In this document: positions 1 to 64,000 of the stretch, piece after piece
Position numbering within the stretch: the first letter of the stretch is position 1
Layout of the letters: each line of letters opens with the position of its first letter
Assembly: GCA_951406725.2 (NCBI GenBank)
Contig: OX597826.1
Span: forward strand, 44,826,001 to 44,890,000
Length of the DNA: 64,000 bases
From: Octopus vulgaris
Lineage: Eukaryota
Reading direction: 5' to 3'
Notes under the pieces: model-generated
Databases searched by the model: none
The model's input: only the letters and a program-made list of their open reading frames with translations
What the model was told of the DNA's origin: nothing
Made by a program: the position numbers and the translations under genes

Positions 1-300
1 TATACGTAAACTCATATTTTGAGTTGCATATTTCCTGTTTGCATCAACATATGTATATCTGTCTAACTATCTATCTATCTTTCTCTCTCTCTTGCTCCCC
101 CCTCTCTCTGTATATATATATATATAGAGAGAGAGAGACGGGTGGTGTCATTCTGATTGCTCAAGGGAATAGTTTCCTTCATGAAACGGTGAAATGGTGA
201 TCATATATCTAAGAGATAGAGTCTTTGTCCTGCTACAATCGTGATAGCTTATCTATCCTATTCAAATGAATTAGCAACATATATATATATATATATATAG

Positions 301-1360
<1,060 letters not shown>

Positions 1361-1817
1361 CATATAATATATACTCACATACATACAGGTATCTGTGTGT
1401 ATACATATTGTTCATAAGGGGAAGTAGTAGGTCTTGCACGTATATTTCTACCAACTATATTTACAGATATTTTCATAATTACATAGGTTTGTAAAGGTAC
1501 TGGCATCCACCAATAATGTATAGTTATTAAATTTTCTGGCTACCGTTCATTTAGTTGTTGCTTCAGCCCGAGATGAAATTGTCTTTTGCCGTACATACGC
1601 ATAATAGCAATTAAAATTGTTGTGCACGTGTACAATAGATTTGAATATACTCTGATACGTAATCAAATTTCATTCAATCCGCACAAATCAAATTTCTATT
1701 CTTTATTTTCAACATCATATAAGTTATAAGGAAATTAGAAATTAACGTTAATAGCATTAGTTTTCTGCTGAGAGAAATAAATGTTTACGATTCATGGATA
1801 TACTCATATATATACGT

Positions 1818-1895
<78 letters not shown>

Positions 1896-2064
1896 ATGGT
1901 ATGTTCTGTTTAAAACGTAGTAGAGTACAGTATAAAGCTCGTCTACCTTCAGATTTACTATATTTACATATTACCAGAGGAAACACACTAGATCTCATAA
2001 AGCAAAAACAATTGTAGTAAATGCTCAACCATACTTCTGCTCGTTGAATCCAATTTTTTCAATT

Positions 2065-2105
<41 letters not shown>

Positions 2106-2106
<1 letters not shown>

Positions 2107-2441
2107 TGCTTCCCAACCACATACTTTCGGGTTCAATCCAACTGCGTGGCACCTTCGGCAAGTGTCTTCTACTATAGCCTCCGGCCGACCAAAGCTTTGT
2201 GAGTGGATTTCGTAGACGGAAACTGAAAGAAACCTGTCATGCATATATATTTATATGTGTGTGTGTATGTTTGTGTGTGTGTGTTTGACCTCCCACCATC
2301 GCTTGACAACCGATGTTGGTGTGTTCACAACTCCGTAACTTAGTAGTTCGGTAAAAGAAAACGATATTACTCGGCTTACAAAAAAATAATTATGGGGTTG
2401 ATTTCTTCGACTAAAGGCGGTGCTCTACCATGACCGCAGTC
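2106..2441 (+). mobile_element. tRNA-derived SINE, family B (5'-truncated)
   Basis: B-box-like GGTTCAATCC, GTGGCACCTT.GGCAAGTGTC, GTAGACGGAAACTGAAAGAA, tail GGCGGTGCTC...GCAGTC; homologous to 38791-39198. Confidence 0.8.
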
Positions 2442-2475
2442 ATATATGTATATATAACTGTATATAACATATACC

Positions 2476-2820
2476 ATAATGATATTTAATCTCCGATTTT
2501 AAAGCGCCAATTTTTAAATATAAATAAATGACCGAAAAATGATGAGCCAACCTCAGTCTGAATCGAACCCATAAATGGTAGCTGTCAAGGTTCCTTGCGA
2601 ACCTGATTGTTTATAAAATCATTATTTATGTAGTTTAAGTATATATTAACTAAATTTGACTGAAATTGATGGGTGAGCATTTGGCCAGTCAGATTCGCAT
2701 GTAGCCATGACAGCTACGATTTGTGGATTCGATTCAGCCTGAGGTTAGCTCATCATTTTTCGGTCATTTGTTTATATTTAAAAATTGTCGCTTTAAAATC
2801 GGAGATTAAATATCATTATG
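2476..2820. repeat. Imperfect inverted repeat (~130-bp arms) containing a B-box-like motif and T-run
   Basis: 2476-2607 is the reverse complement of 2687-2820; GGATTCGATTC...TCATCATTTTT on the + arm. Confidence 0.85.
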
Positions 2821-4212
2821 ATATATATTATGTACAGTTATTATACTAGCAGCCTTCCATAGTAGTTTTCTCTCCGTAACTCGCAAAGACTTTGAGAATT
2901 GTTCCTTCGTTTCTAACATGGCAAAATTTGACGAACAGGGGAGAAGCACTGCAAAACAAAGATGCATCACTTAACATAGCGACGCCGGTCGGCAGATTGA
3001 TGTTTGAGGGTTGCATCAAGTGGCTTCTAGCGGTGAAGCCTGAACTACAACGGTTTTATACCACTCGAACCCATATCTTTTGATATTACTCCGGCCAACT
3101 GCTTTACCATTAAGCTAAACTGCCCTCCGACAAATCAAGCCGCTTTTTAGAAGCTTTTAAAGCTAAATGTGCAACCACGTGTATATAAATATAAGCGAAC
3201 TAATATTTGTTTCTCATAAGCGCCGAAATGTGAATGGATTTGGTAGACGGAAACTGAAAGAAGCCTGCTGTGTAAATATATATAGATATATCCACGTATG
3301 TTGATTTTAACCATAAGTTTCGTGCTATTCATTCAAATTCTATCGATATCCAAAGATCTCGTTCAGAAAAAGAGATTGTTTTAATCATAAACAATCTTCG
3401 TTTTCAGCTGCTGTTCCTTACATTTTTAAAACAGATATACATCAAAGTTATAGATATCACACAAGTATTCTTAATACTTTCGCTGAATCTCTGTATGACT
3501 TGTCTGTGTAATACTTTGTTTCAACATCGTTTTCTTTTTAATAATAATAATACATGACAGTAAGTAACGACTTTTTTCTTCAGAAAATAAAAGTGTAACG
3601 AAAAAAAATACAACATATCAACAAATTTTTAATGAAGTTTAACTATAAACTGGAAAATGTATATACCCGCGAAATTGAAGTGGATCACGCGGTTCCAAAC
3701 TAAACACATACATGAAAGCTTTCCTTTTCGAAGTACATACATATTAAATTTAATTTCCGGTTGGTGGCATGTTCACAACCCGTGCGAAATCAGTTACGCT
3801 AGCAATATTTCCTCGAGGCAATTAGAAGCTATAAGTAACTCCAAAGAAAGCAAGATCCGGAAATGATTTTAATAACCAAGATGTAGTTAAGCTACAGAGG
3901 AGCAGCATTGGTTAAATGAATGGATGTACAGAAACTACAAAGATAATCAGCAGTACAGTTAATCAAAACTCTCCAGCATCGTTCTCACTTGAATGCGGTT
4001 GAAGGCAAATTTATAAGAAAAAGACACCGAAAGTAAACGAGTGAGAGAGAAAGGGAGAGGAGGGAATTGGTGGAGAAGGATAAAGCTTGGTCTATAAGGG
4101 CGTACAAATTTGTTTGATGGACGAAATTGAAATAAAGCAAGTTCGAGATACAGATAGGTAGGTAAGCAGATGAACTGAGGAATGAACTGACAGATGGATC
4201 TCTCTCTCTCTC

Positions 4213-4252
<40 letters not shown>

Positions 4253-4293
4253 ATCTTTATATTAACCTATATATATACATATGTATCTATATG

Positions 4294-4324
<31 letters not shown>

Positions 4325-4331
4325 GTATTTA

Positions 4332-4403
<72 letters not shown>

Positions 4404-4499
4404 TATATGCATATATATGTATATATGCGCATACATATATAAATATATATATACATTTACAAACTATATATATGTGTGTATGAGTGCGAACATATAGTT

Positions 4500-5130
4500 T
4501 ATTTCTAGACTGTAATAGTTTCATAAATTCAGTTATGCATAGTAAACACGTTTTATTCCTAATATTATAGGAGTGGGCTCTACCTATAATATTTATATTA
4601 AGGGTGTACTCCCTTTTTCTAGATTTTAATTCCCATATATATTTACTTAAGCCTTTATACTTACTTTAATTGGGATTTTTAAAGGTCTGGTAGTGTTAGG
4701 ATATTCTCTTTTAAATTTCATTAGCTGTTGATCCAATATAAGCCTTTATCTATAATTTTATAATTATTGTTCTTAGAGCTAACTATATACTTATAAATTA
4801 CATTAACAATATTACAATTATTAGAAAGCTTACATTTAGTCTTATTATGACATGAATATTTTTCTATATGTTGATTAAATCTTATATCACTATCGTTTAT
4901 ATTATAGCTAGAGCTATTATTTATTATGCTATTATAATAATTATTTAATTTCTTATTATTTATAGAGGAAATGATTTTGCCTACATTTCTCGATATATTT
5001 CTTGAGTATCCCACTCTTATGATTTTATTGGAAAATATACCAGCTGGAAATTTTCGTTATATCCTTTAAATATTATTTCGTGATGTGAAAACTGATACCA
5101 TGAGTTTACTGTAAGATATACTTATAAGGT
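4500..5130 (-). mobile_element. Penelope-like retroelement fragment: linker and GIY-YIG endonuclease (decayed)
   Basis: Minus-strand frames give VGYS...VGKIISSINNKKL, CHNKTKCKLSNNCNIVNVIYK, YIGST (after a frameshift), [10 protein letters not shown] and [11 protein letters not shown], matching PLE C-terminal GIY-YIG motifs. Confidence 0.8.
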
Positions 5131-5383
5131 TATTTTTGTATTTTCTGAAATATAATACCCGCATATCGATTAATCCCCCAAAATTGAATATTGACTTTTA
5201 TCAGATACTTGCATATTTATAGATAAATGTATAAATATACGATAAATAAATGTATAAATATACGATAAATAAACTCCAAAGTACGATATGTAGATGCATA
5301 GAACGCTGTAGGGTTACACCTGATTGATTTAGAAATGAGATAAAAAACCAAGGCTGTGAAGATTTTAGAACATTTATAAATAG

Positions 5384-5431
5384 GTCTTACAGCTGTTTCC
5401 GGGACATTTATTATATCCCTTCATCTGAGAC
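5384..5431 (-). ncRNA. Type I hammerhead ribozyme (U4A variant)
   Basis: Minus strand: GTCT-CAGATGA-A-GGGATAT-AATAA-ATGTCCC-G-GAAAC-AGCT-GTA-AGAC; stem I GTCT/AGAC, palindromic stem III ACAGCTGT. Confidence 0.7.
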
Positions 5432-5619
5432 GGTGTGAGAAAATGGTTAAACAATAGTTAATTTAGATAAGATATGAAATAGAGAGTGAAGTGAAGGAAT
5501 AAAACTAGATGTGAGATATGCAGGGATATTGCATTTGTAGATCTATTTTCATTTCTCCACTTCACCATCTACTTCATATCTTATCTAAATTAACTATTGC
5601 TTATCCATTTTCTCACACC

Positions 5620-5666
5620 AACTCCGATGAAGGGATATAATACATATCTCGAAACAGCTGTAAGCC
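5620..5666 (+). ncRNA. Type I hammerhead ribozyme (CCGAUGA core, weakened stem I)
   Basis: CT-CCGATGA-A-GGGATAT-AATAC-ATATCTC-GAAAC-AGCT-GTA-AG. Confidence 0.7.
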
Positions 5667-5881
5667 CTTCTATTTATAAATGTTCTAACATCTTCACAGC
5701 TTTGGGTTTTTTTATCTCATTCTGAAATTTTTTTTTATATATACACATGCTGATATATGACATACGTTGCACTCCTTATTCCCATAATCACCGAACCTGG
5801 AGCTTAACTATGGTCTGTCCATAGCACTTACTCAGCATTACCTGATACCTTTGGGTCTTATTGACCACTTTACCTCTCATA

Positions 5882-5955
<74 letters not shown>

Positions 5956-6035
5956 TTGGAGTCGCATGCATATTCAAGGAGATAGATAAATAGACAAACA
6001 CATAGATAGATAGGTAGATAGAGAGATAGAGAGTT

Positions 6036-6270
6036 AGAGGGATAGATAGATAGATAGATAGAGGGAGAGGGAGAGAGAAATACAGAGATATGTATGTATG
6101 TAAGTTGAGAGGTAGGTAGGTAGGTAGGTAGGTAGGTAGGTAGGTAGGTAGGTAGGTAGGTAGGTAGGTAGGTAGGTAGGTAGGTAGGTAGGTAGGTAGG
6201 TACGTACGTACGTACGTGTGTACGTATGTAGGTAGTCAGGTAGGTATGTAGGTAGGTAGTTATGTAGGTA
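6036..6270. repeat. Compound (AGAT)/(TAGG)n/(TACG)n microsatellite
   Basis: Directly visible; explains the TYLP-repeat ORFs. Confidence 0.95.
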
Positions 6271-6935
6271 GAGAGATACATACAAATGCAGGTTGGCTAA
6301 GTGGATTATTACGCATACATACCTGTACATGCACTCATATAAGTATGTACACAAGCACACATTCACATAGTGAGATAAAGAGAGAGAGAGTGAGAGAGAG
6401 AAGGGGTGCAACACAACTAAATGAATGAGGATAGATAGATCAATAGAAGGATACATTGGTTGATACATAGGTAAATAGATAAGTGGGAATGAAGGTAGTA
6501 AATAAGTAATTGGTAGACACATACATAATAGACAAACATACAGATATAGCGGTAAATGAATCTGCTTAGTGGTTCTTATGAGGAAAACTACGACATATCT
6601 AACCGAACTAAAAAATGCAAAATTCATATTTTCGATATTTCCTCAGAATTTGTATGATTGTAAATATTGTGATTGCAGACAATGTGCTTGTAGATATTGT
6701 TCTTCTATTGTAAACAATGGTACGCAGGAAAATTTGTCTTGCGAAAATGTTTGAAAAAATTCGTATGTAATCTGTGAAATGCACGACAACAATTGCGGTA
6801 AAGAATTTAATTTTCGTACTAGATTATTCAAATGGAATTGTAATATATGTGTATATGTAATATGTACAAACATATATCTTATATATTATAGCACATTATA
6901 ATATAGTATAGTGTTTGCATGTATATTTAATATGC

Positions 6936-6988
<53 letters not shown>

Positions 6989-7149
6989 TAAATACAAAAT
7001 GGGACAAGAACGCAAAACATCCAGACAGTTAGGTGATACAAGGGACAACAAAACATCCAGATATATACATACACACATAAAATATATATACATACATAAG
7101 CATGTACATACATAGATACATGCATATTTATAAAAATACAAATACATAC

Positions 7150-7218
<69 letters not shown>

Positions 7219-8676
7219 TGTATGTATATGCATATACGTTAATCAAGAAAATTTGCACGTCCAGACTAACTCACGGGAGTGATAAAAGTGCGTTTCCTTT
7301 CTTTCTCTCTCTTGCTTAATATAGAGTGTGTATATAGCACGGCAACGAGTCAAATTCTGTTGAGCGTATCCATGTCCTATCTAATCATTGGAAAAGATAG
7401 AAAATGAAAACAAATTCCAGTAATATATTATTTTGAACTAAATGGATGAAACCATTAGTCATGAGATGGATTCCTACAAAAACAAGGGAAGATGAAAATT
7501 GAATTCATTTTCTACTAATAAATTTGTATTGATTCAACGATTAGGCGTGTATGGATATCTACGTATACTCTGTTCGTCTACGCATTGTCTGATTGTTGTC
7601 TGCTCTCCTGATTGATATCTAGTAAATGAACTTCGACTATTTATTTATTTACTTACTTATTTATTTATTCAGTTATTCTTCATTTAAACAATTATTGTAA
7701 TATATTTCACAAAGCTGTAATTTTTAGTCCATACTATTTTTGCTTTATGTTGATAAATTATAAAATTATAAAAAGACGTATTATATATACAACTTCGTCA
7801 GGAGGAAGGGTGGTCCTATGAGCATTTATAGGGTGATATGATGATGTCCTTCGAACAGAAATCTGACGTGAATGCTTGCAAATGAATGGACTCCGCTAAA
7901 TGCTCACAAAGACAATATAATGGTATTAAACCGGACGCCTGTTTAAGTCTACCACCCATGCATATGATGTTGAAATTTGAGCTCACTCTTCAGAGAGCTG
8001 AATCTAATACTGTAAGGAATCTCTCAAGCTCTAACGTTTCCGATAGTCCCACAAAATTAAAAGCAATGTTTACCTTTGCGATATTTGAAATTAGAATCAA
8101 ACATGCTTCAATGAATAACTAGAAGTATTTCGCACAACGTCTTAACCACTTCGCTTATTCGTACATTATTTATAATATAATCCTTTCTGACAAAACATAC
8201 ATATAAAAAAAATCCTACATCAAATTGGTTTCCATTTTGAATAAGTCATATGCAAGAAGAAATCGAAATTTGACACTGAACAGCAAAATTATTTATTATT
8301 TAATATTTCAAAAAATCTTTTTGGACTTGAAGGACATTCGACTTTATGATTTTTGCACCTGACTGTTTTTAGCACCCCACTGTATATTAATGTTTGTTTT
8401 GATGTCGAATTATAATAAAAACTATTTGACATTAAATTGAAGAATTACTCGATACGCTTTTTAGAATGCATATTATCGTTTAACAAGAAGAGGGGTGACA
8501 ATGATAGTCCCAGAAAGATTACCAGGCTGAAACTTAAATGATTCTGTCACCCCACTTCTCGCAAAAGTATAACATATATACATATAATACACGCGCGCAC
8601 ACACAAGCACACAAACACACACACATACATACATACATACATACATACATACATACATACATACATACACACGCAC

Positions 8677-8745
<69 letters not shown>

Positions 8746-8808
8746 ATAAGGTTCGGGTAAAGTTCTTCTAGAGGAGGTATGAAAAAATTTATTTCACTAA
8801 CATCCATA

Positions 8809-8838
8809 CAACGACGATCGTGTCGCAGCCTTTTTCAT
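8809..8838 (-). ncRNA. Degenerate minimal hammerhead remnant
   Basis: Minus: ATGAAAA-AGGCTGC-GACAC-GATC-GTC-GTT; same stem III/cleavage context as 22136-22150 but core mutated. Confidence 0.35.
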
Positions 8839-9778
8839 ATAAAAATATTATTTTATTGTTTAATTAATGAATAAATAATATATTCTTTTATATCCCTTTA
8901 TTAATGTATATAATATAAATTATATAATTTATATATTACTACAGCTATAAAAACTTGCTCATTAGGTCAATGACTACCACAATCACTCTATTTTCCTTTC
9001 ATCGCAAGCAATGAAATATTTTTTTTTCATTTTTAAACCACTTCTCTTTCTTTCATTATATATATATATTTATATTAACTAGATTGAGTATTAGCTTTTC
9101 AAAAAACCTCACCGAAGGCCCTCAGATATTTTCTTTCTCCAGTATTTCTATCGCACTGACGTTAAGTAGACAGCTGACTTCAACTACTAATATTATTTTT
9201 TTCATTTTCTATTTTATCAATCCAAATGAACAATGTCAGGTCGGGTATGTTTTAATTAGTTTGCTGTTTATAGTCTTATTTTACACCGATATTTAATGGA
9301 TCTAGTGTTCTGAGTATGTTCTTCATTTGTTGATATTTTTTTATTTCCTATTCTGTTCCAGAATAATTTCGCAGCCACATTTTGACTTATGGTTTAGAAT
9401 GTGGGTAATATCCTCAGGACTTCTAGTAATTAATTTCTCGAGGTTGACAGTGACGGCTGATATCTTCTGTTTAGATTTTGCATAGCTTGAATTTGTCTTC
9501 AGTTGTTGTTTTCTCTCTCTGGGTTAGACGACATTTAGGTGGGTGCCGAGTTTCTCTTTCTCCTCAGTTTCATGGAATAATCTGTCAAGGAACACCGAGC
9601 CAAGCCAGAGATTTTAAAGGGTAATATTACCTCTGTGGTCTCTATCTTTCTTTTCAAGTCCCCAGCTACAGCAATGTTGCTACTCTATTTCATGATGAGT
9701 TAGCCATAATTTTCCAAAGTTCTTTAGATAGACATGTGTTTGTACGTGTGTGTGTATGTGTATCTAATAAGGAACATG

Positions 9779-9829
<51 letters not shown>

Positions 9830-10056
9830 TTTCTACTTTTGGAACTTGATCTTGTAGCACCTATAAATTTATAATTAACAGCATGTAAATAATGGATGGA
9901 AAATCACTTTGGAATAGAAAAAGGTGAATGAATATGTACTTTGAGATGCAGTTCCTAGAAAAAAAGAATATTTCATGTTCTCTCGAAAGCTTATAAATTC
10001 TTATGACGTTTTATGTATATATATATATATATATGACTTAATTTTCTTCTCACACC

Positions 10057-10108
10057 GTCTCCGATGAAGGGATATTATTCATTAATATCCTAGAAACAGC
10101 AGTAAGAT
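10057..10108 (+). ncRNA. Type I hammerhead ribozyme, same family as 5384/5620
   Basis: GTCT-CCGATGA-A-GGGATATTA-TTCAT-TAATATCCT-A-GAAAC-AGCA-GTA-AGAT; flanks 10045-10160 align to 5610-5720; between (TA)n tracts. Confidence 0.75.
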
Positions 10109-10405
10109 CTTCTATCTATAACTGCTCAAATATCTATACAGCCTTGGTTTTTTATCTTATTACGCAAAAAATTCTTATATATATATATATATTGAGAGAG
10201 AGAGATGGGGGTGAGTGTGTGTGTGTGTGTGTGAGCTTTACTTATTTGAGTCAACTAGGGCTGATTATCTAACCCAAACATATTTTCCCATTTCTTGTAC
10301 GTAAAGTTAAGCAAAATATTTCATGGGATTTTGCAACCTGTAATTTAGTTCTCTTCACCGTTACGATCCGGGTTTTACAAGATGCTTGCCTTAATTCCTT
10401 CATTG

Positions 10406-10753
10406 TCTTCAGTCTTTCTACTGCAGCCATGCTGGGGCACCGCCTTGAAAGGTTTTAGTCGAACTAACCGACTACTTTGCTCTATCGGTCTCATACCGAA
10501 CCGCCAGGTTGCTGAGGTGCAAGCAATCCAACACCAATTGTCAAGTAGTAGTGGGAGTTAAACACAAACACAATGACGCACACAAAGAACACACATGCTT
10601 ACAAACATACAAACACACACATACACACACACACACAAACACACATATATAGGATGGTCTTCTCTCAGTTTCTGTCTAAGGATATTTACTTAAGGTGAAC
10701 CCGTAGCCATGGAGCTGTGCAACAAACTATGAACCATACGGCCACACCTGCGC
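10406..10753 (-). mobile_element. SINE family B, diverged
   Basis: Reverse complement of the tail (GCCATGCTGGGGCACCGCC) and body of 38791-39198. Confidence 0.7.
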
Positions 10754-10882
10754 TCATACGTGTTGAAATTTCTTCGTTCTTACTGCAATTCAGATTTCTC
10801 TTCTCTTATTTACTTCCTTTTCTATTTAATTTCAAGATCACAGCTGGTGGATAAATTTAATTTATTCTTGATTCTTATTGAC

Positions 10883-12260
10883 GATGGAACTTGCAGCAAT
10901 ATGCAATACTTGCCACATTCATATATTCATTTCACAAAGATATTATTCTGACAAGTTCAATAGTCAAAGGTGCGCATCAGTGTGGGCACGACAAAGAGTT
11001 GTAAGTATGATGCTTGCGGCAGTCTCAGAGTCGTGACTAAATATTTTAGTTAATCTTTTAAGGCATTTAATTTCGGATGCCCTGTACATATGAATGGGAT
11101 CATCATACTTGATATTCTTCTCTGGTTCATGAATAATTCTTGGAGATTTCATGTGAGTTGAATGTATGAATATCTTTTGTCTTTTTTAATCTTCTTTCTT
11201 TCATCTATTTTAGTCATTAGCCGGCAGCCATGCATTCAAGAATTTTTGGTCGAACGAATACATCGTAGTACTTACTTATTTTTAAAAGCCTGATACTTAT
11301 CCTAACGGTTTCTGTGGCATAACTGCTAAGTTACGGGAATGTAAGTACATCAACACCGGTTGATGGAACTTGCGGTAGCATGTAATACTTGCCACGTTCA
11401 TATATTCGTGTCACAAAATTTTTATAGTGACTAATTCACGGGTCAAAGGTGTGCGTCAGTGTAGGCACGACAAAGATTTGTAACCATGATGCTTGTTACA
11501 TGCTGAGAATCGTGACTCGGTATTTTAAATGTTCTTTTAATGCATTGAATTCCTATTTCTTTACTACCCACAAGGGGCTAAACACAGAGAGGACAAACAA
11601 GGACAGACAAACGGATTAAGTCGGTTTTATCGACGTCAGTGCGTAACTGGTACTTACTTAATCGACCCCGAAAGGGTGAAAGGCAAAGTCGACCTCGGCG
11701 GAATTTGAACGCAGAACCTAGCGGCAGGCGAAATACCAATTTTTTTAATACCCACAAGGGGCTAAACACAGAGAAGACAAAGACAGACAAACGGATTAAG
11801 TCGATTATATCGACCCCAGCGCGTGACTGGTACTTATTTAATCGACCCTGAAAGGATGAAAGGTAAAGTTGACCTCGGCGGAATTTGAACTCAGAACGTA
11901 CCCGCAGACAAAATACCACTAACGTTTCTGCCAGATCGCAGCCTTCCCAAGACGTTGGATTCCTGACGCCCTGTGCCTACGAATGGAATCATTATACTTG
12001 CATTACCGTCCGGTTTATGAATGATACTTGGAAATTTCATGTGTTGAATGTATGAATATCTCTTGTCTTTTTAGACTTTTATCTTTCGTCAATTTTAGTC
12101 ATTAACCTGCGGTCATGCTGGGGCACTACCTTCAAGAATTCTTGGTCGATTCTATCGACCGCAGTACTTATTTTATTTTATCTTTATTTTTAAGCCCGGT
12201 ACTTATACTATCGGTTTTTGTGCCGAAGTGCTAAGTTACGGGGACGTAAACACACCAGCA
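10883..12260 (+). repeat. Old ~480-bp tandem duplication; second copy interrupted by SINE C
   Basis: GATGGAACTTGC...GTCAAAGGTG.GC.TCAGTGT.GGCACGACAAAGA...TGAATGTATGAATATC starts at 10883 and again at 11362. Confidence 0.75.
11554..11946 (-). mobile_element. Two tandem copies of SINE family C
   Basis: CCCACAAGGGGCTAAACACAGA...TCGACCCCGAAAG...GACCTCGGCGGAATTTGAAC twice; flanked by TTGAATTCCT/TTGGATTCCT (probable TSD). Confidence 0.85.
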
Positions 12261-12400
12261 ACGGTCGACAAGCGGTGGTGAGATCAAAAGCATACGCACA
12301 TACACGCAAACACACAAAATTTTTATAGTGACCAATTCCACTCACAAGGCATTTGTCGAGGCGCAGCTGTATAAGAGAAGACATCATCGACTTGGTAATC
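12080..12400 (-). mobile_element. SINE family B, diverged
   Basis: TGCGGTCATGCTGGGCACTACC...GCTAAGTTACGGGGACGTAAACAC...CCACTCACAAGGC. Confidence 0.65.
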
Positions 12401-12590
12401 ATACATGAGTGTATATATTCATATATGCACGGAAGTATATATGTATGGAAGTAAGATATATTTGTATACATCTACTTTCATGTTTCATATTCTCACTGAT
12501 ACAGAAAAACCGATGCCCAACTCCAGAGGTATCGATCTTCCATGGGAATTTAGACTGCATCAGCTACGTATTCATACATACATACATTCA

Positions 12591-12630
<40 letters not shown>

Positions 12631-12872
12631 CTTACGTAAGAATCTATATATGTATGCATGTGTGCATGTATATATATGTATGTATGTATGTGTAGATATA
12701 ATTCTCAATGTACATAGGGTAGTATGCAGGTTCATGCTTGGAAGAATGCATAGATGCCCTTGCATGAGAAACTGACTTCGTATGCATGTCATGTATATTC
12801 ATGTGTTTTCGTCTACATCCCTTTGTACACTTATAACCGACTAAATTTCTGCAATACTTCAGTACATGCATT

Positions 12873-12906
<34 letters not shown>

Positions 12907-13059
12907 TGCACATATATATGTGTATATATGTATATATATTTATATATATATATCTATATATATATATATATATATGTGTATATATATATATATGTATATA
13001 TGTGTATATATATATATATATATTTGTACGTATATATGTATATATATATATACATATAT

Positions 13060-13126
<67 letters not shown>

Positions 13127-13714
13127 ACTTGTTTTCACAGTGAGGTTAATGGTTTGCAATTGTAATTTCCTAATTAGCAGTGTCCATCTTCGTTTTGTAA
13201 ATTCCAGATTCTCAAGAGTGGTGCCGAGACTATTAGTTACGTAACCAAATGCATCAAGACTCACAGGAAAAAATTAAATTTCTAGTCCGGGTCTGGAATC
13301 GGTAGGATTCTCATTAGTTTGACGTAGATGTTTCCGCTTGCTTTTATTCTTTACATTATGGTAGCGTCTGCTAGACAACTGCTTGAATATATGTATGTAT
13401 GTATGTAGATAAGTAGGCAGGCAGGCAGGCAGGCAGGCAGGTAGGCAGGCAGGCTTGTAGGTAGGTAGGTAGGTAGGTAGGTAGGTAGGTAGGTATATGT
13501 GTACGTATATGTGCATGAATATGTTTGTATGAATTACGTATTTATGAAATCATGTGTTTGTATATGTGTGTGAATTTAAATATGTTTGAATATATGTACA
13601 TATGTATGTGCAAATGTATGCATGTATGTACGTATGTATGTGTATGTATGTGTATATGTATGTTCGAAAGTATGCATGTATCTACGTATGTATATATGTA
13701 TGTATGTACATATG

Positions 13715-13748
<34 letters not shown>

Positions 13749-15029
13749 TGTATGTATGTATGTATGTATGTATTGATGGATGGATGGATGGATGGATGGA
13801 TGGATGAATGTTCGAACGTATGCATTTGGGGTGCTGCTATCAGCAGAGAAATTATTTACTCCCATAATTAACCACACGTTTTATTTTTCTCTAGAAAATC
13901 AACACTCCGAGTGAAAATTGAAGAGAGAAGTAGAGAGATGGGGATCATTGTCCAGTGTCTCTTCTGCTAGTGTTTATGGTATTGTTCAGACTTCGTTACT
14001 GCAGAACAGAACGAACTGTTTCTACTGAAGATTTCAAAAGTAGTATTTAATTGCATTACAGTCTGAACCATTCCAAAATGAAGTTAAATTTTATGACTGC
14101 TACCAATGCTAATTGGAATCTTTAGCTAAACCATTTCTACTGTCTGTGACGTCGAATCCAAGCTAATACGAATATGTAACAATAACGAGTTAACCTCCTA
14201 TGACGCTATATATAATTGGAATATCAAGTTTTCAGTATATATTATTTAATTTTAATTCATAAAATTTTAGAGCCACTTCTAAATATCTCGTTCCAAAATG
14301 TGTTCTCTGCTTACGATCTGCTAAAGAGTTAACACATAAAATACAATGCCAACACCAAAGGTTTAATACTGGGAATTACTACTGGGGATCTACTGGATAT
14401 CCTTCTCAAGGCAACTGTTTCCAATCTTCTTCATGTAAATATATACGCATTACATAATCGATATCAAATATAAAGAGGTAGCGTGAAAATGTGTCCCTTT
14501 GAAGTACGCCTGTAAACGCCTTAAATTTGTTAATAGTCAGGAATACGATTGTAAGCAACGACAGGGAAAAAAATGGCATTTCATAGAAACTAAGGATATT
14601 TTGAATTATTGCTCTGTTTGCAAAGTCAAATGCCTAAGAAAATTCCACGAAAGTTTCCACAAGATTCCGTTTTCTTGAACGGAAGGCGTTGAAGCATATT
14701 TGTTATAATATTACTTGTTCGGGAATCGTTCGACAGTGAGGGAAATACGATTATAAGCGAAACTTTACTGAGAAAGACTCTTTAGTTCCTTTATAATTTA
14801 TTTCATTCGTACTGGGATAGGAGTGATAAACGATTCGTTTTGATGTCAGAAAGAGAATGTTGGAAAGAAGTGGGGGACGTTATGTGTGTTTACTATGTTT
14901 GGTATGAAGGTGGCAAGCAAGCAGGATTGTCAGTAGGCCGGACAAAATGCTTAGCGGCATATATTTCATCTTGACCTTCTGAGTTCAAATTCCGCCTTTG
15001 CCTTTCGGAGTTAATGTGATAGAAAAAAC

Positions 15030-15310
15030 ACATCTTATTCTTTATAAGCTTAATATTTATTCTATCGGTCTCTTTTGCCGAACCGCTAGCTTACGGAGAC
15101 GTAAAGATACCAACACCGGTTGACAAGCCGATGGTTGGAACAAGAAAAAAAAACACTCAACTTATATATATACATACGACGGGCTTCTTTCAGTTTCCGT
15201 CTACCAAATCCACTTACAAGGCTTTGGTCAGCCCGAGGCTATAGTAGAAGACACTTGCTCAGTGGGACTGAACCTTGAACCATGTGGTTGGAAAGCAAGC
15301 TACTTCCCAC
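15030..15310 (-). mobile_element. SINE family B
   Basis: CGACGGGCTTCTTTCAGTTTCCGTCTACCAAATCCAC...AACCATGTGGTTGGAAAGCAAGCTAC. Confidence 0.8.
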
Positions 15311-15342
15311 AGTGCTATTTACCACACTACTTACCACTTCTG

Positions 15343-15395
<53 letters not shown>

Positions 15396-15484
15396 CAGTT
15401 GTCTGATAATACAGACATAGACTTGGCTAAATGCATCAATACATTAACATTGATATTTTTTCTACCGTTATTACAACCGTCTGA

Positions 15485-16589
15485 AATGTAACTATCAAAG
15501 CTCGATATTCGAGCATTATTACAATTCAACTTCAAAAAATGACGTAAAGCAGCTGAAACTGCTCACGATGTCAATGAAACATTTGGTGAGTAAATCACCA
15601 GTGACTTGTCAGCTCGAAAATGATTCAAAAGACTTCGCAGTGGAGATCTGAGACTTGAAGATCGTTAGCATAGCGGACTCTGTCATCGATGACGGTTAAT
15701 TAAAAGACTGTCATTGAGAAAGATTCACGTAAAACTACTCGAGAACTGACAAAAGATCTTCAAGTTAGCCAAACAAAAAAGAAACTGCCCGAAACCATTT
15801 GCATGCGATCTGAAAATCAAAAAAGCTCGACAAATGGATGCCATACGATTTGAATAAAAATTCAAAAATGCACAGATGTGCAATTTGCTCGTCGCTTCTT
15901 CTCCGTCACCAGACCGGTCTATTTGTCGGCTGTATTGTAACTTATGATGAAAAGTGAATTCTGTATAATAATACAAAACGTTCTACGCAGTGGTTGGACC
16001 AACATGAAGCACCGAAAACCTTCCCTAAACCCGTCTTTAGAAAGAAGGTTATGCTGACTATTCGGTGGTGTACTGTTGGACTCATCCACTGTAACTTCTT
16101 AAAACCCGGACAAACCAATTCTGCAGAAACATATTGCCATGAAATTGCCAAAATGGACGAAAAACTGCGACACTCCGTCCTAGGCTGGTCAACAGAAGTG
16201 AGCCAGTCATTCTTTATGACAGTGCTCGACCACACGTTTCCCTAACGACACTGTAGAAGTTGAAGGAACTTGGCTATGAAGTTCTTCACCACTCAGCTCA
16301 TTCCACAGACCTTTCTCCTACCGACAACCACTTTTTCAAGTACCTTGATGGATTCCTGCGAGAGAAGGGGCTCAAAAAGCAAAGCGCATTCAAAGTGCGT
16401 TCAAAGTGTTCATCAGTTCCAGAACCCCAGATTATTATGCTACCGGAATAAACAAACTTGTAACTCATTGGCAAAAATGTGATGATTGTAATGGTACTTA
16501 CTTTGACGAATAAAATTTCCGCATTGTTGAAATATATTATGACGAAATTCATGTTTCAAAACGTTTCTTACTTTTTAGTCAGCCTGACA
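15485..16589 (+). mobile_element. Mariner (D,D34D) transposon fossil with disrupted transposase and 3' TIR
   Basis: LSKLDIRALLQFNF..KAAETAHDVNETFGE; IVTYDEK*ILYNN; KKVMLTIRW; ELGYEVLHHSAHSTDLSPTDNHFF; stop at 16513; TIR-like ...TTTTTAGTCAGCCTGACA-TA. Confidence 0.9.
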
Positions 16590-16600
16590 TACATACATAT

Positions 16601-16673
<73 letters not shown>

Positions 16674-16692
16674 TATATATATGTATATATAT

Positions 16693-16992
16693 GGAGGCGC
16701 AATGGCCCAGTGGTTAGGGCAGCGGACTCGCGGTCGTAGGATCGCGGTTTCGATTCCCAGACCGGGCGTTGTGAGTGTTCATTGAGCGAAAACATCTATA
16801 GCTTCACGAGGCTCCGGCAGGGGATGGTGGCGATCCCTGCTGTACTCTTTCGCCGCAACTTTCTCTCACTCTTTCTTCTGTTGGCCTGCTCGCTTAGCCA
16901 GCGGGGTGGCGTCATTTGAAGGCTAAAACAATGCGAAGCGCATTGTGAACAGCGATGTTTAGCAACATCTGATAGTCTGGTCGGTCACGTGT

Positions 16993-16999
<7 letters not shown>
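16693..16999 (+). mobile_element. tRNA-derived SINE family A (tail type 1)
   Basis: GGAGGCGCAATGGCCCAGTGGTTAGGGCAGCGGACTCGCGGTCGTAGGATCGCGGTTTCGATTCCC (A/B boxes), followed by a non-tRNA body. Confidence 0.85.
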
Positions 17000-17025
<26 letters not shown>

Positions 17026-18117
17026 CATGCATGCATACATACATACATACATACATACATACATACATACATACATACATACATACATACATACATACAT
17101 ACTGTGTTTACCCGAGTCTGTTTGGTGTGTTAGTTTCCTGTCACTGTTGATCACAGGTTCCTTAACAAGGCGTCTTAGCATTTAATGTATTTTCTTTTGT
17201 AAATATTCGTAGCATTTAAGGATTTTCTTACAAAGGTCTTCACATAAAAATATATTTCTAAGAATATGTAAATCATAATACAACACTGAAATTACGATAT
17301 TGGTGATATTTGGTTGTAATATGAATCAGATTTTACTTTTCACAGCCATCTTTCAGATACAAATTTTCCGATATTCTCCTAACAGAATTGTCGAACAGAT
17401 TGTCAAAGTCACATTCAAGTTCACTATTGAAATAAGTCGTCGAGACAGAAGTATTGTCAGACAGAATAGTTTCTATATTTCGTAAGACAATAGAAATCAA
17501 TATAAAAGATTGGGACAGCATCTAGACAAACAGTACGATCGCAATGGCTCTCATATGCGTACTATACGATGCCTAGAATATACACGCAATTCACACAAGA
17601 CTAGCATTGTGCCAAACGTGTTAATGAGATGATTCTTGCAAATCGATAGAATGTTTGAATTCATTAAATTGTAAATACAACCCAATAAAACAAAAAAAGG
17701 AAAAGAACTACTACTAAAAACAATAGCAATGATACATTCATTTATGTTGTTGTTCTCCTCAACAAAACAAAATTGACAAATTAGCTAAAACATAGAAGAA
17801 ACGTTAATGATGAAATGAAAACAAATAAAAATAATATTTTTTTTTTTTTTCAATTTAAATAAAAGTTAATTTCATAAAAATAAAAATCTGAAAACCGTAC
17901 AAAGAATTTCAAAACAATTCATTTATTATTATTGTTGTTGTTATTGTTGATGTTCATGTTATGGTGGTGGTGGTGGTGGTGGCGGTGGTTTTTTTTTTTT
18001 GTCGTTTCAGAATTCAGAATCAACATTTCATAAATTTGTTCTCGAAGCGGAATTCAACGACATTTTCTATTTTCTTTATAAAATTAGGAGACAATAAGAA
18101 AGAAGGCAATGGGGATC

Positions 18118-18192
18118 GCATCATCGTCATCGTCTTCATCATCATCATCATCACCATCATCATCAGCAGCCGTGGCAGCAACGTCGTCGTCG

Positions 18193-18223
<31 letters not shown>

Positions 18224-19060
18224 TGTCATTGTCGTTATCATTGTGATCACATTGTCAAATTCACCATCGCTTTGTCACCAGCACCATATCCAGCCCAACA
18301 CTACCACTAGTACCACCTTTATCATCATCATCATCATCATCATCATTATAATCGCAGTCCCCACAGACGACGTCATTGTGGTTGCCATCATCATCATCAT
18401 CATTATCGTTGTCTTCATTATCTGTTCTCTCTGTTGTCATTATTGTCCGTCCTTGTCAACATCATCATCATCATCAGCAGCAGCAGCAGCGGCGCTGTGG
18501 AGTCGGCGACAGCAGCAGCAGTAGCAGCAAACGCAGCTATTGCTGCAGCAGCAGCAAACGCAGCTATTGCTGCAGCAGCAGCACCGTCATCATCGTTGTC
18601 TTCATCCTCGTCTCCGTCTTCATCATCATCGTCATCATCATCGTCGTCATCATCATCATCGTCTTCGTCATTATCATCATCATCATCATCATCATAGCCG
18701 CCCCCACCACCACCACCATCATCATCATCATTGTCTTCTTACACTTCTTCCTCCTCCCCTTCCTCCGCTTCCTCCTCCTCTCCCTCCTCCTCTTCTTCCT
18801 CCTCATCATCGTCATCGCCGTTTTCGTCGTCATAGTCGTCACCATTATCATAATTGCAATTACCATTATCATCATCGTCTTCCTATTCCTCCTCCTCCTC
18901 CTCCTCCTTTTCGTCCTCATCATCATTATCATTATCATCATCGTCGTTGTTGTCGTCATCATTATCGTTATTGTCTTGTCAATATCATCATCAACATCAT
19001 CATCATCATCATCATCAACATCACCATCATCATCATCATCATCATCATCATCGCTAGCAG
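18118..19060. repeat. Long degenerate trinucleotide tract (ATC/GTC/CTC/CAG)
   Basis: Directly visible; poly-I/S/H ORFs in several frames. Confidence 0.9.
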
Positions 19061-19482
19061 TGAGGGCAACAGCAGCAATCGTCGTAGACCCCACCCCACC
19101 CTACTTTATATCAATGCGTTAACTATAAGAATATCCACATCGATTACGTAAACTAACAATAATATTAGAGGCAGCAACTTCAACATCACCACCACACATT
19201 TACTTTTATCGATAATTTTCTTTAACAGATGATTCAGATATGAGTTTGATCTGGAATTATAATTTTATTATCAAAATCATGATGAAGGATCCTGAAATAG
19301 AGTGTTGAAGTCAATATACAGAATTTAACGATTATGAGAAAACAGCGGGAAGGCACTCCACCGGATGAATCACAAAGGCGGTAGATAAAACTGCATGGTA
19401 CAAAGAGGAAATATTCTATATATATATATGTGTGCGTGTGTGTGTAGTGTGTGTGTGTATTGTATGTATTATGCTTGTATGT

Positions 19483-19648
19483 ATTCCAAAAAGGAAATTA
19501 TCAATTTTGATAGTGCCACTCAAAGAGGGCTTGCTCGGTGGCTTTTCCCCCAAGTAAAATCTATACTTACCAAGTTTTGGTGGGAAAAACCAACGAGCAA
19601 GCTTCTTTTGAGTGGCACCATTAAAAATAATAATTTCCTTATTGGAAT
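19483..19648. repeat. Imperfect fold-back (~70-bp arms)
   Basis: ATTCCAAAAAGGAAATTAT...GTGCCACTCAAAGAGGGCTTGCTCG vs CGAGCAAGCTTCTTTTGAGTGGCAC...ATAATTTCCTTATTGGAAT. Confidence 0.85.
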
Positions 19649-19712
19649 GTATATAGAACATATTAAGTATCTTCTGAAAAACAGATTCTAGTTTGGAAGA
19701 CAAACTTTGATT

Positions 19713-19809
<97 letters not shown>

Positions 19810-19814
19810 ATGCG

Positions 19815-19845
<31 letters not shown>

Positions 19846-19908
19846 ACCGTTAGCTCCTACACACATTTTTTTCTCTCCTTGTTTCTCTCCTTGTTTCTTT
19901 TCTGTGTA

Positions 19909-19946
19909 TCTTTCTGTCGAAGAGAGTAGGTTCGAAACGTAAAAGA
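19909..19946 (+). ncRNA. Minimal hammerhead-like motif with non-canonical core
   Basis: TCTTT-CTGTCGA-A-GAGAGTAGGTTC-GAAAC-GTA-AAAGA; stem I TCTTT/AAAGA, palindrome ACGT; A6 replaced by U. Confidence 0.45.
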
Positions 19947-20042
19947 CTTGTTCTATTTCTATTCCTGAGGGCCATACTAATACATTTGTTTGTTTGTACT
20001 CCACCTGCCTTTGTCTTTTGATTATTTTCGTAAACCTTCCCG

Positions 20043-20098
<56 letters not shown>

Positions 20099-20811
20099 CA
20101 AACTAAACAACAGGATAAATACATAGAATTAAATTAAATATTTCCCATGTATTATCATCATTGGTTTTACATGAGTCTTATCCCTTTTATTGGTAACAAA
20201 CATCTTGATTTAAAATTTTCCTTTACCAAATCTCTTTACATTACTTCAAATTAACCTTGATAGTTTTATGACTATACCCACTATGATTTCTGTCGACTCT
20301 TTCAACCCCTTTCGTAACAGACACTGCTCCTTGTTCATTGGCCTTAGATTTTGATATACAGAGATTTGATAAACAAGACTATAAAAATACAGTGACAAGC
20401 TAGATCTCTAACAATTCTTTTTTCCTGATACCTTAGTAGCTTCTAAGCTGAAGTGAAGACAGCATGATCTTTGTCAATCTCATTACCTTCTAGCAGGTTT
20501 TAGGTAAAATTATACTAATGTGTCCATCTGTTTTAATTTAATATAATTCCATGCATTTATGTAGCTGAGGATTGCCTTGCATTTAAATTGATGTAATGGT
20601 TGCATTGTTCAATTAAATGGAGTCGCTTGAAACAATGGTACTGTATTACCTCTGGATATCCTGTTGCTTATTTTGATTTTAATCACCTTACTTTGAAACT
20701 GTATGGATAATACCGTACTAAATTCTGGTGCCTGAACTTGAGTACCTAATTCATCTGAATTTATATATATATTTGTATGTATATATACATACATATGTAT
20801 ATGTGTATATA

Positions 20812-20950
20812 TGTTTCTTTATTACCCAAAAGGGGCTAAACATAGAGGGGACAAACAAACGAATTAAGTCGAGAACATCGACCCCAGTGCGTAACTGGCA
20901 CTTAATTTATCGACCCCGAAAGGATGAAAGGCAAATTCGACCTCGGCGGT
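20812..20950 (-). mobile_element. SINE family C, 5'-truncated
   Basis: Matches the 51561-51710 part of the full copy. Confidence 0.8.
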
Positions 20951-20964
20951 GTATATATATATGA

Positions 20965-21013
<49 letters not shown>

Positions 21014-21023
21014 TGTATGTATG

Positions 21024-21067
<44 letters not shown>

Positions 21068-21071
<4 letters not shown>

Positions 21072-21405
21072 CGAAGGCGTGGCACTGTGGTAAGAAGCTT
21101 GCTTCCCAACTACATTCCGGGTTCAGTCCAACTGAGCAACTCCATAGGCTAGTGTGTTCGTCTATAACCTCAAGACGACCGGAGCAGATATAAATGTGTG
21201 TGTGTTTATTCCCTAACACTGCTTAACAACTAGTGTTGGTGCGTTTACGTCCAGTAACATAGCGGCTCAGCAAAAGAAACTGATAGAATAAGTACCAGGC
21301 TTAAAAAGAAAATAATTAGTGGTGTCGATTTGTTCGACTAATATCCATCAGGGCAGTGCCCCAGTATGGCCACAATCTAACGACTTAAACAGTTCAAGTA
21401 TAAAG
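21068..21405 (+). mobile_element. SINE family B
   Basis: GGCGTGGCACTGTGGTAAGAAGCTTGCTTCCCAAC...GGGTTCAGTCC...GGCAGTGCCCCAGTATGGCCAC. Confidence 0.75.
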
Positions 21406-22046
21406 GACACAGAGAAAGAGAGAGAGAGAGAGAGAGGGGGGGGGGGGAGATCAAAACAGGGGTAGGTTTGGTTATGCTGTTAATAAGTTCGTTGTGTAAT
21501 CACGTGGGCCCAAACCCCGGGGTAATGTCTTCTACCATAACTTTAGTCCGACTAATTCCTTATCAGTGAATTTGATACAGAGAAACTGTATGGAGGTCCG
21601 TTGCTCATTCGTGTATGCGTGTCCGTGTATGCGTGTGCGTGTGTATGTGTGCGTGGTGTGTGTTACTGCATGTGTACGAGTGTTTGTATGAGTGCGTGTA
21701 TGTGTGTGTGCTTCTTGTGGTGCAGATGTCTCGTCACATGACGAGATTGCCTTGATAAGTATACGCATTGTCACGTAAACACATGCATATGTAGCCAGGC
21801 TTGTATGTATTCATGGCTACACATGTATGTGTTGACTTTAAAATGCGTATAATTATCAACATAACCTTTCTCTTATTCGTTTACTTTTCGTCATTTACTT
21901 ACGAGACCCATTAACTGTGTACACTAAAGATAAACTGTCATTTGAAATCACGAAGCCGAAAGGCAACCACTCACAGGCAAATAATGATATACTGTATAAT
22001 CGGACCAGGCGATAAAGACTTTATTTAACGAGATAACTTTTGAAAA

Positions 22047-22152
22047 GACACCTGACGAGACACATCAACACCGAATGATGTACCATAACCTGTTGTATAC
22101 TATTTCAGCTACGATCGATCAATGTGAGATGGGTCGAAACGATCGTCGTTAA
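22047..22152 (+). ncRNA. Type I hammerhead with large loop II insertion
   Basis: CTGACGA-GACACATC-[61 nt]-GATGGGTC-GAAAC-GATC-GTC; palindromic stem III ACGATCGT; stem I only about 2 bp. Confidence 0.6.
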
Positions 22153-22198
22153 TTCCATTTTCTTTTTCGTTCATTTGTCCTATATATTTATCTTTCTA

Positions 22199-22234
<36 letters not shown>

Positions 22235-22455
22235 TAGATAGATAGATAGATAGATAGATACATACATACATAGATAGATAAAACTTACTTGGAAGAGGAT
22301 GCGTGGAGTTCAATCGTATAATATATGTTTTCCATTCGTGTCTTTCGTTGTTCGAAAAAATAGTTCATGTTCCATGTAATCTCGTGACGCCCTGTGTCCA
22401 CATATACGTATAGCTGTATGTACATATACGTATGTATATATGCATATTTATGTAT

Positions 22456-22496
<41 letters not shown>

Positions 22497-22766
22497 GTAT
22501 TTAAAAATAGAAAATTACACTTTAACAGGTAATTTTTACATGCTAGAAATAGCAGCCAACACGGCCAAAACCACAATTTTATAGCAAATTTGGAAGTAAA
22601 TGAAAAATAAAAATCTTTACCTTGTTATATAACGGTTATACCATGGTTTCGAATTTCTTTAGGAAATAATATCGCTTGCCATCTTTTAATAGATAATTTA
22701 GCAAGACTGACTTTTTATACATGCTAGGCCACTGGTGGTGATATTTATAACGAATATTCGCCACCC

Positions 22767-22838
<72 letters not shown>

Positions 22839-23705
22839 GTTAAAAATAATGGTCATTAATTATATAATTCCTTTACTACAGCAACTTTTCTCTAATTCTG
22901 AAACGTTTGGGTTCATATTAATAACGGTACACATCAGAATTAAAAGTCTTCGAACAGATCATTCCTCTACAGCATCATCACTATAAACTTTACAAAGGTC
23001 TTTGCAAGTCCTCGCAACATTTTCTCCTTTTTTTTTAAAAAAAAAGGAAAAGCATTACAACGCGAATAAAAATTATTTATATTCCGGCAACCTAATATAC
23101 ATACATATATGTAAATATACAAAGAAGAGATGCACTACTACTTCAAGCAACGCCAAAATTTTATCTGGTACGTTTCAGGTGTGTTCAATGAAGCGTTAAA
23201 ATATTTAGATTAAAAACGCACAGAACTTTCCGGATAACCTAATGTATATACAATTAGATAAATTAAAATACTAATTATAAATTTATTTTTAAGATCAACA
23301 TGCATGTTTAACAATATATATCTTTATATTCACGTGTACATTGAGGATTCAACACCCTGAGAGGTGAATCATGAACACTTACATCATGATCCGATATAAA
23401 GGATTAAATGGATTAGTTTTCTCTATTTTACATCTCTATGTGAATATACAGTTGTATTATATATCAAATATGCATATCGATGCTACATGTACGTATATAT
23501 ATTGGGATGTTAAGATTTATAATGCTACATGGAGAAGGTTACGAACCGGCTGTAATTATATGGACATCATATGGAAATAACGAATGTACATTCAACTCTC
23601 ATACCTTCCAATAGGCATAAATATGTATGCTTTAAGATATTCCAATGAAGTATTATTTCACGGTCTCTCGAATATTTACAAAATTCTTATGACGTCAATA
23701 GATTA

Positions 23706-23788
<83 letters not shown>

Positions 23789-26700
23789 ACTATACTATAC
23801 TATAATATACTATACTACACATCACAAACACACACACAAACATATATATATATATGTATATACGCATGTCATTGTGTGTGTCTGTGTGTGTGTGGTGGTG
23901 GTGGTGGTGGTGGTGGTGTGTGTGTGTGTGTGTGTGTTTGTGTGCAACATTCCAATAAAATGGAAAACAAGCTGTCAGACAATTCATTAGGTTGGTAGAA
24001 AGAATCACGTGTGGACAAACTGGATAACTCATTAGTCTTTTGGCCAAAATGTCTCAATTTTGAAACTCGTTACCAAAATTTCACTGTGGTCTCTGTGGAA
24101 TATATTCAACTTGCAGTTTCGAAGTTCGTTGAGTTATAAATTAGTTAAATAATAATACAGAGTTTCGCGAGGTAGTGAGATGGGTTATCGTCTTTTGCAT
24201 GAAAATAAATGCGCCAAAGAAGAAAGAAGAGATGTAGATGGAAGTGGAGGAGGAGGAGGAGGAAAGGAAGGAGAAAGAGGAGTGATCATCATGCTTGCCT
24301 GTACTCCCGGATGCATAAGTTTAACGTGTATCTACAGATTGACATCATCAGAAACCATTGGCCGGGAGAGACATTTTGGAGTTTGTGCTTCTCGAGTGGA
24401 GGCTAGAGAAGCAGTTTAAATTGCATGATGTGAAAAGCAGTAAATCTGGGAAATAACACACAACAAATTATGACCTGGAAGAAGTCATATAGACCCAATA
24501 AAGGTGATCTGAGAGTTATTAGTTCAGACAAGCAGCGGCGGATATAGTACAGGTATAAGGAGAGAGTACTGTGCCAGTGTGACATAACGATTAGTAAATT
24601 GCAGGAGTGGTATGTGTATCGGGGGGAATGCTATTCCTCTGATTGGCAATTCACGGACATACTTCAACTGCATCTGAGCTACTATTCTCACAGATCTGCG
24701 CTTGAAGTATGTTGGATATCGCAAATTGATATAAATTATTGTTGCTGTTGCTGTTTGTTTTTTTTTATTTTTTTATGTTGTTTAAAGCCCGATCAGCCCT
24801 GATTGTGTAGCCCCATGGAATGTATGTAGTTGGAGTGATCGTTACCCAAGAATGTATTCCCTTTTTTCAACCATCGATCGGCCATTGTTCTAGACATAAC
24901 TATCACATAGGAATATATTATCCAACCTGTCCTCTCTATTTCTCTCTGTCTTCCATATTTGTTAATGGTCAAATATGTGTGCGAATAATTCTGTTGCTAT
25001 TTGTTTCCGGTTAATCGACTATGGAAGCGTTCTCATGTTGCTACTTCTATTCTACACAATCGTAACATCCCGATATACTGGCAGATATCATCTCCGTTCT
25101 TCACATAACTGCACTTGCTTTTACATTAAAATGCTTCTAGTCCGTTAAAATTCATACGCTACAAATCTCTTTCCATAAGTGAAACCGGCCGTCGTCTGCA
25201 CGATTGCTCCCAGAAGCACGTTCTCGACATTCGCAACACTAGCAACAACACCTAAACACGCTTCAAACCTGTAGGTAAACTTTTTAAACAGCATGCCGCT
25301 TCTTAATCCACTTCTCAGTTCGTGACGTCTCTTTATATCATGGCATATTCGCAGAGAAACGCACTATATCTTTATACTAGAATCTTCCTTTCCAGTAGGG
25401 ATACATCACACTTCTTATTTCTCTAAACTGGCATCCATTCAATAAATTTAACATTTGGCAACACCTATACTGTTTCTCCTTTCTCTTTACCAACAACCTC
25501 AGAGAAAAAACACCTCATCTTTACAATCTTCCACGTGAACAAGCATTAATCAACACTTTTCATTCTCAGTTGACAACCATTTTATAATTTGACGTTTGGT
25601 GTCCTCAATTATATTTTTCTTCTTTCTCTTGATTTTAACACCCTCTTTTCATCGCTATTTGGATGTTTCAGCTTCCTTTCATACGATACAAGATTGCCAG
25701 TGTTCTTGATTATTCGATAGTTGTATGAATTCATGTCTTTTACAACGACTAAACTAAAGAGCTCATGTTGATAACGAAGCCTGTGTCTCTACATTGTTTA
25801 CCTACTTCATTAACATTAGAAATTCTTTACTGGTGATGTTATAATTACTTTGATTACCAACATGTTAACATTGTAACTTCTATTGTAACCATCTTCTACT
25901 TTTTCAAAGTATTAATATGTATATGGGATTGGATAGAGAGTAACAGACGGAGTTTTTACTTATCACCTTTTCTCTAATCAAATATTTTCCTTTGAAATAT
26001 TTTTCTTAGGTTAAAGACTTTCGAAGAATCTTTAAACCAAATAATCAGGTAGAAATATTTCAAAAGAAACATTACTTTGAATATCGTCAAACTAATATTC
26101 GCAATATATTAGAGAAATTTCATTTTCGTATATCATTTGATTACAGATCAGAGAATCATAATATCAGATGCGTGATACAGAGTAACTATTTATATTTTTC
26201 ATTTGATTCGATCCAAGGTATCAATAGTTTATATGATGGAGGTCAAACAGACGTTATTGAATATTCAAGAAATTTTCTCTCACATCAGAAATCTCCAACG
26301 CGTTTCTAATATTTAGGACAATATAGCTGGGACACTTTCTAAAGGCCTTTTGCCACTATTTCAGAGCTAACACAATGTTTCTTTTATAAAATTCCACTTT
26401 CATATCTATTTGGATATAAAACTAATATGTGTGTATATATACATTAGGTTGGAAGGAAGGTTGTGTCGTATTTTAGGTGTGATAGCTTTGAGGAGACCTT
26501 TTCAATACTTACGGTAAAATAAGCATTAATGTTTGCATTCGTATTACAGTTCTTTGAAGATTACTTCCTACCATAGTGATATACAGCAATGTATCGATGC
26601 GTTCAACACTGTGTTGGCCAGAATCATGCCAACACCGGTGTTTGATGATCTACCAATGGAGATGTGTGTTCAAACCACACAAAATCTCTTATGAGAAATT

Positions 26701-27378
26701 TCTCTGAGACAAAATATTACAGCTAATAGCATTCTACTAATGTATATACATTATAGATTCATTTTTAAAAGTTATTTTTAAGTCTATTCTATGAAAATTA
26801 GAGACATCACTTTGTTACCAAATTTCGTATACGAATGAGTTTGTATAAACGATATGACCGAAGGTAGAAAAAAATTGATAGGTATATATATGCGCATTTC
26901 ATGAGTTATTGCTCCTTCTTTAGAACGATATCCAACAAATTAACCATCCACGAAAACATTGCCTTAATAACTACCAATGATATATTGCTGCATCCAGTTA
27001 TATTACACCGCTATCTTTCGTGGCGATTTAAGTGAGGTGTTCGTGGATGATAAATAGGTAAGACGTGGTACTGAAGGAGGGGCAAGAACTCCTGAGATAT
27101 ACATACACAGCCATCATCTCTTTTTCCTTCTTCGATCGCAACGTTTACAAAGACGTATTCGTATGTGAAACATCGTCACAAATCAGTGCTGGCTCCAATT
27201 TATATAGAATATTTATAGAGGTAACTTTAAAAATTGAATTAACAGCACCGGTGATGCAAGTGAGACGCAGTAATGACATATATATATACTTGGTAAAATA
27301 TCTGTTTTTTTATAATGAAATATGGTGTCGCTACCAGCAAATGTTTGTATGTGTGTATATATATGTGTGTGTATCTGT

Positions 27379-27415
<37 letters not shown>

Positions 27416-27508
27416 CTACATACATATAATTATACATACTTATATATATATACATATGCATACATACATAGATACATACATACATACATATATATATATA
27501 TATGTATG

Positions 27509-27594
<86 letters not shown>

Positions 27595-27609
27595 TGTGTG
27601 TATATATGC

Positions 27610-28750
27610 AGGCATGACAGGGGAAAATAGTCATCCCATAAAACATCGTTTTATGTTTATTCTAACTTGTAACGTTATATATTTTTTATTAATTGGTATT
27701 TTTATGTCTAGTTCTATATGAGACTGTTTAATCATGCCATGTAAAAAAGAAGCCTTGGAACTGTCTGAATTTCAAAGAGGCTGTATAATGGGTCATTCTG
27801 AAGGTGGACATGGTCAGTTAATAGAGTGGTTGTGCAATTCACCAGGGAGGGGAAGGAGACCACATGTCCTCGCCCAGGTCAACCATGGCCCTCTGATAGG
27901 AGCCTTCTCTTTACTAAGAGAAGTGGAGAGTATAATCCTCGTTGTAAGGTTTCTAACATAACAGAACAAGTTGATGTCAGTCCCAGAGCAGCTGTCAGAT
28001 ATGTCCTCAAACTTGGTTACTATGGCAGAGCAGCAAGAAGGAAGCCACTTCTTCGACCAGCCAACATCAAGCGGATAAAATATTGGGCCAGTGAGATGGT
28101 GGAGAGGCCACTATCATTTTTGGACACTGTCATATTCTCCGATGAGACCGGATTTGCTGTATTTCCTGACAGTGGTTGACTGTGAGTTTGGAGACTCTGT
28201 GATAAAGAATTTGATGTCAAAAGATTGCAGCCAACAATGAAACACGGCAGCTTCTCTGTGATGGTCTGGGGAGCAATTTGAAGCAATGCTTGATCAGATT
28301 TGGTGGAGCATGAGGGAAACAAACTCAGATAAATGTGTGTCCATATTGTAAAAAGGACTCCCTCCAATATTCTGTAGTGGTGAAATGATTAAAGACTCCT
28401 TGTCACATGGTTAAAATTACATAACATTTGTTGGATAAGAATAGTATTAAAAAGTTTCCATGGTAAAGCTAGTTACCAGATATGAACCCTATTGAACGCA
28501 CCTAGGACATAATGGACAGGACACTTCATAAAAGAACAAGAAAGCATCTTCAAAGCCAAATCTTTTGAGATTACTGCATGAAACTTGGCAAAAAATTCCG
28601 CAAGAGAATATTCGTCATTTGATCAGTAACAAGCCAAATAATGTCCTTCCATTGAAAAATGCAAAGGGCATGTCTACTAAATATTACATATTCACATTAT
28701 AACAATTAATAAATAATTTGAATGTGTCTGTTTACTTTTATCTTCCGTGT
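27610..28750 (+). mobile_element. Tc1-like transposon fossil
   Basis: ELSEFQRGCIMG; GRAARRKPLL; VIFSDETGF; [16 protein letters not shown]; PDMNPIE; AKGMSTKY; many stops and frameshifts; ends approximate. Confidence 0.85.
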
Positions 28751-28753
28751 GTT

Positions 28754-28813
<60 letters not shown>

Positions 28814-28816
<3 letters not shown>

Positions 28817-29158
28817 AAAGTATAGAAGCCATCTTAACATGGTTAACCACATAGGGGAGGGTGTGTTACTGTAGCTTTATAACCCCAGGAGATCGTCGTC
28901 TCCAGCTGACAAGGGACAAAAATCCCGAAACTAGTCCGAGCGTATCACTCAGGCTTGCGAGTAAGGGATGGCCTCCCTTTGCAAATACTTCAAGGGCACT
29001 GAAATGGTGTCTAAAGCCAGCTGGAGACGACGATCTCCTGGGGCTACAAAGCTACAGTAACACCCCCTCCCCTATGTGGTTAGCCATGTTAAGATGGCTT
29101 CTATACTTTACATTATCGAGCGATTACTGTTTCAATATCATTCTGAGATTTAATAATG

Positions 29159-29160
<2 letters not shown>
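28814..29160 (+). mobile_element. Non-autonomous PLE/retrozyme-like element (sister family of the 360-bp unit) with inverted arm
   Basis: 28814-28908 is the reverse complement of about 29017-29112; 28972-29160 aligns with 31095-31285; ends at (TA)n. Confidence 0.8.
28906..28940 (+). ncRNA. 5'-broken hammerhead
   Basis: CTGACAA-GGGA-CAAAAA-TCCC-GAAAC-TA-GTC; palindrome ACTAGT; stem I 5' strand replaced by the inverted arm. Confidence 0.6.
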
Positions 29161-29208
<48 letters not shown>

Positions 29209-30685
29209 AGTCCTTCATTATTTACAATTTACAGATGTTATATGTATGTATTTAACACTATGTGAGTTGAATTTGAACCTATTTAGGTAGATTTTGCATT
29301 TGTAGCAAGAATATATCTGGAGACATCATGTGATACAGATTTAGGTCATATAATAAAATATTCCGAACATCATTGGACGTCCATTTTACACACATGCTTG
29401 AAACGATGTGATTATGACTTGTATTCTGAGATTACTTTTTGGTTAATGTAGTTCTTCTAAGCCTCTGATGACAGTGATTTATAGCAGCTACTTGAAACCA
29501 ACTAAAAAGACTGGAATCATAAAACCCAAATAAGAATTCATCAGTATTCCCATAAATAATATTATATTCATCTTGGGTGACCATAAAAATCAAGGATATA
29601 GCTGTACGTATCTGTTTTTCTTTCTGAAAGTTAGAATATATACTCGTATGCGTATGAAAAACGGCTGCTTCAAAATAGCTGCAAGTTATTGTGTTAAGAG
29701 TAATAAAGGAGATAATGTGGTTGACGAAGAGATTAGACTCGCATTTTTATACAATCATCATATATTATTAAAGATTATGCTTCCAACACAATACCCTATA
29801 TAAAAATTGTTCTATTTTTAAATATGATCGCTAACCATAATCTCTGATTTAACACACATTATAAGGCCTTGAAGAAATAATGGGGCTATCTTTCCGTACA
29901 AATGGAAACAAAACGAACTTGATCCTGATGATAGTATCAAAATGTCAGATATAGTGATATCTGCTCTAAAATAAGCCAATGAACCAGGAGAAGCAATCTT
30001 TGCATCTAATAATCTTATTATATTTATTCTCCTAATGGGAAGCAAACATGAAGTTATTGTCAGAGAGAATTATCAACAGATACCTAATACAGTTGATTTT
30101 AATGGATACCTAAACATTATATACTGAATAAACAAGCCGATACTTCGATGCATATCAATATTCACTGCATAGAATTATCAAATATAAATGAAACTTCAGT
30201 GTGCTGTTCTTACTTTCACTTGCTTCCGTTGTAAGTGCTCGCAAAATCTCTAAGCATTTATGGAAACAAGTCTTTATCGTTAAACTTCATTCTGTTAGAC
30301 AAGAAAGAAATGCCAGCAATGGGAATTAACCAATACTCTAAATTGCACTTATGTATCTCTTACTCAAACCATGGCAGCCATAACATGTTTGCTCGAATCT
30401 ATTAGAAATGCATTATTTCCACCATCTCCATGGAATCCATTCTGTCACAACCATTCAGTGTGGTCTGTTTGTGAAACAGGAATGGTCTATTTCAATTCAA
30501 GGATTCTTTACTGATGTAGAAATATTTTCTTCCAGGTTTATTGGTAAACATTTCTAATTTCGCTTGTGATTACATACATACATAAACACATACTTATGCT
30601 CACATTCGCGCGCGCGCACATATATATAAGTACATATATATACACACATACATATATATACATATATATATATATATACACACAC

Positions 30686-30734
<49 letters not shown>

Positions 30735-30776
30735 TATGCAAATAGACACAAACACACACACACACCCATATATGTA

Positions 30777-30811
<35 letters not shown>

Positions 30812-31008
30812 CAATAATAATTCTCTAAAAGGGATATAGACAGTAACTGCTCGATAACATAAGGGACTAAAGCCATCTGAATATGGCTAGGGACAGGGCA
30901 GGGTGGTGGGGGTGTTACTGTTGCATTTAGCCCCAGGCGAACATCGACGTCAACAGAAAGGCTCGACACCGTCACGGTGCCCTAAATGCATAGTGAGAAT
31001 TCGTCGAG

Positions 31009-31082
31009 GAAGCGGAGGCCTACCACACGCCGATGATAGGCAATACACCTTGAAACCATGGTCCGTGTGTGGTTTCCGCTTC
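31009..31082 (+). ncRNA. Type I hammerhead ribozyme, unit 1 (predicted cleavage after 31063)
   Basis: GAAGCGGA..CACACG-CCGATGA-T-AGG-CAATACA-CCT-T-GAAAC-CATG-GTC^CGTGTG..TCCGCTTC; palindromic stem III ACCATGGT; extended stem I. Confidence 0.85.
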
Positions 31083-31368
31083 ATCGGGGAATTACCTCCC
31101 TTTGCAGGTTTAGGGCACCGTGACGGTGTCGAGCCTTTCTGGTGACGTCGATGTTCGCCTGGGGCTAAATGCAACAGTAACACCCCCACCACCCTGCCCT
31201 GTCCCTAGCCATATTCAGATGGCTTTAGTCCCTTATGTTATCGAGCAGTTACTGTCTATATCCCTTTTAGAGAATTATTATTGCTTTCGAACAGATTTTC
31301 GAAATCAGCAAATGTATTTTGCTTGAAAATCTATATAAGAAAATCCTGCATAGTGAGAATTCGTCGAG

Positions 31369-31442
31369 GAAGCGGAGGCCTACCACACGCCGATGATAGG
31401 CAATACACCTTGAAACCATGGTCCGTGTGTGGTTTCCGCTTC
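31369..31442 (+). ncRNA. Type I hammerhead ribozyme, unit 2 (cleavage after 31423)
   Basis: Identical to unit 1. Confidence 0.85.
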
Positions 31443-31728
31443 ATCGGGGAATTACCTCCCTTTGCAGGTTTAGGGCACCGTGACGGTGTCGAGCCTTTCT
31501 GGTGACGTCGATGTTCGCCTGGGGCTAAATGCAACAGTAACACCCCCACCACCCTGCCCTGTCCCTAGCCATATTCAGATGGCTTTAGTCCCTTATGTTA
31601 TCGAGCAGTTACTGTCTATATCCCTTTTAGAGAATTATTATTGCTTTCGAACAGATTTTCGAAATCAGCAAATGTATTTTGCTTGAAAATCTATATAAGA
31701 AAATCCTGCATAGTGAGAATTCGTCGAG

Positions 31729-31802
31729 GAAGCGGAGGCCTACCACACGCCGATGATAGGCAATACACCTTGAAACCATGGTCCGTGTGTGGTTTCCGCT
31801 TC
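31729..31802 (+). ncRNA. Type I hammerhead ribozyme, unit 3 (cleavage after 31783)
   Basis: Identical to unit 1. Confidence 0.85.
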
Positions 31803-32088
31803 ATCGGGGAATTACCTCCCTTTGCAGGTTTAGGGCACCGTGACGGTGTCGAGCCTTTCTAGTGACGTCGATGTTCGCCTGGGGCTAAATGCAACAGTAA
31901 CACCCCCACCACCCTGCCCTGTCCCTAGCCATATTCAGATGGCTTTAGTCCCTTATGTTATCGAGCAGTTACTGTCTATATCCCTTTTAGAGAATTATTA
32001 TTGCTTTCGAACAGATTTTCGAAATCAGCAAATGTATTTTGCTTGAAAATCTATATAAGAAAATCCTGCATAGTGAGAATTCGTCGAG

Positions 32089-32162
32089 GAAGCGGAGGCC
32101 TACCACACGCCGATGATAGGCAATACACCTTGAAACCATGGTCCGTGTGTGGTTTCCGCTTC
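32089..32162 (+). ncRNA. Type I hammerhead ribozyme, unit 4 (cleavage after 32143)
   Basis: Identical to unit 1. Confidence 0.85.
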
Positions 32163-32317
32163 ATCGGGGAATTACCTCCCTTTGCAGGTTTAGGGCACCG
32201 TGACGGTGTCGAGCCTTTCTGGTGACGTCGATGTTCGCCTGGGGCTAAATGCAACAGTAACACCCCCACCACCCTGCCCTGTCCCTAGCCATATTCAGAT
32301 GGCTTTAGTCCCTTATG

Positions 32318-32365
<48 letters not shown>

Positions 32366-32403
32366 ATATATATGCATATATATGCATACATACACACACA
32401 CAC

Positions 32404-32455
<52 letters not shown>

Positions 32456-33543
32456 CATATACATGCATACATACATACAGAGATAGAGATAAAGAGAGAG
32501 AAAGAGAGAGAGAGAAAAAAAACTGTCACACGCAAGCCTGCTTGACATAGAAAGTATTCTGCTTTCTATAATTATTTTAGATACCTGTGGAGTCGTGAGC
32601 ATACATTCAAACGGCCAATGAGTGATCTAGTAGAACATCGAACTTTTGAAAGTTGGCAGGAGACTGGACTGCACCAACAGTCAGCTGGTACTCATTTACG
32701 AGGAAGTATACTGGAATAATGTCAAATGAAAGGTCTTGTGCAAAATAGCAATGAGCTTCCCGGTAGAGGAGTCGAACCTATGGATTTATTTGCGTGAGGT
32801 CAACACACAACTTCACACACAGACACGCATAATATATTTGGCAAACTGTAATATATATATAGATATATGTATGAATTTATGTATACGTACGTATATGTAT
32901 GTGTGCATGTAGATATGTATGTATATATGTATATATGTATATATATATATATATGTATGTATGTATATATGTATGTATGTAAGGTCGTTCTCGGGCGCAA
33001 CTGGTAACATGTAACCGACTACAACCTGCTGCATCTTCGGACAAGCTCATGAGCAGTCAACGGCCATCGAACAATATATGAGCATGTATATGTATACATG
33101 TGTGTATGCGTGAGGACGTGGGAAGTCTGGGTTGGTGTTGAGGCGGGCGGTTGGCTCTCTGGGAGCGGGAGGCCCCTCTGTTGTTGTCACATCTCTTAGG
33201 AGAAGGAAACTCTGAGAGAAAACCTGCAACATTGACAATATTCGATTACGTAGACTGTCTCCTTTTTGAGTTTATGTTATCCATATTCAGAAAGTGTGAT
33301 TGGATCTGTGCAAATCCTTCCCCACTAAAAAAAAATCATCATGCACAGGCATCGCTTGGAAAAATGTAAGACCTATCACAAAAATGACTGGTCGTAACCT
33401 TCGAATGTGTGGGGCTTTCGATCAGGCAATGGTTATGCTCGAACGCGATTTTCCAACCATCATGTGTGTGTGTGTGTATGTATGTATGTAACGCACCTAC
33501 GTACCTATCTCTCTCTCTCACCTTATGCACACACACCACGCAC

Positions 33544-33651
<108 letters not shown>

Positions 33652-34164
33652 TATGTATATGTACGTGTGTATCTTCATTGAAACTTTTATATAATTGGGT
33701 GTGTTCTTTAACACCACCTACCATCTAATGTAAACGGAAATTATAGAAAGACATTTTTTTTATGTTAGGCAATCTTTGCTCGTTTTAAAAACACACCCAA
33801 GTAGTTAATTAGTTTTCTAACAACATATGCTAATGAGGTTTATCAAGTCATTGCTTAAATAATAGTATTAGTCTTAAACATTGAAATGATTGTGGTTTAA
33901 AATGCGCTTTATTGTATCATAGAACATACATTTAAAAGTAGATTATATCTAGTACCATTACAATTAAAAAGAAACATATTTTAAAAGTATAGCAATTAAA
34001 GGATGTGCAACAATAATGTCCTTCTTAAGCGTAGAGATATAATTAAAAGATGCTTTTCAAACGGAGGCAGAAAATCAAATTTGAAGCTTACCTATTTGGG
34101 CGGAATACTGGCTAACAACCCAAATAAATATCGTGTTAATATGTACATATATAATATAAATACA

Positions 34165-34238
<74 letters not shown>

Positions 34239-34254
34239 GCATGTATTTATATTA

Positions 34255-34297
<43 letters not shown>

Positions 34298-34695
34298 AAA
34301 GATCCTGTATTTGTGTATTAAATATACCATTGGTTTCATGTTAAGGAAAACGTCAACAATTATTCAAGCCTGTCCCATAGAAAAATCGGTGTTCGTTTCC
34401 ATTTTGGATTAAAATACGAGAAGTCACTGAAAGCCACAACAAATTCACGGGAGAATTTCGGTCAAGAAAAACAAGATGTCAAAGGGAGCGACTCTTGGAA
34501 GATTATTTCCCTTGGGTTCAACTTTTGTTTTTGCACACACAAGCATTCCTGCTGTAACATATAAACTGCAAAACGTTTAAATTGCAAAATTTAGTGCAGC
34601 TCCTTAACATGAAACAATGGTAGCCTTAATACAAGAATAAGGTGTATATGTATGTCTGTATATATATATATAAGAAATTAAAAAAGAAAAATACG

Positions 34696-34920
34696 CACAA
34701 AACTGGATCTCTTCCTGTCAGGTGTCCCAGATGAACCAACTTCACGGCAGGAGGTGCAGATGAGGGCAGCTGCATCGAACTCTCTCATGCACCAAATGGC
34801 AATTGCTAAAAAATATTCGTGAAGTAAAATTATGTAGCAACACCAAATGGCGGTGCCCCAGCATGGCCACAGTTCGTGAGCTGAAACTAGATAAAATAAA
34901 ATAAAAATAATAAAATAAAA
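34696..34920 (+). mobile_element. Extreme 3' end of a CR1/L2-group LINE
   Basis: Encodes KLDLFLSGVPDEPT...AASNSL; tail GGCGGTGCCCCAGCATGGCCACAG...CTGAAAC plus (TAAAA)n. Confidence 0.75.
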
Positions 34921-34955
34921 TAACACTTACATAGTTTTAATATAATTTTCAGTGT

Positions 34956-35006
34956 ATCGACCGGTTTCGCTATCGCTATTCATGATTTTATGTTTTACTT
35001 ATTTGA

Positions 35007-35090
<84 letters not shown>

Positions 35091-35265
35091 CTTATATATA
35101 TTTTACTTATTTGAATATATATATCATGAATAGAGATAGCGAAACCGGTCGATAGATTAAAAATTATATTAAAACTATGGAAGTGTGCGTATTTTCCTTT
35201 TTAAATTTCTTATATACATTACAACTCACCACGCGGGGATAATCGAAATTCCTCTTTTCTGTTAC

Positions 35266-35361
<96 letters not shown>

Positions 35362-35412
35362 TCAAATAAGTAAAACATAAAATCATGAATAGCGATAGCG
35401 AAACCGGTCGAT
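34956..35412. ncRNA. Three copies of a degenerate minimal hammerhead (34956-34986 -, 35123-35153 +, 35382-35412 +)
   Basis: ATC-ATGAATA-GC-GATA-GC-GAAAC-CG-GTC-GAT; stems I/II/III present, core mutated relative to CUGANGA. Confidence 0.5.
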
Positions 35413-35776
35413 ACACTGAAAATTATATTAAAACTATGTAAGTGTTATTTTGCCATTTGGTGCATGAGAGAGTTCGATGCAGCTGCCCTCATCTGCACCT
35501 CCTGCCGTGAAGTTGGTTCATCTGGGACACCTGACAGGAAGAGATCCAGTTTTGTGCGTATTTTTCTTTTTTAATTTCTTATATATATATATACAGACAT
35601 ACATATACACCTTATATTCTTGTATTAAGGCTACCATTGTTTCATGTTAAGGAGCTGCACTAAATTTTGCAATTTAAACATTTTGCAGTTCATATGTTAC
35701 AGCAGGAATGCTTGTGTGTGCAAAAACAAAAGTTGAACCCAAGGGAAATAATCTTCCAAGAGTCGCTCCCTTTGAC

Positions 35777-35821
<45 letters not shown>

Positions 35822-36052
35822 CATTCCGAATTTGAGGAAGCAATATCCCCGTAAAGGATTGTTAAAAACAATCCTGATGCCGACTGGATTTAACCAAATT
35901 TATTGATTGGAAGATCATCAATATACATGTGTATAAATAGTTTCAGAAAATTAAAATGTCAATAATAGAAAATAGAGAAGAAAAATGCTTCGTTCATTTT
36001 GTTTGTATAACAATGAGAAAAGTGATGCAAATTAAAGGATGAAAAAAATATA

Positions 36053-37664
36053 CAGTTGCGGCCCAAATATTCAGAACGGCATTGTTTTCGTCAGAAAAGT
36101 AGGTATAGGTTTTTATTAAAGTTGTTTTATATTCTGTAATTTTCACAGACAATAAATACAATATTAATTGGTATTGTCTGAGATTTTGGTGTAATTTGAG
36201 TGGATAATGCAAAAGTTATGGATGATATAGTAATTTAATGCAAAACCCATGGTGGCCAAAATCATCAGAACGGTTGAAAAAATTACAAAATAATCAAAAA
36301 GTGACAGAGAATGCTGGAATTATTTCATATTTAGTGTGAAGCCCTTTAGCTTCAATCAAAGTTTGACATTTTTGACTGCATGGGGAAATTAAATTTTCAA
36401 TTTCTTGCTGGGTGATCTTATTCCATTCTTCCTGAAGGGCATTCTATAATTGCTCGGTTGTTTTAGGATTTCTGGTTTTCAAACGTTCTCCTAGAATATT
36501 CCACACATTTTCAATAGGATTGAGGTCTGGACTTTGAGCAGGCCAATCCATAACAATAACCTTTTCAGCCTTGAGGAAGTTCATGACCACATTAGCCTTG
36601 TGACATGGGGCATTGTCCTGCATGAATATGGGTGGTCGCTTAGTTGAATTTCTCAGCACAGGCAAGACATGATCTTTTACAAGTTGTTTATAAATTCCTG
36701 CATTTACCTTTCCATGTAATCGCAGCAAAGGGCCCACAACATCTCCAGATACCATCCCCCAAACCATGACACTTCCTCCACTGAATTTAACACTAGTCTT
36801 AAGGCATTTAGGTGACAATTTTTCACCTGCTTTTCCCATCTGAGCTAAATAACATAGACTTAGATTCATCACTGAAATGCACCGTTTGCCATTTTTCTTG
36901 AGACCACAACACATGTTCGGTTGCAAAGGTAAGACGACACTTTTTATTCTTGGAGCTGATCAGTGGCTTCACTGCAGGTGCTCTTGCTTGTAGGACATGT
37001 TCAACTAAAGGACGAGACACAGTTTTTCGAGATAAGGTTTTCTTCAGTACAATGCTCATTTTCCGAAAAACAGCAGCAGCAGTTTTAAATCTGTCCTTTT
37101 TAACCAACTTTACCATAGCACGTTCTTCTCTCTTGGTCGTTTTTCTTGGCCTACCTGTAGACTTTTTGGTTCACACGAACCACAATCATCGTAGACCTTA
37201 AGAATACCGTGAACAACACTTTTTGACTTGTTAACAATCTTTGCAATAGACCTAATACTTAAATTATCCTTCTTTCGAAGCTTACTAATCTGCTGACGAA
37301 TTGGTAACGGAGTAAGTGGCATTATATTAACAAGGTACACTGCAGATATTCTTACTAATGTTTAGTAAACGAAGTGTCACGTAAACAAATTCAAAACATT
37401 ATAGTTCGACGGTTAAATATACTAAAACATGGAGTAAAAGCAACCGTTCTGATCATTTTGGCCGCCATGGGTTTTGCAGTAAATCCCTAAATCATCCATA
37501 ACTTTTGTATTATCCTCTCAAATTACACCAACATTTCAGACAATAACAAATAATATCGTATTTATTGTCTGTGAAAATTATAGAATATAAAACAACTTTG
37601 ATAAAAACTTATACCTACTTTTCTGACGAAAACAATACCGTTCTGAACATTTTGGCCGTAACTG
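36053..37664 (-). mobile_element. Full-length Tc1-like (D,D34E) transposon with long IR/DR-type TIRs, TA TSD and frameshifted transposase
   Basis: TA-CAGTTGCGGCCCAAA...TTTGGCCGTAACTG-TA; ~224-bp TIRs (36053-36276 / 37441-37664); ORFs with HFSDES, SVMVWG, FMQDNAPCH, WPAQSPDLNPIENVW. Confidence 0.93.
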
Positions 37665-38017
37665 TAGTTATAAGTGTATAAAAGGAATTCCCTCAACCAA
37701 CAAAATAGCCCAAAATCCTTTAAAAAATATTCTACATATATATATATGTTTCGATATAACAATATTTAAGAATCATCAATAATTATAACTTTAAAGGATG
37801 CACTAATCTGCATATTGTCTTATCTCTTCCGTAAAGGTAAGTGCATTTTAGTCTTGAGTGTAAGTGTGATGGTGATTATGGTGGATCTCCGTCGTTCGGT
37901 TATGAATATTGAGCTCTTTGGTCCTGTAACTAACCTTAATAATCATGCTGGATTATTACACAGTCAGGTGGACTCTTAACGTTTGTGTGCGCGTGTTTAC
38001 ATGTCCTGTGTGTGTGT

Positions 38018-38067
<50 letters not shown>

Positions 38068-38392
38068 ATGTGTGTGTGTGCATGTGTGTGTGTGCATGTG
38101 TGTGTGTGAGCTGAACTAAGAGATATAACTTAGAGTGAACAGTGGCGTGTATTTGAACGACATAGGTAATTAAAGGTTCATCAAATACTAGACAGCACGA
38201 ATTGTCTGCTGTGCGACCACATCCTTAGGACTGAAACGCATAAAATAATGAAAAATAAATAGCAGCTAAGAGCATCTACGATTGCGGAAGGTGATAATGA
38301 TGAGATTCAAGAACGTTTCCATGAAGAGTTGGTCTAAATATACTACAAAATATATGTATTATAACAAAATAGCTACTTTATATGTGTCTATA

Positions 38393-38448
<56 letters not shown>

Positions 38449-38501
38449 GTGAAGGGAAGAAATGGAGCTGAACGAAGATTCTACAGAATTCCTTTTATTA
38501 T

Positions 38502-38583
38502 TTTCTACACATGTTTCAAAGGCCGCAAATTTCCAAATTCGGACTGAATAAGGAGACCATTTTGCAGCTTTCTCTTCAGGAAT
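38502..38583 (-). ncRNA. Type I hammerhead with long stem II
   Basis: Minus: TTC-CTGAAGA-G-AAAGCTGCAAA-[~28 nt]-TTTGCGGCCTTT-GAAAC-ATGT-GTA-GAA; canonical core, palindrome ACATGT. Confidence 0.7.
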
Positions 38584-38656
38584 TTAGAAAAATTAAAAGA
38601 AAAGGTTTTTTTAAAGGAATATTTTAATTTTTCTAAATTTAATTATTTAATCGTTA

Positions 38657-38694
38657 CAGTTGAAAAGGTCTCAAAATGACTGAAACCGGTACTG
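38657..38694 (+). ncRNA. Degenerate minimal hammerhead
   Basis: CAG-TTGAAAA-GGTC-TCAAAAT-GACT-GAAAC-CG-GTA-CTG; all three stems present, two core substitutions. Confidence 0.55.
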
Positions 38695-38790
38695 AAATGT
38701 TCTTTATAAAATTATTTTAGCATTTTCTATCTTGACTTGTTTTTTATATATATCAACTCGTGTGTTCCTTTTCACCCTTATACATATATA

Positions 38791-39198
38791 TAGGAGTGGC
38801 TGTGTGGTAAGTAGCTTGTTTACCAACCACATGGTACCGGTTTCAATCCCACTGCGTGGCACCTTGGGCAAGTGTCTTGTGCTATAGCCTCGGGCCGACA
38901 AGGGCCTTGTGAGTGGATTTGGTAGACGGAAACTGAAAGAAGCCCGTCGTATATATGTATATATGTATATATGTGTGTGTGTGTGTATTTGTGTGTCTGT
39001 GTTTGTCCCCCTGGCATTGCTTGACAACCGATGCTGGTGTGGTTATGTCCCCGTTACTTAGCGGTTCGGCAAAAGAGACCGATAGCATAAGTACTGGGCT
39101 TACAAAAGAATAAGTCCCGGGGTCGAGTTGCTCGATTGAAGGCGGTGCTCCAGCATGGCCGCAGTCAAATGACTGAAACAAGTAAAAGAGTAAAGAGT
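38791..39198 (+). mobile_element. Near full-length SINE family B
   Basis: GGAGTGGCTGTGTGGTAAG (A box), GGTTTCAATCCC (B box), internal TA/TG microsatellite, tail GGCGGTGCTCCAGCATGGCCGCAGTCAAATGACTGAAAC plus AGTAAAAG repeats. Confidence 0.88.
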
Positions 39199-39556
39199 AT
39201 ACACGCACATACATACATATATGTACATATACGCGTGTGTGTTTATATATATATATATAGCTATAGATATATTTATATATGTATGTATTATTACATCCAT
39301 ATAAGAAGCATGATCACTAAGTAGTCATGCATATGCTAGAAGTCGATCCCCTATGATCTTACCACTAAGAAAGGAATATTCTCAAGATTGTTCTGAATCT
39401 TCAGATTTTTCTACATGCTAGACCACTGGTTTTAAATTGATATTAATCAAATTAATATTCAATGTTTCACCCTTGTTATCTTAAATTTATATATATATAT
39501 GTATACATATGTTCCTTTTATTTTTATATATATCTATATCTATGCATATATATATA

Positions 39557-39616
<60 letters not shown>

Positions 39617-40628
39617 TAGATATAGATAGATATATTGTGTATATATATATATGCACAATATATGTTTATATAGTAGGTGTATATTTTCCATCAATGCATC
39701 TTTATGGGTTTGAGAGATGCAATTCAACAGTAAGTTTAAATTTTGCCCCTTTTACTGTTAAGAAGCGAACTCTCTTGATATAGGGTGACTAAAATTATCA
39801 AAATATTTGAACGTGCTGGCTATCGGAGCAAGGAACAATTTGATTTATCGAATGATCGAAAATAAAAGGCATGTGATTTCTCTTACAGTTATTGGAAGAC
39901 GAAAAACTTTGATCTATCGAAATATTTGAAGAACATGGATTACAAGAGAAGGAAAACCTTCGATTTATCGAATAATGAGGCATAAGAGATTTTTCTTCTA
40001 AGGTTGTTTAAAAGCCTTGTGGAGTTTGGAAAGAAAGAAAGAAAGAAAGAAAGAAATTGGAGTGAAGAGTAAAGACAAATTATAAGACTCTAGTGGAGGG
40101 TGAAAAGTTTTCTTTGAATTTTAGCTGGTTGGGCATATTCACTCAGTCAAATTTGTGTTAACTTCTGCCAAACAAGAAATCCGTTTACGTTTTTGCTGTG
40201 GAGTTTTTAAATGCATGTTTGTTGAAATATTTATAAAACAGGCACTGTTATATGGTTTAGAGATGTGGTAAGCAACCTTCCATTTCTAGTATCTTCTTCC
40301 ATTGACCTCGAGTTTGCCAATAATCAATTTAGCGGGTGGTAATTGGATAGAACTATATATTGTTTTTCAACTTCATAGAAATTTACTTCTAGTTTGCTAA
40401 GACTTGTGTGTGGGCGTATGTGTGTGTGTGAGTGTGTGTGTGCGCGCGCGTGTATCTGCGTGTGTGTACCACCGTTCGAAGGTCTCGAGCCTTGAGTTAC
40501 TCCTGAGAAATATTTTAAAAAATATACCTATACTCATATTTTGTGCATCATCTTCAACATCATCTCTCTATCTCTCTTTCTCTTTCTATATATATTTATA
40601 TATATACACGTACGCACGTACGCACACG

Positions 40629-40699
<71 letters not shown>

Positions 40700-41030
40700 A
40701 TTCTTTTCCGTGTTTCAGTCATTAGACACCGGCTAAGCTGGAAAACCGCCTTCAAGAATTTTAGTCAAATCACTCGACCCTTGTACATATTTGCATTATA
40801 TAAGCTCGTGAGATAAACACAGATACAAATACAAGTACACACACGCACGCACACACACACACATATGCACGACAATCCTCTTCCAGTTTTCGTCTAGCAA
40901 ATCCACTCAGAAGCCGTTGGTCAGCTTGGGGTTTTAGATGAAACTTGGCTAATGTGTTACGCTGTGGGAATAAACCCAGAACCATGTGGTTTGGAGACAC
41001 ACTACTTACCACTCGGTCACACCTGCACCT
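40700..41030 (-). mobile_element. SINE family B, diverged
   Basis: GTTTCAGTCATT...AAATCCACTC...ACCATGTGGTT...TACTTACCAC. Confidence 0.65.
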
Positions 41031-41364
41031 ATGTATATATGTATGATATTTTGAGGTTTAAATATTCTTCATTGATGTCTGTGTAAGGGACCGAGAGATA
41101 ATTTTCAAAATTAAATTTAAATTGTTTAGGAAACTTTTCCCATTTTACTATTCAGAACGAAAGAATATGTTATAAGGTGAATAATGATATACAGAGCAGT
41201 AGATTGGTGGAACTGTGACAGGATTAGCATAGCTGTTATGCAGTACCAGTTCCAGCTCATCAGATTTTGGCCAGCATCGGTGCAACATGACAGGTGCGAA
41301 ACCGAACCTGCTCATCTGTTATATTTTTGTTGCATAAACATCGGTAGCGTGACGAAAAGAGACT

Positions 41365-41714
41365 TCAATGCGTGATAATGCACCAATTCACACAGCTACA
41401 GTTGTTACTGAATGGCACGAGGAACTTTCTCGTGAAGTTAAACATCTTATCTGGCCACCTTAGTCCCAAAATGTGAATATTATTGAACATTTATGGTGCA
41501 TTTTAGAAAAACAAGTAAGGAGTCGATATACTCCACCATCATCACTAAAAAGAACTGAAGACTTTTTAGCTGAAGAACGAACAAAAATTCCTTTCGAAAC
41601 AATCCATACCTCGTAGAATTCAAGCTGTAATTACCGCCAATGGCGGTCCTATCGCATATTAAAAAAAATTTGTTTGAAACTTTAAGGTGTTTCCATTATT
41701 TTGTCCAACTCCTG
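41365..41714 (+). mobile_element. Tc1-like transposon 3' fragment with TIR
   Basis: DNAPIHTATVVTEW...LIWPP*SQNVNIIEHLWCILE; ends GGTGTTTCCATTATTTTGTCCAACTCCTG-TA. Confidence 0.8.
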
Positions 41715-41827
41715 TATGTGTGTGTGTTTGTGTAGGCGCACACAATATATATATATATTTATATATATACACATATATGTAAATAGAGAGAGAGACAGAC
41801 AGACAAACAGATAAATATATATGTATA

Positions 41828-41892
<65 letters not shown>

Positions 41893-41893
41893 G

Positions 41894-41975
<82 letters not shown>

Positions 41976-42483
41976 ATGTGCGTGCATTTGCTTCGATGAA
42001 TAATACTCTGATCAAGAAATATAGTTAGCAGTCTTCCAAATTTTAATGATGCTGCATAAAGCTTTATATATATTTTTTTCACACAGGAACTATAAAATAT
42101 GGATCCTCTAAAATACCGTTGAAGTATTTTAAAACATTTCATGCAATTTCTATGGGCGTGTTTGAATATTTTCTTTTTAATATTCAGCATCGTGTTTTTG
42201 ACGTGTATGATATATTGCAATACATACTTCGTCATATATTCCGGAAAATGTAAAAGGAAACTAAAAGCAATAGGTTTTTAATCTTTATTATCACAGCAAC
42301 CACCAGACTTCTACAGTTCTATAACTCCAGCTCCCTTACGTATGTGATAAATCAACAAAACATTGTTGTTGTTTTTTTGTTTTTTTTTAACTTCTTCCAC
42401 ACTAACAATAATATAACGTTAAAAATTTACAAAATAATGTGAGATTTATGATACAAGAAATATCAGAAATTTATTGATGCAGG

Positions 42484-42550
<67 letters not shown>

Positions 42551-42563
42551 TATATTATATTAT

Positions 42564-42602
<39 letters not shown>

Positions 42603-43620
42603 TGTATATATATATAAATATATATACATATATCAATATATATATATTATATAACTATGTATATATATACATATATATTATGTAAGTATTTATTTATATA
42701 TATGTATTTATATGTGCGTGTATGTGTGTCGTAATACGTATGTACGTAAGCAAGTGTGTTTTTGTGTGTCACTCCAGACGACTTGCGGCATGCGTTTTGG
42801 ATCTTTGCTTTCTAGGTTCAAATCTTCTCATCGATATTTTTCTCTTCCAAAATTTTTTTTTTTAACCCAATATTTTACATGCCGTTATTTGTAGATAAAT
42901 GTGTACTCCGAGATGCACCCTTCTAAAACAGAATTATTTCACGTTCACTCAAAATTTATATGGCGTCAGCAATAATTGTATATGTATGTGTGCGTGTGTA
43001 TACTTGTGATTGTATGTTGGTGGGGGGTGCAACTCTGTGTGTGTGTGTGTGTGTGTAAGATTATATGTTTGTAAGAATGAAGCATGGTCACATGCATTAG
43101 ATATCCGCTTTGCAATCAAGAAGCCCTATTATTTGATTTTGCAGCAGGGCATTACGGAAGAGTGTCTTTTTTTCCATAGCCTCGCTTCGAAACGTGACTT
43201 GTTAGTGAAATTCGGTCGAGGATAACAGAGTGGAAGCACATCATATTTAGATCTTCTCTTACACACTGTGACAAGTACATTTTTAGCTAAGCTTTATGTT
43301 ACGGCAACACAACCTCACTTCTATATCAAATCACTTTCACGCTAGTTGGTTGAACAACTAAATCCTCGTCGCTGAAACCCACGGAGATCCATATCTATAG
43401 GTGTCCACACGCACACACGCACGCACACACACACACACACACACAAACACACACATCTTTTACCGCTTTACTTGTTTCAGTTGCTTGGCTGTAACAAAGT
43501 TAGGACACCGCTCTGAAGGGTTATTACACAAGTTACCATATTTATTACAGGTTTTGGAAGAGGACCTATGTATATGTATGTGTGTGTGTGAGAGAGAGAG
43601 AGAGAAAGAGGGGGGAGTGT

Positions 43621-43962
43621 GTGTGTACGTGTTCAGTGGTCAGAGCTTTGTGTTCACAATCATCTGGTAGTGAGTTCGAATCTCGGACCGGTGTGTGTGT
43701 GTTGTGTTCTTGAGGGAGACACTTTATCTCACGTTGCTCCAGTTCACTCACCTGTAGAAATGAGTTGCGACGTCCCAGGTACCAAACAGTATCGACTTTT
43801 TCCTTGGATAACATCGGTGCCATGGATATTATTGTGGATGTGGCTGGAATGCATGGGTGTCTGCTGGTCTTCCATAAAGAACCTTACCCGGGATTGTGCC
43901 TCGGATGAGGAGCTTTCTAGGTGCAATCCCATAGTCTTTCATGACCAAAGGGGATCTTTATC
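43621..43962 (+). mobile_element. tRNA-derived SINE family D (CORE-like head)
   Basis: CAGTGGTCAGAGC...GAGTTCGAATC...GTGTTCTTGAGGGAGACACTTTATCTCACGTTGCTCCAGT; head shared with 47811. Confidence 0.7.
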
Positions 43963-44402
43963 CTTATGCATCAAACCGGATGCCTTGCATATGGCGAGGA
44001 ACTGCTGTGCTTGTGTAAGACGCAACTCGGTTCAACACCTGGACCTGGCATCGTGAGCATCCATAACAGACTCTGTTCTAAGCAGAATGGAGGATCCTTT
44101 AACTCAGTCTCCCATTCCAATAACCACTCGTTGCTCTCTCTCTCTCTCTCTCTTCGGAAGACTAGTAGAGAGTCATAAATACAGCTTTCATAATCACTAA
44201 AGGTTGAACACTTACACACGCATGCGCACGCTATATCACCCACACACGCGTGTATGAGTGTGCGTGTGTATGTGTGTGTGTGTGTTTGTGACGAAACAGG
44301 ATGGAAAATGTTTTGTTAATATTTATTCACCATTATACGTTTCATTTGCAGATGTGATTCAAGAGGACATGGCTTGGATTTTACCATAGTTACATAAAAA
44401 CG

Positions 44403-44492
<90 letters not shown>

Positions 44493-44514
44493 GTATATAC
44501 ATATAAATATACAT

Positions 44515-44564
<50 letters not shown>

Positions 44565-44669
44565 TACACATATATAGATGTATTTATGCAGATGTATGCT
44601 TGTGTATATAATTACGCTGTATGTCTGATTAAAACTAATATAACCATATGGATGTAAATCTATAATTGG

Positions 44670-44718
<49 letters not shown>

Positions 44719-44800
44719 ATGTATATTTATATATATATATATGCACATATATATATATATATATATATATATTATGTATATTTATATATATATATATATG

Positions 44801-44831
<31 letters not shown>

Positions 44832-44862
44832 ACATACATAAATCTCTCTCTCCCCCCTCTCC

Positions 44863-44925
<63 letters not shown>

Positions 44926-44945
44926 GTATGTAATTGACGGTAAGC

Positions 44946-45033
44946 TCAAAATTTCTGCGTGTCTGCGGTTTATTCAAACTGGTTAATTCAACACTTTTGA
45001 ATAAACCGCAGGCCGACGCGATAGAACTTTTGA
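44946..45033. repeat. Hairpin with 16-bp perfect core
   Basis: CTGCGGTTTATTCAAA (44963-44978) / TTTGAATAAACCGCAG (44996-45011). Confidence 0.85.
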
Positions 45034-45559
45034 AGTAACTGTCAATTATTGTTATAATAAATATTAAACTCGACAAATGTTTGGAGTCCTTTATTCACTC
45101 AATTTTCTCTGCTTTTTTCTCATATAAAATCACTTTTATATGCACACACACTCACACATATTCACACACAGAAACACACATACACGTACGCAAATGCATA
45201 CTCACACACACATACTTCCACGCATATGTATGTGTTTACAATCACATATACGTACATACATAGATAATATATACATATGTGATATGTGTCTGCTTGTATG
45301 TTGAAAAATAAATGTTTGTATAAGCGTAAAAGCAACGTACCTATATATGGTCCCGTTCTATAGTACACATGCACAAATTCCTATGTAAACATATATATTC
45401 ATATCAGGATGCATGTAAGAATAACTAAACAAAATACATAATGTCAGATATTACTCCGCTTGTTAGAATTCAAAAGCTTATTGAATATAGCAGGCCTGAA
45501 TATTCATACATTTGTGCAAATATAATCACGTATATATTTATGGACAGACTGACAGACTA

Positions 45560-45590
<31 letters not shown>

Positions 45591-45982
45591 GCCAGACAGA
45601 CAGAAAGACCGACAGATAAACATTCTCGCTCACAGACGCTGATGAACTCGTATAAACACACACACATGTGTCTTTATTCACGCAATTAGACAAATTCGCA
45701 CATTTGCAGATTCGCAACAATATCGCCAATATATATATATATATGTAGATATAAATATATATATATATATATGTAGATATATTTAGATATATATACATAT
45801 ATATATATATACATTACATACACTCAGCATATGTTTGTCCGTCTGTCTATTTATACATATGAGTGTGTATGCGTGTGTGTATGCATTATGCACTTAAATG
45901 TATGTACATATAAACATAAATGTATATAAATATGCATATATTCATACATACATTATTACACACACACGCGCGCACGTGTGTG

Positions 45983-46023
<41 letters not shown>

Positions 46024-46132
46024 GTATACACATATATGCATGAATATATATGTTTATATATACGTATGTATATATGCATATATGTATATATATGTATACG
46101 CACACACATGCACACGTGTGTATATATACTTA

Positions 46133-46194
<62 letters not shown>

Positions 46195-46232
46195 CATACA
46201 TACATACATACATACATACATACATACATACA

Positions 46233-46268
<36 letters not shown>

Positions 46269-47810
46269 CACACATGTAGTATATGAATTCATTTTCATTT
46301 CTGTATGACGTTTATGTGTGCACAGTTCATGCAATTATATAAGTTGTCATTTTCTTTTTTATGTATGTGTGAGAGCGAGTATGCAATGAGAAGTATCATT
46401 TTATCATTGGACGTTACATATTCTGTGGCATTTGCGAAACAATTTCAGCTAAAACCTACACAAAAGCCGAGGTATTCATTAAAAATGTAATGGAAATATT
46501 TCGAATGTCAGTTTAAATTAGCCGTTCTGATGCTACAAAGAATGTCATTGTTAGACAAAGCTAAAGTCAGTAATAGCGAATGAATAGTCATTAAAACTTA
46601 ATGCAATGAAAGCTGTACACTTTTACAGCATGTCGTAATTCAAAGTGACAATTCCCCTTACGATTTGTCTCGCAAATAGGCCCAGTAAAATATCCATAGG
46701 CTCGATATTTCCCCATGAGATATCTGAATATATAATATTATCAAGGTGCAGTACTAATATGAATGACTGTTATAATAAATATTACCATGTATATTATTGT
46801 TGAAATATCATAAGTGAAATATGTGCAGGATTTTCGACATATAAGTCAACATAGCATATAGAGTAAATATCATTACTGTCTTTTCAAATTCTACTGCATT
46901 TCACATTACGCTACTGTTGATCTCGTCAGTATTACTGTTATTTTATTTTTCACTTATTTAAATTCAGTTTCTTTCCATTTAGTTTAGGTATTGGTATGAG
47001 AGGGTATGAGGTATTTCTGATACTCCAAAGTCTTCATGGTGTATAAGTCGACCTATATTCTTCCCCGTAAGTGATCTAAAATTGGGAAATGTATGCCTGA
47101 AGATACGTTATTGGCTGGTTTCTTCCTTTCCGTTTTCACACCTACACTTTCTGTTATAAAGCTTAAAGTAGTGACCAAAACAGTAGTGTAGTGACCGAAA
47201 TGTGATCATTCTATAGAGCTGATCCAGCTTTGCTGTAAAATAGTTCTGTCTTGCTTTTTTTTTTCAGATGTATTTCTAGAAATTTGTCATCAAATGCACC
47301 TGTAAATTTTCATGTGTGGTTTGCTATTTCTTGCAGACAAGACGAACATCGTACTGTCTACCAGAAGTTGCGGATAAATTTCACCTTAGTCAGCTGGTCT
47401 GGGAATAGCAATCAAAAACGGAGCTAAAATAAGTAGCTCCAAAAGCCTCCTTTGCTGGCATGTCATGACACTGATTCATTATGTATATCGAGCCAAGCTG
47501 ACCTAGGATTTTATGTATGGGTCTTGTTTTCCTCGATAGGATACGTAACTCGGAGATCAATGAGTTGCTTCAAGATGAGTCATTACTTCTCCGCATTGAG
47601 CAGTCATAGCTCCGGTCCGAAATTGCGGACATGTAACCAATATGCCTCTGGATAGAGATTACAGGCAAGGCCAAAAAAATGGTGACCTAGGAGAAGACTA
47701 CAAGGGAGATGGTTGGATAATATCCTTAACCTCTGTTGGTATTGTTTGTGGGTCCAGGTAGAGCATTTGCTGATGATTGCGTTTGACAAGAGTAAATATA
47801 GAGCGGCTGT

Positions 47811-48110
47811 GAAGGGCATTCGGCTCACGATTGTAAGGTCATGAGTTCGATTCCCGGCGACGCGTTGTGTCCTTGAGCAAGACACTTTATTTCACGTTGC
47901 TCCAGTCCTCTCAGCTGGCAAAAATGAGTTGTACCTATATTTCAAAGGGCCGGCTTTGTCACACTTTGTGTCACGCTGAATCTCCCTGAGAACTACGTTA
48001 GAGGTATGTGTATCCGTGGATTGCTCAGTACTTGCACGTTAATTTTATGAGCAGGCTGTTCCGTTGATCGTATCAGCTGGGACCCTCGTCGTAACCGACA
48101 GAGTGCTCCA
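47811..48110 (+). mobile_element. SINE (family D head, tail type 3) with 13-bp TSD
   Basis: TSD ATAGAGCGGCTGT at 47798-47810 and 48111-48123; host sequence weakly resembles an RTE LINE C-terminus (PRRRLQGRWLDNI). Confidence 0.85.
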
Positions 48111-48917
48111 ATAGAGCGGCTGTCCAAGTATTCTTCTCTCAGAACTCCCACATGAATAAGTGGGTGATGAATATATATAGATGCATGAATGATTTCAAAA
48201 TAAATAATAGAATAATCAATAGAAACCTGTCAGCTTTAAATGACGTTTTATAGATTAATTTCTTATGTGTTTATTTAAATGACTGACTAAATATAAATTG
48301 ATTAATATATTATAAATATAAACGTATATATGATTATACTATTTGCATTTGGTGTTGAAGATTATCATACAAGTTTATTCTTGTTTTGTGATTTTTGTGT
48401 ATGAAAGGAATATTTTCAATTTTTAGTGGTAAGTTTTAAATTATCAAAAATTAAAATATTTTTTGAAATAGTAGATCTCGAAGCACATATAGCTATAAAT
48501 AATAAAAAGGTTAAGAAAAATCCTTTGCATAGAAAAAACAAATTCGAAGACTGATGTGCATATCATAATTTAATCTTTCTAATATAAGTATGGTTGTTTT
48601 CCAAATAAATATTTAAATGGAGCTAAATCAAATGAATCGTGTAAAGTAGGATTAAATCTGAAATTTCCTCGTATTTGCATTTATTCCCTTTTTTAAAAAA
48701 ATTAACGTGCTTGTGATGGAATAGGAAAGATATTCTTAATATTCAAGGGTTATTATTATTTATCATCAATTTACCACTGATCGATTTTCTAAGAACAATT
48801 CTTGTTAAAGTGATAGAATTTATTCCAACTAGCAAGAAAGAGAGAAGGCTAACATTTCGGACAAATTTCTTTTAAGACTAGAAAGACCACGATATTTGTG
48901 TTTCTACTTGATAAAAT

Positions 48918-49236
48918 GTGGAGGCGCAATGGCCCAGTGATTAGGGCAGCAGACTCGCGGTCGGAGGATCGTGGTTTCGATTCCCAGACCGGGGGTTGTG
49001 TGTGTTTATTGAGCGGAAACACCTAAAGCTCCATGAGGCTCCAGCAAGGGATGGTGGCAACCCCAGTTGTACTCTTTCGTCCCAACTTTCTCTCACTCTT
49101 TCTTACTGTTTCTTGAGTAACGCTGCGATGGACTGGCGATCCGTCCTGCTGGGGGGGGGGGGGACATACGCCACAGAAACCGGGAAACCGGGCCCATGAG
49201 CCTGGCTAAGCTTGAAAAGGGTGCAAAAGAAAAAAG
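48918..49236 (+). mobile_element. SINE family A (tail type 2) with 12-bp TSD
   Basis: TSD ACTTGATAAAAT at 48906-48917 and 49237-49248; tail CTGCGATGGACTGGC...CAGAAACCGGG. Confidence 0.9.
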
Positions 49237-49526
49237 ACTTGATAAAATATGATCAGATAGAAAAAAATTTTAGATGTTATCAGATTAGCATTTCAAGAAG
49301 ATAATCTTCTCGAGAATTTTCCGTCGGTGGAATATCCTGAACCAAATTATACAACTTTGGTAAATTTGAGAAATTCAAACACTTCATGATAACGTTTACA
49401 GTGAAACAACCTGTCTTTATGCTAAATATCCTGCTTAACCGAGATTCATTTGACTAATAACAAACAACCTTACTAACAAACACTTAAGAACGGTTTTAAC
49501 TCTGACATCCGGTTACATCTCCATTT

Positions 49527-49913
49527 GTGGAGGCGCAATGGCCCAGTGGTTAGGGCAGCGGACTCGCGGTCATAGGATCGCGGTTTCGATTCCCAGACCG
49601 GGCGTTGTGAGTGTTTATTGAGCGAAAACACCGAAAAGTTCCACGAGGCTCCGGCAGGGGATGGTGGTGATCCCTGCTGTACTCTTTCACCACAACTTTC
49701 TCTCACTCTTACTTCCTGTTTCTGTTGTACCTGTATTTCAAAGGGCCGGCCTTGTCACTCTCTGTGTCACGCTGAATATCCCCGAGAACTACGTTAAGGG
49801 TACACGTGTCTGTGGAGTGCTCAGCCACTTACACGTTAATTTCACGAGCAGGCTGTTCCGTTGATTCGGATCAACCGGAACCCTCGTCGTCGTAACCGAC
49901 GGAGTGCTTCCAC
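49527..49913 (+). mobile_element. SINE family A (tail type 3) with 12-bp TSD
   Basis: TSD ACATCTCCATTT at 49515-49526 and 49914-49925. Confidence 0.9.
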
Positions 49914-49976
49914 ACATCTCCATTTATGGAAGACATAAAAAAAAATAAGGGTGTTTACTCGCATGAAACTTTAAAG

Positions 49977-50247
49977 CAGTGGTTCCTACACCTTTTCGGA
50001 CTGCCGCTCCTTTGGCACCCAGGCCACTTTCCTAGCGCCCCCCACCCCCACTAACTTTCCACCACAAACATAGACCTGTTTCTGAAACAAATTCAAAATC
50101 ACTGCATTTCACAAATAAAACCTAACATAATTAACTTATTATTTTGTTGTTTTTATATTAATTGCCCCCTTTTGGCTATCTCATTATCACCCCACTTTTC
50201 TTCAACCGCCTCCAGTGGGGAGGTACCACCCACTTTGGGAACCACTA
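49977..50247. mobile_element. hAT (Charlie-type) MITE
   Basis: TIRs CAGTGGTTCCTA / TTGGGAACCACTA; degenerate 8-bp flanks CTTTAAAG / CATCGAAG. Confidence 0.65.
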
Positions 50248-50696
50248 CATCGAAGTATTTGTGGAACATTAAATCTCTATCAAAAATGGTGAAATATGTA
50301 CCCTATACAGTATAAGTATTCTTTTATTTCGACTGTACGCATAAACACGTTTCTATATGTATGTGCATCTCTTTTACATTTTTACTTCTTTCAGTTATTT
50401 GACTGCGGCTATCCTGGAGCACAGCTTTAAAGGGCCCATTCTTTGTAAGCCTCGAATGCACTCTATCGGTCGCTTTTTGCCGAACTGCTAGAATACGGAG
50501 ACCAGCATCGATTGTCAGGAAAGAGAGAGGGGGGGGGAGTGAAACAGATAAATATATATATGTGTATATATATATATTTCTACATATATATGCATATATA
50601 CACACACGCATACACATACATATGCATACACATGCGCACACACACGCGTGCGCGTATATTGTAATAACGTAATATATTTTATGTTCATTATTTACA

Positions 50697-50783
50697 TTAT
50701 TTACACTTGACGGATATTTGTCCTCAGCTTGTTTGTTGTTCACACAAACAAGATGAGGACAAATATCCGTCAAATGTAAATAA
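50697..50783. repeat. ~40-bp-arm fold-back
   Basis: TTATTTACACTTGACGGATATTTGTCCTCAGCTTGTTTGT / ACAAACAAGATGAGGACAAATATCCGTCAAATGTAAATAA. Confidence 0.9.
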
Positions 50784-50893
50784 AGTACGTAATTCTTCAT
50801 CTCTTAAATATAGAACGATATTTTATGTTCTTCAAATATTATGTGATGTAAAACTAATATAAAAGTGAAGTTTATTGAGAAAGGGTGTGTATA

Positions 50894-51406
50894 TCTATAT
50901 ATATAAAACTGTAGTTGTGTGAGTGTCTGTCCCCTTCGATTTAGATTCCTAACTACTGCCACATTTTGCGGTGCAATTTAACCAAATTCGGGTATCTTAT
51001 AGTCGTGATTCATATCGAGGCCGTCTGAGTATTAGCGCGCGTTTACGATGAGTCTACGATTTTAAAAATAATTTAACATCATTTTTTAGTCCATTTTAAT
51101 GCATGATTTTTCGTGTGTCGATGGCGGCGGAGTTGGCGTCCATGGTCACACCTGCACCTGTTTGCTTCTCCCCCTTCTTCCCTCCCACGTGAAGTTGTGG
51201 GGAAGGGAGTGTAAGGAAATCAACGTCGTAAAGCATTGTGAAGGAGACCAGCGTTCTTTTAGAACAACGACTTCATGGCTTGAAGACACCAAAACAGAAA
51301 TGGCTAAGAAAGCCCGAATTGGCATCTATAAAGGAAGTAACTCTCTAAAAATGCTTATATAGTTATTTCCCTTACAAACCCGAGCAACGCCGGGCGATAC
51401 TGCTAG
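50894..51406 (+). mobile_element. Non-autonomous Helitron
   Basis: 5' TCTATATATATAAAA, subterminal hairpin CCCGAGC-AAC-GCCGGG, 3' CTAG, inserted between A and T with no TSD. Confidence 0.85.
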
Positions 51407-51560
51407 TATTATATATTCCTTTCTACGATAGACACAAAGGCCTGAAAATTCGATTACATGGACCTCAGCGCTCAACTGATACTTATTTTATTTGAACTCA
51501 GAACATAAAGATACACGAAATAAATGTCGTAAAGCATTCCGCTCAGGGTGCTGATAATTC

Positions 51561-51795
51561 TTATTTCTTTATTACCCACAAGGGGCTAAACACAGAGGGG
51601 ACAAACAAGGAGAGACAAACGGATTAAGTCAATTACATCGACCCCCAGTGCGTAACTGGTACTTAATTTATCGACCCCGAAAGGATGAAAGGCAAAGTTG
51701 ACCTCGGCGGAATTTGAACTCACAACGTAACGGCAGACGAAATACCGCTAAGCATTTCGCCCGGCGTGCTAACGTTTCTGCCAGCTCGCCGCCTT
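51561..51795 (-). mobile_element. Full-length SINE family C
   Basis: Minus: GGCGGCGAGCTGGCAGAAACGTTAGCACGCCGGGCG...GAGTTCAAATTCCGCC...GGGTAATAAAGAAATA. Confidence 0.88.
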
Positions 51796-52999
51796 AGAGC
51801 GTGTATATTTTGTTGTACATTTTTGAGCAGTATATAAAAGCAATGCACAGTGTTCTCTGGTTGTTATGTTCTCGACTCGTTCTCAGCATTAGCAGCTTGC
51901 ATGAGTATGTCAATCTCTATTTCTCTTAGAGAAGCACACCTATTTATCAAGCTGTGTACAGAGGAAATGCGTGCTCTGCAGTGAAAACTATTGTATATTT
52001 TAAATAATTATGGATCGTTCTTGCCACGTTCGGGAAGAGAGCTAAAGAATCATAAATTGACCAATCAGAAAACAGCATTTTCTGGCAGTCAGGATCTATG
52101 AAACCTACAATGCCTTATTGTCAGCTAATTGTTTGGCATTGTTCTCTTTTCAGCTAGGCGATTCTCTATAGTGCTTGCACGCTCCTTGACACCGACTAAC
52201 ATATAAAATAACTATAGGCGTTTTAACGTTAAACAAGTGTTCTTGAATACCTCTGCTCTCTATAGATGTCATATCTGAATAAAACTTATGCAAAAGATTG
52301 GCGATTTAAAGAATTGCATTTATAACAACGAGTGGATACATAGAAGAACTTAGAGAAGGTGGAAGGTGGGTGACCTCCTAAAGATCAGAATCTAAGAACG
52401 TCAGAAGACTTTGATATGAGGTCAACAACACAAGCAACAGCAGAATATATCTGCTAGGGAGACGGAAATTACATGCAACTATAGAAATATTTTTCCCATT
52501 ATAATCGAAGAACTATATTGTAGACAATGAATGACACTAGAAAAAGTAAATCAATGAGATAAAAGATAGAGTGTTGATAACTTAATTAGAAAATGCAGTA
52601 GGAGCCTACATATCGCAGTTTTCATTATTGAATTAAGCTTAAATTTCATCATAATTGACATTTAATTATTTCGATTGCGTCGTATGAGGAAAAACGAGCC
52701 TTGAACAGCTAGATCAGAAATAGAATACTTTGGAACAATCCCAAGGATATGTAAGATAATTGTTTCCAAAGATGTGCAAAGAATCGACTGAAGAAATAAA
52801 CTGGGACAGAGATATAGAAATAACAATCAACGAAAACTACATTAGTTTATAAATCATCATAAAACAAATGCACATGTAATTGGATGGCTGTATTTTACAA
52901 GATTTTGTAAACAGATTTTTATTAGTTTAAATATATATTGTGTTTCCAGCACGTATGTGTACATGTGTTAATGCATGTAAATATGCTTGTGTGCCTGCG

Positions 53000-53092
<93 letters not shown>

Positions 53093-53101
53093 CTCTATAT
53101 A

Positions 53102-53133
<32 letters not shown>

Positions 53134-53191
53134 ACCCTCGTTATATATATATATGTGTATGTATGTATATATATATGTGTGTGTGTATATA

Positions 53192-53229
<38 letters not shown>

Positions 53230-53689
53230 CCTATATACATATATACATACATAGATACTTATATGAATAGTTATATATATATGTATATATATACTTATAC
53301 TCATATATATAGTTACTTGTACATATGTGTATATATGTGAGTGTGTGTGTGTGCGTGTGTGTGTGTGTACGTGTGTTTGTGTTTCTGTGTGTGTAAACAT
53401 CATGTAGAGTGGAGAAGAAAATATTGTTTCTATGAATACTACTGCACATTTACTAAATTAAGAAAACAAGTCTTTATTTTTTTTACTTTTAAGTTTTACG
53501 TTCTTTCCTATTTCCCCAAACCTATCTGTTACTCTTCCTTTTCTTTTTCTTTTTACCTAAATCACTCCTTTTCGTCCTATTATTTCCTATACTTCCCTAA
53601 ACCCCTACCATTATAAACTAGTTCACTTCTTTCTATTTTCTTTTTTTTTTTTCTTTTTTTTTATCTCTCTGTTTTTACCTCCTTTATTT

Positions 53690-53905
53690 TTTCCATATTA
53701 CCGATCGAGAGAATTGTTTGAAATGCAAACATTTTGCAGCTTGCCAATCTTTCAAAGTAGATGAAGAAACCTGATTGTCCGGAATAGAACAGGGCGTTCT
53801 TTGTTTGAGTGAATTAATCAATAACACGGTGAATATTTTTTTTTTAATGTCTTTGAGCGAAAATGTTACATTTTGGAATGAATCCATAGTGTTATCTTTT
53901 ATCAT
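53690..53905 (-). mobile_element. Highly decayed LINE ORF2-like fragment
   Basis: VTFSLKDIKKKI...IPD...LK resembles the pre-RT region of CR1-type elements; weak. Confidence 0.3.
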
Positions 53906-54355
53906 CAGTAATCTGGCAACTTTATCATATTATTCTAAACGAAGACCTATTCAGTGAATAGTCTGATCAGCTTAATTTAAGCATGTCACTAACATAATAA
54001 TATATTTTGGTATCTTTGTTCTAATAATTTGATATCCTCAAAAACAAGTCTGTAATAAGATTGTGTTTGTTTATTTTCTTTCCTTCATAGTTCCGGGAGA
54101 TATTGATGTTAGACTTACATAATAAGTATTGCAGAGAATCATGTCTTGTACATCTCTCTAGTTGTCATATTAATCTTCAGAGTCTACCACCATTCTTATG
54201 CTGATTACCAATGTTTTCTGTAATCGTAAACATCAATGCTGAACTCAGAAGCCTTTACAGCGAGATTATTGTTTGTATTAAACACTTCTGTGATGAAATT
54301 ACCATTGTAGCAATTTTAGGGAAAATGAACATGCATCGATATCCTTCACAAATAC

Positions 54356-54565
54356 CTTTATTTATTCTTTTACTTGTTTCAGTCATTTGACTGCGGCCAT
54401 GCTGGAGCACCGCCTTTATTCGAGCAAATCGACCCCAGGACTTATTCTTTGTAATCCTAGTACTTATTCTATCGGTCTCTATTGCGGAACCGCCAAGTTA
54501 CGAGGATGTAAATACACCAGCATCGATTGTCAAGCGATGTTGGGGGGACAAACACAGACACACAA

Positions 54566-54602
<37 letters not shown>

Positions 54603-54752
54603 CATATGCATGTATACGACGGGCTTCTTTCAGTTTCTGTCTACTAAATCCACCCACAAGGCTTTGATCAGCCCGAGGCTATAATAGAAAACACTTGCCC
54701 AAGGTGCCACGCAGTGGGACTGAACCCGGAACCATGTGGTTGATAAGCAAGC
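54356..54752 (-). mobile_element. SINE family B
   Basis: Close reverse complement of 38805-39190. Confidence 0.88.
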
Positions 54753-56527
54753 TAAGGCCTTGGACATGCATATGGCCGTGTGTTTAAGAAGTTTGCATCG
54801 TAGTTGTACGACTTCGGATCGACTCTACAATGCGGTACATTGAGCAAGTACTTTCCCTCACTTTCGAGTTGCCTCAAGCCATGTGAGGGATATTATGCAG
54901 TTGGTAAGTGTTAAAAGCTTGTCAAAGATACTCTACCAGTTCTGAAGCGGTGCATTTAAATCGTTACGACGTTCAATACCGTTATGTGATCTTTCGCAGT
55001 TTGACTCTGTTGTCAGTATTTGGACCATACCTGGTCTAAAAGTAAATAGATAAGAGGCTACTGTTTGCAACAGGAACCCATGGATGTTTTTTTGTTTCTC
55101 TTTATTTCATACTAATCTTGAAGATTCAACAAAAAGATCCATCGATGTTAATTTTGTTCCGCTGACCTGGCCGTCAGACTTGTTCCCATGAATCACTGCA
55201 TCTAATTTAGGCACAAATTAGCAATTGTGAGTGGGAGAGTTGAGCCGATACCATCGATTCAGTAATATGACTGTAACTTTATTTTATCAACTCCCAGACA
55301 GATGAGAGCTGAAGGCCATCCTGCCTGATAGGATTTGAACACAGACCGTAAAAGGTCGAGAGAAACACCGCCAAGAATTTATTCGGAAGCTCTAATGACT
55401 CTGCCAGCTCAGTACACATCTTATTTGTGCTGAAAATGTATGACTAAACCCAAATCTATAAATGATAAAGTCTTCTACGTTTTGCATATGACGCTACTTA
55501 TAGACATTCATATCACGATAAACACCAGTCATTGTTAATTATTTTAGTTGTTAATAATGTGCTTATAAGGAGCAGTTTCGATATGTACATCATCATTGGA
55601 TTGTCAAAGTAATTTGAATAATATTATGCCAATTATTGTAACATTTGAATTCTTCAATATTTGCAGTAACGGAGAAGGAAAATGGGAGACGTGGAGTTTC
55701 AGAAGATTCTACATTTAGAGAAGATAGATATTGCACTAAAGTCTTTAAAGCGAAGGACAGAAGATGCAATGTAGCAGAGATGAGGTCAGATTTTCCAGCT
55801 TGCGAGAAGCACACTTCTTCTGGCCTCCAAGGCGGTTGCTACAGTATGGGAGAAAGAACTGCGTATGATATAAATAGACTAGCAAGACAATTTTGGCCAT
55901 ATATTCCTACTGGATACTGAAAATCCTGGCTATTAGTACAATAGCATCAACAACATGTATATATATACTCAACGTATCTTGAATAACATGGAAACGAATT
56001 CGGCAGATGCACACAAAGAAATGGAAATATTGACACCAGCCTCCTCCTCAGACGCTTTACGCTTTTTCTGATGCTAACAAATTTAATTGATTATTTTAAA
56101 CATTTGGGTTCGTTTATAAATGCTATGGTAGAACAATCAACCACCTTTTGTTTTGGGACTGCTTCAAGTTATAAACTGAAAAAGATAAACAACTGGAAAC
56201 ATATCAGTAGATATTTCACAGATTTACGAAAGAAATTAATAAAAAATTCTGGTTGGGAAAATGCATCAAGGCAATCTTGAGGGTAGGAAAATTACCAAAG
56301 AAGGTTAATAGCATAAAGATTAAGAAACAAATATGAGATAATTAAATACATCTAATCCTAATATTGAAATTCTTTGAAATCAATGCATCAGATAATGTTC
56401 GACTCACACTTGAAAAAATAGTTAAGAGAAATAAAAACTGAACTAAATGTACGAAATAAAGTAATAAGTATTAATATCTCAGCTACCAGGGGAATAATTT
56501 ATGGTTGTAATATTTTAACTTAATATA

Positions 56528-57212
56528 AAGCAAAGAGCTGGCAGAATGATTAACACGCCGGGTAAAATACTTAGCGGAATTCCGTCCGTTTTTCTATTCT
56601 GATTTCAAATTCCACTGTGGTCGATTTTGCTTCTTTTCCTTTCTGCGTCGATAAGATAAGAACCCGTTGGATACTATGTTTGATGTAATCGACTTGCCTT
56701 CTTAACCACGATTGTCGGCATTGAACCAAAATTTGAAACCAATATAAAGCAACGAGCTAGCAGAATGATTAACACGCCGGGTAAAATGCTTAACGGAATT
56801 TTGTCCGTCTTTGTATTCTGTTTTCAAAGGTGGCGAGCTGGCAGAATCGTTAGCACGCCGGGCGAAATGCATAGCCGTATTTCGTCTGCCGTTACGTTCT
56901 GAGTTCAAATTCCATCGAGGTCGACTTTGCCTTTCATCCTTTCGGGGTCGATAAATTAAGTACCAGTTACGCACTGGAGTCGTTGTAATTGACTTAATCC
57001 GTTTGTCTGTCCTTGTTTGTCCCCTCTATGTTTATCCCCTTGTGGGTAATAAAGAAACATATATTCTGATTTCAAATTCCACTGTGGCCAACTTTGCTTC
57101 TTATCCTTTATGCGTCGATAAAATAAGAACCAGTTGCATAGTGTGATTAATGTAATCGACTTACCTTCTTAACCACAATCGTCGGCCTTGTGCCAAAATT
57201 TGAAACCAATAT
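56528..57212 (+). mobile_element. Tandem pair of older C-like SINEs; second copy interrupted by a younger SINE C (56829-57061)
   Basis: TSD TATTCTG(T/A)TTTCAAA at 56814-56828 and 57062-57076; two GAGCT.GCAGAATGATTAACACGCCGGGTAAAAT heads. Confidence 0.85.
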
Positions 57213-57679
57213 TTTAACTGAATATTAAACGAATTAGCATCACTCGACAAAAGAAAAAGAAAAGAAAAATAACGACTGAATTTAGAATATACCATCTAAA
57301 GAATCTAACGTAGAACGATAATATTTATTTCGAATACATGAATGAAAGGACCTTCTCTAATTAGAAAAACTATTACAAAATATTCACTGTAGCAATACAA
57401 AATATCTGCTGAAGAATAATGGAAAACCAATGCAATTAGCGACTCAAAATGAACAAAGTAAAGCAAATTTCTTTTTCTTCAAGCCAGCCAACAAATAAAT
57501 TCAAAGTAGATGCTAAAATGACAATCATTAGGAAAATGTGAAAAACCGAAAAGCTAAGCCAAAATTAGGGCTACAGAATGCCATACTAAAGTGATAACAT
57601 GAAAAGCTTCTGCTTGGTTAAATAAGGAAACAAAAAAAATACTGAACAGGTTGGAAGTAGACAAAAATAAATTCGCAAC

Positions 57680-58230
57680 ACTTGTTTGAGAGCGCAGGTT
57701 TCAAAGCTGTCACTTAACTATTCGTCATGGCGGCACAGAATTAAAGGCATTCCTACCGGAAGTCACTAAAAGCATGTGATAAAAGAGATTACGTTAAGTG
57801 ATTGATGAATATATGGAGGTGGCTAAGAAGCTATGAGTCATAGTGCATTTGGCAGCGCAGTCTTAGCCAAATAAGAATACAACTACACGCCCGGCAGAAT
57901 TGGTGCAGTGATATAGTGCACGTTATAGCAGCATTGTGAAATACAAGCAGGAAAGTGAGTGGTGTGTACATACACCATAACACTTGCTACAGAATGAGAA
58001 AGCAGCAATGGCGTCGGATATACCAGTTCACACAAACGGGGAAATCAAGGCTAATGGACCAGATATTGCTGTCAAAATCTACTGTAAAAAGAAGTGTCTT
58101 GTATTCGAGGTCTTAGTATATAATCCATCTTAGTATATGATATCTCTAAATGGAATGCTTAAGTAATCCTTATGCAATGAACTGAAGATTAAGATTATCA
58201 GAATGAAGCGGGGTGAAAACGGAAGCAGCG
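57680..58230 (+). mobile_element. Decayed R4/Dong-type LINE C-terminal fragment
   Basis: FVMAAQN, LAK*EY, NEKA...DIPVHTNGEIKANGPDIAVK..KKKCLVFEV; homologous to 61980-62233; followed by (ACA)n. Confidence 0.6.
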
Positions 58231-58694
58231 GCTACAACAACAACAACAACAACAACAATAACAACGATCAAAAATGAATTTTATTTGTTCAAAGCACGAA
58301 GCTTGAAATTTGGTGATAGAAGTTTAGTTGGTTACATCGATCCCAGAGTTCAACAGGTAGTTATTGTACCGTATCCAAAAATATGAAAGGAAAAGTCGAC
58401 CGCGGGGAAATTTAAGCTCAAGACGCAAAGATCTGAAAGAAATGTCTTTAAGCATTTTTTTTCCAGCGCAGTAATGATTCTGCCTGCTCGCAAGATGCAT
58501 TGAAAAATGTCAAAATTTAAGGCAAACGCATAACCAAACGAGGATTTTGAAATATTCACGTCATATAGAAATAGAATACTTTCTATAACCAAAACAATAT
58601 TCTGAACATATCAAAGGCTCACAGACACGTTTTGTAGTGCAGAATAAAACAAGCAACACGACAACAGAAAGAATAACAGCAGCTGCAACTGCAT

Positions 58695-58832
<138 letters not shown>

Positions 58833-59703
58833 TGATGGTGGTCATCAACCTGATGTCGGTGGTGGTGGTGATAAATTTGTTTCTTGTTGCAAACAGAAAG
58901 TTGTATTTCTTGTAGAATGAAGCTGTGTACTTGAGAAATTTCTTTTCCAAAGGCGAGAAAATAACTCAATTAAAATGAACGACAAATTCACCCAGAATAA
59001 ATACAGGTCTTCATAAAACGAGGATAACAAACTTCACACACGTGATTAATACACACTAACACACACACACACACACATGCATAGATGCAGACGTTGCACG
59101 TAGACTCGTACAGACGCTCAACTAGAAACATACGCAATTACTTAGTTTATGTTGTAGAATCATGACCAAGAGAGAAAACTGACAATAATAATCCTACATT
59201 GCAAGGAAGAAAAAAGATAATAAAATACAATAAAATAACGCAGGCGAACTGAAATACAAGATAATAATAATTCTTTAGAATTATTATTTTACTTTTTATT
59301 CTTCTTTATATGAAGAAAGAATTATTATAATTATCTTGTCTTTCAACAAAATAACAATGAAGTTCTTTTTTAATATACGGAGAAGGCCAAGTATTGTAGG
59401 TGAAATTATGGTCGATTAAAATAGCTCACAGTGCTTATTTTATCGAACTCAGAAAAAATAATAGACAAAAGAATTTGAATTAAAACAAAGGAACATATGG
59501 GAATTGTCCCTTATCGTTCACCAGTATGCTATAGAATGGAACCGTCACTTGTAAATAAGAACGAATCCGTAGCTTGTACCGCACATTCGCTAGTTTTACA
59601 TGTCTAAAAGGTAGTTGTGAGCCAACATTGATGCTGCAGCAATCCTCTCACTCTTGACCAGCAGCTGACAAGGGTGTACTTACATTAGTGTGCCCACATT
59701 CCC

Positions 59704-60105
59704 GATTTGTTTCGTCCCAACTTCCAGGAAAATGGATATGTTTCAATGTAATTTTCTACAAAGAAAAAACCTTTCTGATTGTGAAGAATCCAGTTATATC
59801 GGAATTGTCGTGAAAAATTTTTTCGAAGGTCGGGATAACTCAGACGAGCCGACCTTGTTTCCCCCTAACTTCCGGAAAAATAGGTATGTTTAAATGAAAT
59901 TTTCTACAAATACCTTTCTGGTAATGTGGATTCCAATTTTATCGGAATTTGTCGTGAGAATCTTTTCAAGGGTGAAGAGGAAAATTTCGGATAATTCAAA
60001 CGGGTCGATTTTGTTTTCTCATAACTATTAGAAAATGGGTATTTTAATGAAAATTCCAAGAAATGCCTTTTAGATAGTATAGAAGACGATTCTATCCGAA
60101 TTTAA
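59704..60105 (+). repeat. Diverged ~150-bp minisatellite (about 3 units)
   Basis: Recurring TTGTTT...AACTTCC.G.AAAAT.G.TATGTTT.AATG.AATTTTCTACAAA...TATCGGAATT near 59704, 59851 and 60007. Confidence 0.7.
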
Positions 60106-61524
60106 AGGGAAAATAAAATAGGAGGGAGCGCATAGATACATATTGTCACCCCTCACCTTATATTGTTTCAAAATTTTAAGTTTAATTTTGTAGATATCAT
60201 CGTAATTGACATCCACTGAAGGACATTTGAAATGAATTTAATTTGAAAAATAAGCAACGAGGAAACTAAGTCGACAGATACGCTTGTGCAAGTGTACCTT
60301 CGGATGGGACTCATTTTCTACTGAATAGACTGGAGAGACAGAAAATGCAGTTAATTGCTCAATGACAAAATGCTCCGTCCAGATCAGCGATAGGACCTGC
60401 AATCTTGCAATGGTCATACCATCGCAACGCCAACAACCTAGCGACTAGGATACAGCTTCTGATGGAAATAACAGCCATGTTGCTTCTGAAAGATGTGTGA
60501 GTAAATTACTTATTTATGTTTATACGTCTTAATGTTTTGAATACATTTTTTTAAAAATGTGTTTAGAAACAAGACTTCGCTAGGTAGGATTAATTTCTTA
60601 ATATATTCTTGGGGGTTAGTTTGTAGTCCTACACAGCTTGTTTTATAAATCGTGTCCCGTAATACAAGGCCTTTTCCTTCGTTTTCCCACGTAATATGCG
60701 GCAGGTGATACATATCGTTTTGGGGGAAACTAATCTTCTTTTATTTTCCTTTGCTTTTGGTGTAGTTAACCTGTTTACCTCTAACACATTACAATTTGTC
60801 CCATCACAACCACCGAAAGTATACTACTAGCGTTTCCATCGGTTCTATACCATTATTCAGGATCGGCTGAATTGTTCCCTATCTTTGATTCTCGATTATA
60901 TGTACATCTCATCTTATATGTACATCTCATCTTTCACAATCCATTTAATGAATGGCTATTATTATTATTGAGTGAGAGAGCAGTGGATACCATCAAAGTG
61001 ACACTAGGGTAAAATATACGAAGCCCAGTATATCCATCATGACTACCCGTCTGATAAGAGTACACTAGGCACACGCATCACAACCATATGTGCACGACAT
61101 GGTGATCTCATATCAAGATAAACAGCACATGACCTTGCAGGTGAGGCCCAGTTAGAATTTCATTCTGGTCGAGTAACCTATCCCGCTCAAAAGGTCCCTG
61201 AATAAGGGTTGTATAAGGTTGTTGAACGAAACACCCATGTTTCCAGAGGTGAATTATTCAAACCCCAAAGAATCCCGCTCAACACATGGCTACTTCTGCT
61301 TGTGATCAGAGATGCACAAATCGTCAGCCACTAAGGGACATGCTCAACTGGTTATGGTCAAACAATTAACAAGCAAATCTGTGGTATTGAGCAGAATATT
61401 TGCTGTAGCCCATCTTTCATACCAAGACAAAACAATGAACATGATAACACTTCCAATCAGTTAAGCCACGAGAGCCACTGCCTGGTACTGCATCAGGGCA
61501 CATTATTGTTGTTGTTGTTGTTGC

Positions 61525-61611
<87 letters not shown>

Positions 61612-61624
61612 CATTATTATTATT

Positions 61625-62233
61625 CAGTTGTTTTATCTTTATAACGTACTTTCATTTCAATATCGTGCGCAGCTCTGTGTGCTTTGGTTATGTGCTGTGG
61701 TTTGCTGTGATGCTCTTATGGTTACTGTATTGAAAGTGTTTTGCGTAGAATGTGTGCTGTACCCAATAGTGCAATTTTCTGTATGTTGTATATATTTGTA
61801 AGTACTGGTGCTTTATGTTATATATTTGTCTGAATAGTTTTTTCATCATAACTAATGCGCCCACTATGATAGGAATTGCTTCTGTTTTTAGATTCCACAT
61901 TCGAATTACCTCTATTTCCAGGTCTTTGTATTTTGAAAGTTTCTCCATTTCTTTTAGAGAAACGCTGTCATCTGCTGGTACTGATACATCAATTAAAAAG
62001 CATTTTTTCTTCATGATCTCTGGCAACTATATCTGGCCTATTGGCCTTAATTTCTCTATTTGTGTGTATTGACATATCAAAGATTATAGTTGCTTTCTCG
62101 TGTTCTGTGACCATTTCTGACGTGTGCCTATACCATCTTTTTCTATTGTTATTCTATTGTGTTGGCATAGCTTCCAGTGTATGTAGGTCCCAACTCTGTC
62201 GTGTCTGTGAATATATTCCTTCTTAGCCAGGCC
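61625..62233 (-). mobile_element. 5'-truncated R4/Dong-clade LINE (zinc-knuckle end plus restriction-like endonuclease) within (TAA)n
   Basis: LAKKEYIHRHDRVGTYIHWKLC, IKANRPDIV, CFLIDVSVPADDSVSLKEMEKLSKYKDLEIEVIRMW..IPIIVGAL; (TTA)n at 61582-61623 and 62235-62297. Confidence 0.85.
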
Positions 62234-62234
62234 A

Positions 62235-62249
62235 TTATTATCATTATTA

Positions 62250-62338
<89 letters not shown>

Positions 62339-62376
62339 GGTGGTGGTGGTGGTGGTGGTGGTGGTGGTGGTAGTAG

Positions 62377-62437
<61 letters not shown>

Positions 62438-62445
62438 TAGTAGTA
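62235..62445. repeat. (TTA)n(GTA)n(GTG)n microsatellite
   Basis: Directly visible. Confidence 0.95.
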
Positions 62446-62883
62446 GGAAATGAGGTAAAATAATATTTGCTGTCCATTTATCCGTCGATACATTCGGAGT
62501 TTAAATCCCCTCCAGGATCGTTTTACTTCTTATCATTATGAAGTTGCTAAAGTAAATAAGAGCGGCCATGTTTGAGTAACCACGGTAGGCCAAAACAAAC
62601 TCACAATTATAAAGAGAACACACAAAAATAATTTGAAAGTGTACAAACATTTCAGAAATTCTTCAAGCGATTATAATATAAACCAGACCAGAGATACCTG
62701 ATGATGGTCTTGCTGTTGTTGCTGTTGTTGTTGTTGTTGTTGTTGTCGTCGTCGTCGTCGCTGCGTTTGTTATGGCCGTGGTCATGATTGTTCGAGCTGC
62801 TGTTATTCTGCTACACGGCCGGTGATGGTTGCCTCTCATCGTTGCCTGTTTGATAATGTTACTAATAATGACGTCGGCGGCGG

Positions 62884-62922
62884 TGACGACGAAAGACGAC
62901 GACGACGATGACGGCGACGACG

Positions 62923-62954
<32 letters not shown>

Positions 62955-62991
62955 GATGATGAAGATGATGATGATGATGATGATGATGACC

Positions 62992-63022
<31 letters not shown>

Positions 63023-63199
63023 CGACGACGACGATGACGATGATGGCAGCAGCGATCATGATGGTGATGATGATCGTGACGGTGAGAAAACAAGAACGCT
63101 TTACAACCCTATCCTTTTATTAAAAAACCCTCATTCGATTCCGAACTAAAATACTTCAGTCGTGCTTAATTCGTAACAAATGTGCACAGACAACAAGAA

Positions 63200-63264
<65 letters not shown>

Positions 63265-63286
63265 CAATAATAATAATAATAATAAC

Positions 63287-63331
<45 letters not shown>

Positions 63332-63334
63332 CAC

Positions 63335-63371
<37 letters not shown>

Positions 63372-63440
63372 TGCGCTCGGTAAAGTGAAAGCAACACTGA
63401 ATAATAATAATAATAATAATAATAACAACAACAACAGCAA
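62884..63440. repeat. (GAT/GAC)n and (AAT)n microsatellites
   Basis: Directly visible; poly-D and poly-N ORFs are artefacts. Confidence 0.95.
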
Positions 63441-64000
63441 CAACTTTCTTTTCTCATTTTCCGAAATGTAATTGATAAACAGTGATTTCCTAACCAACTG
63501 AAACTGAAGCACGCTAAGGTAACATAATTGCAAATAGAAAGAAGAAAATAACAAAATGCAGAAATTATTTCTGTAATTCAATACTCGTATCATCCTCGTC
63601 TTGTTGCCAACATCTACCAAGGGAGATAATAGTGTTTAATTTACGAAGCTATCTAACTTATTTCCGGTTTGATTTAATTACTTTAAAAAACAAAATTTAG
63701 TTTTAGTCAATAAAATATATGGACGAAATTAGTGATCTCTGGATAAACATTTAATCAAGCAAATATCAACGGTGGCTAAAAAAACAAAACGAAATAAAAA
63801 AAAAAACACCTGTGATGCTCTCTGCGTCAGAAAGAAAAATAGTTAAGCTGGGGCTAACATAGTTAACGTTGTGATGCAAAACTTTCTTTTATTAATTAAA
63901 ATTACACTTCTAATCAAAAAATGAGAATTTATTAGTGTAAATTAGAAAGACTTGTTCTGAGAAGCAAGGGAGATAACTTCGAAATCTAAATAACAAAAGA

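Follow-up and report, generated by a model that had tools for sequence, protein, structure and literature searches.

Non-LTR retrozymes are a known class of metazoan element (Cervera and de la Pena, 2020, PMC7229834; bioRxiv 10.64898/2026.07.22.740005), and their use of Penelope-like element (PLE) machinery has been argued from co-occurrence and from similarity to the PLE pLTR (PMC7229834; bioRxiv 10.64898/2026.07.22.740005). PLE insertions carry an inverted arm and a one-end tail as published marks (PMC8557442, PMC3846280), the tail being frequently at one end only (PMC8557442). How PLE reverse transcriptases (RTs) recognise RNA, and why the insertions have a one-end tail and an inverted arm, are stated as open questions (PMC8557442). 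In a PLE of the anole, two internal sites that lie 3' of the hammerhead serve as starts of reverse transcription; these sites bound the genomic tail, which has been linked to them in vitro, and RNA 3' of both start sites is required (PMC11167929). The anole protein, a predicted dimer, nicks both strands of AT-rich DNA (PMC11167929). The element class and the PLE tail are already known; as far as the literature searched shows, what is new here is that covariation supports a fold for a lineage of animal retrozymes, with both end sites placed on it, and that the rule of mixed ends has been counted. A literature search that covered few subscription papers and a minority of Repbase reports gave no study in which covariation had been analysed for a retrozyme of animals.

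We analysed a window of 64,000 nt of Octopus vulgaris DNA (contig OX597826.1, 44,826,001 to 44,890,000, forward strand; positions below are those of the window). It holds two insertions 1.7 kb apart, both within TA repeats. Judged by their sequence, family A (28907-29160) and family B (30987-32321) are non-LTR retrozymes, two branches of a large family. Each repeat unit has a type I hammerhead, in which 172 of 181 cells are paired and stem I covaries in the rows that reach it, and the units are 350-369 nt long, within the 150-400 nt of the short, dispersed, non-coding tandem units of this class, with arrays on many contigs. No RT plus GIY-YIG reading frame lies within the repeats or is joined to them, as an autonomous PLE would have, and neither an RNA-gene head nor pol III boxes were found that would place them among the tRNA, 5S or 7SL SINEs. 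Elsewhere in the window, 5612-5680 (plus strand) holds another hammerhead-like pattern with a C4 core and a palindromic stem III, which the profiles used did not relate to families A-K. Positions 270-1066 resemble the C-terminus of a LINE RT and 36447-36959 a Tc1/mariner transposase, fragments that we take to be ordinary repeats.

The family A insertion starts with an inverted arm (28814-28908, minus strand), which is the reverse complement of 29018-29112 and has 3'-end site 1 at its outer end; it meets the plus-strand part at a palindrome (28903-28908). An earlier note, made from the letters of this window, had drawn a conserved domain over 28814-29160. The homology of 28972-29160 to family B held, whereas 28814-28908 is the inverted copy and not a part of the domain. 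On the plus strand, a 5'-truncated type I hammerhead (28907-28942) has its core from 28907, a palindromic stem III, stem II at 28913-28926, a predicted cut after 28936 and the 3' strand of stem I at 28937-28942; an Rfam HH9 match at 28905-28937 scored below gathering. This copy starts inside the hammerhead core, and its hammerhead is predicted to be inactive because the 5' strand of stem I is lost. Other family A copies are 350-357-nt monomers with an intact type I hammerhead, including the stem I 5' strand and a U3/A8 core, a core swap also carried by families C, G and I. Further along the plus strand, the predicted elements are the 5' strand of a long stem, P0 (28949-28988), hairpin P2 (28994-29012), P3 (29015-29046; outer stem, internal loop and inner hairpin), the long-range helix P4 (29054-29061 with 29123-29130), P5 enclosed by P4 (29082-29099), 3'-end site 1 (~29112) in a single strand of 23-24 nt likewise enclosed by P4, hairpin P6 (29136-29149, with one mismatch in this copy) and an AU-rich single strand (29150-29160) that ends at 3'-end site 2 and is followed by (TA)n at 29160-29205. 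Full monomers contain the partner strand of P0, which is missing here.

The family B insertion has an inverted arm (30810-31016, minus strand), with site 2 at its outer end next to (TA)n, and a plus-strand tandem (30987-32321) of 3.7 copies of a 360-nt unit, which ends at site 1 before (TA)n. In the first unit the type I hammerhead (31023-31072) has the core CCGAUGA, a palindromic stem III and a predicted cut after 31063, and the hammerhead recurs every 360 nt along the tandem. The C at core position 4 (U4C, 31030-31036) is fixed in B, a very young and expanding family, and is shared with families J, K1 and D2. One B unit contains the complete predicted fold on the plus strand (31076-31375): P0 (31076-31108 with 31345-31375), P2 (31113-31130), P3 (~31132-31166), P4 (31174-31181 with 31248-31255), P5 (31207-31224), site 1 (~31240), P6 (31261-31273), site 2 (~31285) and P7 (31306-31325).

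DNA searches of the 2.8-Gb host genome found 13 subfamilies, some of them by chance in flanks, and more distant ones may be missed; their representatives are 45-83% identical. First-look candidates numbered 1809 for A, 656 for B, 2608 for C, 2527 for D, 2822 for I, 3357 for F, 1852 for J and 422 for K, counts that are not copy numbers and may overlap; per family the best 40 candidates were scored and 20-30 examined. Copies of family B are 99-100% alike and those of family K are ~75-84% identical to the query, which points to a long period of activity in this lineage. In public sequencing data, 20 runs under seven organism labels contain family B words, none of the 20 being recorded as RNA. Contigs over the B unit loop back at 360 nt in presumed-RNA and unlabelled runs, which circles and tandem DNA fit equally, and one contig end in one run (X19) shows hairpin P2 with changes in both strands. 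An exact pattern scan of metagenome contigs gave 0 matches.

The hammerheads of A and B are clearly unlike, and the part that they share lies downstream. All blocks named by the earlier note are present: 28972-29160 aligned with 31095-31285 at 71.2% identity over 198 nt (BLASTN, E 4e-17), and the local alignment score of A and B was 228, against 79 ± 7.5 (maximum 109) in 1000 shuffles. Each pairing that the note had proposed can form in both copies, the AGCC strand in B sitting a few nt upstream. Folded on its own, the shared part is no stabler than shuffles (z 0.05 and 0.03), and the case for structure therefore rests on comparison. We aligned 13 rows by sequence only (nine majority rows and four single copies) and folded them together, which recovered the hammerhead and helices P2-P6. 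Some rows were dropped in the course of the analysis: two majority rows took the place of decayed single K copies, and a repeated E row was taken out. In the domain, 486 of 556 cells were paired, against a fraction of 0.70 ± 0.02 in tree simulations that keep each column's number of changes (0 of 1000), and two-sided changes occurred in 26 of 45 pairs versus 9 under the null; P2 was paired in 76 of 78 cells.

Since those pairs had been chosen on the same data, two cleaner tests were run. For the out-of-sample test, the 26 pairs of the earlier note were kept as A and B had defined them and applied to the remaining 11 rows: pairing held in 250 of 272 cells against a tree null of 0.73 ± 0.03 (0 of 5000), with 37 two-sided cells where 14 were expected (20 of 5000) and P2 paired in 44 of 44. 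The null counts per helix, out of 5000, were 6 for P2, 0 for inner P3, 24 for outer P3, 222 for P5 and 0 for P4. Double changes on the same branch kept the pair in 18 of 18 cases, and 21 single-branch changes broke one. The consensus energy was -69 kcal/mol versus -32 ± 4 kcal/mol in 60 tree-simulated alignments folded in the same way. Scored on 16 natural copies, the same pairs were 85.8% paired, compared to 78.0% when shuffled (0 of 500) and 35-50% when slid; in this alignment P2 was misaligned (67%) and the number of pair types did not exceed that of shuffles. Of 59 proposed pairs, 4 passed E < 0.05 in a single-pair G-test; three of these belong to hammerhead stem I and the fourth to P4. 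An all-pairs scan gave no pair at E < 0.05; this per-pair test is underpowered. Statistics were weak for P5, P6 (37 of 1000) and P4a (95 of 1000), and G-U versus A-C cells (28 versus 20) do not fix the strand. No conserved pseudoknot emerged from the alignment scans. A pseudoknot candidate at columns 104-256, the top pair outside the model (E 0.17), was rejected for its lack of consistent neighbours across families, as were the best alternative 4-bp helices, which were G-U rich or overlapped existing stems. The earlier note had proposed a selected multi-branched RNA and had named a lack of significant covariation in a larger alignment as what would speak against it; with the tree-aware nulls rejected and covariation seen out of sample, also in the test of P0 described below, this structure is almost certainly under selection.

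The first block of the earlier note (28972-28983) lies in the 5' strand of P0, whose partner lies ~60-90 nt past site 2, beyond the coordinates compared at that time. P0 is a predicted stem of ~35 bp that closes the monomer and is continuous with hammerhead stem I, and no other element covaries as strongly. In a test on 12 subfamilies that needed no alignment, we paired each 5' strand with every 3' strand; the duplex energy averaged -39.5 kcal/mol for cognate strands versus -22.6 kcal/mol for those of other families (0 of 100000 permutations), and the cognate duplex ranked first in 8 of the 12 rows and in 11 of the 12 columns. A local hairpin, P1, seen when only the truncated region was aligned, reached -9 to -17 kcal/mol compared to -27 to -49 kcal/mol for P0 and is kept as a weaker alternative fold. 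Seven whole monomers gave z of -3.5 to -8.8 (40 shuffles each), the B unit of the window scoring -4.9. In the lowest-energy fold of that unit P0, P5 and P7 form and P3 and P4 do not form as drawn; of all families, B agrees least with the arm model. In the predicted shape, the hammerhead sits on the long stem P0, followed by a multi-way junction of P2, P3, P4 with P5, P6 and P7. Hairpin P7, preceded by a conserved AUCAG, is kept at homologous positions in seven full monomers; it is missing from most single genomic copies because it lies 3' of both end sites.

Copies of the retrozymes end at fixed places relative to this fold. Across seven families, 221 of 248 3' ends fell at two sites, 79 at site 1 and 142 at site 2; the loci were top matches to queries ending at a site, so that these counts are biased toward full-length copies, and stopping there was not forced. 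Site 1 lies in the strand between P5 and P4 and site 2 lies 11-21 nt after P6, both in predicted single strands. The site-1 strand is 23-24 nt long in 11 of 11 full rows at 61% majority identity. The 5' ends were scattered, with no clustering inside the domain. Among 76 outward-inverted insertions, 62 combined one end at site 1 with an opposite end at site 2, three had site 2 at both ends, none had site 1 at both, and 11 had one end elsewhere. Where both ends were at a site, 62 of 65 were therefore mixed (p 2e-8 versus independent choice); locus selection could hide insertions with two site-1 ends in most families, but not those with two site-2 ends, and in family C, queried up to site 1, 7 of 7 were mixed. 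The A and B insertions of the window both obey this rule, in opposite senses. The targets of 29 of the 62 mixed insertions were TA repeats, and 26 of the other 33 had a flanking direct repeat of 7-15 nt, compared to 19 of 76 single-orientation copies, a comparison made without a shuffled control. An inverted 5'-truncated arm with a tail at one end only, AT-rich or microsatellite targets and short target duplications are traits of PLE-mobilised copies, and all were found here, the tail measuring 43-59 nt; these retrozymes are very probably mobilised by Penelope-like machinery.

The fold surrounds the two fixed copy ends and is therefore likely to be a landing pad for a Penelope-type enzyme. We favour, with fair though limited confidence, the reading that the arms are a binding and initiation platform for a Penelope RT supplied in trans. 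Tandem DNA would be transcribed and the hammerheads would cut out monomers or circles, as judged from retrozymes of other animals. A PLE RT-endonuclease, likely a dimer, would then bind the junction, placed there by the fold rather than by short sequences, and nick AT-rich DNA in a staggered manner on both strands. The junction would present two start windows, each primed from one of the two staggered nicks: a first cDNA would run from site 2 and a second from site 1 at the opposite nick, and the meeting of the two would give a head-to-head insertion with the 43-59-nt tail at one end only. That a single RNA is primed twice from the opposite nicks by the two subunits of an RT dimer, a programmed twin priming on the same molecule, is a more tentative proposal, which we consider possible without holding it probable. 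Self-priming on an antisense template has been proposed for the inversions of PLEs (PMC3846280) and may apply here as well, though by itself it predicts no mixed ends with target duplications.

A serious rival, though an unlikely one overall, is that the fold serves the RNA's own life: P0 would join the monomer ends for hammerhead folding or circle ligation, the arms would protect the circle or bind a host protein, and the RT starts would be set by short AU-rich sequences. Such a scaffold for circle folding likely explains P0, which runs on from hammerhead stem I and covaries most strongly; for the retrozyme circles of animals a high degree of self-pairing is predicted and protection in vivo has been suggested (PMC7229834), and no PLE among the sampled loci shares the fold. 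However, stability needs neither a fixed topology nor a site-1 strand of fixed length, the isolated arms have no excess stability, and AU-rich strands elsewhere are rarely used as ends (27 of 248 ends lie outside both sites). An internal promoter or another DNA-level signal with incidental pairings, which the earlier note had also suggested, is improbable. The pLTRs of PLEs do carry promoter motifs (PMC3846280), a moved retrozyme must be transcribed, and a few unpaired positions are nearly invariant, but double changes that keep a pair are not expected of DNA binding sites, and a B box was found in 0 of 17 rows and an A-box pattern in 1. The note's third suggestion, a second catalytic motif, here a ribozyme or ligase of undescribed kind formed by P2-P6, is still less probable and gained no support: the fold is multi-helical and has some invariant unpaired G, U and A residues around P3, but conservation is higher in paired columns than in unpaired ones (0.83 versus 0.68), no conserved pseudoknot was found and 5' ends do not cluster in the domain. 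Comparison with Rfam, as the note had advised, gave 0 matches at gathering over the window and, at E ≤ 10, none over 28940-29150 or the B domain except one chance-level match touching the final (TA)n, so that the domain 3' of the hammerhead has no Rfam match. Neutral descent, or a decayed coding region or tRNA-SINE core as the note itself had weighed, is scarcely credible, since the relatedness of the subfamilies, which leaves some pairing inherited, and the near-zero z of the isolated domain are set against the rejected tree-aware nulls, and no coding signature (71 of 919 pairwise internal indels were multiples of 3; stops in all three plus frames in 17 of 17 rows), tRNA (ARAGORN), B box or Rfam match was found.

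The proposed platform would act with an enzyme encoded elsewhere, and GIY-YIG matches are plentiful in the genome, including RT plus GIY-YIG frames of 781 aa, whose RT score is just under the Pfam cut-off. A young PLE family (L105:1206-4600, L098, L106, L112 and L113) combines this 781-aa frame with an upstream frame of ~400 aa and a repeat-rich 3' UTR. A hammerhead-like motif of its own shares the U3/A8 core and the palindrome of stem III with families I and G, and the element ends in TA repeats with two 3' ends 38 nt apart; it is a candidate enzyme donor. BLASTN, nhmmer and model R1 found no match of the domain to this family or to the other sampled PLE-like loci. The search scored the best 150 of 6136 GIY-YIG candidates and the best 150 of 6677 RT candidates, of which a part was examined, and covered GIY-YIG matches, four Neptune-like and several Naiad-like families, clade names that we assigned from motifs rather than from a tree. 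The Naiad-like families (L368-L379) are young, with open frames of 842-1091 aa, and the one 842-aa frame scanned had no Pfam match. The comparison with 3' ends of autonomous PLEs that the earlier note had called for thus yielded no shared fold, each match being a separate retrozyme insertion. An apparent link in L099, where the domain lies 1.3 kb after a PLE reading frame, did not hold up: 600 nt earlier a TA repeat already closes the PLE, and sister copies are without the domain. As no partner PLE sharing the fold was found, the RT recognition or priming signal envisaged by the earlier note is something that we infer from position, namely from copy ends inside and just after the fold. The 3' end of a Neptune-like PLE is itself much simpler, and a PLE RT may therefore not need so elaborate a fold.

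The retrozymes are also targets of another element. A LINE of ~5.3 kb (zf-CCHC, Exo_endo_phos, RVT_1 and zf-RVT) inserts just 5' of hammerhead stem I with a target duplication of ~15-17 nt (L052:389-5665, L051, L108 and L264-L323). Among the LINE 5' ends inspected, from 30 of 182 candidates, 30 of 30 followed the retrozyme target sequence, of several subfamilies and in one case only as a short remnant, and 29 of 30 inspected 3' ends (of 170 candidates) were followed by the hammerhead and domain. Six 5'-truncated LINE copies were likewise flanked by retrozyme, and in three of them the target was duplicated, which speaks for separate targeted insertions and against hitchhiking. Lying just behind the LINE, the hammerhead might determine where the LINE transcript has its 3' end. 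A LINE copy (L051 and L014) lies between family A upstream and family C downstream, within an inverted-arm insertion, which suggests a composite of >5 kb re-copied by the PLE machinery, or else recombination. If so specific a targeting is true, the retrozyme family would be well enough conserved to support a parasite of its own, namely a LINE that inserts only ahead of the hammerhead. Tx1 LINEs such as Tx1-Mar and Keno target other repeats (PMC4494074) and likewise combine an endonuclease and an RT with insertion at one position of another repeat. The target here differs in being a hammerhead retrozyme, and the LINE is putatively Tx1-like; among the literature titles searched, which included few subscription papers or Repbase reports, none had a hammerhead as a LINE target.

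The octopus elements agree with the described metazoan retrozymes in a type I hammerhead per tandem unit of 350-370 nt, the absence of a reading frame and the occurrence of dispersed monomers and arrays, mussel repeats being 350-390 bp; the available text of those papers gives minimum-energy folds or sequence trees only, without cross-family covariation or end mapping (PMC7229834; bioRxiv 10.64898/2026.07.22.740005). With the Penelope-like pLTR and tail, including Poseidon PAc of the anole, they share a hammerhead followed by two RT start or end sites, an inverted 5'-truncated arm, a tail at one end, AT-rich targets and short target duplications (PMC11167929, PMC8557442, PMC3846280), and the partner strand of P0 lies 3' of both sites, as does the RNA required in the anole. 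They differ in having no reading frame, in a tail of 43-59 nt versus 30-40 nt in PLEs, in the place of site 1 (~175 nt after the cut versus ~90 nt in PAc) and in the absence of a sequence link to the sampled PLEs (PMC11167929, PMC8557442, PMC3846280). Penelope-like RTs are the closest relatives of telomerase, and it is their recognition of RNA that is at stake. The recognition step is directly testable, because the 13 subfamilies provide a structure model, compensatory variants and mapped start sites, and young family B offers a protein-free RNA of 360 nt with two start sites mapped to within a few nt. Twin priming, if true, would account for both the PLE tail and the head-to-head inversion by a single mechanism, on a template scaffold in the style of telomerase RNA. 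Telomerase RNA has an internal single-stranded template window bounded by helices and is used by a related RT; the analogy is limited by the lack of a pseudoknot in our alignment and by the extent of copying, which here would run through the whole RNA instead of a short repeat.
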